From: a virus
Lineage: Duplodnaviria > Caudoviricetes
Virus record (IMG/VR): IMGVR_UViG_3300043446_004177
Location: 1 to 57,092 of that record
DNA length: 57,092 bases
Direction: 5' to 3' (one strand)
How positions within the stretch are numbered: position 1 is the first letter of the stretch; each line of letters opens with the position of its first letter. Made by a program: the position numbers and the translations under genes. Of this stretch, positions 1 to 57,092 are shown one piece after another. The notes beneath the pieces were generated by a model, which made no database searches, was not told the origin of the DNA, and saw only the letters and a program-made list of their open reading frames with translations.

Positions 1-127
1 TTTGCAACGCCACCATGGGCATATTCTTCCCAGACATCTTGATAAGTACCGTCAGGCATAAGCTTCTTCACCAAGCGGCGGCGTGATCCTCCGCCTTGCG
101 GTTGCTGCGGTTGGAAGTCAGGCATAG
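1..127. repeat. 127-bp terminal direct repeat, left copy (circular-assembly overlap)
   Basis: Bases 1-127 are identical to 56966-57092. The length equals a common assembler k-mer and the repeat lies inside a coding region. Confidence 0.95.
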
Positions 128-3100
128 GTGAAGCTGGCTTAAATGTTGAGCTATCCAGCGATGCAAGCTGTATTGGCTTGTTGACAGGCGTTAGCGAAAT
201 CGGTCGCGCAGGCTGCGTGAATGCAACCTGTTGTGGCGCAGGCGCGATCTGGTTTTGCGCAAATGTTGACTCATAGTGTTGAGGCATCGGCGCAGGCGCA
301 ATTTGATTTTGTGCAAATGTTGGCTCGTAATGTTGCGGCATTGGCGCAGGAGCGATTTGGTTCTGCGCGATTGTCGGTTCAAAACGTTGCGGTATCGGCG
401 CGGCCGCTATTTGATTTCCTGCAACGGATGATTCATAATGTTGCGGAGAAGGCATGATTGATGAAATAATATCAGCCTGTGATTTCATTATTGGCGATTT
501 GTTTGATATGTCTGCCATTTGATATGCGCTTGGACGTTTTTCATTGGCAATTTGCATTGATGATGGACCGCCCGCAGGAAAGCCCGCGTTTGCCCATGCC
601 GTCATCTGTTCTGCTTTTCGTTGTTTATCTTCTGCGTTTTCTTCTTTCATTGCATCAATGATAGCAAAATTTTTAGCATTTAAATTAAGCTGAGATTGCA
701 ATAAATTAGGCGGCATATCGCGATAACTATGTTGTGTTTGTTGACTGTTATCATGACCATTTTGATCAGATGTAGTATTTGGATTTTCTTGTTGATTAGA
801 AGATCCGTTTGATGCCCCCGATGAACCAGCTGATCCTGTTGCACCGCGTTCTGGTTTGCTGCCAGAAAATTCTGTGTCACCGCCGAAGCCAAAATGATCG
901 CGCTCGACTTCTCCGCCGTCTGCTTTTGGCAGTCGCGGAAGATCCGCAACACCATGAGCGTCATTGATAGCTTTGACTTCATCATCGCCAAGGATGCGAT
1001 TGACTTTCATCTCGCCGCCAATGAGCCAGTTGCCCGTCATGTTTGGATTTGTTTTATAACGATAGTGGCCACCATGAGGAACCTGATCTGTAATATGTGC
1101 GGTTTTTAAATCAGGCTTACCTGCCTTTGTCATGCGAGCTCGGCTGTTTGCGATCGATTGCCAATCGACATCATCAGGCATTTCAATTTCAGCCCACACA
1201 TGATTGTCAGGACGGTAGTCGGGTGCCTTCAATGATTTTTTAGATTTGCCGCCGATATGCGTTGCAATAGGTAAATCACCAGCATGCCAGCCGGGGCGAT
1301 ACGCAAGGTCACCAAGCTTTGATTTTACTTTGGTCGGATTTTTTCCCGGAGGGCCAGCTTCTGCGCTAACCCATTGGCCCATTGGAACAGGTTTATTTGC
1401 ATCAACAAACAAAGGGAATATTTGGTTCGGCTTGCGCGGATCTGTGCGGAAAAGCTTGTAAGCCTTTACTGTATTTGTTGGTTCGACATCACCGCCTTCT
1501 TCAAAATGTTGCGGCTCATGCCATGTATTTTCATTTTCATTGCCTTCCCACACAGGCGCGTGACGACCTGTTGCAAAATGAAAATACTCGTAATCCTTAT
1601 CATCATCAGGATAACGAAATTTATCATTTGCTGTCTTGGTCATTGTTTTACCAGAAGCCAAACGCAATTTTGCGCCTTCTGGCAAAGCTAAAGCTTGGAT
1701 TGGAGTGTGGAGCTTTTCACCAAACTTTACATCTGGGTGCACTAAAGAAAATGAATGATATTCATTTTTAATTTTTTCTGGATCATGAAAAGATTTATCT
1801 TCATGTTCTTGATATAAGTTAATTCCACCAGAGCCTTGTGCAGGTTGTATTCTTTTCAAACCAGAATGCGTGTCCATAAAATAATGCGTTTGTTGATTAA
1901 ACGCATCACCTTTTGTCGCAGCTATGATATGACCACGGGCCTTTGCCGTACCGCCATCTCCATAAGCTTCAACCTCGCCGCCTTCTGCATAGCGGCGCTT
2001 GATGTTTACGCGGTCGTGATCGAAGACGACGTAGTTGTGTGTTAGTTTATCCGTGCTCCAGCTGGCGAGTGGCCCGCGGCTACCTGCATCAAGATACTTA
2101 ATGCCGTGGATGCCAAGAGACATCAATTCATTGCTAGCGATGTTTTTGCCGCCCAAACCTTGGGTATTTTTATAATATACGTCTTGTCCAGTATCCTCTG
2201 GCTTATACGGCCTGTTTTTTTGCAATGGCGTATGATTAGCCAAAGCATTTTTTACATACTTGCTCTGCTCACTCAACGGCTTATCCCAATCCAAGAAGTG
2301 ATCAGGATGAGCGTCGATGTGGACCTCGTACATGTGGCCTTTATTTTTAATTTCAGGTTTTACAGAACGAATAAGCTGTTCTGCTTTTTCAATATATTCA
2401 GGTTTGTAATGAGAATAATTAGACCGCATGTCATCGACAGCTTCATCTAAACCCATATCATAATTTTGCATTTTTGTTAGTGCATGATGAATAGGATAAA
2501 GAACTTCTGACCAATTTATGTTCTCTGGATAAGAAAGATCTTCGTATGGATAAATTTCGTTTGCAGCTTGAGACGCAAGAGGAAATTCTTTCCCTTTTAC
2601 TGATATTGTTGGATTTTGAAGAGCATCACGATATTCTTTTGCTACAGGCTCCGCTTCAGCAAAATACAACCCATGGCCAAACGCTTGTGCGCCTTCGCCC
2701 GTTCCAATCTTGCTTGTGTCAAACTGCTCAAACTCATGCGGTGAGCCGTGGTAGGCGGTGATGCCGTCTACCTCTCCGCCGTCGCCTTTTGTAATATCGG
2801 GGTCATAACCCCATTCGTTCAATGAATCTCCATTGGTAAAAACATCTTTTGCTTTTACCCTCTTGCTAGCAATTTTATATTTTCCATTAAGAACACTTTC
2901 ACCATGCTGTTTAGCATATGCTTTAGTTGGCGTTACCCAATCGCCCTTTCTAATCATTTGACTAATTGGATTTTCATGTTTCATAGCATTTTTATAAACT
3001 TCGAGCGGTATAGCTCTATGAATCCAAACAGGAGCTTCTGGATTTCCTTTTATGCGAACAGTATGTCGATATGACTCCTGATCAATCGGATTATCTTTAT

Positions 3101-3230
3101 TGCCATAATAATGAAGGCCATTAGGGCCATACAAATCGGATGGGTATACGCCTGTTGTATCATGCAACGGCGCACCGACATCATCGTCCCGCGATGGCGC
3201 TTGATGCTGGCCGCGATAATCTTCTTCCAT
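1..3230 (-). CDS. Polyvalent virion protein, about 1116 aa, with ADP-ribosyltransferase-like domains; continues across the junction to the stop at 56845
   Basis: ATG at 3230 overlaps the upstream TGA (TGATG). The frame is open to base 1 and in frame with the 56845..57090 ORF. Motifs: WIHRAIP..GDWVT..TNGDSLNEWGY; YHGSPHEFEQFDTSKIGTGEGAQAFGHGLYF..MYEVHI..FLDWDKPLSEQ..GIKYLD..NYVVFD (ART-PolyVal-like); VKAYKLFR..RPGWHAG..VWAEIE. Confidence 0.9.
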   Translation of the reverse strand, partial: MEEDYRGQHQAPSRDDDVGAPLHDTTGVYPSDLYGPNGLHYYGNKDNPIDQESYRHTVRIKGNPEAPVWIHRAIPLEVYKNAMKHENPISQMIRKGDWVTPTKAYAKQHGESVLNGKYKIASKRVKAKDVFTNGDSLNEWGYDPDITKGDGGEVDGITAYHGSPHEFEQFDTSKIGTGEGAQAFGHGLYFAEAEPVAKEYRDALQNPTISVKGKEFPLASQAANEIYPYEDLSYPENINWSEVLYPIHHALTKMQNYDMGLDEAVDDMRSNYSHYKPEYIEKAEQLIRSVKPEIKNKGHMYEVHIDAHPDHFLDWDKPLSEQSKYVKNALANHTPLQKNRPYKPEDTGQDVYYKNTQGLGGKNIASNELMSLGIHGIKYLDAGSRGPLASWSTDKLTHNYVVFDHDRVNIKRRYAEGGEVEAYGDGGTAKARGHIIAATKGDAFNQQTHYFMDTHSGLKRIQPAQGSGGINLYQEHEDKSFHDPEKIKNEYHSFSLVHPDVKFGEKLHTPIQALALPEGAKLRLASGKTMTKTANDKFRYPDDDKDYEYFHFATGRHAPVWEGNENENTWHEPQHFEEGGDVEPTNTVKAYKLFRTDPRKPNQIFPLFVDANKPVPMGQWVSAEAGPPGKNPTKVKSKLGDLAYRPGWHAGDLPIATHIGGKSKKSLKAPDYRPDNHVWAEIEMPDDVDWQSIANSRARMTKAGKPDLKTAHITDQVPHGGHYRYKTNPNMTGNWLIGGEMKVNRILGDDEVKAINDAHGVADLPRLPKADGGEVERDHFGFGGDTEFSGSKPERGATGSAGSSGASNGSSNQQENPNTTSDQNGHDNSQQTQHSYRDMPPNLLQSQLNLNAKNFAIIDAMKEENAEDKQRKAEQMTAWANAGFPAGGPSSMQIANEKRPSAYQMADISNKSPIMKSQADIISSIMPSPQHYESSVAGNQIAAAPIPQRFEPTIAQNQIAPAPMPQHYEPTFAQNQIAPAPMPQHYESTFAQNQIAPAPQQVAFTQPARPISLTPVNKPIQLASLDSSTFKPASPMPDFQPQQPQGGGSRRRLVKKLMPDGTYQDVWEEYAHGGVA
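234..446 (-). repeat. About four in-frame 54-bp (18-aa) tandem repeats, consensus PQHYEPTFAQNQIAPAPM
   Basis: Translation: PQHYESSVAGNQIAAAPI / PQRFEPTIAQNQIAPAPM / PQHYEPTFAQNQIAPAPM / PQHYESTFAQNQIAPAP. Confidence 0.9.
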
Positions 3231-4927
3231 CACAGCCTCCCGCTGAACACAGGCTCGCCTGAATCCGCCGTCACGATGTGAACGCCGGGGATGCCGTGAG
3301 CGGGGTGAACAGATCCGCCGCGCTTTAAGCCTTCTTGCGGCGGAAGTGCTTGGGAAGATCCTCTTCTTCTTCTGGGTGCAACTCCGCTGGCGGTTTCCCC
3401 AAATGAGCTAGGTGAAGATAGGTTTCCCTGTTCTCCTTCAAGCCCGCTCGGCGCATTAGGCCCAACAAGCCCTTCGACAGGTCCATCTTCTCTGTGCCAA
3501 TCGGGGTGCGGGATTTGTCCTTGCGGTGTTGATGCTGCGTCATGGGTTAATGCCCTCGCCTGTTCCTGTGAGATTTTTCCTGCGCGGAAATCGCGCCAAA
3601 TATTATCAATAGCATCTACGTTTTTTTTGTTCGCTTTGAACGAAGGCGAAAACAACCCACGAATGGCTTCCCATGTAATGGATTGCATTTGCCTTGGCAG
3701 AATATCTCTTTCGTTTGCTGCTCGCCGATAGGCTTCAGCCACCAAAGGATACGTTCCACGAACGCCAGTTATATCAGACCCAGCCGCATTTGGAATACCC
3801 GCACCGGTGCTTGTGTCAAGATTATGCCCAACTTCAAGCGATTTGCCGCTCAAAGGACGATATAGTGCCGCCGCAACCGCATGAGTATCCGCCGTCACAT
3901 CGCCAAGCTTTGAATGAGGCACAAGAATGTTATTGTAAAAATTGCGAACCTTGTGTTTTGAACCCATCAATTGGGACATTGCTTCTGGGTTGTCTTTATT
4001 TTCAATCGCGGCAATTGCCTTGCCAATCTCATTGAACGAGCCCCAAGCGACCTTCTTATGACCGCCCGCATCCGTCATCGCATATTCTGTTTCGTCACCT
4101 TCTGGTGAGATGATGTGATATTTTTTGTCGCCATAAGTTTCGTCATGCAAGCGAAGCCACAATGCTTTTGCTGCAAGTCGTTCGTTGTTATCCAATCCCA
4201 TGTTGTCGATGTCGGTCAACGATTTGCCATGCATCATCTCAGCAACTTTAAGATATTTGGCTAGCGATGGATCCGCGCCTTTTTTAACTTGCGATTCTGT
4301 TGGCGTGATCATTTGCTTAAACTTTGTCATCATGGCATCGTCCATCGGTGTGTCGTGATGGTTTGCCATAATATGCAACACGCGGTTTCCTAGTGATACA
4401 TTTTGAAACCAATCTTTTTGAGGAGAGAGCGCCGCATAAACACCTGCAACAGAATGGTCAGGAAGATTGTATTTTGCCGATTGACGATCGGTAATTGCTC
4501 GAGCTCCATCATACCACTTGCTACTCCGCTCGCGAATGTCGGGCCTGATCTGGTCATGAAGAGCAAGCAAGTTGTCTTTCATGTGTTCAATAAAATGTTC
4601 TGCAAGCTCGTCATCGCTCATACGCAATGCGGCTGATTGCGGGACATTGATGTAATTACGAACAAGCGCCATGTTTTTGCCAAACACATTGTTTGGAGAA
4701 GCTTTCAATGCCGCCATATCAGAAATTTTTGGCTCACCTGCAGGCGTTGGGTCTGCCTTACTGCCGAGGCGCGTAGGAATCCACGCAGGATGATCTTCGC
4801 TTCCGATCGTCTTCATGGGCTCGGGCGGATTGTTGTGGCCCATCATGCTTTTTGAGCCGCCTTTTGCAAGTTTCACTCGCATGACAGGCTTAACAGAGCG
4901 AGCTATGCCCAAAACATCTTTGCTCAT
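3230..4927 (-). CDS. Virion-associated protein with a helical, possibly HhH DNA-glycosylase-like domain
   Basis: 565 aa with WY..A, AALSPQKDW..N, KVRNFYNNI, VTADTHA and AY..AA....LPRQMQSITW motifs, flanked by LAKGG and LKRGG motifs. Confidence 0.6.
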   Translation of the reverse strand: MSKDVLGIARSVKPVMRVKLAKGGSKSMMGHNNPPEPMKTIGSEDHPAWIPTRLGSKADPTPAGEPKISDMAALKASPNNVFGKNMALVRNYINVPQSAALRMSDDELAEHFIEHMKDNLLALHDQIRPDIRERSSKWYDGARAITDRQSAKYNLPDHSVAGVYAALSPQKDWFQNVSLGNRVLHIMANHHDTPMDDAMMTKFKQMITPTESQVKKGADPSLAKYLKVAEMMHGKSLTDIDNMGLDNNERLAAKALWLRLHDETYGDKKYHIISPEGDETEYAMTDAGGHKKVAWGSFNEIGKAIAAIENKDNPEAMSQLMGSKHKVRNFYNNILVPHSKLGDVTADTHAVAAALYRPLSGKSLEVGHNLDTSTGAGIPNAAGSDITGVRGTYPLVAEAYRRAANERDILPRQMQSITWEAIRGLFSPSFKANKKNVDAIDNIWRDFRAGKISQEQARALTHDAASTPQGQIPHPDWHREDGPVEGLVGPNAPSGLEGEQGNLSSPSSFGETASGVAPRRRRGSSQALPPQEGLKRGGSVHPAHGIPGVHIVTADSGEPVFSGRL

Positions 4928-5100
4928 TCTATCTCGCTCCTCAAAGATATCTTGGTCTCAAGCCGTTGGCGCTTCCAGAAGCCGCGCTTGATCTTACGCA
5001 ATGCTTTTGTGTTGTGCAGATAGCAATACAAGCTGCGCGCATAGCGGTTGAACGCATCAAACTCTGCGCCCCCCTTCAATACTGCGCGCGTGCCCATCAT
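4924..5100 (-). CDS. Small basic hypothetical protein (58 aa), below the ORF-track cutoff
   Basis: MMGTRAVLKGGAEFDAFNRYARSLYCYLHNTKALRKIKRGFWKRQRLETKISLRSEIE. It fills the gap exactly and overlaps both neighbours (TAATG and ATGA). Confidence 0.75.
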   Translation of the reverse strand: MMGTRAVLKGGAEFDAFNRYARSLYCYLHNTKALRKIKRGFWKRQRLETKISLRSEIE

Positions 5101-7448
5101 TATGGATTTCTTCCTGTAATAGCTGGCAAAACATTACCTAAAAGCTCTTCCACAATACCTGTGCTTTCAGGATGCACGGCGATGTTCTGCGCAAGATCAA
5201 CCATCTGGATACGCTCTTTCGCAATCATCTCTGCTTGTTTCATTGCATTATCGGCCGCATCTTTTTGCATATCAGCAGCAAGACCTGCTGCTTTTATTTT
5301 TGCATCCATGGTCTTTGCATCTGCAAGTTGCTTCTTGATTTGAAGATCGGCAACTTTTGCAAGTTTCTCATGTTGATCAGGCCCTTGCGGCCCACCAATC
5401 CCCGCAATTTCTTTATCTTGCATGACTTTTGCCGCATCAATTTGAAGCTTCGCTTGATCAACAGCAAGTTTGCCTTGTGCCGACATTTGTTTCGTGTCAG
5501 CTTCCTGTTTGCGGATCTGTAACTCTGCGATCGCACGCTGCATTTCAGGTGGCATTTGACCTTGTGCTTGTGGCGGGATCATAAACTGATCAGGGTTCGA
5601 CCAGCCCATCGCCTTCAGTGCCGCGGTATCAATCGCAACTGGATCATACATTGAAGGATTTGAAGCTTGGATTTGTTTTAAACCAACCACTTTCATCAAG
5701 CGCTGTGTTTGTGACGCAGTATTAGGATCAGCTTGCGGAACAAGATCAACTTGGTTCAACGCGCGCAAAAATGTTTCTTGATCCCATGGGCGTGCAGGGC
5801 GGCGGTTCTGCTGCCAGAACGATTCAGGGTTTTCGCGGAAACAATTGACAAGCAGCTGGAACTCTTCTGCCTGCGCTGCATGCATGCGCTTGTGTACGCT
5901 GTTCAAGACCTTTGTCGCCTGATCAATCAACGCAATCGTTGTGCCGACAGGCGCGTCTTGCCTGCCTTCGCCGACAGCCATCTCGGCCGTGCCACCGATA
6001 CGCATGCCTGTCTGCGCCATGTTATCGGTCAAGCTCATCAAACCGCCGCCAACGTCTTTGTATGGCAACGGCATCACAGCTTGATTGATTGGCATGCCGC
6101 CTGTCTTCACAAGCGCGCCACCACCGGGCGGCACACGGAAGATGTTCGTGTTTTGACGAGCGCCCGTGTCTGCGTACAAAAAGCCGGGGAAGTTGGCATA
6201 CATCCCAGCATCGAGCATTTCACGCCACGCAGCTGTGAGCGCGTTGGTGGTGTTGCCGAGAATGTGAAGCAAACCAATATCGTAAAAACCCATGCCGGGG
6301 ACAAACGTATACTTGACAAAATTCTGTCGAGCTTCTGGCAGATCCTTTGTGTCTTCATCGTAATTCCTCACGATTGACAAGATCTCTCTAGACGACACAT
6401 CAATTGTCACGCGATAGGGGATCTCAAGCCCCGTCTCTTTGCCTTTGCGCTTATGTTCAAACCCTTGAATGTTCAACTCGCAATAGCATTCATAGATCTC
6501 GCGATCACGGTCTTCTGGATTTGATTGTTCGCTTGATATGCCTTGCTGTTCGTTCTTTGCGCGTTGTGCTGCGTCTAATGTCGTTTGCCTTGGCGTTGAC
6601 AAATCAATATCACGATACACACCAAGGATCTGCATACGCTTCACAGTTGACGGTCGCATCATAATGCGATGCGTGATGCGCTTTGCATTTGAAAGATCGG
6701 TTGCCGAGTTGTTGACAATAAGATCATCAGCATCGACGCTTTCGCTTACGGGCCTGCCACGCAATGGGCAGAAGTAAATCTTTTTAAACGCAGTGCCTCC
6801 GAAACCGAGCATGAGAAGCATGCGGTCTGTATCTGGGTAATACTCTTTTGCAGTGGAGGTAAGATAGTGGTTGAGATCGTCTTCGAGATCATTAGCCAAC
6901 TGATCAGACTCAAGGGTAGCATTGTTGTTATCCTCGCGGATCTTTAAAGGCCCATCAGTCGGGAGCAGTTCGCTTCTTGCGTTAGCTTGGAAGCGGAGCA
7001 CCGCTTCAAGCAAGAGCGGGTGTCGAATACGCGACATGCCTTCCACGGGCGCTCCATCTGCTGCCCCAGCAAGTCCCGGCACTTCAAGTTTAAGTCCGAG
7101 GAGCTTGATGCCTTGCGCTCGATCTTCAATCCATTCTTTTCGTGATTGCAAATCATCCTCAACCCCTTTTAGAAGATCATCCGCAATCCTGCCTAGCTCC
7201 ATCTGATCAATATCTTCAACGAGGTTATCAAACCATCCTGCGCGGCTAGACCCTTCGGCCTTCTCCAATGGCGAGCCGTCAAGCGTAAGAGTGATTGACC
7301 CGTCTGGGCCTTCAATCGTGAGCAAGTTGCCTTTATCGTCTCGGTCTTCTTGTGGCCCGTCTTCTGCCATTTCGATAATCAGGTCACCGAGATTGAGCTT
7401 CTCTTCCTCGGGTTGTTGTTGACGCAGATTGAGAGGGGCGAGTGCCAT
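5100..7448 (-). CDS. Portal protein
   Basis: 782 aa directly after TerL. Motifs SRKEW, HPLLLEAVLRFQA..ELLP..GP, GTAFKKIYF, GFYDIGL and APVGTTIAL, plus a Q/A-rich C-terminal barrel typical of podovirus portals. Confidence 0.85.
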   Translation of the reverse strand: MALAPLNLRQQQPEEEKLNLGDLIIEMAEDGPQEDRDDKGNLLTIEGPDGSITLTLDGSPLEKAEGSSRAGWFDNLVEDIDQMELGRIADDLLKGVEDDLQSRKEWIEDRAQGIKLLGLKLEVPGLAGAADGAPVEGMSRIRHPLLLEAVLRFQANARSELLPTDGPLKIREDNNNATLESDQLANDLEDDLNHYLTSTAKEYYPDTDRMLLMLGFGGTAFKKIYFCPLRGRPVSESVDADDLIVNNSATDLSNAKRITHRIMMRPSTVKRMQILGVYRDIDLSTPRQTTLDAAQRAKNEQQGISSEQSNPEDRDREIYECYCELNIQGFEHKRKGKETGLEIPYRVTIDVSSREILSIVRNYDEDTKDLPEARQNFVKYTFVPGMGFYDIGLLHILGNTTNALTAAWREMLDAGMYANFPGFLYADTGARQNTNIFRVPPGGGALVKTGGMPINQAVMPLPYKDVGGGLMSLTDNMAQTGMRIGGTAEMAVGEGRQDAPVGTTIALIDQATKVLNSVHKRMHAAQAEEFQLLVNCFRENPESFWQQNRRPARPWDQETFLRALNQVDLVPQADPNTASQTQRLMKVVGLKQIQASNPSMYDPVAIDTAALKAMGWSNPDQFMIPPQAQGQMPPEMQRAIAELQIRKQEADTKQMSAQGKLAVDQAKLQIDAAKVMQDKEIAGIGGPQGPDQHEKLAKVADLQIKKQLADAKTMDAKIKAAGLAADMQKDAADNAMKQAEMIAKERIQMVDLAQNIAVHPESTGIVEELLGNVLPAITGRNP

Positions 7449-7451
7449 TGG

Positions 7452-9077
7452 TTAAATCCCATAAAGCGGCGCGGGCGGAGCACCCGTATGTTGGCGGCTA
7501 ATATCATATTCCTCTTGCGCCTCTTCCGCCCGTTGGATGAGGCTTGTTCGCCGTAAGTATCGCATAGCCATACTCACCGTGTCCACTAGGTCGTCGTGTT
7601 TGGCTTTCGGAAATTTCTGGCATTGGACAATCACATTGTCCGCCCAGCTCTTGTCGGGGGCATATACGAGCCCTTCTTCGAAAAGATGTTGGACGGCGTA
7701 AAGACGTGAAACCTTGTCAAGAGACCCCGGATTGTCGAGCTGAACAGAAAACTTTTTATTAGCGTATATCCTACGAAGCTCGGTCGCGACTGGAATGCCT
7801 GCCGCCTTGTCTTCAATCAGAACGCGGCTGATTGGAAAGCGGGCGCAGGTTTCAGCAATCTTCTGCATCAAATCCGCGAATTGAAGCCTTTCCTGCCATG
7901 CATAGACCAGCATCGCCTTCGGGTGCGGCTGCTTGTAGACGCGCTCAATTGCGTAGCCAACGCCTGTTTTGGCTGCGTCCGCAACAGGATCTTCCGAAAA
8001 AACGCCCCAGACGGTCATGGCGCTGTAATCGTTCTCGGTCTTCTCGGTGTAGGCGGTATCGACGGCCGCGATAATGTTGTCGAAGTCAGGAAAGCGCGGA
8101 GCGTCCCAAAGCTTCCACCAATTACGCTTGATGATGCCGCCATCCTCTGGGGTCGGTGTCTGCTGAAACTGACCAGAGACCGCATAGCTCCCCATGATCT
8201 TCTTGTCGCGATCGACGACATGCCGCGGGAAACGGTCGGGGAAGTAGAGCTCGCCACGCTCGGTGCGCGGATCCTCCCAGCCAAGCATGGTCGGGGTCGC
8301 GCGGTCGGGGTCGTATTCCATCGGGATCATGATGTGGTCGTATTCATCGGCCTGCTTTTCAAGAATGATTCCAGAAGGATCCTCTTCGTGCAGGCGCTGC
8401 ATGATCACCACGATGGCGGATCGGTCGGGATTATTGAGACGGGTCGGCACGGCCTGCTCGAACCACTCGGCCACGCTCGCGCGCACGGCCTCTGAGTTGG
8501 CATCGTCAACCGACAAGGGATCGTCGATGATCACCCGATCGCCGCGGGCACCCGTGATCGATCCAGCCGCCACAGCCTGCCTGAAGCCCGTCTTGGTGTT
8601 CTCAAACTTGGTCTTCGCGTTCTGATCGCCCGTAAGCTGGACGATGTCGCCCCACCGAGCCTGATACCATTCTGACTGAATGAGCCGCCGCATCTTGGTG
8701 GAATCGCGAACGGCCAGATCCATCGAGTGAGACGCGCAGACATAGCGCATCGATGGCATGCGCCGCGGTCCCCATTCCCATGCGGGCCAGAACACATTCG
8801 TGATCAGGGACTTCATTGCGCCCGGGGGCACGTTGATCAGCAGGCGGTTGTAGAAACGCTCATCATCAACCATGACGCCTTTTGTGATGGCTTCCAGATG
8901 GGCGCAGAGCAGGTCGATGTGCCAGTTGTGGACGTATTCTTGCCCCGGCTCAACCACATGCCATGCGAGCTGGATGAATTTTGCGAGAGACCGAGGCGCG
9001 TCATAAAGATCGAGGGCCACGACCTGCGCTTCTGCGTCAATCAGAGACCCGTCAGGCGCTCGAACGTAGGTTGTCAC
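7452..9077 (-). CDS. terL: Terminase large subunit
   Basis: LLINVPPGAMKS (Walker A variant), ITGARGDRVIIDDP (Walker B), IMQRLHEED, RNase H-like AAVDTA, VLIEDKAAG and FPKAKHDDLVD. Confidence 0.95.
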   Translation of the reverse strand: MTTYVRAPDGSLIDAEAQVVALDLYDAPRSLAKFIQLAWHVVEPGQEYVHNWHIDLLCAHLEAITKGVMVDDERFYNRLLINVPPGAMKSLITNVFWPAWEWGPRRMPSMRYVCASHSMDLAVRDSTKMRRLIQSEWYQARWGDIVQLTGDQNAKTKFENTKTGFRQAVAAGSITGARGDRVIIDDPLSVDDANSEAVRASVAEWFEQAVPTRLNNPDRSAIVVIMQRLHEEDPSGIILEKQADEYDHIMIPMEYDPDRATPTMLGWEDPRTERGELYFPDRFPRHVVDRDKKIMGSYAVSGQFQQTPTPEDGGIIKRNWWKLWDAPRFPDFDNIIAAVDTAYTEKTENDYSAMTVWGVFSEDPVADAAKTGVGYAIERVYKQPHPKAMLVYAWQERLQFADLMQKIAETCARFPISRVLIEDKAAGIPVATELRRIYANKKFSVQLDNPGSLDKVSRLYAVQHLFEEGLVYAPDKSWADNVIVQCQKFPKAKHDDLVDTVSMAMRYLRRTSLIQRAEEAQEEYDISRQHTGAPPAPLYGI

Positions 9078-9553
9078 TCGCTGTCCTCGTCGTCATCCTC
9101 AAACGGCTTGTCGTCGCTTTGTGAGGCTCTGGCAGCGGCCGTGAGCGCATAGCGCAGGGCATCACGCGCATCAGGATCCATGGCTGCAGGATCGAGCACG
9201 GTCGTCTGCGTCTGGATGGGGCCGCCATTGGGGCCTGTCAACTCGAGGGCGCGTTTCATCTCGCCGTACTCTTCTCGGTGCTGAGACCCCACCATCATCT
9301 TCCAGATCTGCGCGTTAAATTTTGGATCCTTGATCCCGATCTGCGCCTGATCTTCCCACCACTGGAGCGACAAAGCTCTCGCGCGCGTGAGGGCGTCAGA
9401 AAATTCTTCGTGGGCCGCAGCCCAATCCAAGATCGTTTGCTTTGAGACATTGCAAGCCAAGGCCATCGAAGTCATCGACTTGCCCTCTTTGCCAAGCTCA
9501 ATGATCGTCTCGCAATATTCAGGCTTGTAAAGCGACGGTCTGCCCGCAGGCAT
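9074..9553 (-). CDS. terS: Terminase small subunit (start revised to MPAGRPS)
   Basis: GGAGG RBS before the ATG at 9553; GRPSLY..EYCE helix-turn-helix N-terminus; ELTGPNGGPI tail; directly upstream of TerL. Confidence 0.85.
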   Translation of the reverse strand: MPAGRPSLYKPEYCETIIELGKEGKSMTSMALACNVSKQTILDWAAAHEEFSDALTRARALSLQWWEDQAQIGIKDPKFNAQIWKMMVGSQHREEYGEMKRALELTGPNGGPIQTQTTVLDPAAMDPDARDALRYALTAAARASQSDDKPFEDDDEDSE

Positions 9554-9609
9554 GGCTATTCCTCCAAACACCAGCAGAAAATAGTGCTTTTCCGCGCAAA
9601 GCGCAAATA

Positions 9610-9895
9610 GCCGAATAGATATTTTAGATATCCAAAACACCCACTATCCAAAACGAGGGCTAAGAGCTTGATTTTATTGTATAATATTTTATAGATATAT
9701 AGATATATATATAGATATATATACCTTCTCTCTCTTTAGTTTGAAAACAGTCTCCATGTCTATCTCTCTATCTCTATCTATTATTGTCTCTGTTTCTATC
9801 TCTATATATCTCTCTCTTAAGACTATCCATTCTAGCCTAATATCTGTAATGATTTCAATGGCTTATAAAATATCAAAAAAAACTATCTATCTAAG
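9610..9895. other. AT-rich non-coding region with TAGA/TATC repeats flanked by inverted IHF-like sites; candidate origin or packaging-control region
   Basis: ATAGATATATAG runs, then TATCTCTCTA runs. AATCAAGCTCTTA (minus, 9661-9673) and TTTCAATGGCTTA (plus, 9853-9865) fit WATCAANNNNTTR with 0 and 1 mismatch. Confidence 0.5.
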
Positions 9896-9896
9896 T

Positions 9897-9917
9897 AAAA
9901 GGGCCCCGAAGGGCCCT
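9897..9917 (-). terminator. Intrinsic terminator ending the leftward early genes
   Basis: AGGGCCC-TTCGG-GGCCC-TTTT on the minus strand, immediately after the stop of 9917..10132. Confidence 0.75.
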
Positions 9918-10132
9918 CAACCGAACATCTCCCTTACAAAATCTTCAACAGAGCCGCCATAGGACGGCCTGAGCGCCCATCTCTGCGTACGCGCCACAAA
10001 CACTTTCCCCTCGCGATGGAGGTCTCCTGCGGTCATTATAAGCGAACTCCACCGTTCCCCTTGGTCGTCTTCTTTGAGGATCCAGATCCCATCCGCATCC
10101 TCATCGATTCTGACTGTGCGCCCGATCCTCAT
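9917..10132 (-). CDS. Hypothetical protein (71 aa)
   Basis: ATGA overlap with the upstream gene; followed by a terminator. Confidence 0.7.
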   Translation of the reverse strand: MRIGRTVRIDEDADGIWILKEDDQGERWSSLIMTAGDLHREGKVFVARTQRWALRPSYGGSVEDFVREMFG

Positions 10133-10413
10133 GCCGCCACCCGACCATGCTCGTCATAGTAAGCCTCGTAGGCTTCTCTGATGTAATCGACATAACGCTG
10201 TGCAGCGCGCTCAGGGGTCGGGCCCCAGATCATGACACCGAAGACATCGAGCGGGTCTTCGAAGTTTTCTTCTTGCATAACGGCATAGGGCGCGTTGGGG
10301 TCGCTCCGAAAGCCGGGGTAGCAGATCTCGAACGTGATGGTGTCGCGATAGTCCGCGAGGGGTCCGTAGATCTCTTTGCCGACGAAGGGGTTTTTTACGG
10401 TTACGGTCTGCAT
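10129..10413 (-). CDS. Hypothetical early protein (94 aa)
   Basis: Preceded by the recurring TAGATTGGAGAT RBS. Confidence 0.8.
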   Translation of the reverse strand: MQTVTVKNPFVGKEIYGPLADYRDTITFEICYPGFRSDPNAPYAVMQEENFEDPLDVFGVMIWGPTPERAAQRYVDYIREAYEAYYDEHGRVAA

Positions 10414-10463
10414 TTTCTATCTCCAATCTAAAAGGTGGGTGGGGGCCGAAGCCCCCTAGTTAA

Positions 10464-10779
10464 TCAGGCAAGAGAACGAAGATAGTCTGGGAGATCTTCT
10501 TCTCGTCCTCCGCCGCCTAGAATAAAGGCAACTTCTGAGACTTCTTCTTCGTATGCCTCCGATCCGTAGACCGTGCGCGAAAAATACCAGTTGTCCTCGT
10601 TGATCTCGCCGACTGCTCGAACACGCTCTGCCAGACGCTCGCACTGAGCGAAGGTGAGATCAATGCGTTTGTGAAGGAACACCACACCCTTATGGGTGGT
10701 AGCAGAAACATAAAAGCCCGGGCAATTAGGGATAATCTCGGAAGCGGGGCCAGTTGGTGACGGATTTAATCTTTGTCAT
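10464..10779 (-). pseudogene. Frameshifted small early gene
   Basis: The strong RBS (CAGGAGA) and ATG at 10779 give only MTKIKSVTNWPRFRDYP*. The +1 frame (..TGPASEIIPNCPGFYVSATTHKGVVFLHKR..YGSEAYEEE..) is open from 10775 to the stop at 10464. Confidence 0.55.
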
Positions 10780-10870
10780 TTTAAAATCTCCTGTTTAACA
10801 TCTAGAGGGCACCAGCGCCCTGCCCGATCCTTGTCTCACGAATCGCAACCCAGTGCAAGCAGAAAATTGC
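10780..10870 (-). promoter_or_regulatory. Repeated early promoter/leader cassette, copy A
   Basis: T-tract, CTTGCAC (-35-like, 10853-10858), TG at the extended -10 position, GC hairpin, CTAGAT, then RBS. Same layout at about 12.36, 12.76 and 16.79 kb. Confidence 0.6.
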
Positions 10871-10872
10871 AG

Positions 10873-11115
10873 TCACTCCTCATTTTCTTTGTATTCAAGA
10901 AAACCTTTTAAAAGGGTAAAAAATTCGGCCAGTTGCTCGGCATCAAAGCTCGTAATGCCAGCCACAGGTTTCCATTTTGTTTTGTCTCCAATATCGACCA
11001 AGGCTTCCATGGAAAAGCTTTTTACCGAGGGGCTCTCATAGTCTATTTTTACACGAAACCCAGCGCCGTTCTGGGTCGAAATCGTCAGCTCTTTCATCCA
11101 ATGGTGATAGCTCAT
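10873..11115 (-). CDS. Hypothetical protein (80 aa)
   Basis: AAGGAG RBS; co-oriented with the operon. Confidence 0.75.
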   Translation of the reverse strand: MSYHHWMKELTISTQNGAGFRVKIDYESPSVKSFSMEALVDIGDKTKWKPVAGITSFDAEQLAEFFTLLKGFLEYKENEE

Positions 11116-11128
11116 TTTTCAATCTCCT

Positions 11129-11329
11129 TTACTGCAAATTTATCTGTTCACCGCTCGGCGGCTGGCAAACGCCCTCGACGATCAAGTTGTGCGCCATGCG
11201 GCCGTAGCGGCCCTGCAAGCGCCATACGAGGCCCGTGTCGATCAAGGCCTGCCAAGCCTCAATGACGGTTTCGAAGTCAACTGGGCCTGCCTCGCCTTCG
11301 ATGATTTCAATTGCGTCTAGCGTGTTCAT
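11129..11329 (-). CDS. Small helical phage protein, paralog of 11329..11517
   Basis: DAIEIIE..AWQALIDTGLVWRLQGRYGRMAHNLIVEGVC; AGGAGG RBS and TAATG coupling. Confidence 0.8.
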   Translation of the reverse strand: MNTLDAIEIIEGEAGPVDFETVIEAWQALIDTGLVWRLQGRYGRMAHNLIVEGVCQPPSGEQINLQ

Positions 11330-11517
11330 TATGCGGCCTCCTTCTTGCTATAACAGATACCGAAGTCGATCAGATACTGAGCTTCCTGAGCGTATTCTGC
11401 GCCCAGATCCCAGATCAGGTCAAAATCTATCAAGGTCTGATAGGCATTGGCTACGACGTAGAAATCCGCATCTTCGTCGGCGTATTGTACAATATTGATT
11501 GCGTCTTGGATGGTCAT
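11329..11517 (-). CDS. Small acidic helical phage protein, paralog of 11129..11329
   Basis: DAINIVQ..AYQTLIDFDLIWDLGAEYAQEAQYLIDFGIC; GGAGG RBS. Confidence 0.8.
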   Translation of the reverse strand: MTIQDAINIVQYADEDADFYVVANAYQTLIDFDLIWDLGAEYAQEAQYLIDFGICYSKKEAA

Positions 11518-11530
11518 AATAACCTCCCCC

Positions 11531-12289
11531 TCAGTCCATAAACTCTGCGCGTGACGGGCGCGCGAGGATTGTCTGCTTCACGCCGTCGCGTGTGCCGTGT
11601 TCCTTTACGGTGGCCGAGAAGCGCACAAGCTCGCCCTTCGTGACCTGCTGCGGATAGCTGTCGATCACATTGACCAGAAGCTTGGCACCCTTGTGAATCA
11701 GCATGTTGCCAGCTGCGTCGCGCAAGCCGTGAACGTGCGTCGTGCCGAAAACGCCTTCGTAGGACGTCACGAAGACGACTGTGGCATCGACCGTGATACG
11801 CTCGCCGACAGTGCCGACCCAGCCAGATGCGGCGTCCTGCGCCTTCTTGGCAAGCTCGCGCTCGATCGTCTTCTGGACGGCTGCAACCTGCGCGTCAGAA
11901 AGCGTGCCGTACTTGCGGCCCTTGGAGATCACGTCATCTACGAACGCAGGCACATGGTCGAGCTTTGCTACAGCGAGAAGCAGGTCGGCGTAGAGCGCGT
12001 CGAAAGCGGTTTCGCGTGCATGTACTTCAGCAGCCTTTTTTGCTGCCTTGGCATTTGTTTTGGCATTGAGCTTGTCAAGCTGTTCAGCCGTGTAGACAGG
12101 CACGTCACGGGTGCGGCCTTTGAAGCCATGGCCGCGGCACTCGAAGCATGTTGTGCCGTCGATTTGGTTATAGCTGTAATGGCCTGAGCCGCCGCAACGG
12201 CCGCAGGGATAAGGCTGGGCTGCTGAATGACCGCGTGCGGTCGATTGGACTTCACCAGAAACTTCTTGGCCTGAGCGATAGTAGAACAT
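11531..12289 (-). CDS. Zinc-finger (CxxCxGxG twice) protein with a C-terminal OB-fold-like domain
   Basis: CGRCGGSG..CFECRGHG; WVGTVGER..V..V..GxFG..ATVKEH..DGVKQTILARP. Confidence 0.7.
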   Translation of the reverse strand: MFYYRSGQEVSGEVQSTARGHSAAQPYPCGRCGGSGHYSYNQIDGTTCFECRGHGFKGRTRDVPVYTAEQLDKLNAKTNAKAAKKAAEVHARETAFDALYADLLLAVAKLDHVPAFVDDVISKGRKYGTLSDAQVAAVQKTIERELAKKAQDAASGWVGTVGERITVDATVVFVTSYEGVFGTTHVHGLRDAAGNMLIHKGAKLLVNVIDSYPQQVTKGELVRFSATVKEHGTRDGVKQTILARPSRAEFMD

Positions 12290-12372
12290 TTTGCAATCTC
12301 CAATCTAGTCGGGGCCGTCCCCGAACAAGAATCATAAAATCATAAATCCAAAACCAGTGCAAGTAGAAAATT
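12290..12372 (-). promoter_or_regulatory. Repeated early promoter/leader cassette, copy B
   Basis: TTTTCTACTTGCAC (12357-12362), hairpin GGGGAC-GG-CCCC, CTAGATTGGAGATTGC, then ATG. Confidence 0.6.
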
Positions 12373-12384
12373 ACACGAACCTAT

Positions 12385-12415
12385 AAAAAAAAGAGGGGCC
12401 CATCAAAGGGCCCCT
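12385..12415 (-). terminator. Intrinsic terminator
   Basis: AGGGGCCC-TTTGAT-GGGCCCCT followed by CTTTTTTTT. Confidence 0.8.
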
Positions 12416-12462
12416 AAGTCGGGAGGACTACCCTACAATGGAAAGGGGAGTCCGCCTTTTTA

Positions 12463-12687
12463 TCACAGGCTTGCCTGCTCCTCAATCTGGTTGAGGTACC
12501 ACTGGACGTGCTCTTCGAACGTGCGGCTAGCATTGCCCTTGACCATTTGCGCGATGAACACCTCAAGCGCCATCTCATACATGGAGCGGGCATAGATGCC
12601 ATCCGCCGAGAAACCCTGACGGACTGCATCAGCAGCGTATGCCTTGCGAAGACGGTCACATGTGGCGAAAATTTCAATCGAACTCAT
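12463..12687 (-). CDS. Hypothetical early protein (74 aa)
   Basis: Has its own promoter cassette, TGGAGA RBS and downstream terminator. Confidence 0.75.
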   Translation of the reverse strand: MSSIEIFATCDRLRKAYAADAVRQGFSADGIYARSMYEMALEVFIAQMVKGNASRTFEEHVQWYLNQIEEQASL

Positions 12688-12770
12688 ATCGCAATCTCCA
12701 ATCTAGGCGGCCCCTTGGCCGACACATAATCCGTACCAGTTGCTGCAGAATATTGCAAGCACAAAAATAG
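12688..12770 (-). promoter_or_regulatory. Repeated early promoter/leader cassette, copy C
   Basis: TTTTTGTGCTTGCAA (12753-12758), 17 bp, TACGGA with upstream TG, GGCC..GGCC hairpin, CTAGATTGGAGATTGC, then ATG. Confidence 0.6.
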
Positions 12771-12799
12771 AAAAAAGAGGGGGTCGAAACCCCCTCTTT
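12771..12799 (-). terminator. Intrinsic terminator closing the pentamer array
   Basis: AAAGAGGGGGT-TTCG-ACCCCCTCTTT-TTT, 4 nt after the last pentamer. Confidence 0.85.
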
Positions 12800-12803
12800 A
12801 TGT

Positions 12804-13415
12804 TTGCGGTGCTTGGCCTATCCTGACCGTGCGCCGCCTTGTCACGCCTGCTTTGCATTACACAGCATTGCCCCGCCATACGACGCCTCGTCTTGCCTGC
12901 CGTGCCTCGCCATGCCGCACCGAGCCGCGCTCTGCCCAGCCCGTCCCAGTACTGCCGAGCCTGCCTTGCTGCGCCATGCCGCACCGAGCTGCGCCTTGCC
13001 TAGCCTGCCTTGCCGATCCGGTCGATGCCGCGCCTTGCAAGTCCCAGCCGTGCCGTGCCTGCCTTGCCTGACCTCGCCCAAACTAGCCTCACACTGCCGT
13101 GCCTTGCCTGCCTTGCCACGGCTCGCCGCGACTCGTCAGACCAGTACGCGCCTCGCCTTGCCTGCCCCGCCTTGCCTCGCATTGCCGAGCAGTGCCTAGT
13201 CTCGCCTGCGTTGCCCCGCCTTGCTATGACAATCCATGGCTCACCGTGTCGTGCCGTGCCTGCCTCGCCAGACGTTGCCAGACCTAGCCATACCGTGTCC
13301 CGCCTCGCCTGCCTTGCGTGGTCATGCCTAGCGTATCCTCGGCTCGCCGTACCGTGCCTGCCTTGCCCTGCTGTGCGTTACCGAACCACCAGCGCCCAGC
13401 ATTGCGAAGCCTGCC
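12804..13415 (-). ncRNA. Array of 12 putative guide-RNA units made of GGY-NN pentamers (VIPR-like array)
   Basis: Hand parsing gives 112 pentamers: 68 start with exact GGC/GGT, 41 have one mismatch and 3 have two. Units have 8-12 pentamers and each begins with a 4-nt NGCA phase break. The array lies between a stop codon and a terminator, downstream of a Cas7-like gene. Confidence 0.8.
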
Positions 13416-13422
13416 ATTTGGC

Positions 13423-13857
13423 TTAGGCAGCATTCTCAAGAAGAAGTTTCTCCTTGAGACTCTCGATGTGTTCGATGATCTCATCGAGCTCTGGCGCAGC
13501 CAGATTCTTAAGCATCGTCGCACACGTCGTGAGTGTCATGAGTACGAGCGTGATACGATCAGCGTGACGAACCACAACCTGCTGTGTGGCTTCATAACCT
13601 GATCCCGTCGGCGATCGTACGAATACTGGAACCCGCACCACTTCATTATCGGAGCGGATCACCTCAACCTTTACACGTTTGATCAGTGCGCGAGCCTGTT
13701 GCAAACGATAAAGATGAGAAGCCTCATTATCATCCCACACAAATTGATTGTGCATGGATGAATTGGGGTTTCTTGCTGCCTCGACAACCTGTTCAGGTTC
13801 GAGAACACCCCCCACTGCAAGCTGTTGAAGCTCGTCTTTTATTGCGTTGATGTCCAT
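13423..13857 (-). CDS. Partner protein of the Cas7-like gene (144 aa from MDINAIK)
   Basis: G.LEPEQVVEAARNPNSSMHNQFVWDD.EA..YRLQQARALI motif. It starts 2 nt after the Cas7-like stop and ends 7 nt before the array. Confidence 0.75.
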   Translation of the reverse strand: MDINAIKDELQQLAVGGVLEPEQVVEAARNPNSSMHNQFVWDDNEASHLYRLQQARALIKRVKVEVIRSDNEVVRVPVFVRSPTGSGYEATQQVVVRHADRITLVLMTLTTCATMLKNLAAPELDEIIEHIESLKEKLLLENAA

Positions 13858-13858
13858 A

Positions 13859-14494
13859 TCAAGCTCTTTCAATTTCAAACGTCCCAAAACCTAAACCTGT
13901 TGATGATTTGGAATCATGTCGGCCTTCACCAATACCGACCTGAACACCAGCACGCATAAGCAAGTTGGTCACATCGGTAAGAGTAAATTGATCGGCATCG
14001 TATTTCACACGCAGATCAATATGCCACTTGCGCCACATCGGCCGCACGCGAATATCGACAACACCTGTCGCATTTCGTGTGTGCATATCGAGGCGCTCCC
14101 AATCGCCGTGTAAGTGAACAAGAGGAACACCATCGACAGCGTCGAACGTGTCTGCCTCGACAAAGATAGAAAGCTTTGCAAGCGTCATCTTAAAACCAAC
14201 GAGACGACACGCAGAGATCATAGCATTACGAAACGCGCCCGCGGGTACGCCGTTCTTGCCATCAACACCGATATGCATTGCATCTCTACAGTCTTGATCA
14301 AAGTCACGCGCGTCACGCACTTTCTTGCCTTTGGCTGTGCCGCCTGCTTCCATCTTCGCCATCATGGCAAGCTTTGCTTTTTGTGAAAATCGAGCTTGTA
14401 CAAAAGGCGCAGTACCAATCAGCTTAAAGCTTGCTGTCTGGATTTTTGGTGCAGTGATTGCAACAATTTCTGTCTTCTTTGTTTTATCTAACAT
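13859..14494 (-). CDS. Cas7/RAMP-superfamily-like RNA-binding protein (Vipr-like)
   Basis: N-terminal strand FKLIGTAPF; VPAGAFRNAM (compare the IPGSSLKG motif of Cas7-group RAMPs); IRVRPMWRKW; C-terminal glycine-rich loop AGVQVGIGEGR..GLGFGTF. Confidence 0.8.
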   Translation of the reverse strand: MLDKTKKTEIVAITAPKIQTASFKLIGTAPFVQARFSQKAKLAMMAKMEAGGTAKGKKVRDARDFDQDCRDAMHIGVDGKNGVPAGAFRNAMISACRLVGFKMTLAKLSIFVEADTFDAVDGVPLVHLHGDWERLDMHTRNATGVVDIRVRPMWRKWHIDLRVKYDADQFTLTDVTNLLMRAGVQVGIGEGRHDSKSSTGLGFGTFEIERA

Positions 14495-14567
14495 TTTATT
14501 ATTCCCTCTGAATGCCCCTGAACAGCGGGGCCCTGTCTTAAATTTATTTATTTATTCATCCTTTCAT

Positions 14568-14792
14568 TCATGGCCGCTCCAGCATCCCGCAATAGCCATG
14601 GGTTGTGCTGTAGATAGCAGGCCATGAATCCGTCTCAGGATCTTTCTCTTCAGCGTATCGCATCAGCCTCCACCGCCATGCCATGCACTTTGGGCCAGCG
14701 CACAAATCTTTTCCTTCAATCGCGCCCATACTTATTGGGCAGTATAAATCCTCAGCCTCTTCAGGCGTTATATAATGCGGATGGTCCATCAC
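14568..14792 (-). CDS. Small Cys-containing hypothetical protein
   Basis: YCP..C.GPKCMAWRW..GYCG pattern. Confidence 0.7.
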   Translation of the reverse strand: MMDHPHYITPEEAEDLYCPISMGAIEGKDLCAGPKCMAWRWRLMRYAEEKDPETDSWPAIYSTTHGYCGMLERP

Positions 14793-15016
14793 TCTTTATC
14801 CTTTAGTGCGTCAAGAAGAGATGGAAAACCTTGAGGTATTTTAGGTTGATCATATAAAATATGATTAGCCCAACGATCCGCAAATTCTTTTACCATCTGT
14901 TTATCAATAATTCCCCGCAACCGCTCAATTTCAGTGATGCCTTTATCTAAAGCAAATAGCGCATCAGGGTCGTTGGTTTTGTCTAATGCTTTTTGCATTA
15001 ATTCAACGAGGTCCAT
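14789..15016 (-). CDS. Hypothetical protein (start revised to MDLVEL)
   Basis: TAATG coupling with the upstream gene; EIERLR motif. Confidence 0.65.
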   Translation of the reverse strand: MDLVELMQKALDKTNDPDALFALDKGITEIERLRGIIDKQMVKEFADRWANHILYDQPKIPQGFPSLLDALKDKE

Positions 15017-15249
15017 TACTCTTTCTCCTTCAGCGCGGTGCGGGCTTGATATGCTCTCCCACATTGTGACGGATGCGTTAGCAATGAAACGCATACATTG
15101 CCTTCACCAATCTTCCGCAATGCTTCCCGCAACCGATTGCGTTCTTCACGCAATTTCTCAATCTCGTCGGCGGCTTCTTCGCACCAATCGCCTGTTTCAG
15201 AGAAATGAATTTCTGCAATTTTTCGCAACCGTTCAACGATGTCCATCAC
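15016..15249 (-). CDS. Hypothetical protein
   Basis: MDIVERLR..EAADEIEKLR, a common small phage protein pattern; GGAGG RBS. Confidence 0.75.
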   Translation of the reverse strand: MMDIVERLRKIAEIHFSETGDWCEEAADEIEKLREERNRLREALRKIGEGNVCVSLLTHPSQCGRAYQARTALKEKE

Positions 15250-15452
15250 TCACCTCCAAATCCCTTCAACGTGTAACTAATACTATCAAACGTATAGTCA
15301 CCGTATTTTTCCAACGTGCGTTGCAATGAATCAATCTTCTTTCGTAATGCCATACAAGCATTCAAAGCATTGTCACGCTGACGCTCTGCTTCAGCAAGCT
15401 GCTTACGCAATTCGATAATGTGCTTGATCGTCAGGTCGTCAGCGTGTCTCAT
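15246..15452 (-). CDS. Coiled-coil hypothetical protein (start revised to MRHADD)
   Basis: Fits between its neighbours in the operon; heptad-like sequence. Confidence 0.65.
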   Translation of the reverse strand: MRHADDLTIKHIIELRKQLAEAERQRDNALNACMALRKKIDSLQRTLEKYGDYTFDSISYTLKGFGGE

Positions 15453-15453
15453 T

Positions 15454-15813
15454 TTATTGCCCCAATGCTTGTTCAATGTCACCGCGGACAGTCGGTAGAT
15501 TGACCGCGCCACCTTCGCCACCAAGGGTTGCATAGCCTGCAACATCATCCCAATGGTCTCGATGATTCTGATTGCCATTCAACAGGCGAGCAAGCTTCAT
15601 AGCAATTGCCTCAAGCGACTCTTTCTGTTGATCGTTCAGGTTCTGCCAGTTGCGGCCCGAACGCATGACGTCCTTCAAAGATTGAGACAGGCTCGCCGTC
15701 TCTTTGTAAATGCCATGGGTCTTTTCTTTTTTTGACAATGAAACATTGATATCCATTTTAGATTCCTCTGATGTTAAAGATGCTGATTTAAGCATTTCCG
15801 AAAGTTTTGTCAT
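15454..15813 (-). CDS. DUF6378-like phage protein
   Basis: THG.Y..ESLEAIAMKLARLLNG..HRDHWDDVAGYATL. Confidence 0.7.
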   Translation of the reverse strand: MTKLSEMLKSASLTSEESKMDINVSLSKKEKTHGIYKETASLSQSLKDVMRSGRNWQNLNDQQKESLEAIAMKLARLLNGNQNHRDHWDDVAGYATLGGEGGAVNLPTVRGDIEQALGQ

Positions 15814-16097
15814 TTAACCTTTTTCCATTTAGTTGGCTCGACCAACGTGAACGTGCTCGCTGTTCGGCCGTTTTCATCATAATTGCGATTTACTTTTATT
15901 GCGCCGCGCTTGATCAACATTCGCATGTTGGAAGACACGGTCCATGAGTTTATATCAAGCTCCTTTGCTAGAGTGACGTACAGGGTAGAGAAGTTGATGT
16001 GGATTCCGTACTTGAGAAACAACCTGATCCACAAGACCTTGGCAGATGACGAGATCTTCTCGTCAACCAACACAAGAAGTAAAACATTATAATCCAT
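15810..16097 (-). CDS. Winged helix-turn-helix protein
   Basis: ISSSAKVLW..TLAKELDINSWTVSSNMRMLIKRGAIKV. Confidence 0.65.
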   Translation of the reverse strand: MDYNVLLLVLVDEKISSSAKVLWIRLFLKYGIHINFSTLYVTLAKELDINSWTVSSNMRMLIKRGAIKVNRNYDENGRTASTFTLVEPTKWKKVK

Positions 16098-16419
16098 TGA
16101 TGATTGCTTCCTTTAAAGCTTCTCCTGTGGCGAAATGGTTTTTCTCATTGTCATTGCCGATAGCATCAGCGAGTGCCCGAGCCTTGATCTGGTTATCGCC
16201 AGAGATTGTAAAGACGCGCACGGGGATAGCATCGACATCAGACACGGTCGTATCGGCAATGACGCGAAACTTGGTCACACGACCTTTACGATCAACCTTG
16301 ATTGCACGCGCCAATCGCCAATCCGAATAGCGTGTGGTTTTCAATTTGATTGTGGTGCTGCTGCGGTCAAACCTGACCGCAACAATATCGCCTTTTACTG
16401 CAATTGAAGAAGGTTCCAT
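16087..16419 (-). CDS. Hypothetical protein (start revised to MEPSS)
   Basis: AGGAGG RBS and TAATG coupling. Confidence 0.7.
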   Translation of the reverse strand: MEPSSIAVKGDIVAVRFDRSSTTIKLKTTRYSDWRLARAIKVDRKGRVTKFRVIADTTVSDVDAIPVRVFTISGDNQIKARALADAIGNDNEKNHFATGEALKEAIINGL

Positions 16420-16715
16420 TATGCGGCCTCCTTCTTCTTTGCGACGACCTTGAGAACTTCGAAAGACTTGCCGTCTTTCACGCATGCCGAGAAGAGCTTG
16501 AACTGCTCTTCGGTGATGCCGTAATCTTTGAGCAGCTTGTCGAAGTCCATGACCGAACGCTGCGAGAGCGACACCTTAACGTCGCATTCTTCACCAGAAA
16601 CGAGATCAACGCCGAGCGCGACGATTTCTGACTTAACGGCTTTCTTCTGCTCTTCGAGAGCTTTGATCTGGCTATCAAGATCGTTGTACTTGTCTGCGAG
16701 AGTGCGATTGGTCAT
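16419..16715 (-). CDS. Hypothetical early protein with an N-terminal coiled coil
   Basis: AGGAG RBS; preceded by promoter cassette D. Confidence 0.8.
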   Translation of the reverse strand: MTNRTLADKYNDLDSQIKALEEQKKAVKSEIVALGVDLVSGEECDVKVSLSQRSVMDFDKLLKDYGITEEQFKLFSACVKDGKSFEVLKVVAKKKEAA

Positions 16716-16802
16716 CTGAAGTCTCCTATCTAAAATCTAGCGCCACAGCGGCGACACCCCCTTCTCCCATATCCCGAAGATCAGTGCAAGCAAAAAAATG
16801 CA
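16716..16802 (-). promoter_or_regulatory. Repeated early promoter/leader cassette, copy D
   Basis: TTTTTTTGCTTGCAC (16784-16789), hairpin CGCC-GCTGT-GGCG, CTAGAT, TAGATAGGAG, then ATG. Confidence 0.6.
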
Positions 16803-16813
16803 TTTTCTTAAAA

Positions 16814-17014
16814 TTATTTTGCCTTTGGTGGTCTGCCCATCGAAGTATTTGATTGCAAACGGATTTCTGGGTTTTGGAAGGTCCAACACTCGCCTGTTTC
16901 GTCGATAAAAGTGACCCAAAGCAGATGGTGTTCAGGGCCATAGTCGATCAAAAAGTGAGCCATCGCCTTGCCTTTTGGCGTATCGAGCGGAAGAGGCGGG
17001 TCGATGCGGAGCAT
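16814..17014 (-). CDS. Hypothetical phage protein (66 aa)
   Basis: PPLPLDTPKG.A.AHFLIDYG.EHHLLWV; operon context. Confidence 0.75.
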   Translation of the reverse strand: MLRIDPPLPLDTPKGKAMAHFLIDYGPEHHLLWVTFIDETGECWTFQNPEIRLQSNTSMGRPPKAK

Positions 17015-17185
17015 TCAGCGGGGTCTCCCAAACGGGCGCGGCACTGGCATAGGCTTCTGCCCCTGTAAATCATTGTTATCTTGAGGTTTTTCATTCAGAA
17101 CCCTAATCGTGATTTGGGCTATAAGGCCCGCTATAATAAGGCCGCCAACGGCCGCGATTAATAAAGCGATTTCATGTTTCGTCAT
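17015..17185 (-). CDS. Small single-TM membrane protein (56 aa), not in the ORF track
   Basis: MTKHEIALLIAAVGGLIIAGLIAQITIRVL..; GAGGAG RBS; fills the gap. Confidence 0.65.
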   Translation of the reverse strand: MTKHEIALLIAAVGGLIIAGLIAQITIRVLNEKPQDNNDLQGQKPMPVPRPFGRPR

Positions 17186-17384
17186 GCTGTCTCCTCATCT
17201 CCCATAAGCGGCGCACTTCTGATTCTATGTGCGGCCGAATCATTTCTGGAAGGGCATCAAGAACGCCCCTACGGTTTTGTTTGCCATCTACCTTCAAGAT
17301 CTCGTCGGCGAGCCAATAGATCTCAACGCGGATCGCCGATCGGACCCCCGCATTAAGATCTTCAATCGGTTTCTTCCCCTTCAT
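17172..17384 (-). CDS. Hypothetical protein (start revised to MKGKKP)
   Basis: Operon context; the upstream extension overlaps the VRR-NUC gene. Confidence 0.6.
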   Translation of the reverse strand: MKGKKPIEDLNAGVRSAIRVEIYWLADEILKVDGKQNRRGVLDALPEMIRPHIESEVRRLWEMRRQHDET

Positions 17385-17829
17385 CACCAAACGTATCTGT
17401 TCGCTCGGGCTCCCTGATGGCCAGCCAATCGTCGAACGCTTCCCACGCCGCGTCCGCCCCGAGCGCGACGCAGACGAAGGCCCCTGCTTTTTGCGCGGCA
17501 TTTAAATACTCCTGTTGTCCATCTTGCCATTGCGACTTTGTGTGATCCCTGCGCTTGATCTCGCAGACGAATGCGGGCGATGCTGGGATGATGACATCGG
17601 CCGCGCCCTTGACCATGCCCTCGGCCTTCTCTCTTGCGACCTGCCTAAAGTGGCGCTGCCCTTCATTGCGCGGATGTATGGCAATCATGCCATAGCTCTC
17701 GCCCCACCATAGGCGCAGGCGGTTGAAAAAGGTTACTTGCTCGACGGCTTCCGTCGCGCACTGGCCGCGGAACTCGGTGTCCCCATAAACTCTGATCTTC
17801 TTAAGCTGCAAGTGCATCGGCTGCCTCAT
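17362..17829 (-). CDS. VRR-NUC domain nuclease
   Basis: E..EQ..HPRNEG..AEGMVKGAADVII..CEIKR..Q..YL..GAFV. Confidence 0.8.
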   Translation of the reverse strand: MRQPMHLQLKKIRVYGDTEFRGQCATEAVEQVTFFNRLRLWWGESYGMIAIHPRNEGQRHFRQVAREKAEGMVKGAADVIIPASPAFVCEIKRRDHTKSQWQDGQQEYLNAAQKAGAFVCVALGADAAWEAFDDWLAIREPERTDTFGDEGEETD

Positions 17830-19579
17830 TGAATGCGAAGACCTTGTACCAATCGCCGTCCTTGCGATAGGTGATGGTCTCTGGCTGTTTTCCCTTCAGG
17901 CTCGCATACATAAATGCCATGCGTTGACCGTCGGGCCATGTAGGTTCTTTTGGTACCCAAAACGAAAACGTTCTGAACTCAGTCGCAACATCAACCCGCA
18001 ACATCGGCCGTCCAGCTTTTGACATGGTATGCCGCGTTGACCATGCCATGACGCGGTCTGTCTGCCTGATGGTTGGGTCTTTCTTTCTGTTTGCGAACTC
18101 AATCCGCAGCTTCTCATTCGGATCGACAATCTCGTTTTTGCATTCTGTGCAATGACGTGCAGCGATATCGTTCTCGGCCTTGCAGGCAGGGCATTCTTTG
18201 AACGTCCAACGATAGCGGCACCGATCAAGATCCCCGCCACCGATCGCGACAAAGCCTTGGCACCGCCGCCCATGATGGGCAGGCATGTCACCGAACTCGG
18301 TCTCGATGCGACGGCCATCAAGATCAACGTAATAGCCGTTATCGTCGATCTCGTATTTGTCTTTATTAAAGCGCGCCACGAAATCGTTTTCTGTATCGCA
18401 TTCAGGACAGCGACAGCGCAGTGTCTTGGCCTCTTCCTTCATGCCCATGGGGCGAATGGTCGGCGAGAAGATATCGCCGTCTGGGCAGTGCCGCTCAATG
18501 TTCTGGGCGTAGTCCAAAACGAGGCAGTCAGTCTTACCTTCGGCGATACGCAGGCCGCGGCCGATAATCTGCTGCAACAGCCCAGCGGATTCCGTCGCAC
18601 GAAGCATCGCGATCACGTCTACATGAGGCGCGTCGAAGCCTGTGGTGAGAACGGCCACGTTCACGATGTATTTGATTTTCTCAGCCTTGAAGTCCGCAAT
18701 GATGGCGGCGCGCTCTTTGCGCGGTGTCTCTCCTGTAACCATGGCAGAAAGCTCTGCGGGAAGGCTCTCAAGGCATTCCTTGGCATGCTGCACAGTTGCA
18801 GCAAAAATCATGACACCTCGCCTGTCACGGCTCTTGGCAACGATGTCAGCGATGATCTTGGCCGTCTTACGTCCCTGCCCGATATAGGCGCGATCAACAT
18901 CGTCGGCATTAAACTGGCCGCGGCTGTTGAGCTCCATGCCGAGCGTGTCATAGCTCTCGGCATCAATCGAACCGACCACGGGCGGCGTGAGGAAACCCAT
19001 GTCGATCAGCTCGCGCGCGGTGATGCGATCAACAAGACCCGTGAAGTAAGGGTCTTTGGTCTGGTTCTCAGCCACGGGTTTGCCATCAGGCCATTGCGCA
19101 AAGATGTACCCGCCGAACATGCGATAAGGTGTTGCCGTCATCCCGACCACGCGCACGTTGGGGTTCTCGGTGCGAATTGATTCGACGATGCTCTTGATGG
19201 TCGGCGTAATGCCATGCGCCTCGTCGATCACGATCATGCCGAACTCTTTGCCAAACCGCTTGATCTTATTCTTGATCGTAAGCGGAGTGCCAAACACAAC
19301 AGGATGCTGCAGGCTCTTTTGACCGACACTTGCCGAAAAGATTGAGAACGGTTCGCCTGTGAGCTTGTACTTCTCGCTATTCTGGATGACGAGCTCGGCC
19401 GAAGGCGCGATGCATAGCACGCGCTTGCCCCCGCTGATCTCGCGTACAGTCTTTGCGAGGGCCGCAATGATATGCGACTTGCCTGCACCCGTAGCGGCTT
19501 CAATCAAGCACGGCGCGCGCAGCCTCTTGATCCAGTTTACAATCTTATCATGCGACTTTTGTTGGTATGGTCTCAGCAT
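17801..19579 (-). CDS. Superfamily 2 helicase with C-terminal zinc fingers (RadD/YejH-like)
   Basis: LRPYQ, ATGAGKS, DEAH, MTATP, VLTTGFDAP, QIIGRGLR, and several CxxC pairs. Confidence 0.9.
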   Translation of the reverse strand: MLRPYQQKSHDKIVNWIKRLRAPCLIEAATGAGKSHIIAALAKTVREISGGKRVLCIAPSAELVIQNSEKYKLTGEPFSIFSASVGQKSLQHPVVFGTPLTIKNKIKRFGKEFGMIVIDEAHGITPTIKSIVESIRTENPNVRVVGMTATPYRMFGGYIFAQWPDGKPVAENQTKDPYFTGLVDRITARELIDMGFLTPPVVGSIDAESYDTLGMELNSRGQFNADDVDRAYIGQGRKTAKIIADIVAKSRDRRGVMIFAATVQHAKECLESLPAELSAMVTGETPRKERAAIIADFKAEKIKYIVNVAVLTTGFDAPHVDVIAMLRATESAGLLQQIIGRGLRIAEGKTDCLVLDYAQNIERHCPDGDIFSPTIRPMGMKEEAKTLRCRCPECDTENDFVARFNKDKYEIDDNGYYVDLDGRRIETEFGDMPAHHGRRCQGFVAIGGGDLDRCRYRWTFKECPACKAENDIAARHCTECKNEIVDPNEKLRIEFANRKKDPTIRQTDRVMAWSTRHTMSKAGRPMLRVDVATEFRTFSFWVPKEPTWPDGQRMAFMYASLKGKQPETITYRKDGDWYKVFAFNEAADALAA

Positions 19580-20024
19580 CTAAAATCTTCCTAAATTTTT
19601 GCATCGGTATTAAAACGCAAGGCTCGATGTCCTGAGCGTCTCCTCGATCTCGTCTTCCAGCCATCTTTATTTTTGGAAACCTTTCAAATGCGCTGGCATG
19701 CGAAACAGTAAAAACAAATATGCCATCCGTTAATTGGATTGCGATAGCAACACCGATCGGGAAATCTGCATGCCAACGGCGAAGAGCTGACATCTTGTGG
19801 CATGATAGCATGTAACCGCCGAGCTTATCTAACTGCTCGTAAGAATAGTTGCGGCACTTGATCTCCATGACCCCTTTGATGTCGTCAAACAAAGTCAAAA
19901 CATAATCAATCTCACATGCAGGCTTCAATTTAATGGCCGTGTAACCCCAAAGAGTTGCCAAAGATTTAGCAACGGCGAACTCTTTGCTGCGGTCTTCTTC
20001 TGTTTCGTAAAAAGGCCTGCTCAT
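19548..20024 (-). CDS. PD-(D/E)xK-like nuclease
   Basis: IDY..MEIKCR core; GRRDRGDAQDIEP C-terminus. Confidence 0.6.
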   Translation of the reverse strand: MSRPFYETEEDRSKEFAVAKSLATLWGYTAIKLKPACEIDYVLTLFDDIKGVMEIKCRNYSYEQLDKLGGYMLSCHKMSALRRWHADFPIGVAIAIQLTDGIFVFTVSHASAFERFPKIKMAGRRDRGDAQDIEPCVLIPMQKFRKILDAETIPTKVA

Positions 20025-20896
20025 TTTTTGTACTCGATCAGTTTCATGCCGTAGTTGTTCACTTCGCCCGTCAATTTGACGTTGGGCTTTCTAATCAACT
20101 TGTTGCCTTTGAACTTTCTATAATCAACGTGATGATGCCAGCGGCCAAATTTCCAAACGACCTTTGCGATATCAGGGTGCATGTCCTCGAGCATCTTTGA
20201 TTTCGGAAGCGTGCCCTCTTTCTCATAGAACTCAGCCGTGTTGCCGCCCTTCAACGTCTGCGTTGTGGCCTTCTCTTGCAAGAATGCGTTGAACTGTATT
20301 GTACACCAGCCGTCCTTCAAGACGCGGAGAGACAGGTCAGTGTCCTCATTGTATCGGCCGCGCCATTGGTACGGGATAAAGTTGTTGATCAGCAGGCAAG
20401 AATAAATGCGCGTGTTCAACACGAAAGGCGGCAACGGCTCTTTTGCTTTGGCAAAGAAATCATAATTAAAACCTGCAACCGCCACGTTCTCGTAACGCTC
20501 GACAAAGTCTTCGGCCGCCGCAAAGATGCCGCCGAACATAACCTTGCACATCAGGTTACGGTTTAAGCGATTGAACGACGCGATGTTGTCGTCCATCACC
20601 CAGTGCCATGTATGCCCCATGGCGATCGCGTTACTCCATGCAAAATTGCGCGCTGCGCCGGGGCCCTTTCCTTTTGTGTCGCCAAGATCATCGAACGTAT
20701 CGTATTCATCAAGATAGCGCCGCGGCAAGATCAGGATCTTTTTTGGATCAATCACGCTCGCGTACTGATCATATTCTTGCTCTTCAACAATGATCTTGTA
20801 AGGCACGCCCATACTTTCGAGCGACTTGCTCGTTAAGCGGCTTTCCCACCGACCTTTTGAAACAATGTAAATCGGGTGTTTAGGATTCTCTGACAT
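20021..20896 (-). CDS. TAGT/GREB1-like GT-A glycosyltransferase (putative DNA modification)
   Basis: PIYIVSKGR, GPGAARN, HWVMDDNI, RIYSCLLI, RYNEDTDLSLRVL and KGGNT motifs. Confidence 0.75.
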   Translation of the reverse strand: MSENPKHPIYIVSKGRWESRLTSKSLESMGVPYKIIVEEQEYDQYASVIDPKKILILPRRYLDEYDTFDDLGDTKGKGPGAARNFAWSNAIAMGHTWHWVMDDNIASFNRLNRNLMCKVMFGGIFAAAEDFVERYENVAVAGFNYDFFAKAKEPLPPFVLNTRIYSCLLINNFIPYQWRGRYNEDTDLSLRVLKDGWCTIQFNAFLQEKATTQTLKGGNTAEFYEKEGTLPKSKMLEDMHPDIAKVVWKFGRWHHHVDYRKFKGNKLIRKPNVKLTGEVNNYGMKLIEYKK

Positions 20897-21125
20897 ATCT
20901 AAATTTAGCTGCTCTGCGGAACGGCGCGAATGGATACCAAATCGTTTTTGTTTTCTTGTCTACCTTTTGCTCAACAAGCTCTGCAAACTTCGCCATGTCT
21001 TCTGCGTTTCTAAATCTAACATTGACCGCATGGAACGGTGTGAGATCTTCTTGCAGAAACTCTGGCATATCTTTCCATTCATCAAACACATCTACTTGTT
21101 CCATTTCTTCAAACAGTTTGCTCAT
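20880..21125 (-). CDS. Small acidic protein coupled to the glycosyltransferase (start revised to MSKLFE)
   Basis: EWKDMPEF..VRFRN.ED..F..KTKTIWYP; overlaps both neighbours. Confidence 0.7.
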   Translation of the reverse strand: MSKLFEEMEQVDVFDEWKDMPEFLQEDLTPFHAVNVRFRNAEDMAKFAELVEQKVDKKTKTIWYPFAPFRRAAKFRYVRES

Positions 21126-21676
21126 TATGATCTCCCATAAAACCTCGGCGCGCTCTTCATACGATAGACCTTTGGGTCTTCTTTTGGTTGGTGGAAAAGA
21201 TACCAGCATGCATTGTCTTTGCCAGCGCCCGCGCTGTCTTCAATCCACTTGACGCGGCCGACAGAAATAATGCGAAGGCAGTAATCAAGATAAGGCGTAG
21301 CCTGTCTTGTGTGCATCCAGTCTGCATCGAAGAGCAGCCATGTAGGAGCAAGGCGTGAGCAGCGTTCGATGATCTGATGAAGAACGGTGCGTTCCCATGG
21401 CGGGTTGGTGATAATGAAATCGGCACCGCAAAGCTCCGCTTCTGTAATGAATGAAGCATCGTTGCGAAGGATCCAATCAGCGCGCGGCTCGACATCGTAT
21501 GCCATCGTGCATGCGTGACCATGATGTTCAAGATGCTTTACGAGAGCGCCGTCTCCAGCGCATGGCTCGCAAAATTTGATGTTGTCAGGAAGAAACGAAA
21601 CAAGCGGTCGCACTGCTGCATGCGGCGTTGGGTAAAACGCAAGCTTGTGGGATTCAAAATCACTTCTCTTGCCCAT
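21125..21676 (-). CDS. DNA amino (N6-adenine/N4-cytosine) methyltransferase (start revised to MGKRSD)
   Basis: FYPTP, FCEPCAGDG (motif I), IITNPPW (motif IV). Confidence 0.85.
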   Translation of the reverse strand: MGKRSDFESHKLAFYPTPHAAVRPLVSFLPDNIKFCEPCAGDGALVKHLEHHGHACTMAYDVEPRADWILRNDASFITEAELCGADFIITNPPWERTVLHQIIERCSRLAPTWLLFDADWMHTRQATPYLDYCLRIISVGRVKWIEDSAGAGKDNACWYLFHQPKEDPKVYRMKSAPRFYGRS

Positions 21677-22259
21677 CGGTCCATTTCTCGCGTTCTTCAA
21701 GATAACGATTATAAAAGTTTTTAAGCGGCACGATGATCGTATTGATGTATTTGTCATCGCGATCGACGCGCTCGAGATAGGTGTCCTTCGGTGTCCACTG
21801 CCAGAAGTCGCACCAATCGCGGTTGGTTACAAAAAGCTGCACCTGTACTTGAGCGTAGTAGTGCTGTTGTTGTTTGAGCGCCTTGAAACGCACAGGCGCG
21901 AACTCATGACGCAAACCGTAAGGGCATTTGACTTCGATCAGACCGACCTCGCCAATATAGCCGTCAGGTGATGCACCGAGCCAGTCTTCATGCGTAACGA
22001 ATGTTGCAGGCGTGACATTTCGACTTGTTATCATTTCATATTCGATGATCGCGCCAGCTTCATGGAGCGTGCCCCATTCTGTGGCGACATTTCCTTTGAA
22101 CTCGTTTGGTAAGCCGTGATAGTCGCGGATCATCTTCCGCATGACATCATCAGGCTTTTGAAACGGCGACAGCCCAAGAATCGCGCCGACAGCAGATCCT
22201 GTCACGCGGCCTTTACGAGCTTCAAACCATTCTTCGCTGCGCTGTTCCATCAAACGCAC
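21660..22259 (-). CDS. YqaJ/lambda-exonuclease-family recombination nuclease
   Basis: QRSEEWFEARKGRVTGS, WG..HE, GASPDG, IEVKCP, YYAQVQ. Confidence 0.9.
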   Translation of the reverse strand: MRLMEQRSEEWFEARKGRVTGSAVGAILGLSPFQKPDDVMRKMIRDYHGLPNEFKGNVATEWGTLHEAGAIIEYEMITSRNVTPATFVTHEDWLGASPDGYIGEVGLIEVKCPYGLRHEFAPVRFKALKQQQHYYAQVQVQLFVTNRDWCDFWQWTPKDTYLERVDRDDKYINTIIVPLKNFYNRYLEEREKWTDGQEK

Positions 22260-22507
22260 TGCATCATCATGTCAGCCAACATAAAAGATTTTTCTACCAA
22301 ATCTTCATCGCTGTCATTTTCAGAACTTTTTGCATAAACAGCTGGAAAAATTGCCATTGCAAGTTTTTCTCTCAATTCTTGTTTTCTATCAAGAATCCTT
22401 ACGTTAGGAAAACTATTAATATCTAAAGTTTCCCTAATTTTTTTTAACTCATCTCTAATTTCCCCGAGAGTTAAAACTGTGTCGTATTCAACAGATGCCA
22501 TTCCCAT
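22250..22507 (-). CDS. Hypothetical protein (start revised to MGMASV)
   Basis: AAGGA RBS; LREKLAMA..SFMLADMM pattern. Confidence 0.65.
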   Translation of the reverse strand: MGMASVEYDTVLTLGEIRDELKKIRETLDINSFPNVRILDRKQELREKLAMAIFPAVYAKSSENDSDEDLVEKSFMLADMMMQCV

Positions 22508-22587
22508 TTTAATATCCTTTCGGTTGGAGAAAAGGAGGGGGCGAACAGGGTAGAAAGCCCCCTCCTCCACTACGACGCTCGTTTCCC

Positions 22588-23142
22588 TCAGAACGGAGCG
22601 TCTTCGTCTTCTGTCACTGCAGCTTTTGGTGAAGCAGCAGCTTTATGAACAGCAGCTCCGCCACCGCGCGGTGCAACAGCAGCAATCCAATTGCCACGGC
22701 CCATGGTGCCGTCGCTTTTTTCCTGCTCCCACATCATAACTTTGATCTGCATCGGCTTGTTAACAAGCGTTGAGCCCATCATTTCATCTGTAGGCTTTTT
22801 GCCTGATGCCAAAAGCTTACCGCCTGCATTGTTGTCGATCGCGGCAAGCATACGCTTCGCTTTATCGCGCTTCTTGGCCGCATCCCTCGCGCGCGGATCG
22901 TCATCCGACACCCAAAGCTTGTGGAAGATCTTGCGGTTTTTGTATTCCGCAGGAAGCACCACTGACCAACGCAAGCTGATAAAACCATTACCTTCGCGGT
23001 CCTGATCCCATTTCGCCTCGTCAATGATGGCAACGCATGTCGTATCGCTCGGGATTGGCTCGAGATCGCCGCCCCCAACTTCAAACGAGCCACCCTGTTT
23101 CAGGATGTCGTCGCCGTCTGATAAATCCCAAAAATTAGCCAT
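22588..23142 (-). CDS. SSB-like protein (DUF669-like)
   Basis: EPIP..I..A..ISLRW.V..EYKNRKIF; acidic tail ending in APF; follows the Sak4-like gene. Confidence 0.7.
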   Translation of the reverse strand: MANFWDLSDGDDILKQGGSFEVGGGDLEPIPSDTTCVAIIDEAKWDQDREGNGFISLRWSVVLPAEYKNRKIFHKLWVSDDDPRARDAAKKRDKAKRMLAAIDNNAGGKLLASGKKPTDEMMGSTLVNKPMQIKVMMWEQEKSDGTMGRGNWIAAVAPRGGGAAVHKAAASPKAAVTEDEDAPF

Positions 23143-23926
23143 TTACTGATTCCTTTTTCTTTGATGCAGGTGCGCGAAGCGCAGGGATGATGTCCGCAAG
23201 CGGGTTTGTGCCCACAGGGACAGGGATTGGTTCTGAGATACCGAAACGGTTCTTCGACACATTTGCGGCGGTCGCGTAGGTGATCAGGACGCGCGTGCCG
23301 TCCGAGATCGCTTTTTTGCGTTCGCCTTCACCTGTCGTAAATGTTTCGAGTTTCAGGAACCCAACAAGATCGACATCGTCCACATAGGCAGGCATCGACT
23401 TTTCGTGCAGACGCAGTGTGTAACGCATGTAAGCGTCATCATCTGGCGGCTCGATTTTTTGCGTGTCTGCGTGAGCGATGAAAATCGTGTTCATGCCCTT
23501 TTTATCGGCCAACAAACCTGCCGCCTTACGGAGGCGGGCGTGCATTGCCGATACTGCATCGCGGCCTGCGCCGTAGCCGCCGAGAGCTTGCTGGATCCCG
23601 CGCGGGCGCTTGGGGTCCGTCTCGACAACGTTTTGAATGAACATGCGTTCCAATGCCGTCACCGAATCAACGATGAGGGTCTTGTAGTTATGTTCTTCCT
23701 GAAGCAGACCTTTGAGTTGCTCCCAAAGCTCGTCAGGCCCGTTGAGCAACGGGAATGCATCAGGCCGTAGATCCGCAGGGATTGCCTGCAGGCCGTCTTC
23801 GGCGCGAATGACGATTGGCTTAGGGAAAGATGCGGCCAGAGTGGTTTTGCCCATCCCTGAGTCGCCGCAGATCGTAATCAGTACAGGACGATCAACTGGT
23901 TTACTTACACTACTTAAAATGCCCAT
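23135..23926 (-). CDS. Sak4-like (AAA_24) ATPase / ssDNA-annealing protein (start revised to MGILSS)
   Basis: GDSGMGKTT, LIVDSVT, FIAH and SKNRF motifs; GAGGAG RBS. Confidence 0.85.
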   Translation of the reverse strand: MGILSSVSKPVDRPVLITICGDSGMGKTTLAASFPKPIVIRAEDGLQAIPADLRPDAFPLLNGPDELWEQLKGLLQEEHNYKTLIVDSVTALERMFIQNVVETDPKRPRGIQQALGGYGAGRDAVSAMHARLRKAAGLLADKKGMNTIFIAHADTQKIEPPDDDAYMRYTLRLHEKSMPAYVDDVDLVGFLKLETFTTGEGERKKAISDGTRVLITYATAANVSKNRFGISEPIPVPVGTNPLADIIPALRAPASKKKESVNG

Positions 23927-23949
23927 TGGCACACTCCTCTTGCTTCGAG

Positions 23950-24000
23950 GCCTTGACACTAACTTGAGGTTTGTGGGAATGTCAACACCGCAATGTTGAC
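23950..24000. promoter_or_regulatory. Overlapping divergent sigma70-type promoters with a palindromic operator candidate
   Basis: TTGACA on plus (23953-23958) and on minus (23980-23985); inverted repeat GTCAACA-N6-TGTTGAC at 23981-24000; located at the divergence point. Confidence 0.65.
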
Positions 24001-24014
24001 TGGGGCACAATGAA

Positions 24015-24221
24015 ATGGAAATAGACGAACAGAGACGATCTGAGACGATCGTGGACGATCCTCTGGAAAAAATTAAGAAGGCTCTGGCAGACAGAAATCT
24101 GGCCCGCGTTGCGGCTGCCACGAAGCTTCACGAGAATACCGTACGGGCGATCGCGGCTGGCAAAAACACCAACCCGACACTCGAAACTTTAAATCGCTTA
24201 AACACTTATTTGTTTGGATAA
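24015..24221 (+). CDS. Cro/XRE-like HTH regulator
   Basis: LARVAAATKLHENTVRAIAAGKNTNPTLETLNRL. Confidence 0.85.
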   Translation: MEIDEQRRSETIVDDPLEKIKKALADRNLARVAAATKLHENTVRAIAAGKNTNPTLETLNRLNTYLFG

Positions 24222-24224
24222 AAA

Positions 24225-26492
24225 ATGAGCCATAGAGCCTTCTGGGAGGCGGGCTATCGCGTTTTCGGTCTTCATCCAATCAACCCTGACGGGTCGTGCG
24301 GGTGCAACCGTAAGGACTGCGAAGCCGCTGGAAAACATCCGTTAGTGAGCAACTGGACCTCGACCCCGCAATGGTCTGAGGAACAGCTCGAAGTCATGGA
24401 AGAGACGGGCCAGTTTGATTCTGGCTACGGCGTTCTTGTCCGCGGGCTGATTGTGGTCGATGTCGATGCGCGCAATGGTGGTGTCGAATCATATAAGCGG
24501 CTGATTGAAGACGTGCCCGAGATCGCAGGCGCGGGACTGATTGTCGAGACGGGCTCAGGTGGTGGCAGTCGGCATCTATATTTCAAGTGCGACGAGGGGC
24601 TCGCGCTTATTCAGCATCATCCAGACTACCCCGGCATTGATTTCAAATCGTCAGGCTTCGTGGTCGGCCCGAACTCAAAGCATGTGTCAGGCAACACTTA
24701 CAAGATCCTGACGGGCTCGCCTGCAGATATCGATCGCGCACCAGAAGTCATGATCACGGGTCTGTCGAAGCCGCAACGGTATCGAGCAGACATTGATGGC
24801 GCGACGGTGGACGTTTCCCACAGCGATATCGAAGACATGCTGTCTTATATGAACCCAGACGTCGAGCATGAGATCTGGATCCGCACAGGAATGGCGATAC
24901 ATCATGCAACGATGGGTACGGGTTTTGATGTATGGGACAAGTGGTCTGCCAAAGGCAACAAATACCCGTCGCGCGACACGCTTTCCAAACGGTGGCACAG
25001 TTTCGGCAAAAGCATTAATCCTGTCACACTAGGCACCTTGATCCACTACGCCGAGCAGGCGGGTTGGAAGCAGCCCGTCACGTTTGAGCCGAATGAGCTT
25101 ATTGAAGATGACGTGATTTCATCGGGCAGCAATGACATCAATGTTTCAGGGATCGACCTGACAAGGCCGCCGGGGCTAGTTGGCATTGTCTCAGAGTGGA
25201 TCCACGATCAGTGCCGCTATGTGCGCGAGCACCTTGCTGTCGCAACTGCGCTCAATGTGATGGGCAATATTGCAGGCCTGCGCTATGCCGACGAGCTTGG
25301 CGACGTAACCACAAACATGTTTGCCTTCTGCGTGGCCGATTCTGGCACTGGCAAAGAAAGCATTCAGCAGGGCTCTATACTTCTGCACAAAGCCGCGGGC
25401 ATCAACAAGGCTGTCTATTCGACCATCAAGTCGGAACAAGAAGTCATTAGGAACCTGACGCGCCATCAGGCGGCGTTTTATATGATCGACGAGGTTGGCA
25501 TCTTGCTGACCAAGATCAAGAACGCGCAGACCCGCGGCGGCGCATCATACCTTGAAGGCGTGATCGGCGTCCTTATGTCGGCTTACTCAAAGGCCAATGG
25601 GTACATGCCGCTTTCGGGCGACGTTCGTGAAGACGTTCGCAAAGGCCTGTTGCAGGAGCTTTCACAGGTCACGCGCCGCCTTGAAGACGCAGAAACGCCA
25701 CGGGACAAGGAGCGGAAGGCGCAGATCGAAGCCGCCCTGATCTCTCTTGATGATGGTCTTGAGAACCCGTTCTTGTCTTTGATCGGGTACACAACGCCAG
25801 TTACATTCAATGACCTTGTGACATACGAGACCGCGGCAAACGGGTTTGTCGGAAGATCTTTGATTTTTAATGAGAAGAACCCTGTCCCCTTGGAAAAGAA
25901 GGGGTTTAAGAGACGCAAGATGCCCAAGGAGCTTAAGGCGACCATACAGCAGCTTTATTCAGCGGGGCACTTTGACACGACATCTGATCGGGTCGAGAAC
26001 CGCGGCGAGCGAATCACCATCCCAACAAGCGACGATGCAGCCATTATGCTCGATGCGGCCATGGATATCTTGCACGGCCTCGCAGAAGATCATGCGGAAA
26101 AGTCGGGCCTGTCTTCGCTTTTTCTTCGCGCCAAGGAGCAGGTCGCCAAGATTTCGTTTATATTGGCGGTACCGTCAGGGCTTAGGACAGTTGAGCATGT
26201 GCGGTGGGCCTACGCATTGGTGAAGCATGATGTTGAGGAAAAGGTCCGACTTGTGATCGGCAACGACCGCCAGAAGGACAACCCGAAAGAGGCTTTGGTT
26301 AACAAAGTTAAAAGCGCGATTGATAGCAAAGAAGGCGAGACGCTTGGTGTGATCATCAACAAGCTTCGCAAGTTTAAGAAGGAAGACATTGAGAGATGTC
26401 TTGAAGAATTGATTAAAGCAGATCAAGCAATCCTTGAGGAAAGTATACACCCCCGCAAACGCATCACAGTGAAAAGGTATAAACTCAAATGA
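24225..26492 (+). CDS. Bifunctional primase-polymerase with PriCT-2 and a C-terminal helicase-like (DUF3987-like) domain
   Basis: C.C..C..GKHP, VVDVDARNGG, TGSGGGSRHLYF, WIRTGMAIH..WDKWS..KY, DSGTGKE, MIDEVG, NGFVGR. Confidence 0.85.
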   Translation: MSHRAFWEAGYRVFGLHPINPDGSCGCNRKDCEAAGKHPLVSNWTSTPQWSEEQLEVMEETGQFDSGYGVLVRGLIVVDVDARNGGVESYKRLIEDVPEIAGAGLIVETGSGGGSRHLYFKCDEGLALIQHHPDYPGIDFKSSGFVVGPNSKHVSGNTYKILTGSPADIDRAPEVMITGLSKPQRYRADIDGATVDVSHSDIEDMLSYMNPDVEHEIWIRTGMAIHHATMGTGFDVWDKWSAKGNKYPSRDTLSKRWHSFGKSINPVTLGTLIHYAEQAGWKQPVTFEPNELIEDDVISSGSNDINVSGIDLTRPPGLVGIVSEWIHDQCRYVREHLAVATALNVMGNIAGLRYADELGDVTTNMFAFCVADSGTGKESIQQGSILLHKAAGINKAVYSTIKSEQEVIRNLTRHQAAFYMIDEVGILLTKIKNAQTRGGASYLEGVIGVLMSAYSKANGYMPLSGDVREDVRKGLLQELSQVTRRLEDAETPRDKERKAQIEAALISLDDGLENPFLSLIGYTTPVTFNDLVTYETAANGFVGRSLIFNEKNPVPLEKKGFKRRKMPKELKATIQQLYSAGHFDTTSDRVENRGERITIPTSDDAAIMLDAAMDILHGLAEDHAEKSGLSSLFLRAKEQVAKISFILAVPSGLRTVEHVRWAYALVKHDVEEKVRLVIGNDRQKDNPKEALVNKVKSAIDSKEGETLGVIINKLRKFKKEDIERCLEELIKADQAILEESIHPRKRITVKRYKLK

Positions 26493-26758
26493 AAAAGATG
26501 ACCATCAAAACAAAAGAAAAAATTTTTGGTGAAACATTTGAAAATCTTTCAAAAGCAATGTTGAACGTTCTTGAAGAATTTTCAGATTATTCTCAAAGAG
26601 AAGTCTTTGATGAAGCTTTGTTAGCTCTTGTTATGTTTGCAACTCATTCATCTGTGAAGATGGGTATTTCAGAGTTGGAAATGCATGAGATGATCAATGA
26701 AATGACAACTGCCGTTCATGCTAAAATGAAGGCAGAAGGAATATTCTATGACGCTTGA
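26489..26758 (+). CDS. Hypothetical protein
   Basis: ATGA overlap with the primase gene. Confidence 0.65.
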   Translation: MKKMTIKTKEKIFGETFENLSKAMLNVLEEFSDYSQREVFDEALLALVMFATHSSVKMGISELEMHEMINEMTTAVHAKMKAEGIFYDA

Positions 26759-26939
26759 AGAAGAAGTAGAATACTACCGTTTTGTTTTCTCTTGGATGCT
26801 TTGTAGGCTTCAAAAAAATAAAACCGTTTATGCAATATCAAGAGATGTATTGAGAAAAGATTTCAATAGTGGTTGGTCGCAAAAGCAACGGCAAGAAATA
26901 ATCAAACAAGCAATGCAAATTATTAAAGAAGAGGATTAA
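26748..26939 (+). CDS. Hypothetical protein
   Basis: Overlapping operon arrangement; AAGGA RBS. Confidence 0.6.
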   Translation: MTLEEEVEYYRFVFSWMLCRLQKNKTVYAISRDVLRKDFNSGWSQKQRQEIIKQAMQIIKEED

Positions 26940-26943
26940 TGAA

Positions 26944-27321
26944 ATGCTTACACAATACGAAAGATCAGAAGCGCGATTTGAGCATCGCGAAACAAAAGTA
27001 TCTCGTTTATTAAAAGAGCTTGAGGGAGAAATTGTAAACATGGTGCCATGGCGGCATTACGGTGCGCTTCTTAATTGCCTTCGCGAAACGCATCGTACAT
27101 TGCTACACACAAAAGACATAGTGGCAAAAAACGATGCTGAATTATACAAACAAGTCATTATGGTATTGGAAATTGTGGACGCCCATCTTTACGAGCCGCG
27201 AATCACTAATGTTAAAGATATTAATGAGCACAACAAAACATTTGAAATGCCGCCTCTATCGCCATTGCCCGTCAAGCCTAAAAAAAGTAGGGCAAAAATA
27301 GTAAAACGAAGGAAAAAATGA
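26944..27321 (+). CDS. Hypothetical protein with a basic C-terminus
   Basis: GAGG RBS; operon context. Confidence 0.65.
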   Translation: MLTQYERSEARFEHRETKVSRLLKELEGEIVNMVPWRHYGALLNCLRETHRTLLHTKDIVAKNDAELYKQVIMVLEIVDAHLYEPRITNVKDINEHNKTFEMPPLSPLPVKPKKSRAKIVKRRKK

Positions 27322-27524
27322 TATATTTGATCCTTGGCCGACCTAGAAATTACAAGAAGGGCAAGGAAATAGTTGTCGATGAATGCGACAGCTTAGAAGC
27401 CGCACGGCTTGAAGTTTATAAATTGAGTGGCGAAATGCCATCATGGATGTTTTGGATAGATGAAAGAGATGAAGATGAAAAAGTACAACCGTATATTTGT
27501 GCCGAACCCAAACCACAGATTTGA
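27318..27524 (+). CDS. Hypothetical protein
   Basis: ATGA overlap; AAGGA RBS. Confidence 0.6.
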   Translation: MIYLILGRPRNYKKGKEIVVDECDSLEAARLEVYKLSGEMPSWMFWIDERDEDEKVQPYICAEPKPQI

Positions 27525-27861
27525 TACAGACAGTCTAAGAGAAATTGGTAAAGAAATAGTTTATGTATGCGATCGCCCTATGTTTGATAATCTTATGGGC
27601 GATGAATACATTGCGGATTTTGAACATCGCATTGCAAAAAGGATGGAAGATTTTGATCCAAATGAAGATGCTATCGCTTATTACGGCGATAGCATGATTT
27701 TTGCGATTATGATTATGTGGGTCACCGAAAATTACGGAGACTTTGACCTTGCTCGGTTTTCAACCAAAGAAGGCAAATACATGATCAGACGTATGTCTTT
27801 TGAAAATTTTACTGAACCAACTGTTCAGCCTCTACCTGAGAAATTTGCTGCTGGGCGGTAG
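27460..27861 (+). CDS. Hypothetical alpha/beta protein
   Basis: 133-aa ORF, last of the plus-strand block; its 3' end overlaps the convergent gene. Confidence 0.65.
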   Translation: MKEMKMKKYNRIFVPNPNHRFDTDSLREIGKEIVYVCDRPMFDNLMGDEYIADFEHRIAKRMEDFDPNEDAIAYYGDSMIFAIMIMWVTENYGDFDLARFSTKEGKYMIRRMSFENFTEPTVQPLPEKFAAGR

Positions 27862-27997
27862 CCACTTGGGGCGCTGCCTGCTGACGAATTTCTTCAATCA
27901 AAGACGCAACATCTGAAAAAGCGCCGCGGCTCAAGTGGGCAAGAATATTGTTTACTTGGGCTACGGTTAATTTAAGATCAATAGAAATGTTGTCCAT
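27809..27997 (-). CDS. Small hypothetical protein
   Basis: L.LTV.QVN.IL..L..FSDVA.LI.EIRQQA.PQ; GAGG RBS; last gene of the late operon. Confidence 0.75.
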   Translation of the reverse strand: MDNISIDLKLTVAQVNNILAHLSRGAFSDVASLIEEIRQQAAPQVATAQQQISQVEAEQLVQ

Positions 27998-27998
27998 T

Positions 27999-29843
27999 TC
28001 AAATCCCTCTATTTGCTATGGCAAGTGCCTTGGCGACGGTAGTGTCATCAAGGTTGAGCAAAGAAGATGTTTCTTTGCCTTGTTCTTTTTTAATCTTATC
28101 GACAAGATTTATCAACTTATCTGCCTTTGATTTTGAGTTTTCCTCAACCTTACCGCCAGTAGCATATGCGGGTTTATAGCCACCATAAAGCTCTTCATAA
28201 GCGCGGTTGAGATTTTGTTCAAAGGGAGACAGTGCACGCGTGGCATATCCTGCGCCTGTAGCTCCTACTGATGCTGCCTTTCCAACAGGAGAACCCGCCA
28301 AACGGCCTGCGCCATATGCTGTAGCGCCCATCAAGCGGGGCGATTGGAAAGCCGCCTGCGCGCTAAGAAGACCAATGTGTTTGAGAGCAGACGCTGGGTC
28401 ACCCATCGCTAGGCTTGTGCCTGCGTTGTAAAGATGAAAAGCGCCGCCTCCACCTTCAAGTATTTTCCCAACAGTTCCAGATGAGATAGCATCGTGCAAA
28501 GCGGCCCCTGCAGCCATATAAGGAACGCGCGGATCAACTTTACCAATGGCATTAATTACATTATTTCCCATAGGCGTTTTTAAATTGCGAATTGTTCTTT
28601 GAAGTTGAGCATTCGCTGTAGCTTTGTTAATTCCAAGCGTGCCAGAAATATTTTTCATGCTATCTTGGATGGCGCGATAATCGTCCATCATCTGAGAATA
28701 TTCAGGAGATACATCGCTTATTGCTTGTTTTGTTCCATGATAAAGCTCCCACAAAGCTGCAGATGTGCGTGGGTTATTTGTTGCTTGGGCAGCGGCACCA
28801 ATATCCTGTTTGAGCTTATCAAGGCTCTCAATCCCACGTTCTGGGTTGCCAGAGGGCAAAACGCTTCTGCGATAAAGATCGTTTTCCCATTTTATCAATG
28901 CTTTATGAGCATCATCACTGATTTCATTTGATCCTAGCTCACTTAATTTTGCTTTTGCAGAACTAAGTGAATCATAAATCGGTTGTAACGAAGCATCCTG
29001 TTGAAGAGCTGCAAAGTTTTCTTTTTTCTTAGCAGCCCAAGCTGTAATTTCATCATCTTTAATTTTTCTAAATGCATTGCTCATAGCATTGGCAAATTCA
29101 TTTGTGTCGCCCTCGCCTCTAGCAAAGACGTTAAATGCATTGCGGATCATCGGATCTTGAGAAGCGCCAGCTTGAAAAGCGCGTTCATAAGCAGATGGAG
29201 CAACTCCTGTTCCAAGAGAAACGGCTCCTTTTGTCCCTATTTTCCCGACATTGCCAATGGTTTTAGCGACACCGAGTGCCGCCTGCGTAGGATCCATAAG
29301 TGTGCCAGCCGTGCTGCCGATTTTTGAAGCCATTGATGCAAGGCGTCCAGCTTTGCTTGCTGTGCCTAAAGCTTTGGCACCCATACCAACTGCTCCAGCG
29401 CCTGCTGTGACAGGTATTGATCCAATAGAAAGAATAGATGCGGGATCATCATAAAGCGTGCGATAAAATTCTTCCTTTGAAGTAAAAGGTTTTACCAAAG
29501 CATTCAAAGCCGCTTCATCAGTTTCTTTTTGCTCAGGTGCCTGTTCGTATCCTAAAGCGCCTTTTGCTTTTGAATAAATGCCAGTTCCAATTGTGCCAAT
29601 GCCTTCAGCCGTCTCGCCCCAATTCCAAGGCGCAATGGCATGAAGAGTGCCCGCTACGTTTTCATAAGCACTCTTTGGCAAATTGGATGCAACGCCTTTC
29701 CAATACTCCCCACGTTCCATTTGTGCAGGATCTTTTGGCGCAGAAGGCTGCGTCGTTTGGTAGGCCGCATAGGGATCATATTGAGAAGGCGTCTCAAGGT
29801 TTACACCTTCTGTGGGCGCTGCGGGTGCAGGTACGTCAGCCAT
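27999..29843 (-). CDS. Putative internal virion / ejection protein
   Basis: 614 aa, Ala/Gly-rich and helical; follows the large ejection protein; YATGG motif near the C-terminus. Confidence 0.65.
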   Translation of the reverse strand: MADVPAPAAPTEGVNLETPSQYDPYAAYQTTQPSAPKDPAQMERGEYWKGVASNLPKSAYENVAGTLHAIAPWNWGETAEGIGTIGTGIYSKAKGALGYEQAPEQKETDEAALNALVKPFTSKEEFYRTLYDDPASILSIGSIPVTAGAGAVGMGAKALGTASKAGRLASMASKIGSTAGTLMDPTQAALGVAKTIGNVGKIGTKGAVSLGTGVAPSAYERAFQAGASQDPMIRNAFNVFARGEGDTNEFANAMSNAFRKIKDDEITAWAAKKKENFAALQQDASLQPIYDSLSSAKAKLSELGSNEISDDAHKALIKWENDLYRRSVLPSGNPERGIESLDKLKQDIGAAAQATNNPRTSAALWELYHGTKQAISDVSPEYSQMMDDYRAIQDSMKNISGTLGINKATANAQLQRTIRNLKTPMGNNVINAIGKVDPRVPYMAAGAALHDAISSGTVGKILEGGGGAFHLYNAGTSLAMGDPASALKHIGLLSAQAAFQSPRLMGATAYGAGRLAGSPVGKAASVGATGAGYATRALSPFEQNLNRAYEELYGGYKPAYATGGKVEENSKSKADKLINLVDKIKKEQGKETSSLLNLDDTTVAKALAIANRGI

Positions 29844-29852
29844 GTGTAAACC

Positions 29853-32800
29853 TCATTGAGCAGGGACTTCGCCAATTTGACCCTTTTTGGGGCCATCAGG
29901 AATGATGAATTTAGTACGCGGTGGCAATCTTTTAACAGCTTGCAACCGCTCGGCAGGCGTTGAGCCTTCAATTGTAATAGCCTCTTGAGCTCTTTTGCCC
30001 TCTTGAGAGCCAGTTGTAACAGCGCGACCTGCTTCGGTAGAGCCAGCGAAAGGTTCTGTCTCTTCGTAAGCTTTCTTGCGATAGTCTTCATATTTGTTGT
30101 TGCGCGTAAACTGATTGATGTAACCAGTGATGTTTTTAGGCTGACCCGCATCATCCCATGTACGATACATGTCATTTGAGAAATCTGCAGCAGCCATACG
30201 ATTTGTGATGTTCTTATAAAGAGCATCTGGATTATCAGATGGTTTTGGAGCAACAATCATTGCATCACGCAAAGATGCAGCTGGGGCACCTTCAGCCATG
30301 CTATTTGCAGTTTTGATAGCAATATCCGTGGCAAGTTTATATGCCGCATCAAAACCAGCAGACTCTGCAGAGAAATTATCAATCCCCATTTTTTGAAGGA
30401 AGCTAGAAAGATTAGCCAACGACTCAGAAGCGCCTGCACCACCGCCTTGGTATTTTTGATAAATGTGAGCAAGCTCTGCAAGTTGCGGACGGCTAACTGC
30501 ATAGTCAGCCATAAATTTGGATGCCTTAGTATTAAAATCCTTATAGTTATCAATTATTGGCTGAAGGTAAGCCGATTGAGAAAGGATCACAGGAACGCCA
30601 TTAACGTCTCCACCGCCCTTACGAACAATTTCAAGATATTTATCCCCGGGCACTTCTATAGGAGTGCCGTCAAGAGAATAGACCGTTTTTGTTTGACCTG
30701 CGATTTTTGCTGTTTCTGCTTCCTTCTCAAGAGGAAGTTTTGCATAGCTTTCGCGCAACTTCATTCCTTGATCGCGATACGTCACAGCCTGCGCGCGCAT
30801 CATGTTTGCCTGCTGAATTTTTGTTTCAGCAGCGCGAATGTATTCAGGAATACCGCTTGCAGTCCATTTGTGCGCTTCTTCTTCTAAAGCCAAAGCCTGT
30901 TTGTTAGACTCTTCGGCTAAACCAAAATATTTTTGAACATCAGGATGCGCTTCAGCGGCCGCATAAATTTGGTCAGCCTTATCCATACCCATTGGCTGGC
31001 CTTCTTTAGGCGTTGCGGGAGGCACGGGAGCCCCAACATCAGTTGCTGTTTTTGGGGCAGCGCCGCCTTCTTGCGGAGCCGCTTGTGCCATAGCTGCAGG
31101 AGGAGCAATTCCGCCTTGTGGTGCGGGAGCGCCTGCAGGAGCACCAGCGATGCCTCCTGCTGCGGGAGCGCCGCCTGCAATGCCGCCTGCCGCAGGAGGA
31201 GCAAAGCCTTCTCCGCCTGAACCTGCCATCCCAACAAAGCTTGGCGGCAGACCCATCTCAACAGCGGCTTGAGCTCGCTCTTGCGGGCTGACAACGCGGT
31301 TATTCCACGCATCAAAGAAATTACCACCGGGGACAGGTGAGAACCGTTGCGCCATGAGGCCCATGGTATTCTTCATAGCTTCAGACTGACGCAGAGCGAT
31401 TTCAGACTGTTGAGCGCGCAGGCCAGCATATGTCTTTGCGCCGCCGCCAATACCAGCAAGCAAAGCGCCGCCAAGGAACGGGCTCTTTGACTCTGCCATG
31501 CTGCCAAGGCCTGCAAGAACCGAAAGAAGGATATCGGTGCTATCAGGTTTGCCAACATTAAATGTTGGGCTCATGGGCGATGATTGTGCTTCGCTAGAAC
31601 CGAAAGCGGGAATGTCTGCTTGCTTTTGCAAATTACGCGCAGCAGTCCACGGCCCCCAACCATGCTCGGCCGCATATTTGGTTGACCAATCAATAGCAGC
31701 CTTTTGGTTTGCAGGATCGCGAGCGTCTAAACCTGTCTGTTTTGTAAACTCATCACCAAGGCCGGGGCGCGGATATTTTTGCGATTGGTCACCATAATGA
31801 AGTTGCGCGATGCCAAATGAAGATCCTTCGTCGCCAACGGCGCGCGGATTAAACCCGCTCTCACCATGAAACACTTTAGCTGCAAAGTTGGGGTCAATAC
31901 CCGCGCGTTTTGCAGATTCCATCGTGTAATTGCGCCAGAAATCTGGACTTGATTCATCAAGAGGACCACCGTCTTCCTTGTGAATACGCCCGCCATTTTT
32001 CATAAACATCATGGCAAACTTAGCGATGTTGGCAAGGTCACTCATACCGCTTCCGCCTTGGCTTGGCGGAGCACCCGCTACAGCAAGCTGATGCGTATCT
32101 TTTTCTGTCGGAATATCTAGCTTTGTTTTGCTTTCAGCCTCATCATCACCATAAGGCATACCGCCATCGGCAAAGCCTTTTGATTTTAGCCAATCATAAT
32201 CTTTATAAAGGCTCATTCCTGTTTTTGCGAGACTGCCAAGTTGGCTCAATTCGCTTTCTGGAAGATCAGGTGCAGCGCCGGGCGTCATTAATTTGCCAAC
32301 TTGAATGTTGGACTCAGGGACATATCCAATGCCGCCATATGGCATACCGCCTGCCGCAAAACCCATTCCTGTATGCTCAGGATGCACAGCGCCGCCTTCA
32401 GAAGTTGCCTTGTTATAGTCAACAGTCTTATAGCCCGCGGCAATGCCAACGGCTTCTGGATGCTTCTTTTCAACTTCGTCAGCCATAAAGCCGATATGGG
32501 TCTGCTCGTTTGGGTCGCCTTTGTATTTAAATTTATAGATTGGCAGACCTTCATCGCTTTCGCCGATACGCTTAATGTCTTCCTTAAGACGGCGATCAGA
32601 GAAGAACGGCATAGGTTGCGTTGTAGTCGTAGTTGAACCAGAAAGAGCGCCTGTGCCCATCGCAATATTTGCGAGAAATTGGGCAATCTGGAATGGATAT
32701 GCCTGTTGTTGCAAAAATTGATTGTAAAGAGCTGTTTTGCCAGCCTGTTCGGTTTGCTGACCAAGCGTCCCCGCGCCAAGCTGTGCCTGCGCGCCTTGAA

Positions 32801-33401
32801 GACCTGCGGTTTGCGCGCCCGCTCCAAGCGCTCCTAACTGATTATAAAGAGCGCCGCTTTGGGCGAGCCCTTGCATATAATTTTGAGCTGCGTTTTGATA
32901 GCCTTGATTTGCCATTTGCGCGAGCGTTTGGCCAGAAGCAAGATTTTGTTGGCCCATCAAAGCAGCTTGAGCAATGTCTGAACGATTGCCGCCAAATGCG
33001 CCTTGACCAATTGCGCTTCCGCGTAAGGCGGCTTGCTGCTGTTGATTGATATTTTGCATTTGCGCGGCAGTAGCGCCCATCGCATTTTGCAAATAAGGGT
33101 TCATATATCCCTGAACGCCTTGCTGGTATCCTTCTGGAGAAAAACCCTGAGCGGTCCTTGAGGTGCCCGCCATAGCTGCTTGATATGCAGGTTGGGCGGC
33201 TCCCGCCATCTGATTGATATTGCCAATACCAGCCTGTTGCTGCTGATTTAATTGAGCTACAAACGCTGAAGGATCGGTGCTATATTGCTGAAATGGGCGA
33301 CCAGCGACATCTTCTGCGCGTTTATTAACTGCATTATATCGAGCCAATACTTCGGGCGGTATTTGGACGCTTTGCGTAGTCGTGCCTGTTTTGCCACCCA
33401 T
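29853..33401 (-). CDS. Ejection protein with a Peptidase_S74 autocleavage domain and a lytic transglycosylase domain
   Basis: MGG start; Q/A/G-rich YMNPY..GAFGG region; SDRRLKEDI..IYKFKY..IGFMADEVEK.HPEAV..VDY; AGIDP..ESGFNPRAVGD..SFGIAQ. Confidence 0.8.
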   Translation of the reverse strand: MGGKTGTTTQSVQIPPEVLARYNAVNKRAEDVAGRPFQQYSTDPSAFVAQLNQQQQAGIGNINQMAGAAQPAYQAAMAGTSRTAQGFSPEGYQQGVQGYMNPYLQNAMGATAAQMQNINQQQQAALRGSAIGQGAFGGNRSDIAQAALMGQQNLASGQTLAQMANQGYQNAAQNYMQGLAQSGALYNQLGALGAGAQTAGLQGAQAQLGAGTLGQQTEQAGKTALYNQFLQQQAYPFQIAQFLANIAMGTGALSGSTTTTTQPMPFFSDRRLKEDIKRIGESDEGLPIYKFKYKGDPNEQTHIGFMADEVEKKHPEAVGIAAGYKTVDYNKATSEGGAVHPEHTGMGFAAGGMPYGGIGYVPESNIQVGKLMTPGAAPDLPESELSQLGSLAKTGMSLYKDYDWLKSKGFADGGMPYGDDEAESKTKLDIPTEKDTHQLAVAGAPPSQGGSGMSDLANIAKFAMMFMKNGGRIHKEDGGPLDESSPDFWRNYTMESAKRAGIDPNFAAKVFHGESGFNPRAVGDEGSSFGIAQLHYGDQSQKYPRPGLGDEFTKQTGLDARDPANQKAAIDWSTKYAAEHGWGPWTAARNLQKQADIPAFGSSEAQSSPMSPTFNVGKPDSTDILLSVLAGLGSMAESKSPFLGGALLAGIGGGAKTYAGLRAQQSEIALRQSEAMKNTMGLMAQRFSPVPGGNFFDAWNNRVVSPQERAQAAVEMGLPPSFVGMAGSGGEGFAPPAAGGIAGGAPAAGGIAGAPAGAPAPQGGIAPPAAMAQAAPQEGGAAPKTATDVGAPVPPATPKEGQPMGMDKADQIYAAAEAHPDVQKYFGLAEESNKQALALEEEAHKWTASGIPEYIRAAETKIQQANMMRAQAVTYRDQGMKLRESYAKLPLEKEAETAKIAGQTKTVYSLDGTPIEVPGDKYLEIVRKGGGDVNGVPVILSQSAYLQPIIDNYKDFNTKASKFMADYAVSRPQLAELAHIYQKYQGGGAGASESLANLSSFLQKMGIDNFSAESAGFDAAYKLATDIAIKTANSMAEGAPAASLRDAMIVAPKPSDNPDALYKNITNRMAAADFSNDMYRTWDDAGQPKNITGYINQFTRNNKYEDYRKKAYEETEPFAGSTEAGRAVTTGSQEGKRAQEAITIEGSTPAERLQAVKRLPPRTKFIIPDGPKKGQIGEVPAQ

Positions 33402-33402
33402 C

Positions 33403-33906
33403 TTAATGCTCCGTCACATTCTCATGTCCAGTCTGGACATTATATAAGAAAAAAGCCCCAGCTGGCGGCCCGAAGCTATTCTCATAAAATTTAATTTTGG
33501 CCTCAGTTCGGTGATTCGAAAGAACGCCAATGATCAAGGGAAGGTTAAGATCATCCGCCACTTGCTTGGAAAAATCACACAAGGTCCGAGCGTGGCCTTT
33601 TGCATATTTTCCGCGCGTACGACGAAATTCAGGGGCGACAAAAATAGCCTTTTCCTCAAGCATCCAATCGTCAGAATACCACATTTGGGATAGCCGCAAA
33701 AGAACAGCTGCTTCTATTTTCTCTCCCGGCGCACCGATTATACCTACGAGCCCCTGCCAAAGATAAAGAGCGGGTTTGATCATGGCGAGCATTTTTTCAG
33801 GGTTAACGCCGCGAATGCCATTTTCTTCCCAAGCGCGAAGGGCAAGCTCAAGCATGGCTTCTTCGTCGGCTGGGGTTCCAAGGCGGATTTTTAATTCTTC
33901 CGACAT
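33403..33906 (-). CDS. GNAT-fold acyltransferase-like morphogenesis protein
   Basis: IRLGTPAD, IFVAPEFRR, KFYE; sits before the first ejection protein, like T7 gp13 and P22 gp14. Confidence 0.7.
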   Translation of the reverse strand: MSEELKIRLGTPADEEAMLELALRAWEENGIRGVNPEKMLAMIKPALYLWQGLVGIIGAPGEKIEAAVLLRLSQMWYSDDWMLEEKAIFVAPEFRRTRGKYAKGHARTLCDFSKQVADDLNLPLIIGVLSNHRTEAKIKFYENSFGPPAGAFFLYNVQTGHENVTEH

Positions 33907-33908
33907 TT

Positions 33909-34577
33909 TTAATCCTTTTTAGGGCCGGGGAGCTTTTTGAGCGTTTTGATTGTTTTGGCGCGGTATCCTTTGACGAAATGATCAAGGATTTCGTGCCCGT
34001 GGTCCATATCGCCATTACCTATTTTTTCGACATCTTCAGGAGAAATAACATATTCTCCGCCTGCGGCTACGATCTCAACAGGTGCCGTGCCACCAGAGGC
34101 TCTGGCCCCATATGGTTTTCCTTCCGCATATGGTTGACCAGATTCTTCATAAGGTTGTTCTGCCTCCTCAAAATAAGGTTTTGATGAGAACATTTTACGA
34201 GCGATTTTAAACCCCGCCATTGTATTGCCTTCGCCCATGGACGAAATAATATCGGCGGGGATTACATAAGATCCAGATGGCACATTCATAGGAAGATGGT
34301 CGGTGCGACCAGCGACGGGACTATGAATTGGGCCTGTGTGCAAACGCGGAGAAGATGCTACTTTTCTAGTTTCATTAACGTCTCCAACGCCAAAAAATGG
34401 CATCGGTTTAGTTGTAGTGACGGTTGTTGTTCCCATATTCATGCCGCCTTCCGCACGCGTTTTGCGTGCCGTTTGAAGGGCGGCTGCAATTGCTTGTTTT
34501 TGAGGGTGCCCAGCGTGGATCATTTCGGAGATATTTGAACTGATCGTTTTTTGGGAAGATCCTGATTTTAATGGCAT
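33909..34577 (-). CDS. Virion-module protein with two GxYVI/GEYVI units resembling tape-measure C-terminal GG domains
   Basis: [18 protein letters not shown]; [22 protein letters not shown]; [16 protein letters not shown]. Confidence 0.6.
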
Positions 34578-34584
34578 AGCTTCC

Positions 34585-34944
34585 TCACGAATAAGCAACA
34601 GAAATAATTGCAGCTGTCCCTGTCACAACAACAAGACCAGATGAAAACGGAACTTGAATAGAATATGCTCCAAGCGTCGCCGTCGATGGCAAAGCGTAAA
34701 TACGATTTCCTGTCAAATCCGAAGGGTTATTTGTGTCGTAAAAAAACGTTGTTGTTGAACCAGCATTGATCAAACAAACAGTAGCCAACCAGCCTGAGCC
34801 AATTTTTATTGTTTGCGTTGTTGCGGCAGCAATTTCTGTTGAATTATTTGTTCCAGCAAGAAATTTTATCGCATTTGAATTTTCGTTGATTGCGACAACG
34901 CCGTTTTTTTGCGTAGTAAGAATATCGTCAAGACTTGCAGGCAT
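34585..34944 (-). CDS. Small beta-rich virion protein
   Basis: 119 aa, coupled to the nozzle gene. Confidence 0.7.
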
Positions 34945-37562
34945 CAGAACCGTCCATCAAGTTGGTATCTATAACGAATAGCGCCAATCCTGAAAAAGTT
35001 ATTCAGATTTGCCGTTGTTCCGTTTGATGTTGAAATGCCAATTGACAACAACCTATTTCTAATTCTTGTTGATATATATGTTGTCGACGGTGAAATTGAG
35101 TATGGACCATAAGTTGTAATTGGACCATCTGGGTAGTCTTGACCATAAAATGACAAATAAATTGTTTGGTTGGAGCTAGATTGCCCATCCGTTGTTTGCC
35201 ATTTGAAATCAGGCCAAATTTGATCAATGAAGATAAGATTATCAGCTTCATTCAATTGCATATAACCAGTTTGGAATGATGAGACCATTGGAGATCCGTT
35301 GTTATCATACCCAATTTCATGCTGAACAAAATTGCCGCCCTGATCAACGCCAATTGGAAGCCCTAAAACAGATTGATCTGTCCAAGACAATCGAGAAAGA
35401 GAACCGTAGTCCCATTGGCCGATATTTGTATTGTATTTTACATAACGATCATTAATTGTACTTCCATAAGAAGGATAATACCACGTCACTTCGTTAAAAA
35501 TACTATTTGTTGCACAGCGGATAAGATCAGTTTTGTCTGTATTTAAGTCTTGAAAAATATTATCCCAAACAGGACAAGGAATTGTTTTTGGTCCATCAGA
35601 TGCAAGCATATTGAATGCTTTTGGTGACATCCAAAATACATTACCATTTAAAACGCCAGCGGCTTTTTTGCCTATCAACCCAACGCCATCAGCAATTTTA
35701 TTAAAACCATACACATTTTGTCCGCCCACAAATTGCATGAGCCAAATAGCAAGATCTGTCCAAATAACTGCTTGGTGCGGCCCTTGAATAGCTCCTACAA
35801 TTGAAGAGCCTTCTGGAATGCGATAAGAGCCAGCAAGGTTGGTTGTTGTCGGTGTCCAAGATGTCGCGTCTCCAGCATCGCTCCAACGAACAAGAAGCGG
35901 GTCAATCAAACCCGTTTCAGTTGAGCCATAAGCAACAACTTGCCGAGCTGGCATCGTTACAAATATTCCGTTGTTTGCAAGAGGAGCGGACGAAAGCAAA
36001 AAAGCGTTTTGCGTATCTTGGGATGGGGCCCAGTAATAAATTGGTCCGCCTTCTGGATTGCTAAGAAGCACTTCGCCAAAATTAGCAATCGTCCAATCAT
36101 TTGATTTTATTGTTGGTGCAGAAGGATAAGGAATAAGAACACCTTGTCCATATCCGTTTTCTCCATAACCGCCATATCCATATCCATATGAAGTAAACGG
36201 AGAAGGTATGTTATAATAATAAATTGCATGAACATTATCATTGTTCATGGTAATTGTTGTTGTCGCAGGAGCAGCTGTTGATGCATTTATTTCGTATTTT
36301 GTTGTTGGTGATGATGCATTTAATGTAACAGTATAAGGACCATAAATTGTTATGGTGTTTGAACCAGAAGTGTAACTTGTCGGATAAACAAAAGTTACAA
36401 TGTCGCCTGTTTGATAAGGATGATTTGGCTGAGTTACTGTTACGGTTGATGTACCAGAAGTTAAATCAAATGTAGGAAGATAAGAAACACCATAAGGACT
36501 TGGAGTAACTGTTACAATTTTTCCAATATCAATTGTAAAACAGCTATAATATAAATTTGATGTATATCCAGTAGCCGAGTACCCACCAGAAATTATTCTG
36601 TTTCCAATGCTAACAGGCGTTTGATAATTAACGCCAAAACCTGTTAAAATCTGATCAGGCAAATATGCAACAACCGCAGTTCCATTTGTTGTAAAATTTA
36701 CAGCACTTCCGCCAACGGTAGTTGAAACTTGGAATGTTGTGTCTGTTAATTTTAAAACATAATATTTTGTGCCTTTGGATAGACCAGTAGGCATAGTTGT
36801 TGCATTAAATGTGACAACTGTATTTGTATCAGGAGCATAGCCCGCTGTTATTACGTCTGTTGTTGCATTACATGTAACGCTTTGTTTAAGAAACTCAGTA
36901 TCTGTGACAATAATTTGCGATGAGTTATTTGTCGCAACGAATGTTGGAATATATGCTGTAATCGTTCCTGTTGATGCAGCTACGGTAGAAATTGGAGATC
37001 CAGATGAATCAACAAGAGTGAACGTGCGAGAAGTATAATTTGCGCTTGCTGCAAAATAAACTTCATACTCTGTGATAGGTGAAGGAAGTGTCGCCCCAGA
37101 ACCTTTTTTAAAATAAACAGGAATATCGTCTGGAACGGGAAGGTTTGATGCTCCAGAAACTGTCACTGTTCCGCCAATAGCAATTGTAACGGTATAAGAA
37201 GTTCCGTTTAATGCTTCGTCGCCTTTGGCATTATCTGATCCATCTGATGGAGGCCATTGTTGTGGCGTTATGTCATCATATGTATATGCTGGGGGATCAT
37301 TGGTAATATATGAAAGCTCAGAATAAGCTCCAATCGCAAGGCGTGAAACGCCATAAAGATCTTGCCAAGGATGAATTTCAGAAACATTTTGAACAGATCT
37401 GTTACCCCAACCGACCCATCCGCCTAGCTTTTGAGCGATGCCCATTCCATTTCTGTCAGCCATAAACCGTATATTTTCAGAATATGAAAAAGCAGCTTCA
37501 TTCAAAACAGGCGTTTTGATCGTATCAATGCCGGGTATTAATTTCATCGTCGCATGAGGCAT
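34944..37562 (-). CDS. Tail nozzle / tubular protein B-like (P22 gp10-like) with inserted beta-rich domains
   Basis: KLGGW, VRWSD, AVIWTD, IPCPVWD, FNEVTWYYPS, W..G.L.R..W.D and R.RY..DGR; 872 aa. Confidence 0.75.
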   Translation of the reverse strand: MPHATMKLIPGIDTIKTPVLNEAAFSYSENIRFMADRNGMGIAQKLGGWVGWGNRSVQNVSEIHPWQDLYGVSRLAIGAYSELSYITNDPPAYTYDDITPQQWPPSDGSDNAKGDEALNGTSYTVTIAIGGTVTVSGASNLPVPDDIPVYFKKGSGATLPSPITEYEVYFAASANYTSRTFTLVDSSGSPISTVAASTGTITAYIPTFVATNNSSQIIVTDTEFLKQSVTCNATTDVITAGYAPDTNTVVTFNATTMPTGLSKGTKYYVLKLTDTTFQVSTTVGGSAVNFTTNGTAVVAYLPDQILTGFGVNYQTPVSIGNRIISGGYSATGYTSNLYYSCFTIDIGKIVTVTPSPYGVSYLPTFDLTSGTSTVTVTQPNHPYQTGDIVTFVYPTSYTSGSNTITIYGPYTVTLNASSPTTKYEINASTAAPATTTITMNNDNVHAIYYYNIPSPFTSYGYGYGGYGENGYGQGVLIPYPSAPTIKSNDWTIANFGEVLLSNPEGGPIYYWAPSQDTQNAFLLSSAPLANNGIFVTMPARQVVAYGSTETGLIDPLLVRWSDAGDATSWTPTTTNLAGSYRIPEGSSIVGAIQGPHQAVIWTDLAIWLMQFVGGQNVYGFNKIADGVGLIGKKAAGVLNGNVFWMSPKAFNMLASDGPKTIPCPVWDNIFQDLNTDKTDLIRCATNSIFNEVTWYYPSYGSTINDRYVKYNTNIGQWDYGSLSRLSWTDQSVLGLPIGVDQGGNFVQHEIGYDNNGSPMVSSFQTGYMQLNEADNLIFIDQIWPDFKWQTTDGQSSSNQTIYLSFYGQDYPDGPITTYGPYSISPSTTYISTRIRNRLLSIGISTSNGTTANLNNFFRIGAIRYRYQLDGRF

Positions 37563-37568
37563 TTTGGA

Positions 37569-38279
37569 TTACCTCGTTGGAGTTGCGACAATAGCAGGTG
37601 AATAAGGTGCCCAAGCAGAAGATTGAAATTTCTTTCTTGATTCTTCTGTGCGAGCGCCGTTCAAAAGGGCCTGATATTGACCTTCATATGTTTGAGCCAT
37701 AGCGGGGTCGTCATTCACGCGACCAAAATTTCTTTGATAAGCAGAAATATAAATCATTGATGCCATGATGAAGAGATCAGGAAGATAAGTGCTAATAAAT
37801 GTTGTTGTGTTGGTTGCCGAAAGGGGCGTTGATCGAATTGTTCCTGTCAAACGTACTTGATAAGCAACGCTTGGTGGCGGACCAATAATAATATTTTGAC
37901 TGGTGCGACCCGCAGTTGTTGAATCTCCGCCATAAACAGCAAAAACTACAGGCACACCAGAAGGCATTCCAGTCGGAAAAACATTTTGGATATATTCTTT
38001 TGCCACGGGGAGCAAAGTTGTTGAAACACCAGAATTGATGATTTCAACGGTCTGAAGTGTGACAAAAGACGAAGTCGGGATCGTCAATGTATTATTATTG
38101 ATCGTTAATGAATATGAAGTATTGCTTACTTGCGTTGATAAAAAGTCCAAATCACGCTGAATACGCAATTCGGCGTAATCAATCATAGAGGGAAGGATAA
38201 TTTGGAAATTAGCGTCCGTTGACGGGACAACCGCCATTGTGGCGATTTGCTGGACGTAGGACGAATAAGTAAGAGACAT
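37569..38279 (-). CDS. Head-tail adaptor-like protein
   Basis: IDYAELRIQRDL, GPPP..Y, YLPDLF..AS..Y; directly upstream of the nozzle gene. Confidence 0.65.
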   Translation of the reverse strand: MSLTYSSYVQQIATMAVVPSTDANFQIILPSMIDYAELRIQRDLDFLSTQVSNTSYSLTINNNTLTIPTSSFVTLQTVEIINSGVSTTLLPVAKEYIQNVFPTGMPSGVPVVFAVYGGDSTTAGRTSQNIIIGPPPSVAYQVRLTGTIRSTPLSATNTTTFISTYLPDLFIMASMIYISAYQRNFGRVNDDPAMAQTYEGQYQALLNGARTEESRKKFQSSAWAPYSPAIVATPTR

Positions 38280-38282
38280 AGT

Positions 38283-38795
38283 TTATCCTACCATCTTGAA
38301 AGCGGCTTCCTCAACTTCGGAGACGCGCCGCGACCAGCCTTTGCCAAAGGTAGCAAAAGTTGGTAAACTTTGCAAAAAATTAAGCCTCAGATCGCATATT
38401 TCCGTCGCAAGATCGCGAGGGTTTGCCTTTTCAATAGCATCCAAAGTGGCTGGACCGATGACTCCGTCCGCACTAACACCCACTGCTTGTTGTAAGAACT
38501 TCGCGGCACGGCCCACACCAGAATTTACGGCAAGGTCAAAACAAGCGTAATCTACCCCAGACGGAAGATCATCCCCACGGATTTTGTCCCAATAATTCTT
38601 TTTGTAAAGAGGGGCTACGTCCTGTGGGCCTAATGCCCGCATAGCCGCTTCGTCAACGGAATGGCCTACATACTCTTCCCATACCCGCTTTGTGACACCC
38701 AAATTGGTCATGCCGCCGGGGTCTTTGGGGTGGTTTACATAGCCACCCTCATGTTTCAAAACCAAGGCAAGGCATTGCTCAAAGTTGTCCTTCAC
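38283..38795 (-). CDS. Endolysin, glycoside hydrolase family 108 with a peptidoglycan-binding domain
   Basis: HEGGYVNHPKDPGGMTNLGVT, YWD, FDLAVNSG, DGVIGPATL, FGKGW.RR. Confidence 0.92.
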   Translation of the reverse strand: MKDNFEQCLALVLKHEGGYVNHPKDPGGMTNLGVTKRVWEEYVGHSVDEAAMRALGPQDVAPLYKKNYWDKIRGDDLPSGVDYACFDLAVNSGVGRAAKFLQQAVGVSADGVIGPATLDAIEKANPRDLATEICDLRLNFLQSLPTFATFGKGWSRRVSEVEEAAFKMVG

Positions 38796-38798
38796 AGC

Positions 38799-39329
38799 TT
38801 ACTCCAAAGGTTTTGAGTTGTAGATCATCTGATCTTTCTTTTGAGAGCCAGAGGATGAGCCAAAATAAAATGCGATGATGCCGCCCCATGCAGTTTGGAG
38901 CGCACCAAGCAACAAGAGAAGCGCCTCATTCCCTGTCGTCGGTAAACCATAGACCAGCATGTAAAGAAGGATTGCAAAGAAACCGACTGTAACGGATACC
39001 GCCAAAGCGCGGGGTATCCAGTCCCGTGTTTCCTTTTGCATATCACGGGCAGAGGCTCGATCGCCTGCTGCGATGCGCTCAAGATCAATGTCCAAGGTCT
39101 TCATCTGGACGGCAAAGTCGGCATCAATCTTTTTGAGCGCCGCAAGCTGGTCGCCCGTAGGATTAGCGAGGACCGTGCGGATATCGTCTTCGGTTGCCGA
39201 ATCATGACCGAACAAAGCGCCTGAGATCGCCTTCACAGCCATCCCCGCAACTGGCCCACCAAGAGCGGTCGCGATCGTGGGCGCTACGGAACCAATGAGA
39301 GGCCCAAACGTTTTAAGAAGATCCATCAC
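38799..39329 (-). CDS. Holin-like membrane protein
   Basis: APTIATALGGP, DRASAR, two C-terminal TM segments, FYFGSS.GS..K. Confidence 0.7.
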   Translation of the reverse strand: MMDLLKTFGPLIGSVAPTIATALGGPVAGMAVKAISGALFGHDSATEDDIRTVLANPTGDQLAALKKIDADFAVQMKTLDIDLERIAAGDRASARDMQKETRDWIPRALAVSVTVGFFAILLYMLVYGLPTTGNEALLLLLGALQTAWGGIIAFYFGSSSGSQKKDQMIYNSKPLE

Positions 39330-39688
39330 TTCCTCCGTTTTGCCGCTAGCTTACGAGTGGGTTTCTTTGGCGCTTCTGGCTTATGCCCGTATGTCTTCCA
39401 TAGTAATTGAGCCGCAACAAGAGCAAGACAAACATTCATTCCCGTATCTGGTATGATGCCTATTTTAGAGTAAGACATCCCAGCAATCGGGCCTTCAAGC
39501 CATGTGGCTATAATTGTAAAGGCTGATAGGAGCGCAAAAAAACCCACAAAATAAAGAGGTTTTTCATGGTATTTTGGTAGTTTATGAGACAGCATTGCAA
39601 TCACAATCCCTACAAACAAAATTAAATCTGCAATAAATTGCAGAATGTAGAAAGTGTCATGATGATCATAAATAAAATTAGCCATCAT
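39326..39688 (-). CDS. Membrane protein with about three TM segments
   Basis: Hydrophobic segments and a basic C-terminal tail; within the lysis cluster. Confidence 0.65.
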   Translation of the reverse strand: MMANFIYDHHDTFYILQFIADLILFVGIVIAMLSHKLPKYHEKPLYFVGFFALLSAFTIIATWLEGPIAGMSYSKIGIIPDTGMNVCLALVAAQLLWKTYGHKPEAPKKPTRKLAAKRRK

Positions 39689-40080
39689 TTTTTAACTCTT
39701 TTTTTAGTTTTTGTTTTAGGCTTTGTTTTTGAAACGCTCAATCTAGATTTTGTCTGTTGGGCAACTGTAAAGATATCTTTGCCCTCATTCATTTGAAAAA
39801 AGTTTGCAACAGCCGACATGGCAAACCATGCACAAAACCCGATGACAAATCCAGCCATCATTTGAAATTCCCAATCATTTGGTGAAATTTCAAAATATTT
39901 AAGAATAGGTCCAGAAAACACAACTCCCGCAAATGTGGATACAGATCCATGCATTGCTGCATCCCAAATACCTTTTGGCTTAATAAAAGCCATTAATGAA
40001 AATCCGCCTGACATACCTCCAACTCCGCTGAAGATTTTGGCTGACGCATAAACGATTGGTTCAGATGCCATTGTGATCAC
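39685..40080 (-). CDS. Membrane protein (holin-like)
   Basis: Gly-rich hydrophobic segments and a Lys-rich C-terminal tail. Confidence 0.6.
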   Translation of the reverse strand: MITMASEPIVYASAKIFSGVGGMSGGFSLMAFIKPKGIWDAAMHGSVSTFAGVVFSGPILKYFEISPNDWEFQMMAGFVIGFCAWFAMSAVANFFQMNEGKDIFTVAQQTKSRLSVSKTKPKTKTKKRVKK

Positions 40081-41648
40081 TCGTATAAAATATTCCAGTA
40101 GCCGTTTAGAAAGGTCGTTGAGTAAGATGGGTCAATTTGCAATTGAACCGCTGTCAAAGTTCCGCCCAAAGATAACCCGCCTGCAAAAAAACCAGCTTGC
40201 GGAGAGCTACCCATTTCCGTACCTTGAATTACCCAATAATCGCTTCCAACATTTGTAATTGTGCAAGAAAAACTCCCATTTCCTGATCCTGTACTTACTA
40301 AACAGCACCACAGCCCACCAGCTGAAAGAGAACTTTTATCTCCTGCTGTTGTGTTAAGATAACTATAATAGCTTGTTGCATAGGTTGGTGTTGCGCCATA
40401 TCCCAAACGTATCCATAAATAAAATGAACTTCCATTTGGTGTTATACTCCAACCTGTGACAGTAATCCTTCTAACCCAAGAAGGAATACCTGTAAAAGAA
40501 GAAGATGTTCCACTTGTTAAACTTTTATATGTTTCTTGAACAAGAGTTACCCCACCTGCATCAGAAGTGATCAATCCATCATTGGCAATTTGAACGGTTG
40601 ATTGAAGTGTGTTTGCTGTTGACCCAGATGTCGTCGACGCTGGCGCTGTCCAAAAATCAATAATGCCAGAACCGCCTGTGCCCGTGCCATTGCCAGCTTT
40701 CACCGTAAAATTTTGTCCTGTTATATTGGTTCCAGTCGTCGCAGGGACACGGATTGAATTGGCTGTCGTTGTTGCCGTTCCGTCTCCTGAACCAAAAATT
40801 GAATCACCAGAATTATTAATAACAAGACGAGTTACTGGAGTTGCTGTTCCATTTGGCGATGTAGCAAAATTAAGTGCGCCGGGCATATCTGCTGAAGTTC
40901 CCGGTGTGCCATCGACGGTCGCAATAATTGTTGCCGCTGTTTGAAATGATGAATCCCATCCATCAAAATAAATTGACCCAAGTTGATCACCAGATAAAAC
41001 TGTTGTTGGTGTTGTTTCTGTCCCTCTTGATGAACGTAAACGAAAATCTGGACCATCCGTAGTGGATACATATTGTGTCAAATATGCTGATACTGCTGTA
41101 TCGTTTGTCAAACTTAATAATACGCTGTTTGTTGTTGATGACCCGATAGTTAAATTATCAGAGACACTAAAAGTTTGCGCGCTTTGTGGTGCGTTGCGAA
41201 TATTTGTTCCGTCTGAATAAATGAGCGCTGCTTTGCCATTTTGAATTGTAACGCCCGTACCAGATGCTGTTTTTATTGTGACGGTATATGTGCTTTGGTT
41301 CGCCGAAGAAATTGCATTTCGAACAACCCACATTCCGCCCAAAGGAAGGGGAGTTGTTCCAAACCCTGTATTCGGAATTGTTATTGTAATATTCCCAGTC
41401 AAGGGAACCGCACCGCCAGATGTCCCGCTTTGAATAACAAGCTGTTGTGCCGTATACCAAAAAACACCATTTGTGTCTGCGGCAGTCGCGCTCGTTAGCG
41501 CGGTTGTTCCTGAAGCTCCAACATAAACAATATAAGCAGAACCAAATGACTGATCAATGGACGTAAAATCGCTATTGAGCGTCAGGCCCCAACCTGTATC
41601 GCCAACATTTGGTTCTGTTATCTTTTTGTTATTTGTAATCGTAGCCAT
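40077..41648 (-). CDS. Tail fibre/spike-like protein
   Basis: 523 aa, Thr/Gly/Ser-rich; WG.TLN..F..ID N-terminus; YSDGTNI; SFTGIPSWVRRITV C-terminal module. Confidence 0.7.
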   Translation of the reverse strand: MATITNNKKITEPNVGDTGWGLTLNSDFTSIDQSFGSAYIVYVGASGTTALTSATAADTNGVFWYTAQQLVIQSGTSGGAVPLTGNITITIPNTGFGTTPLPLGGMWVVRNAISSANQSTYTVTIKTASGTGVTIQNGKAALIYSDGTNIRNAPQSAQTFSVSDNLTIGSSTTNSVLLSLTNDTAVSAYLTQYVSTTDGPDFRLRSSRGTETTPTTVLSGDQLGSIYFDGWDSSFQTAATIIATVDGTPGTSADMPGALNFATSPNGTATPVTRLVINNSGDSIFGSGDGTATTTANSIRVPATTGTNITGQNFTVKAGNGTGTGGSGIIDFWTAPASTTSGSTANTLQSTVQIANDGLITSDAGGVTLVQETYKSLTSGTSSSFTGIPSWVRRITVTGWSITPNGSSFYLWIRLGYGATPTYATSYYSYLNTTAGDKSSLSAGGLWCCLVSTGSGNGSFSCTITNVGSDYWVIQGTEMGSSPQAGFFAGGLSLGGTLTAVQLQIDPSYSTTFLNGYWNILYE

Positions 41649-41677
41649 TATTTATCCGCCTTTGCTTCTATTAAACT

Positions 41678-42010
41678 TTAGCTTTGCCACGGGAGCGGTG
41701 GCGAAACCACTGGAGGATTTGTTTGATTAACAATTTGATTTTCAATATTTGTTTCATATTCAGAAACCTGTTTTTCACCCATTGCCGCTTGAACCCACCC
41801 AACAACTTGAGATTGCGTTAGATCGGCGTAAGGGGTAAATGGTTCGCCTGATGTATAGGGCTGAATATCAATGGTACCATAAATTGTTGCGCTATATGTG
41901 CCATCCGTACCATTCAAACGCCAAGATACGTTGAACACAACATCTGTTTGGCCATCTAATTGAGGATAGCAATTCATCTGTTCAATGACCCAATCGTATG
42001 TAATAGCCAT
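41678..42010 (-). CDS. Small tail-fibre-associated protein
   Basis: W.I..M..V.W..FTPYADLT..V.GWV..P..LPW; located between the fibre genes. Confidence 0.65.
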   Translation of the reverse strand: MAITYDWVIEQMNCYPQLDGQTDVVFNVSWRLNGTDGTYSATIYGTIDIQPYTSGEPFTPYADLTQSQVVGWVQAAMGEKQVSEYETNIENQIVNQTNPPVVSPPLPWQS

Positions 42011-42025
42011 GTTATGTTCCTTAAA

Positions 42026-45000
42026 TTAACCCCAACCAGTTCCAGCTGGACCAAATGCTGCCGCACTTTGAGTGTCAAGTTGTTGCAAATTAAAATACAA
42101 CACTCTTGGAGTTGTGGCTGTACCAGCCGATGTTAAGTTTGCACTCAAATTATATTGCGGAATAATTGTTCCTTGCGTTGTAATTTTCAAAATACCGCGC
42201 AACGTAATTGTATAAACACCAGAGGCAGTTGTGCTTGCTGCTGTCACAATATTGCTTGTACTGATATTAACCGCATTGAATGAGAAGTTTGCAGTTGCGC
42301 CACCTTCAGTTGGAGAGCTTAATGACATTCCGCTAAATGTTCCAACAGCATTTCCGGTGCCAAGAAGGTTAATTCTGGCTTGAGAGCTTGTTGTTGATAC
42401 TGTACCTCTCGTAAATGTGCATGAAAGGTCTATAAAATATGTACCGACAGATAACGTGATTGTATCATTTGCTGATGGCAACAATACTTGCAACGTTGTT
42501 TCTGATGTTGCTGTCAAACTTGTGCCAACGCCAGACGTATAATTTGTAATTGGAATTGTGCCGCGCTTGAAGTTTGTATTTGTCGTGGCAGTCATAATTG
42601 TGCCGTCATATTCAACGACACCAGCTTCAGGAGTTGTCAGGTTTGTGCCTGAAGTAAATTTTAAAGGCGCACTATTTGCAGCTGCTGCGCCTGCCGCAAT
42701 ATGAAGTTCTGCAGTTGGCGAAGTCGTTCCAACCCCAACACTTCCATTAAAAAAATTTATTCCACCGTTTGAATATATAGCATAATTATTTGTTGCACCT
42801 GATGGCGTGGATATATAAATACCGTAGTTGTTTGAACTAGCTGCGGTTACGTTATCAACATAAATACCGTAAGCATTAGTAACTGTTTGGTTTGTGCCTT
42901 TTGCGTAAGTTAAAGCGGTGATACCAGTAACAGATGATGTTGTGTAAGCAGACGCACTGTCACCACCATTAAAGGCAACCATAAGACCACGTTGCGTTCC
43001 TGTTGCCGTAGTGGGGGCATCATACCTTAAACCGATACCATTGATTGTCGTAGAGGTTATAATACCAATATTGGTATTTGAATCCCCAATCTGGAAAATA
43101 TCATTTACGTTTGAAGCATTTTGAGTGCCGATGTTTACTTGGCCTGTGCTAGCAATACGCATACATTCAATTAATGCACCAGTAGAATCTGCTGTATAAA
43201 ACTGAAGTCTGCCTTGAACAATTCCTGTGCTTGGAGTTGCATCTGCCGAACTACGAATCAAAGAAGATTTAACAAATGATGTTCCATCTGTGCCGTTGAA
43301 TTGAATTTGACCCAAAGCGTCACCAGAAGCTACTGCCGTATATGTTCCGATAGCGCCGCCTGATTTATTGAATGTATAATATGGGTTTGCGTTCCATCCA
43401 TATTGACCTAAAGATGATGTATTAAGTGATATTCCATGAACTTGAATGCGTGGTGTAATTGCGGTTGATGATGCAACCGTGTCATAAGAAGTTGATGACC
43501 CAATTAAAAGGTTGCCAGACGTATTAATACGCATACGTTCAGACTGGCTGGCGGTCTTAAATATAATAGCATCAGTTGTGCCTGCACCAGTCGTGGACTG
43601 CAGCGTTAATGTGCTTGATGCAGCAATTCCGCCGCTAAGATTAGGCATAACGTTATTGGCTGTGCCATTAGCATAAAAACCATAGGTTGTGCCGCCACCT
43701 GTTGCGGTGTTTATTGCGGAATAGAAACCATATGATGTTTTACCTGCGCCAACTGCCGCAGTATCTTGCGCCCTAAATCCATAATTGGTTGTTGCGCTGA
43801 TTAAATCATTTACAACATCAAATCCAAACTGGTTCGTCATTGAACCAGAAATTGTTCCTTCAGTTGCTCTGAAGTGCGTGTAATTTGTTGGAGTAGCACC
43901 AGATGCAATATTTGCTATTGATTGAATATTAAACGCCGATGATGTTACATCACTTTGAACTGTTCCAGTTGAATAAATACCATAAGCAGTTGTTGAGCCC
44001 GTTATATTTTTTGTAAGTTGCAAAGTTACTGCTGGATTGCCTGTTCCACCAATAGAAACGCCACCATCAGTGCGAATACGCATAGCTTCTGTGCTATTTG
44101 TGGCAAAAGCAATAATTCCGCTAGCACTTGATGCATTTATTGTGTGAGTATCGCCAGCGTTAGTCGTGGTAGACGAAGTAAACAAAAGTTGTCTACCAGT
44201 GCTAGATGTTCCTGCTCGGAGATATGTGCCAATTGAAGATTGATAAACATCCAAAATAGCAGCAGGCGCAGCAGTCCCAATCCCCACGTTACCGGAGGAG
44301 TCAATACGCATACGTTCAACAAGACCGCTTCCCGTTCCCGGATTAATTGGCGCTGTCCAAAATTCCAAATTCATACCGCCAGTCGTATCTGAAGACTGTG
44401 TTTGCGCGGCAGAAGCAATAATTGATGCGCCAAATTTTGGATTAGTTGTTGTAAAATCTGGATCAGTTGAACCGAATTTGATTGCTGGCGTATATTTTGA
44501 TGTTGTGTTCATTCCACCCGCAAGCAATTCCAAACCTGCGCCTGAACCGTCAAAAGAAGTAGCACCCGCTCCTGTGTTTGCAATTCTTCCAATCGCTGTT
44601 GTTGATGAGCCACTTACATGAAGTAATGTCGCTGGAGAAGCAGTCCCAATCCCCACATTGCCTGACGTATTAATCGTCATCGCGGTCGTAGCGCCGTTAT
44701 TTCCGACCTTGAACGAGATTGCATCAGATGTGCCGACACCGCTTGTTGATTGCAATGTAAGCGCAGATGACGCTGCAGTGCCGCCAATGATTGTTGCGGC
44801 AGTCAAAGACGTAAGAGTTGGTGTAGCTGAATAGGATGGGGCAACACCTACGCCGCCCGAAACAAGCACAGAACCTGTCGCGACATCCGCCAGTTTTGCA
44901 ATCGTCGCTGCGCCTGAAGCGTAAAGAAGATCACCTGTCGTGTATGACGTTAAGCCCGTGCCGCCATTCCCGACTCCGAGCGTACCCGCAAGTGTCACCG

Positions 45001-46681
45001 CACCCGTTGTGGCGGATGAAGGTGTAAGACCCGTTGTGCCTGCGGAGAATGATGTAACACCCGCGCCAGACGGAATAGACGACGACCAAGTTGGCGCGCC
45101 GCCAGTAGTAGCAACGAGGATTTGTCCTGTCGTGCCTGCCGCAGTTGTTGCCATCGCTGATGTAGTTGATCCGTAGACCACACCGTATTGCGTCAAGGCA
45201 GTTGATTGACCTGTTCCACCATTTGTGACGGGAAGGGTTCCTGTCACGCCCGCCGTAAGGCTTATTTGTTGATAAGAAGGAGCCGCACCTGCTCCATTTG
45301 AAATAAGAGCGTAATTTGCTGTTCCTGCATTTAGTTTTGAAAGAGCGCTTGCGGTTGAAGCATAAAGTAAATCGCCAATAGTGTAGGTTGACTGACCCGT
45401 GCCGCCATAAGATGCGGCAATTGTTGATGCATTCCATGTACCCGCAGTAAGCGTTCCTACGCCTGTTATGCCAGTATATGAGCCGCTAATTCTTGCTGAC
45501 GCAATTGTTCCAGAAGAAATTTGAGAAGCGGCGATGCTAATTGATACATCAGTTGCAGAAGTAATCTGCCCTTGAGCATTAACAATAATTTGAGGAACAG
45601 TTGCTGCGCCACCATATGTGGCTGCCGTAACGCCTGTATTTGCGATGCTAACAGTTCCAGAAACAGTAATCGGCCCACCAGTAAGACCAGTCCCTGTATT
45701 GACAGCTGTCACTGTTCCAGCGCCAGTGATTGTTGTCCAAGAAGGAGCTACGCCAGCGCCGTTTGTTGTTAGCAATTGTCCAGCTGTGCCGGGGGTTAAT
45801 TGCGTCCAACCTGAAACGCCGCGATAAAAAAATGAACCGACTGTGTTGCCGAAAGCAACATCCATAACTGATGATAAAGAAACGCCTGATGGGGCGGCTG
45901 GTCCTGTTGATGAGTTACCGACAACATAGCCGCCAGAGATTGAAGCCAAGGAAATTGTACGATTGGCCGTAAGATCTCCGCCGCCTGACAAGCCTGTGCC
46001 CGCAGAAATTGTTATCGTGTTGCTTGCTGCGCCAATATTTGATGGGGTGATTGTAATATTGGATGCGCTTGTTATGCGGCCATATGAATCAACTGTAATT
46101 TGCGGCAAAACGGTTGTCGAGCCGTATGTTGATGCGGTGACACCTGTTGTTGTGAGTGCAATTGTGCCCGTTGTTGTGATTGGCCCACCCGTAAGACCCG
46201 CGCCTGTCGCGACAGATGTGACAGATCCTGTGCCGTATGACTGAGCCTTGACGAAGGCAGTCGTGGCAATTTTGGTTGAATTATCCAAAGATGTCGGCGT
46301 TGGAGCCGTTGGCGTGCCTGTAAAAGCAGGGGATGCCAAAGGCGCGGCCCCCATGGCTGATCGAGCTTGTGATGCCGTCAAATCTTGAGGGTTTGTTGAA
46401 CCAGAAGTATTGTTGCCCTTGATGGTAAATGCCGCCATAGGGGCAAGATAAGTATTTGTCACGCCATCATTGTTAAGACCGATTGTACCAGTTGTCGTGA
46501 TTGTGCCGCCAGATAAAGGCGCATCAGCCGTTATTGATGTTACGGTGCCGCCATTAGCATTAAGGTCGGCAATAGCTTGCGTGGTTGTGCGTGCTGAAAT
46601 CCCGCCTTGAACAACGGCGACTTCTTCTGATCCGTTTAATGAAGTTACTGATGGGAGGTTTGTTGTAGTCGTATTTGCCAT
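42026..46681 (-). CDS. Long tail fibre protein
   Basis: 1551 aa; SPAFTGTPTAPT..IATTAFV, repeated GTVT.V.TG.GL.GGPIT..GT, GGTG repeats and (ER)MRI.SSGNVGIGT repeats. Confidence 0.85.
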   Translation of the reverse strand: MANTTTTNLPSVTSLNGSEEVAVVQGGISARTTTQAIADLNANGGTVTSITADAPLSGGTITTTGTIGLNNDGVTNTYLAPMAAFTIKGNNTSGSTNPQDLTASQARSAMGAAPLASPAFTGTPTAPTPTSLDNSTKIATTAFVKAQSYGTGSVTSVATGAGLTGGPITTTGTIALTTTGVTASTYGSTTVLPQITVDSYGRITSASNITITPSNIGAASNTITISAGTGLSGGGDLTANRTISLASISGGYVVGNSSTGPAAPSGVSLSSVMDVAFGNTVGSFFYRGVSGWTQLTPGTAGQLLTTNGAGVAPSWTTITGAGTVTAVNTGTGLTGGPITVSGTVSIANTGVTAATYGGAATVPQIIVNAQGQITSATDVSISIAASQISSGTIASARISGSYTGITGVGTLTAGTWNASTIAASYGGTGQSTYTIGDLLYASTASALSKLNAGTANYALISNGAGAAPSYQQISLTAGVTGTLPVTNGGTGQSTALTQYGVVYGSTTSAMATTAAGTTGQILVATTGGAPTWSSSIPSGAGVTSFSAGTTGLTPSSATTGAVTLAGTLGVGNGGTGLTSYTTGDLLYASGAATIAKLADVATGSVLVSGGVGVAPSYSATPTLTSLTAATIIGGTAASSALTLQSTSGVGTSDAISFKVGNNGATTAMTINTSGNVGIGTASPATLLHVSGSSTTAIGRIANTGAGATSFDGSGAGLELLAGGMNTTSKYTPAIKFGSTDPDFTTTNPKFGASIIASAAQTQSSDTTGGMNLEFWTAPINPGTGSGLVERMRIDSSGNVGIGTAAPAAILDVYQSSIGTYLRAGTSSTGRQLLFTSSTTTNAGDTHTINASSASGIIAFATNSTEAMRIRTDGGVSIGGTGNPAVTLQLTKNITGSTTAYGIYSTGTVQSDVTSSAFNIQSIANIASGATPTNYTHFRATEGTISGSMTNQFGFDVVNDLISATTNYGFRAQDTAAVGAGKTSYGFYSAINTATGGGTTYGFYANGTANNVMPNLSGGIAASSTLTLQSTTGAGTTDAIIFKTASQSERMRINTSGNLLIGSSTSYDTVASSTAITPRIQVHGISLNTSSLGQYGWNANPYYTFNKSGGAIGTYTAVASGDALGQIQFNGTDGTSFVKSSLIRSSADATPSTGIVQGRLQFYTADSTGALIECMRIASTGQVNIGTQNASNVNDIFQIGDSNTNIGIITSTTINGIGLRYDAPTTATGTQRGLMVAFNGGDSASAYTTSSVTGITALTYAKGTNQTVTNAYGIYVDNVTAASSNNYGIYISTPSGATNNYAIYSNGGINFFNGSVGVGTTSPTAELHIAAGAAAANSAPLKFTSGTNLTTPEAGVVEYDGTIMTATTNTNFKRGTIPITNYTSGVGTSLTATSETTLQVLLPSANDTITLSVGTYFIDLSCTFTRGTVSTTSSQARINLLGTGNAVGTFSGMSLSSPTEGGATANFSFNAVNISTSNIVTAASTTASGVYTITLRGILKITTQGTIIPQYNLSANLTSAGTATTPRVLYFNLQQLDTQSAAAFGPAGTGWG

Positions 46682-46684
46682 AAA

Positions 46685-47410
46685 TCAAACCCCTGTTTGC
46701 GGTATTTGGGTATATCCATAAGGCAACCCAACCAAGGCCGTAACCATCAATGTCGTGCTTTGCAGCAATCCCCCAGCAGGTATAGCATTTGTTACCTCAT
46801 AGGTGAAGGCTGTCGCTGTGGTTACTGTAATACTGTAAAAACCGTCTGCGGCATTATTTGTAAGCCCCTCAACGGCAATTTGGTCATTTGTTGAAAGCCC
46901 ATGTGCCGCAGGGCATGTCACGGTAATAACCGTTGTACCATTTGCGGTGACTGAAAGCGGGTTTAAATTAACGCGATAAGCTGTTGTGCCATAAAGAGGC
47001 ATAACAGCGTTTTGATCCAGCCCGACAGGAGGCCCGATTGGCTGGGTTGTCATGGGTTCGCCTGATTCGGTCGTTATGACGGTTGTGGAAGGGATTGGGA
47101 TCCCCGTCACTGGGTCATAAACCGTTGCTGCGGATGTTGTCATATAATCTGTTTCGGCGGCTGCGTAATCCTGAACGCGCGGGTTCTGGATAGGCACGGG
47201 ATCAGCAGGGAGCACAATCGCGCGCAACTGAGCTTGCGGCGTATCAAGGCAAGGATTGCAAACAAGAATGCGCTTGTTGATCAGGCCTGCGCCAGCATAG
47301 TCAAATTGCCATTGCAGGCGCTCATGGTTGTAAAGAAACCCGCACCGATCGCATATGCCAAATGCGCGGGGATTTCTTGATGATACTGACGCGCGGCCAT
47401 GAGGTCTCAA
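46685..47410 (-). CDS. Virion protein with N-terminal CxxC..CxxC and a C-terminal beta domain
   Basis: CDRCGF..VCNPCLD.PQ.QL..DP....PR; TVT..AHGL..D.I. Confidence 0.7.
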   Translation of the reverse strand: MRPHGRASVSSRNPRAFGICDRCGFLYNHERLQWQFDYAGAGLINKRILVCNPCLDTPQAQLRAIVLPADPVPIQNPRVQDYAAAETDYMTTSAATVYDPVTGIPIPSTTVITTESGEPMTTQPIGPPVGLDQNAVMPLYGTTAYRVNLNPLSVTANGTTVITVTCPAAHGLSTNDQIAVEGLTNNAADGFYSITVTTATAFTYEVTNAIPAGGLLQSTTLMVTALVGLPYGYTQIPQTGV

Positions 47411-48126
47411 CGGAAGTATCCTTGGATCTGCGGCGAGATATATTGCTGCGCCGTTTCAACGTTTTGTTCTGCAGCTATAGCATAAGCCTCGTCAGCGAGT
47501 GGCTTCAATAGCATAGCTTTCTGCGGGTTCCAGATCAAAGCCAAACGTTGCGCCAAACCAAATGCTGCGGCTTCGAGCCAGAGATAGGGGATCTCGACGG
47601 TCTGCCCATTTGTGAACGCGCTGTCTTGGATTTGGCGCACACGGTAATATTTTAGCGTCTGCGCCGAAGTGCCGTCTGGAACGGGCCATAACGTAACAGA
47701 CGGACCTGTAGAGCCAGTTGATCGAGCCGAGCTGATCAAACGATCAAACCAAAACACAGTTGGGAAGCCCTGCTGATCCTTGTTTGGATATGACGCATAT
47801 TCTGTGCGCGACACAGGCATGATGATGCGATCAATCGGCTGCGATCCTGTGGTTGTTTCGCAATAGGCATCAAGCATGACAACAGTGTCTGCAGGCACCG
47901 AGTAAGTTGCCGTGCCTTGAACCAATGTAACCGTTTGCAAATCAACGGCCCAAAGATTAACGCCGCGGTTTGACCAGTTTGAGAGCATCATGTTCATCGC
48001 CATACGGGCGGATTCAAAATGCTCTTGAGCTAGTGCGGTGTTGCGAATTTCTGCAAGATTGAATGCATAAAGCGTCAATTCGCCGAGCGATGGATTGAAA
48101 TTATATGTTGCGCTCGTTGCCATCAA
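47407..48126 (-). CDS. Head-completion / adaptor-like protein
   Basis: SAR..N.ML..W.NRG.NLW, SR.EY...PNK..QG.P, LWPVPD. Confidence 0.65.
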   Translation of the reverse strand: MMATSATYNFNPSLGELTLYAFNLAEIRNTALAQEHFESARMAMNMMLSNWSNRGVNLWAVDLQTVTLVQGTATYSVPADTVVMLDAYCETTTGSQPIDRIIMPVSRTEYASYPNKDQQGFPTVFWFDRLISSARSTGSTGPSVTLWPVPDGTSAQTLKYYRVRQIQDSAFTNGQTVEIPYLWLEAAAFGLAQRLALIWNPQKAMLLKPLADEAYAIAAEQNVETAQQYISPQIQGYFR

Positions 48127-48127
48127 A

Positions 48128-48670
48128 TCACCTGATCTGTTGTGCGGTCATGATAATTGAAGGGATTGCTGGATTATTTACGCCTGCAACTGCCGCATCA
48201 ACTCCAATATTAGCATTATCCGTCATAAAAATAAGCTCAACATATTGCAGAGCATTGACTTGAACGATGAAGTTCCAAGCTGCAACAACGTAAGGCGCGT
48301 TTGTCGGCACAGTTACTTTTGTGTCTGAATCGGCAATGTTTGTCCCGTCTAATCTGAACCAGATATTGACAGTATTACCAGCGCCGCCACCGCCATTATT
48401 ATGTAGCTGACAAGAAAATTGGATGTTGTATACGCCAGCATTGGCAAACGTCATCCTGCTTTTTGTGCCGCTTGTTCCTGTCTCCATTGTAACGCCAGCC
48501 GAATAGGCTGTGTTTTCACAATAGAGCCTTAGCGGTGTATTTGCCCCATCTGATTGGCTTGTGCTTGAGTAAAAGGAGCCGTAATAGCCCTGATAAGAGC
48601 TAATTGCCCCACCGCCAGAGGATGGGTCAACAAGAGTAAGTCCTGATCCTGCGATCGTAAGGCCACTCAT
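48128..48670 (-). CDS. Beta-sandwich (C1q/BclA-like) virion protein
   Basis: YYGSFY, AGVYNIQFS.QL, IWFR.DG, AAWNF, P.IPSII. Confidence 0.6.
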   Translation of the reverse strand: MSGLTIAGSGLTLVDPSSGGGAISSYQGYYGSFYSSTSQSDGANTPLRLYCENTAYSAGVTMETGTSGTKSRMTFANAGVYNIQFSCQLHNNGGGGAGNTVNIWFRLDGTNIADSDTKVTVPTNAPYVVAAWNFIVQVNALQYVELIFMTDNANIGVDAAVAGVNNPAIPSIIMTAQQIR

Positions 48671-49020
48671 TTTGGCACCGAACTAGCTTGAACAAATGTT
48701 GCAGTGACAGAGCCAGAGCCGCTATTCAAAACAACTCTGCAAAATAGAGGAGCAAATTGATAGTTTGTTTGCTTTGAACCTGTAGCACCAACAACGTTTG
48801 TGTCAGCACAATTGATCCAAGTCATGCTACCCTCTGCGACAGGATTTGTCGGAGAGTTTGGGTCGTCCATGCTTTGCTGAAGCGTATAGTTTACCGTTCC
48901 AGAGACATTTAACTGAACGCCAACCTGCCCCGGTGCCCATTCATCAAAACGAACAAGGTTGCTGTATTTTACAACACTGGATGCATCAGAAACTGTGACA
49001 GTTATGGGTCGCATTACCAA
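48667..49020 (-). CDS. Small beta-sandwich virion protein
   Basis: Y.LQ.S.DD..W..R...SG.G...F.QA pattern shared with 49027..49350. Confidence 0.7.
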   Translation of the reverse strand: MVMRPITVTVSDASSVVKYSNLVRFDEWAPGQVGVQLNVSGTVNYTLQQSMDDPNSPTNPVAEGSMTWINCADTNVVGATGSKQTNYQFAPLFCRVVLNSGSGSVTATFVQASSVPK

Positions 49021-49026
49021 ACCTCA

Positions 49027-49350
49027 TTAACGTTCGCCAGCTTGCTGAAAGTAAACTGTCATTGATCCTGTGCTAGCCGATACATTCAAACGCATACCGC
49101 GGCATGGGATTGTAAACGAGTTAGAAACGGCAGTTGAACCTGATGTTCCGCTAACCGTAAACCACGTTGCACTTCCTGCGCTAAACCCTTCAGCCGTGAT
49201 GTCATCAAATGTGTATTCAATTTTGAAAGTCGCAGTGGCAGAAATTGTCGTGCCATAGCCAACATTGAATGGCGCTTGGAAGTTGTCACAAGCAAAGATC
49301 GGGCTCGTACCTGCGCCCGTAACTGTATATGAAATGTTCGGCATCGACAT
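49027..49350 (-). CDS. Small beta-sandwich virion protein
   Basis: PFNVG, EYTFDD..W..P....RL..G.....QAG. Confidence 0.7.
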   Translation of the reverse strand: MSMPNISYTVTGAGTSPIFACDNFQAPFNVGYGTTISATATFKIEYTFDDITAEGFSAGSATWFTVSGTSGSTAVSNSFTIPCRGMRLNVSASTGSMTVYFQQAGER

Positions 49351-49352
49351 GA

Positions 49353-49517
49353 TTATTTGCCTTTCTTGGCGCGTGCTGCGGCGGCGTTGTCGACCAAATT
49401 TGGATACGGTCGACCAGCTGCGCGTGCGCGTGCTTTAGCGGATTGCATCTGCTTGTGCGACAGATGCTTTGTGTGATGATCTTTGGGAAGATCTTTGTCC
49501 CAGAATGCCTTTTCCAT
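49353..49517 (-). CDS. Small basic protein (54 aa), not in the ORF track
   Basis: MEKAFWDKDLPKDHHTKHLSHKQMQSAKARARAAGRPYPNLVDNAAAARAKKGK; TGATG coupling; fills the gap. Confidence 0.75.
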   Translation of the reverse strand: MEKAFWDKDLPKDHHTKHLSHKQMQSAKARARAAGRPYPNLVDNAAAARAKKGK

Positions 49518-49759
49518 CAGCAACCCCACTTGCGAAGAGCTTTATTGATTCGGCTATCAGGATCAGCAGCCTTTGCAGAACCTGTCATTTTGCGCTTCAT
49601 GCCTGTCATTCTAGCACAGAAATTGTCGTGGCGCGGATTATCTTTATCTTTTGTCGGCGCTTTTAGATTGTGGCCTTCCGCGCGAGCAGATGCTCTGCCC
49701 TTTTCATTAAGCCCACCAGAAGGGGATTTGCCTTCTTTGCGTGTCCAAGCTGCAGTCAT
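49517..49759 (-). CDS. Small basic protein (DUF6321-like)
   Basis: AWTRKEGK...GGLN.KGRAS..FCARM.G..SRINKALRKW.C. Confidence 0.75.
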   Translation of the reverse strand: MTAAWTRKEGKSPSGGLNEKGRASARAEGHNLKAPTKDKDNPRHDNFCARMTGMKRKMTGSAKAADPDSRINKALRKWGC

Positions 49760-49808
49760 GGTTCACCCCCTATAATTGAGGAAGGGGGGCCGAAGCCCCC
49801 CGACCAGA

Positions 49809-50081
49809 TCAGTTCATCTGCATGTTGCGGCCCTTTGGGGCCGTTCCAGCGTGAGCTGAAGAAAGCGGGTTCATATTTGAACCCGTGCGGCCACCCGACT
49901 TGCGTGGGGCACGGTCTGCACGATGTGCAGACTTATGGCCGTGCATTGCGGCGTGCTTTTTAGCTTTGCCACCATGCTTGCGCTCTTTAGCTTCCTTGAC
50001 AACATTTGAACCTGCACCAGCATAAACTTCGCTAGGTGCCTTATCATCGGCGACTACGCCGCCCGTTTTACGACCCTTCAT
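49809..50081 (-). CDS. Small basic protein with three RKxGG motifs
   Basis: RKTGG, RKHGG, RKSGG; AGGAG RBS. Confidence 0.75.
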   Translation of the reverse strand: MKGRKTGGVVADDKAPSEVYAGAGSNVVKEAKERKHGGKAKKHAAMHGHKSAHRADRAPRKSGGRTGSNMNPLSSAHAGTAPKGRNMQMN

Positions 50082-50093
50082 ATCAGGCTCCTA

Positions 50094-50576
50094 TTAAGTG
50101 TACTGGCCGTTGGTAAAGCCGTTGATTCCTTGCAAATATCTTACAATCAATTTGCCGACACCAGCGGTGCCTGCGCTTGATTTGACATAGATATTTACAT
50201 CTTGTGTGTTGCTAGAATTATTCCAGTTTGCAATCAAAGATGTAACAGGGACTGTGTACATGCCTTGAACCAAACTCGCAGCAGCAATGGCGGAAGCAAG
50301 TTCATTGGACGTTGTTGACGTGCCAATTGAGAGCGTGCCACCTGACCACCCTGTAGTTACAGCAACACGAATATCAATGATCTGGCTTTGAGCTGGGATC
50401 ACGATAGACGTTGCGGCTGCAGTTGAGGACTGCGTAATGCTAGCAACTTGCGCCATAACACAGAAGCCTACATTCTGGATTCCGCTATACCCGCCGACCC
50501 CGGCAAGATTGCCAGAGCCGTCAGAGTTGAGGACATTCCCTGCCAGAAGTGGGCCAGTGAATACTGAACTACCCAT
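50094..50576 (-). CDS. Putative capsid decoration/cement protein
   Basis: F.GP N-terminus; IPAQSQIIDI.V.VTT..LSIGT; directly after the major capsid gene. Confidence 0.65.
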   Translation of the reverse strand: MGSSVFTGPLLAGNVLNSDGSGNLAGVGGYSGIQNVGFCVMAQVASITQSSTAAATSIVIPAQSQIIDIRVAVTTGWSGGTLSIGTSTTSNELASAIAAASLVQGMYTVPVTSLIANWNNSSNTQDVNIYVKSSAGTAGVGKLIVRYLQGINGFTNGQYT

Positions 50577-50620
50577 TTGAATATCCTTTCTGGAAATCGA
50601 CGAAACGTTTCACAACATTC

Positions 50621-51535
50621 TTACGAAGTTGGGAACGAACCGTAGATACTTCTCCAATTATAATATCCAAACGAATAACGCTCGTAACCTTTTACAAGAA
50701 GATTGTCTGTCACGAAATCAACTTGCATATCTGTTTCGAAGCGAATGCGTTCCATATAGGACAAGCCATCAATGTTGGTCAGCAAGAACCATGCATACGA
50801 AGAGGTCAAGAAATCGTTGACCATGTAACCTTCGGGCAAGCCCCCGGCCGTGGTCAATATCGCGTTGACATCGTTGTCTGCAGTGCCCGGACGCAGTTCT
50901 GTCTTTGTAAGACGAATTGCAACAGGCTCAAGCTGCGGCGGAACAACAAGCTTGCGAGCGCGTGCAAACACTTTCAAGCCTGCTTGATCTTTGAAGTTCG
51001 TACGGACTGCGATCATCGCATTCAGCAAGGTTGCTTCGTTAAGATCAACATCAGTTGAAGGTTTGTTTGCAACAGTACCGCCGTCGATCGGATGGTTCGT
51101 AGCGCAGAGCGCAACGCCGTCACCGCCGATAGCAGCATTGTACGTCGTAGCTGTGTTGAGAATATTCGCGCCGTAGATTTCCTTGGTCTGTTGAAACGAT
51201 TCAATAAGACCGAGGTTCGACGGAGCAAACTGGCTCTTGTAGAGGTTATCATCGATCGCCTTGCGGGTGATCGCGTAGCCGAGAGCAATTTCAGTATGCT
51301 CTTGGTTGTAAACAAAACGTTCGCCAGCATTGTTATCAAATGCAGTCTGACCACCTTCGGTCTTGAGCTGCGCGAGGCCGAGGTAGCGCATTTCTGCGGT
51401 ACGTTCGAGAGCCATCTTTGAGTCATGCTTGGTGAAGATCTTGTCGTATTGCGACGGGATCATCTCATATTTGCCTTCGACACCGCGAAGACCGGGGAGG
51501 AGAAGATCCTTGATCTGTGAAAGATTAACAGCCAT
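50621..51535 (-). CDS. Major capsid protein
   Basis: 304 aa; LLPGL, KTEG, ALGYAIT.KAIDDNLY, GDGVAL...HP, LVVPPQL, ERYSFG...WR..YG. Confidence 0.85.
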   Translation of the reverse strand: MAVNLSQIKDLLLPGLRGVEGKYEMIPSQYDKIFTKHDSKMALERTAEMRYLGLAQLKTEGGQTAFDNNAGERFVYNQEHTEIALGYAITRKAIDDNLYKSQFAPSNLGLIESFQQTKEIYGANILNTATTYNAAIGGDGVALCATNHPIDGGTVANKPSTDVDLNEATLLNAMIAVRTNFKDQAGLKVFARARKLVVPPQLEPVAIRLTKTELRPGTADNDVNAILTTAGGLPEGYMVNDFLTSSYAWFLLTNIDGLSYMERIRFETDMQVDFVTDNLLVKGYERYSFGYYNWRSIYGSFPTS

Positions 51536-51550
51536 TGGTCTTTACTCCTC

Positions 51551-52177
51551 TTACGAAATACCAGTCGGGCCAGCGCCGTTACTGCGGAAGATTTCGTTGT
51601 TAAAGCCAACGATCACGTTGCAGTACTGAGAGGTGGGGTCGCCACCGTTTGCGCCAGATTGATACTGATAATCGACGATGATGAATGGGAAAGTAACCGT
51701 CGTGCCGACTGAAGAAAGATAAGCAGCCGACGTGCCCGTGCTTGTATTACCAGAGCCAATAGTGAACTGAGCGTATTGGCCTTGAACACCAGATGTCTGG
51801 GTTGCCAACGTGCCCGTAATCGGGAAGGAAGCACCAGAAGTCTGTACAAGGAAGCGAGCGTTCGGGTTGTCAATGACATAAGCCGTCACGTCACCCGTAG
51901 CATCCGATCCCGGCCAGTAGCGCGACCAGACGGTACGCTTCTGAGAGGTCGAAAGATAAGAGCAACCAACGAAGATGCCAGCAAGTGCCGTAGATCCTGC
52001 AGCCGCCTGCGTAATATATCCATTGGCAGTCGAGACAACAGGCATCACGGGATCACCCGTAAAAATTGGAGTCGTATTGGAAGATGCAATGCGACGGGTC
52101 GACTGTGCAAAAGTCGGAGCGCCGCCTGCGCCACCATAATACTCCAAGAAGCCGAAAGGCGCAGAAGTATTCGCCAT
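51551..52177 (-). CDS. Putative minor capsid/decoration protein
   Basis: MAN..APFG, IFTGDPV, GIFVGC.Y, YWP, AYVIDNP; directly upstream of the major capsid gene. Confidence 0.7.
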   Translation of the reverse strand: MANTSAPFGFLEYYGGAGGAPTFAQSTRRIASSNTTPIFTGDPVMPVVSTANGYITQAAAGSTALAGIFVGCSYLSTSQKRTVWSRYWPGSDATGDVTAYVIDNPNARFLVQTSGASFPITGTLATQTSGVQGQYAQFTIGSGNTSTGTSAAYLSSVGTTVTFPFIIVDYQYQSGANGGDPTSQYCNVIVGFNNEIFRSNGAGPTGIS

Positions 52178-52208
52178 GACGGTATTCTCCTTTCAGAGAG
52201 TTCCATCA

Positions 52209-52269
52209 TCGCACAGCGGGGCGACTAAGAAACAGGGGATGGTTAAAATCTCCCACAGCGGGGGGAGAT
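52209..52269 (-). promoter_or_regulatory. Twin leader hairpins with the identical loop CCCGCUGU
   Basis: On the minus strand: ATCTCCC-CCCGCTGT-GGGAGAT (52248-52269) and TCGC-CCCGCTGT-GCGA (52209-52224). Confidence 0.55.
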
Positions 52270-52297
52270 GAGCAATTGCGGATAGTATACTTAGTTT

Positions 52298-52326
52298 AAA
52301 AAAAAGAAAAGGGGGCCGAAGCCCCC
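52298..52326 (-). terminator. Intrinsic terminator
   Basis: GGGGGC-TTCG-GCCCCC-TTTTCTTTTTTTT. Confidence 0.85.
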
Positions 52327-52335
52327 ATTTCAAGA

Positions 52336-52896
52336 TCATTGTTCAGGGATTGAAGTATCATACGCCTTGGAGATTTTAGGGGCAATTTGAGCGTCTTCGC
52401 GAGATATAATGCCGCCTTTGCCTTTGGGATCCATTTGGCCTGCCTTGATATTTACTTGTTGGCGGGCCTTCATAAGTTCAATTCGGCGCATTTCGTCAGA
52501 GATTTCCTTTGGACGCTCCATAAGCACCTGACCGTCACGTTCAATCGCGCCCGTATAGCCCTTCTGCATCATTTCTGGATGCCGAGAGGCTGGTACTGGC
52601 TCCCAACCTGTGCGGATCAAGTTGTTCATATAAGCTGGGTCTTCCCACCCCATGACGGTTTTGCGTTTCCACTCATACTGCCACCCTTCTGGGGCGGTTG
52701 GGGCATAAAATTTATCAACGCCGTCATCAATATTGCCAAGATGGCCGCGAAGCTCTGCGGCGCGCTTGGCTGCGCGTGCGCGGGGGTCTTCAGAAGCCGC
52801 AGGCTCTGGCCGAACGGTTTCTTCGCGCATGGAAGGACGCTCAATAACCTCTTTTTGCGGTGTTTTTGCTTGTTGAATTTCACTTGCGGAACGCAT
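52336..52896 (-). CDS. Head-module protein
   Basis: PEGWQYEWKR..GWEPVPASRHPE..G.VLMERP; between the scaffold and capsid genes. Confidence 0.7.
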   Translation of the reverse strand: MRSASEIQQAKTPQKEVIERPSMREETVRPEPAASEDPRARAAKRAAELRGHLGNIDDGVDKFYAPTAPEGWQYEWKRKTVMGWEDPAYMNNLIRTGWEPVPASRHPEMMQKGYTGAIERDGQVLMERPKEISDEMRRIELMKARQQVNIKAGQMDPKGKGGIISREDAQIAPKISKAYDTSIPEQ

Positions 52897-52898
52897 GA

Positions 52899-53810
52899 TT
52901 AACCTGCCATCTTTCCAGCCTTTATCAAGGCTTGTTTTTGAAGAGCGTATTCGCGATCGGTCATACCGAAAGCGGCTGCGTGTTCACGTTCTGCTGCCGT
53001 CAGGCGCACAACATTTTGCCTTGTGCCGCTATTATTAGGGACAGATCGTGATACGGGTGCCGCAGGAGGGGCTGATCTGCGTTGTGTTGGTGCTGACGCT
53101 TCTGACAAAACCGACTCCTCTTGTTGCGACTGTTGTTGTTGTTTATTGATGCCCAATCGGCCCTCAATATAATCAAAATACTCATGAGTATCGACTTCGA
53201 TACCGTCATCTAAAGCATCTTGATGTGCGCGAAGAGCCCTATCAAGCTTTCTACTATCAGAAAGCAAATTTTTATGCTCTCTGAGCCATTTGGCTGACTC
53301 TGGAGTTGCCTGAGATGCCAATTTTTCAATTGGATCAGTGATTGCTTGTTGTTTAAGGGCAACTTCATATTGGTTTTTGCCAATAATAAGCTTATCCAGA
53401 TCGCTATTAGCTCTTTGAATCTCAAGCATAATGTTAGCTTGGGAATCTGCATCACCCATAGCAATAGCATCTTTGAGATTTTGTTTTAAAATCTCCGAAT
53501 TGCGCTTCACAGTCTCAATTGCATTGTCAATTAAACGCAAATTGCTATCGTTTTCGTTGTTTTTTGCAACTGCAGCCTGTTCTTGAGCTTCACGATATCG
53601 TTTTTCAGCAACTTCGCGAGCTTTTTTTTCTTCTTCAAGGCGAGCTTTTAATTCGCTTATTCCGTCTTCTATTGAAAGTTCAGGCTCTTTAACTTTAACC
53701 GAAGGTTCTGGAGCTTCTTCAATAATAAGATCGTCTTCTTTTTTCTCGGCCTCCAAAGGTTCAAGATCAAGCTCAAGTTCAATTTGCTCTGTTTTTTGAG
53801 TATTTTCCAT
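52899..53810 (-). CDS. Putative scaffolding protein
   Basis: Acidic coiled coil; C-terminal VRLT..ERE.A..FGMT..EYA..K. Confidence 0.7.
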   Translation of the reverse strand: MENTQKTEQIELELDLEPLEAEKKEDDLIIEEAPEPSVKVKEPELSIEDGISELKARLEEEKKAREVAEKRYREAQEQAAVAKNNENDSNLRLIDNAIETVKRNSEILKQNLKDAIAMGDADSQANIMLEIQRANSDLDKLIIGKNQYEVALKQQAITDPIEKLASQATPESAKWLREHKNLLSDSRKLDRALRAHQDALDDGIEVDTHEYFDYIEGRLGINKQQQQSQQEESVLSEASAPTQRRSAPPAAPVSRSVPNNSGTRQNVVRLTAAEREHAAAFGMTDREYALQKQALIKAGKMAG

Positions 53811-53819
53811 GAGATTTCC

Positions 53820-54212
53820 TTACCAAATCATGTCTGGTTCTTTGATCCGCGCTTTAATCGACAGATCATCAAGAATGCGGCAAGATTTTCCATTTACAGA
53901 AAGGGCCCAGCCATCAGACGGACGAAAGACGACCCAATCGCCAACTTTGATTTGTTGCCCATTGAACCATTTTCCTGTCTCGTCAACAAAAGCCGATGGC
54001 CCTGTTTTAAGAACAAGGCCAACTTTGCCTTGATAATTGTCTTCATCAATTGTTTTATCGGTTAAGAGAATGCCGCTCGCTGTTTTTTGCGGACGGACAT
54101 AAATACCGACAAGAACTTGCATATTGAAAAGTTCAATATCTTTAAGATTGCCAACTTTTGATTGGATTTCTTTAACTGGATCAATGGCATGAGCCATTTT
54201 CATTGGCGGCAT
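53820..54212 (-). CDS. groES: GroES/Cpn10-like co-chaperonin
   Basis: VLV..KTASGILL..G.VLKTGP..IKVGDWVVF..G..VNG...RILDD..I.A. Confidence 0.85.
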   Translation of the reverse strand: MPPMKMAHAIDPVKEIQSKVGNLKDIELFNMQVLVGIYVRPQKTASGILLTDKTIDEDNYQGKVGLVLKTGPSAFVDETGKWFNGQQIKVGDWVVFRPSDGWALSVNGKSCRILDDLSIKARIKEPDMIW

Positions 54213-54421
54213 TACAGGCTCCTTTCATCGCGATTAGCGATATCGGTGGCCTCATCCATCAACTCCAGCGCGAGAGCCAAGCCTTGAATGATGCCCACCT
54301 GCTTGAGATAATGGGCATGGTTTTCTGCAACACCAGATGCCAGAGCGTCTTTAAGCCGTTCATATTGCTCTTTTACCTTCTGTAAAAATATAGCGTGCGT
54401 TCGTTGTGTAGTCGTTAACAT
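54212..54421 (-). CDS. Small helical head-module protein (start revised to MLTTTQ)
   Basis: LASG....A.Y...VG.IQGL..A; GAGGGA RBS. Confidence 0.7.
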   Translation of the reverse strand: MLTTTQRTHAIFLQKVKEQYERLKDALASGVAENHAHYLKQVGIIQGLALALELMDEATDIANRDERSL

Positions 54422-54513
54422 AGCATCCCTCAATGCTCCCTCTACCATGATGGGTGGGTCGGATGCTGGTAGAGGGATAGCACCCGACCCGTTCTGCGCC
54501 TATGACCGCAGAA

Positions 54514-56823
54514 TTACTTTTTGCCGACGACTTTGCCAGCCTTGTGCCCGTAGGCCTTGATTTTTTCCAAGCGGCCAAGACCGCCGCCCGCTGCATGATC
54601 AATTACATGCGTTGTGCGACCACCCGTATTGCGGGGCTTGTGAGCTTGGATTTCCGTCTTCTCAAGGCGACCTTTGCCGCTGCCTGCGCCCGCATCCATG
54701 TCCTTATAAGAACGATAGGCGCGACCGCCTGACTTGCGCGGCATTGGTGCGCCCTGCGGAGGCATAGGAGGCATTGGAGGCATGCCGCCTTGCGGAGGCA
54801 TTGGCATGCCCTGCGGGGGCATAGGAGGCGGAACAGGCATTGCTTTCGGCATAGGAACAGGCGCGTTTGGCATTCCCATTGGCTGCTGTTGGCCTTTGCC
54901 AGTTGCAATGACAATATTGATGTTTGTCTTGCCCTTGGTGCGACCGCCTTTTTTAAAGCCTGCTACACCTTGACCTTGTTGTTGCATTAATCTGCGACGA
55001 GAAGCATCAATTTGCTCTTGCTGCATCAAGTCTTGCAATGTGCGATCTAAAGCGCCAAAAGTTTGCGGTTCAGGTGCAACAGGCGTTGGTGCCTGCCTCA
55101 TCATAGCATTACGACTTGCTTGCATATTTGTAGAAAGCCTGTCTTCTGGTGCCGTCATTTCCTGATAAGGATTGTAGGAAACAAAAGTTGGTTCCTGCCT
55201 CATCATAGCATTACGATATGCCATTTCGTTCGTAGCAGTTGTGTCTCGCGCTCCTACATCCGCATACGGATTATAACGAAGTTGCGCTTCACGATAAGCA
55301 CGGTCTCCCATGACATCCTGCGTCTGACGATCACGCACACGCGATGCCTGATCTTCAGCAATGCGTTGAGCGCGCATTTGGGCTTCCATTTCCATCTGCT
55401 GTTGCGGATCACGCATACCAAACTGCGTTGACCCCGGCATTGGACCGCTTGCAGGCTTGTATGCAGGGGCTGTTGCAGACTTGCCAGAAGCTAATGCTGT
55501 AGCCGCTTTCTTAGCAGGCATATCGGCTTCTTTTGACGGCCCGCCAAAAAAGCTTTTATCGGTGCGATAATAATCGACGCGAGGGCCTTCGCCAAAATTG
55601 ACGATGCGTGAGCCAATATTCTTTGGGTCTACGCCAAATTTTTTGGCAAAATCTTCCTTTGTAATGCCTGCAACAGCACCTTTTTCCTCAAGGCTTTTAA
55701 TCATCTTGCTGTTGTCAAACATATCGGAAAACCAATTTCCGCCTTTTTCGTCTTCTGTTTTGCCGCCCTTTGCATGAGCATGACGACCGCCGACTGCACC
55801 GGGGATCTTGGTCAATGAATCGCCCGAGAACACGCCGCCGCCCGCATATTTCATCGTGCGACCGCCACCGCACATTTTGCATGTGCAGTCTTTGTGGTGC
55901 ATGGCTTTGCCGCCCTCTTTTAATCCCTTCATGGATTTTTGCTTATCGTGCTTTTCATCAAGCTTCGACTTCTCCCACTTTTCCATGGAGATGCCATACT
56001 TCTTGGCAAGCAAACGATCTTGGGCCTCGTCCTTCTTAGAACCTTCCCAATTCTTTACCTTGCCGCCCTTCTTACGCGCATCAGGATAATCAGGTGATTT
56101 TGTTGGGTTGCCTTTCATCGAGCCATACTTGGCAAGATTAGTAACCTTTTCCTGATCGGCATCGCTATATTGAACGCCTTTGTAATCAGGCGATGGCGTT
56201 GTTGGACGATAACCTTCTTCGACGCCTGTGGACTTGCCGCCCCACTTTTTGTGGACCTTGCCGCCCTTCTTCATCATGCCTGCGGCTTTGCCCATGGCAC
56301 GCGACTGATCCGAGATCGGATTGTCGCCAATCGGGCCGCCGCCAAACTTCTTGGCAACGCCACCTGTCTTGATAACGCCGCGGCCTTTAAGAACGTCAGC
56401 TTTTGTGACCTTTCCGTCGCCCGTCAAATCGGGGAACGCCTTGCCGCCCTTCTTGAACGCGCCGACGTGCTTTTTGCCTTCGCGCGCTTCATTCGCCATG
56501 CGAACGTCGCGATTGATCAGATTGTCAGGTGTCAGATACCGCTTTGAGCGATCCTCGGCCTCTGTGCCAATGCGTCCGCCAGATTTGCGCGGCTTACGAT
56601 CAGCACGGGCTTTTGCAGCTACGCCATCAATTTTGCCAACTACTTTACCGCCCTTCTTGTACAAACGCTTTACAAGCGGACGAGCGCCTGTCTTCACGTC
56701 GGCATTAAGCGCCTCGGGCGGTGACCATGTGGACGAATCAACTTTTTGGCTTGGGTCGGATTTGGTAAGGCGCTCTGCCTTACTCTTCATTGCCGACCTT
56801 GCGGCTTTCGCGGCTTCTGACAT
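54514..56823 (-). CDS. Large basic low-complexity virion protein with about 15 xxxGG motifs
   Basis: 769 aa; YKKGG, RKSGG, FKKGG, MKKGG, LKEGG, HAKGG and others; EF-hand-like [12 protein letters not shown]; Pro/Met-rich tail. Confidence 0.75.
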
Positions 56824-56844
56824 TTGGTTTGCTCCATGGAGGGT

Positions 56845-57092
56845 TTAGAACGGGCGTCCCCGTTTTGCCACCATAATTGCTGAAGGGTCCAATGCGGGTG
56901 GCGGCGCACTGATTTTGGCGAGCGCATGCTCGACAATCGCGGGATTATGATAGGGAGCACGATATTTTGCAACGCCACCATGGGCATATTCTTCCCAGAC
57001 ATCTTGATAAGTACCGTCAGGCATAAGCTTCTTCACCAAGCGGCGGCGTGATCCTCCGCCTTGCGGTTGCTGCGGTTGGAAGTCAGGCATAG
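56845..57092 (-). CDS. C-terminal end of the 1116-aa polyvalent protein that starts at 3230
   Basis: In frame through the 127-bp overlap (57090 corresponds to 125). Confidence 0.88.
   Translation of the reverse strand, partial: MPDFQPQQPQGGGSRRRLVKKLMPDGTYQDVWEEYAHGGVAKYRAPYHNPAIVEHALAKISAPPPALDPSAIMVAKRGRPF
56966..57092. repeat. 127-bp terminal direct repeat, right copy
   Basis: Identical to 1-127. Confidence 0.95.

Follow-up and report, generated by a model that had tools for sequence, protein, structure and literature searches.

The window analysed here is the whole of a 57,092-nt stretch of phage DNA. On its minus strand we found a vipr gene (13859..14494), a 154-aa gene (13423..13887), a pentamer array (12804..13415) and an intrinsic terminator (12774..12799), with the array lying on the coding strand. 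The vipr gene is predicted, from a sequence profile and the modelled fold, to encode a 211-aa Cas7-like RAMP protein that binds pentamer repeats. The 154-aa gene is, by position and conservation, a candidate vap (vipr-accessory) gene; it overlaps the end of vipr by 29 nt and its stop lies 7 nt before the first GGCA of the array. The terminator, a hairpin with an 11-pair stem followed by a T-run, begins 4 nt after the last unit. It is the one terminator for the whole array, and an equivalent hairpin directly follows the last boundary in two relatives (L002 and L003). Among the neighbouring genes we found no Cas family apart from the Cas7-like fold, and in the window no CRISPR-type repeat-spacer array (identical repeat, period about 60-79 nt). 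A GenBank search yielded no phage close to the window genome; its TerL and primase have their nearest matches, at 54-59% identity, in an uncultured spring phage. One metagenome-assembled genome (MAG) with a close Vipr is labelled Aestuariivirga, a binning call that we did not rely upon for the host.

On the minus strand, positions 12804-13415 are made up of 112 GGY-NN pentamers. The base autocorrelation over this region reaches 0.50 at lag 5 and 0.485 at lag 10, compared with 0.20-0.23 at lags 1-3. The first pentamer position is G in 89/112 (79%), the second is G in 93/112 (83%) and the third is a pyrimidine in 100/112 (89%; 85 C and 15 T), with positions 4 and 5 variable. The array is rather degenerate, perfect GGY occurring in only 65 of the 112 pentamers, and shows a strong strand asymmetry (G 256 vs C 154). 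It scores 63.7, against 4.2-6.4 in five whole-window shuffles, and is the sole such array within the 57 kb.

An earlier note on this DNA had described a second level of structure, namely 12 units of 44-64 nt set apart by a 4-nt NGCA slip of the register, and this observation is real and confirmed in full. Cutting the minus strand reproduced the coordinates and lengths exactly. The 68 exact GGC triplets run through registers 0,4,3,2,1,0,4,3,2,1,0,4,3,2, losing one base per boundary, and each of the 12 NGCA-GGC boundaries of the array carries this one-base drop. A register-tracking dynamic programme, which was given GGY only and was permitted steps of 4, 5 or 6 nt, agreed: run blind, it placed 11 slips, 11/11 of them 4-nt steps and all at the boundaries of the earlier note, with spacings of 49, 49, 54, 44, 54, 49, 54, 44, 64 and 49 nt. 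It missed the first boundary because its path begins within the degenerate first unit. Tandem Repeats Finder did not report the 44-64-nt level on the window and returned only short pieces of period 5-14. Every unit opens with NGCA followed by GGC (GGCA in 10 units, CGCA in U5, AGCA in U12), and a recount of units ending in NGCAA gave the same 9/12 as before. Counting the boundary GGCA(G) along with its 8-12 full pentamers, a unit amounts to 9-13 repeats, compared with 9-16 in published single vrRNAs (bioRxiv 10.64898/2026.04.26.720920, from its accessible text).

Independent extraction of the NN strings gave a result identical to the earlier one, including an extra internal 4-nt slip (TGGT, marked by a slash) in U1. 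All on the minus strand, the units are U1 (13363..13415, 53 nt, degenerate; TT AA TG GC / TC AA AC AG AA), U2 (13314..13362, 49 nt; AC AC GA GA TA TA AT CA AA), U3 (13265..13313, 49 nt; GA GG AC AT TA CT AA CT GA), U4 (13211..13264, 54 nt; AC AC AC GA AT TT AT AA GG AA), U5 (13167..13210, 44 nt; GA TA AC TC AA GA AA GG), U6 (13113..13166, 54 nt; AA GA GC CT CT GA GC GA GT AA), U7 (13064..13112, 49 nt; AA AC AG GA TA TG GA CA AA), U8 (13010..13063, 54 nt; AC AC TG CT AA GC AT CC TC AA), U9 (12966..13009, 44 nt; TA AA GC TC GC AT GC AA), U10 (12902..12965, 64 nt; TC AG TG CG TG AG GC TC GC AT GA AC), U11 (12853..12901, 49 nt; AA GA GT AT GG AA TG AA AA) and U12 (12804..12852, 49 nt; GT AA GG AC CA TA CA AC AA). 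Because U1 is poor and perfect pentamers are few, some units may be decaying. U1 also holds one E. coli-type Chi octamer. U9 is related to the final 8 pairs of U10 (12/16). An Rfam search of the array found no ribozyme and no other family, and no tail, ribozyme or processing enzyme is visible between units.

The 211-aa protein, which corresponds to phrog_4652, matched no Pfam family. Its sole sequence relative in the PDB is the SUSP1 Vipr (36pp_D), at E 0.026 with the single sequence and at E 6.2e-7 with a profile of 54 sequences. The AlphaFold2 model has a pLDDT of 93.5, and the best Foldseek matches are Csm3, Cas7 and Cmr4 chains (E about 1e-5, prob 1.00, TM 0.40-0.56). Similarity to the SUSP1 Vipr is detectable only in the C-terminal 50 residues or so; of the SUSP1 residues that contact the RNA, H17 and K33 lie beyond the aligned stretch, and R138, D177, W178 and R179 fall inside it. 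Within it, R151 and R192 align with the identical SUSP1 residues R138 and R179, and the G-loop GIGEGR (187-192) aligns with SUSP1 GVGDWR. This glycine-rich loop, together with G200, G202 and G204, is invariant or nearly so among the 54 relatives. SUSP1 D177 aligns with E190, and W178 with G191, so that the tryptophan is not conserved. In the accessible text on the SUSP1 structure W178 stacks on G2 (bioRxiv 10.64898/2026.04.26.720927), and its replacement by glycine implies that the RNA contacts are not identical to those of SUSP1. Published Viprs are stand-alone RAMP proteins with an RRM core, a G-loop and a thumb. On its profile match and predicted fold, the protein is a Vipr with a Cas7/Csm3 RAMP fold.

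The 154-aa gene keeps the same position in relatives and has 33 homologues. Its protein corresponds to phrog_15946, and searches of Pfam and NCBIfam gave no family. For its model (pLDDT 83.5) Foldseek returned no match at E<=0.001 and VIA-align matched only a C-terminal helical hairpin, so that neither program revealed a recognisable DNA-binding fold in this vap candidate. PADLOC gave a weak Cas3d match of 16 bits, on this protein only. In Cyanophage Cy-LDV1 the array lies directly 3' of vipr, without the 154-aa gene.

VIPR, described in 2026 (bioRxiv 10.64898/2026.04.26.720920), is related to CRISPR and silences DNA under the guidance of RNA; the accessible text of that preprint has seven types (I-VII) and accessory genes vap1-6. 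The legend of its Fig. S18 describes 'staggered vrRNA arrays' of vrRNAs that overlap by 1 nt and speaks of 'individual processed vrRNAs'; the layouts that the accessible text names as confirmed by sRNA-seq are the hammerhead and single-vrRNA layouts only, and the staggered one is not named among them. We identify the locus as VIPR because of the protein related to the SUSP1 Vipr, the GGY-NN array, the uniform 4-nt slips and the behaviour of the units as cassettes. Hence a phage-encoded VIPR system very probably has its guide-RNA array here, in the staggered layout and with 12 guide units, and these units are most likely 12 back-to-back VIPR guide RNAs. As such the array adds a further clear case of a layout already in print and does not represent a novel type of element.

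The uniformity of the slips was assessed in 12 arrays that were gathered via the Vipr protein and not via the motif: that of the window, those of 8 IMG/VR relatives and of a MAG contig, and those of Cyanophage Cy-LDV1 and Mycobacterium phage Donkeykong. In these arrays 134/134 slips are 4-nt steps, of which 125 read NGCA, and GGC comes next in 128; 105 of the 122 inter-slip units contain 7-12 pentamers. In every relative examined, array and vipr belong to one operon, and from Proteobacteria-type phages to a cyanophage and to actinophages the array strictly co-occurs with the Cas7-like gene. The staggered layout is also present in cultured phages (Donkeykong, related Cheoctovirus phages and Cy-LDV1), the array of Donkeykong, which has 7 units and lies upstream of gp49, being annotated as a protein-coding CDS (gp48).

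Close relatives differ by whole units. L002 and L003, whose vap proteins are 84-85% identical to that of the window, have many units in common and differ from each other by whole units; with the window they have only U5 and U12 in common, at 15/16 NN bases each. U5 shares 15/16 NN bases with a unit of L123/L124, and U12 shares 15/16 with a unit of L123. A search of sequencing runs for the locus returned no RNA run, and the four runs compared supplied contigs. In relatives' contigs from other studies both flanks are present, while the interior is bridged by skips or replacements the size of a unit; in contigs of two runs, a 49-nt skip from 13113 to 13163 bypasses most of U6. The gains and losses between relatives are of 44, 49 or 64 nt. 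By these comparisons the units behave as separate cassettes that relatives keep, lose or swap whole. In 21 homologous unit pairs (185 pentamers) we counted 63 differences in GGY and 26 in NN, compared with a 60:40 expectation for uniform change (binomial p 0.04, the pairs not being independent). In units retained between relatives, NN is conserved at least as well as GGY, as expected for guides under target selection. The earlier note had taken NN positions no more variable than GGY positions across related arrays as evidence against guides. NN is indeed far more variable across the array, whereas within shared units it is the better or equally conserved part, and the comparison was mis-framed as a refutation.

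Published VIPR targets lie mostly in rival mobile elements and are read by a 1-nt skip rule, according to the accessible text (bioRxiv 10.64898/2026.04.26.720920). The earlier note had proposed a search of each NN string as a gapped pattern with gaps of 0-3; in this genome, the best matches of all units at skips 0-3 stayed at the level of shuffled guides, and the window holds no self-target. When 114 guides from the window and its relatives were run against 425 kb of fetched loci at a threshold of at least 85%, real and shuffled guides gave 4 vs 10 matches at skip 0, 17 vs 9 at skip 1, 3 vs 8 at skip 2 and 7 vs 7 at skip 3. The scans of large collections used exact patterns only, which is stricter than the published criterion of an NN match of at least 80%. 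In IMG/VR, exact xNN patterns gave 0 matches for U10 (24 positions), 1 for U8 (18 positions) and 2 for U4 (18 positions), neither of the latter being extended by the terminal AA. U12 (16 positions) gave 7 matches in unrelated genes and one homologous pair, where a rough estimate of the chance expectation is a few to tens. The core of U5 that is common with relatives (15 positions and one R) gave 60 matches in IMG/VR, none of which extends to the three further pairs of the relative (best 4/6). In the JGI metagenomes U3 (18 positions) gave 18 exact matches, 15 of them in codon phase 0; they are spread over 7 unrelated protein clusters with a common short peptide motif and are therefore not a specific target, so that we rejected them as motif-driven. 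With up to 3 mismatches, U10 gave 3 matches in 301 genomes, from the order of the one MAG carrying a close Vipr, against 2 for a reversed control. In sum, the exact gapped scans of IMG/VR and the JGI metagenomes and the scan of the 301 genomes returned matches at chance level or driven by a motif, and no natural target.

A different kind of evidence comes from the composition of the NN pairs. The earlier note had suggested a reading as NN-x in which x falls on the codon wobble position. Of six phase and strand models for the internal NN pairs, the best is that of codon positions 1-2 in the window genes, with -3.925 vs -4.074 or worse bits per pair in the window (n=81) and -3.925 vs -4.013 or worse in the protein-found arrays (n=778). 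Compared with a plain genome-dinucleotide model the gain is slight, at 0.04-0.08 bit per pair, and the reading is thus weakly favoured by composition, although no target was found. The further proposal that each unit is a separate guide coincides point for point with the published VIPR model, in which, as far as the accessible texts go, the information lies in NN, the pattern is NN-x with a wobble x, guides are separate, and a boundary either terminates a filament or is a mark for processing (bioRxiv 10.64898/2026.04.26.720920, 10.64898/2026.04.26.720927, 2026.10.15.759431). The VIPR locus, the whole-unit cassettes and the lack of a self-target speak for it, and the empty target searches do not.

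If the published SUSP1 structures can be taken as a guide, the array might work as follows. The operon transcript would carry the 12 guide units, and each Vipr protomer would bind one GGY-NN repeat, burying GGY and exposing NN, so that the exposed pairs may read double-stranded DNA as NN-x-NN-x. At each boundary (GGCA|GGC) the next GGC comes 4 bases on instead of the expected 5, and the last pentamer of a unit (GGCA+G) has its final base in common with the pentamer that opens the following unit. A filament in one register could not continue across this shared base and out-of-register GGC, so that the boundary would end one ribonucleoprotein and start the next, and it may stand in for the pseudoknot-bearing 3' tail, about 40 nt long, by which type II vrRNAs are capped. 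Each unit would then be a separate guide of 8-12 pairs (16-24 bases), and the guides are most likely aimed at rival phages or other mobile elements.

It might even be possible, though we rate this as rather doubtful, that the register slip alone is the guide-delimiting signal. As the next GGC is out of phase, the Vipr filament would measure its own guide, neighbouring filaments would exclude each other at the base they share, and ordinary host RNases would cut the unprotected phosphodiesters. If this were true, the array could do without a repeat handle, a tail, a ribozyme and a dedicated nuclease; with 12 guides in 612 nt it would surpass every known multi-guide array in compactness, and multiplexed VIPR guides could be designed by a simple rule.

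A different view of the same features is that of a single Vipr-coated scaffold RNA of about 620 nt, serving as a storage form, sponge or multivalent DNA binder, with the slips as scars of duplication or insertion. The single terminator and the lack of any visible processing enzyme, ribozyme or tail between units would suit such an RNA, and so would the somewhat higher stability that folding predicts for the whole-array RNA compared with 20 shuffles (z -3.05). Scars should, however, include +1 steps and other sizes, whereas the slips of the 12 arrays are uniform in size and nearly so in sequence, and their spacing is tightly bounded, at 7-12 pentamers, in the same range as published single vrRNAs. 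Moreover, relatives exchange whole units, and the preprint legend speaks of processed vrRNAs (bioRxiv 10.64898/2026.04.26.720920). We therefore consider the scaffold RNA improbable.

Even less probable is an array of decoys in which some or all units divert the Vipr of a rival or are directed at the vipr genes of rivals. The idea has precedents, since the accessible text of the third VIPR preprint reports solo vrRNAs in satellites and phages that redirect Vipr to decoy sites, as well as phage guides against VIPR systems of relatives. The shared operon of array and own vipr, here and in every relative examined, nevertheless argues against it, and when the units of the window and 11 relatives were compared with the relatives' fetched vipr and vap regions, none rose above the shuffled level. 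Least probable of all are a repeat that acts at the DNA level, whether as protein-binding iterons, as a site for packaging or replication or as a hot spot of recombination, and a gene for a pentapeptide-like-repeat protein: open frames of 54-138 aa do cross the array in several frames, the Donkeykong stretch is annotated as coding and U1 has its Chi octamer, but no reading frame would survive unit changes of 44, 49 or 64 nt, none of which is divisible by three, the strand asymmetry and the strict co-occurrence with the Cas7-like gene point elsewhere, and the variable positions are the very ones kept in shared units, which is not predicted for a DNA-binding iteron. A TRAP-like ring-binding RNA, a G-quadruplex array, a rut or Chi site and a pentapeptide-repeat ORF had also been considered and were dropped once the link to Vipr was clear.

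The window, then, contributes a phage genome, complete at 57 kb, in which a staggered VIPR array carries a clean set of 12 guides. It also adds family-level figures that go beyond the accessible text of the preprint: each slip shortens the step by exactly one base, boundaries read NGCA-GGC and a unit has 7-12 pentamers. New besides is the turnover of guides as whole cassettes, with the NN letters kept in retained guides. Donkeykong, its Cheoctovirus relatives and Cy-LDV1 are cultured phages in which a processing of staggered arrays could be probed. The picture of what VIPR is remains unchanged by the array.

Known systems resemble the locus to different degrees. The published staggered VIPR arrays, as far as their legend goes, have the same Vipr gene beside continuous GGY-NN pentamers and the same guides overlapping by 1 nt, with no tail or ribozyme between them; compared via this legend they show no testable difference, and boundary consensus, unit-size statistics and turnover are absent from the accessible text. 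The type II VIPR of SUSP1 and of a Pseudomonas fulva prophage likewise has a Cas7-like protein of about 200 aa, about 9-12 GGY-NN repeats per guide and no self-targeting, and its operon pairs vipr with an accessory gene, for which the 154-aa gene is the candidate here. However, the vrRNAs of SUSP1 are separate RNAs of about 100 nt with an invariant 3' pseudoknot tail of about 40 nt that caps the filament, whereas the units of the window measure 44-64 nt, abut with a 1-nt overlap and lack the tail, a terminator following only the last unit. Cas7 of Class 1 CRISPR-Cas (Csm3 of type III-A) shares the RAMP fold and the use of one protomer per fixed step of guide RNA, and according to the papers its thumb flips out bases at a regular period. 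In the present array the step is 5 nt, of which 3 bases would be hidden, in contrast to 6 nt with 1 base flipped in Class 1 Cas7. The window has neither a repeat-spacer array nor Cas6, Cas5, a large subunit or adaptation genes, and whereas Class 1 guides are separated by repeats of about 30 nt, the guides of this phage-borne system are not.

The minus-strand array of GGY-NN pentamers at 12804-13415 shows a strong 5-nt period, with an autocorrelation of 0.50 at lag 5 against ~0.22 at lags 1-3. Among its 112 pentamers, position 1 is G in 89, position 2 is G in 93 and position 3 is C or T in 100, while positions 4-5 are variable. NGCA followed by GGC opens 12/12 units, NGCAA ends nine of the 12, and the 68 exact GGC triplets step down one register at every boundary. 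From U1, the unit with the highest coordinates, to U12 the lengths are 53, 49, 49, 54, 44, 54, 49, 54, 44, 64, 49 and 49 nt. A dynamic programme told only to expect GGY at 5-nt intervals, with a penalty on steps of 4 or 6 nt, placed 11 slips in the array, all of them 4-nt and all at boundaries listed previously. The array scored 63.7 against at most 6.4 in five shuffles of the window, and the same scoring found no second such array elsewhere in this genome. The earlier note had described 12 units separated by a 4-nt NGCA slip, their NGCAA ends and a distinct NN string in each. Cutting at the coordinates of the note gave the lengths above, the GGC register shifted at its boundaries, all 11 slips of the programme fell on them, the count of NGCAA ends held, and the re-extracted NN strings were identical letter by letter: the structural observation holds in all its details.

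Perfect GGY is present in only 65 of the 112 pentamers, below several relatives (e.g. loci L132 and L126), and units common to the window and its relatives differ mainly at scaffold bases; some units of the window might be decaying. U9 and the final eight NN pairs of U10 (12902-13009, minus strand) are alike at 12/16 bases, all four differences falling on the second base of a pair; they could be paralogous guides directed at variant forms of a single site. An E. coli-type Chi octamer, GCTGGTGG, has two minus-strand copies, at 13386-13393 in the degenerate U1 and at 40315-40322, both probably coincidental.

The array is the third element of a minus-strand operon. The 211-aa vipr gene (13859-14494) comes first, then a 154-aa candidate accessory gene, vap (13423-13887), which ends 7 bases before the array; the array runs from 13415 down to 12804, 4 bases before an intrinsic terminator at 12799-12774. 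When compared with all PDB sequences, the 211-aa protein matched solely the type II Vipr of Escherichia phage SUSP1, at E 0.026 as a single sequence and at E 6.2e-7 once 54 relatives were combined into a profile. AlphaFold2 modelled it with high confidence (pLDDT 93.5), and the closest structures are Csm3, Cmr4, type VII Cas7 and Cas7-11 (E ~1e-5, TM 0.40-0.56). SUSP1 R138 and R179 align with the identical residues R151 and R192; opposite D177 stands a glutamate, and opposite W178 a glycine. Alignment and model thus place the protein in the Vipr family, a very large one with 7,263 proteins found at E<=0.001 and, in a separate search, 2,232 clusters at 50% identity. For the 154-aa protein, structure comparison gave no informative fold match. 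Among the sequencing runs listed with this locus, none was of RNA.

The window is a complete phage genome of 57,092 bp with direct terminal repeats, encoding terminase, portal, capsid, tail, primase, helicase, Sak4 and SSB, and no close relative of it was found among GenBank phages. Tandem repeats lie near the left genome end (234-446, a 54-nt unit x 3.9 or alternatively 108 nt x 2) and inside or beside a 769-aa ORF at 54514-56823 (54733-54840, a 57-nt unit x 1.9). An AT-rich patch with short TA and TCTATC-type repeats (9675-9819) lies in the gap before the small terminase gene and may serve regulation or packaging. The adjacent minus-strand genes 11129-11329 and 11329-11517 both match DUF7417 / phrog_3908 and therefore form a tandem duplicate pair; a 252-aa protein beside them has a DnaJ-type CxxCxGxG zinc-finger match under the Pfam threshold.

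Twelve arrays were reached via the Vipr protein alone, without motif search: the window, eight IMG/VR relatives (Vipr 78-98% identical), a MAG contig, Cyanophage Cy-LDV1 (69%) and Mycobacterium phage Donkeykong (31%). In these arrays all 134 slips are 4-nt and none is 6-nt; 125/134 read NGCA, GGC follows in 128/134, and 105 of the 122 units contain 7-12 pentamers. The 4-nt slip is a fixed property of the Vipr clade of the window. A wider, mostly ascertainment-biased set of 121 loci (119 found via the boundary motif GCAAGGCAGGCANGGC, two via the vap protein) yielded arrays in 66 loci, with 488 four-nt against 4 six-nt slips.

Cy-LDV1 (BK059895.1) is a temperate cyanophage with a cI-like repressor and an excisionase nearby; its 4-unit staggered array (locus L209, 3650-3831) directly follows Vipr, with no vap-like gene between. 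Immediately upstream of its Vipr homologue gp49, Donkeykong has a staggered GGY-NN array of seven units bounded by GGCA (locus L210, 2052-2365; NC_051648.1, ~36921-37234), which is annotated as protein-coding gp48, a hypothetical protein. The Vipr homologue occurs in phage records of Mycobacterium (27) and Gordonia (5).

Two relatives, L002 and L003, have most units in common and differ by whole units. With the window they share only U5 and U12, at 15/16 NN bases each, although vap is 84-85% and Vipr 98% identical. Contigs of relatives from other studies' runs match both flanks with unit-sized interior skips or replacements, among them one skip of 49 nt (13113 to 13163) seen in two runs; as these contigs were aligned at 85% likeness, they hint at unit turnover. 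Taken together, the units behave as cassettes. The earlier note expected NN to vary more than GGY. This is true of positions 4-5 across the array, but among the 185 pentamers of 21 homologous unit pairs chosen at overall identity >=80%, differences fell on GGY 63 times vs 26 on NN (binomial p 0.04 against a uniform 60:40, the pairs being identity-selected and not independent). Hence retained guides keep NN at least as well as the scaffold.

VIPR is described in four preprints (10.64898/2026.04.26.720920, 10.64898/2026.04.26.720927, 10.64898/2026.10.15.759431 and 10.64898/2026.10.21.760802). It combines a small Cas7-like Vipr protein with guide RNAs (vrRNAs) of alternating GGY and NN (10.64898/2026.04.26.720920). 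Each repeat is bound by one Vipr protomer with GGY hidden, and the helical filament pairs with double-stranded DNA as NN-x, skipping one base per pair, usually the wobble position; the output is transcriptional silencing of rival elements. We scored internal NN pairs, without using targets, against six phase/strand composition models from the genes of the window. Codon positions 1-2 fitted best for the window (n=81; -3.925 bits per pair vs -4.074 or worse) and the protein-found arrays (n=778; -3.925 vs -4.013 or worse), and a sense-plus-antisense mixture of positions 1-2 for motif-found arrays (n=3,606; -3.970). A simple genome-dinucleotide model trails by just 0.03-0.08 bit per pair, so the composition is mildly suggestive of a wobble skip.

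The excess of gapped NN-string matches proposed earlier did not appear: no unit had self-targets above controls in the window, 425 kb of pooled related loci gave no signal above controls, and neither five exact gapped IMG/VR scans, an exact gapped scan of JGI metagenomes nor a mismatch-tolerant scan of 301 genomes found a natural target above controls. The collection scans covered exact patterns only, a stricter rule than the published threshold of an 80% match. For U3, 15/18 matches lay in codon phase 0; they were rejected as targets, coming from seven unrelated protein clusters with a common peptide motif, and show the wobble-skipping pattern collecting conserved peptides. The U12 pattern met the same 23-mer at 2001-2023 in two IMG/VR contigs (L136 and L139), in small phage proteins 46% identical with the motif EWNPLTDD. 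This was the sole match pair in homologous genes; it skips codon position 1 instead of the wobble base and was judged chance-level.

How might a 4-nt step act? If one protomer recognises G1 and G2 and the next Y3, a fixed 5-nt step would be needed, and a 4-nt step would therefore halt one filament and begin another in a shifted register. Every unit would then close with the pentamer GGC-A-G, whose NN is fixed, and the pentamer preceding that one carries AA at 57/134 boundaries of the 12 arrays (9/12 in the window). The 3' end thus resembles a short conserved handle more than it does guide sequence, and the informative length may be one or two pairs below the 16-24 bases of the earlier note.

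GGCA plus the next G makes a last pentamer sharing one base with the first of the next unit, so the 4-nt step corresponds to the 1-nt overlap that defines the published staggered layout. The locus also has a Vipr protein with an adjoining same-strand GGY/NN array; its units hold the expected number of repeats and have no self-target, and its context is non-CRISPR. By these features it is most likely a VIPR system of the already published staggered kind, and the guide-array interpretation of the earlier note agrees with the published model, in which small-RNA sequencing is said to confirm the hammerhead and single-vrRNA layouts only (10.64898/2026.04.26.720920). Type II guides carry a 3' tail with a pseudoknot, whereas the window array has no such tail; the boundary might take its place. 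By analogy with CRISPR spacers, where neighbours are likewise unrelated and retained ones conserved, the units, whose NN strings are unrelated between neighbours across the array, seem to behave as guides do.
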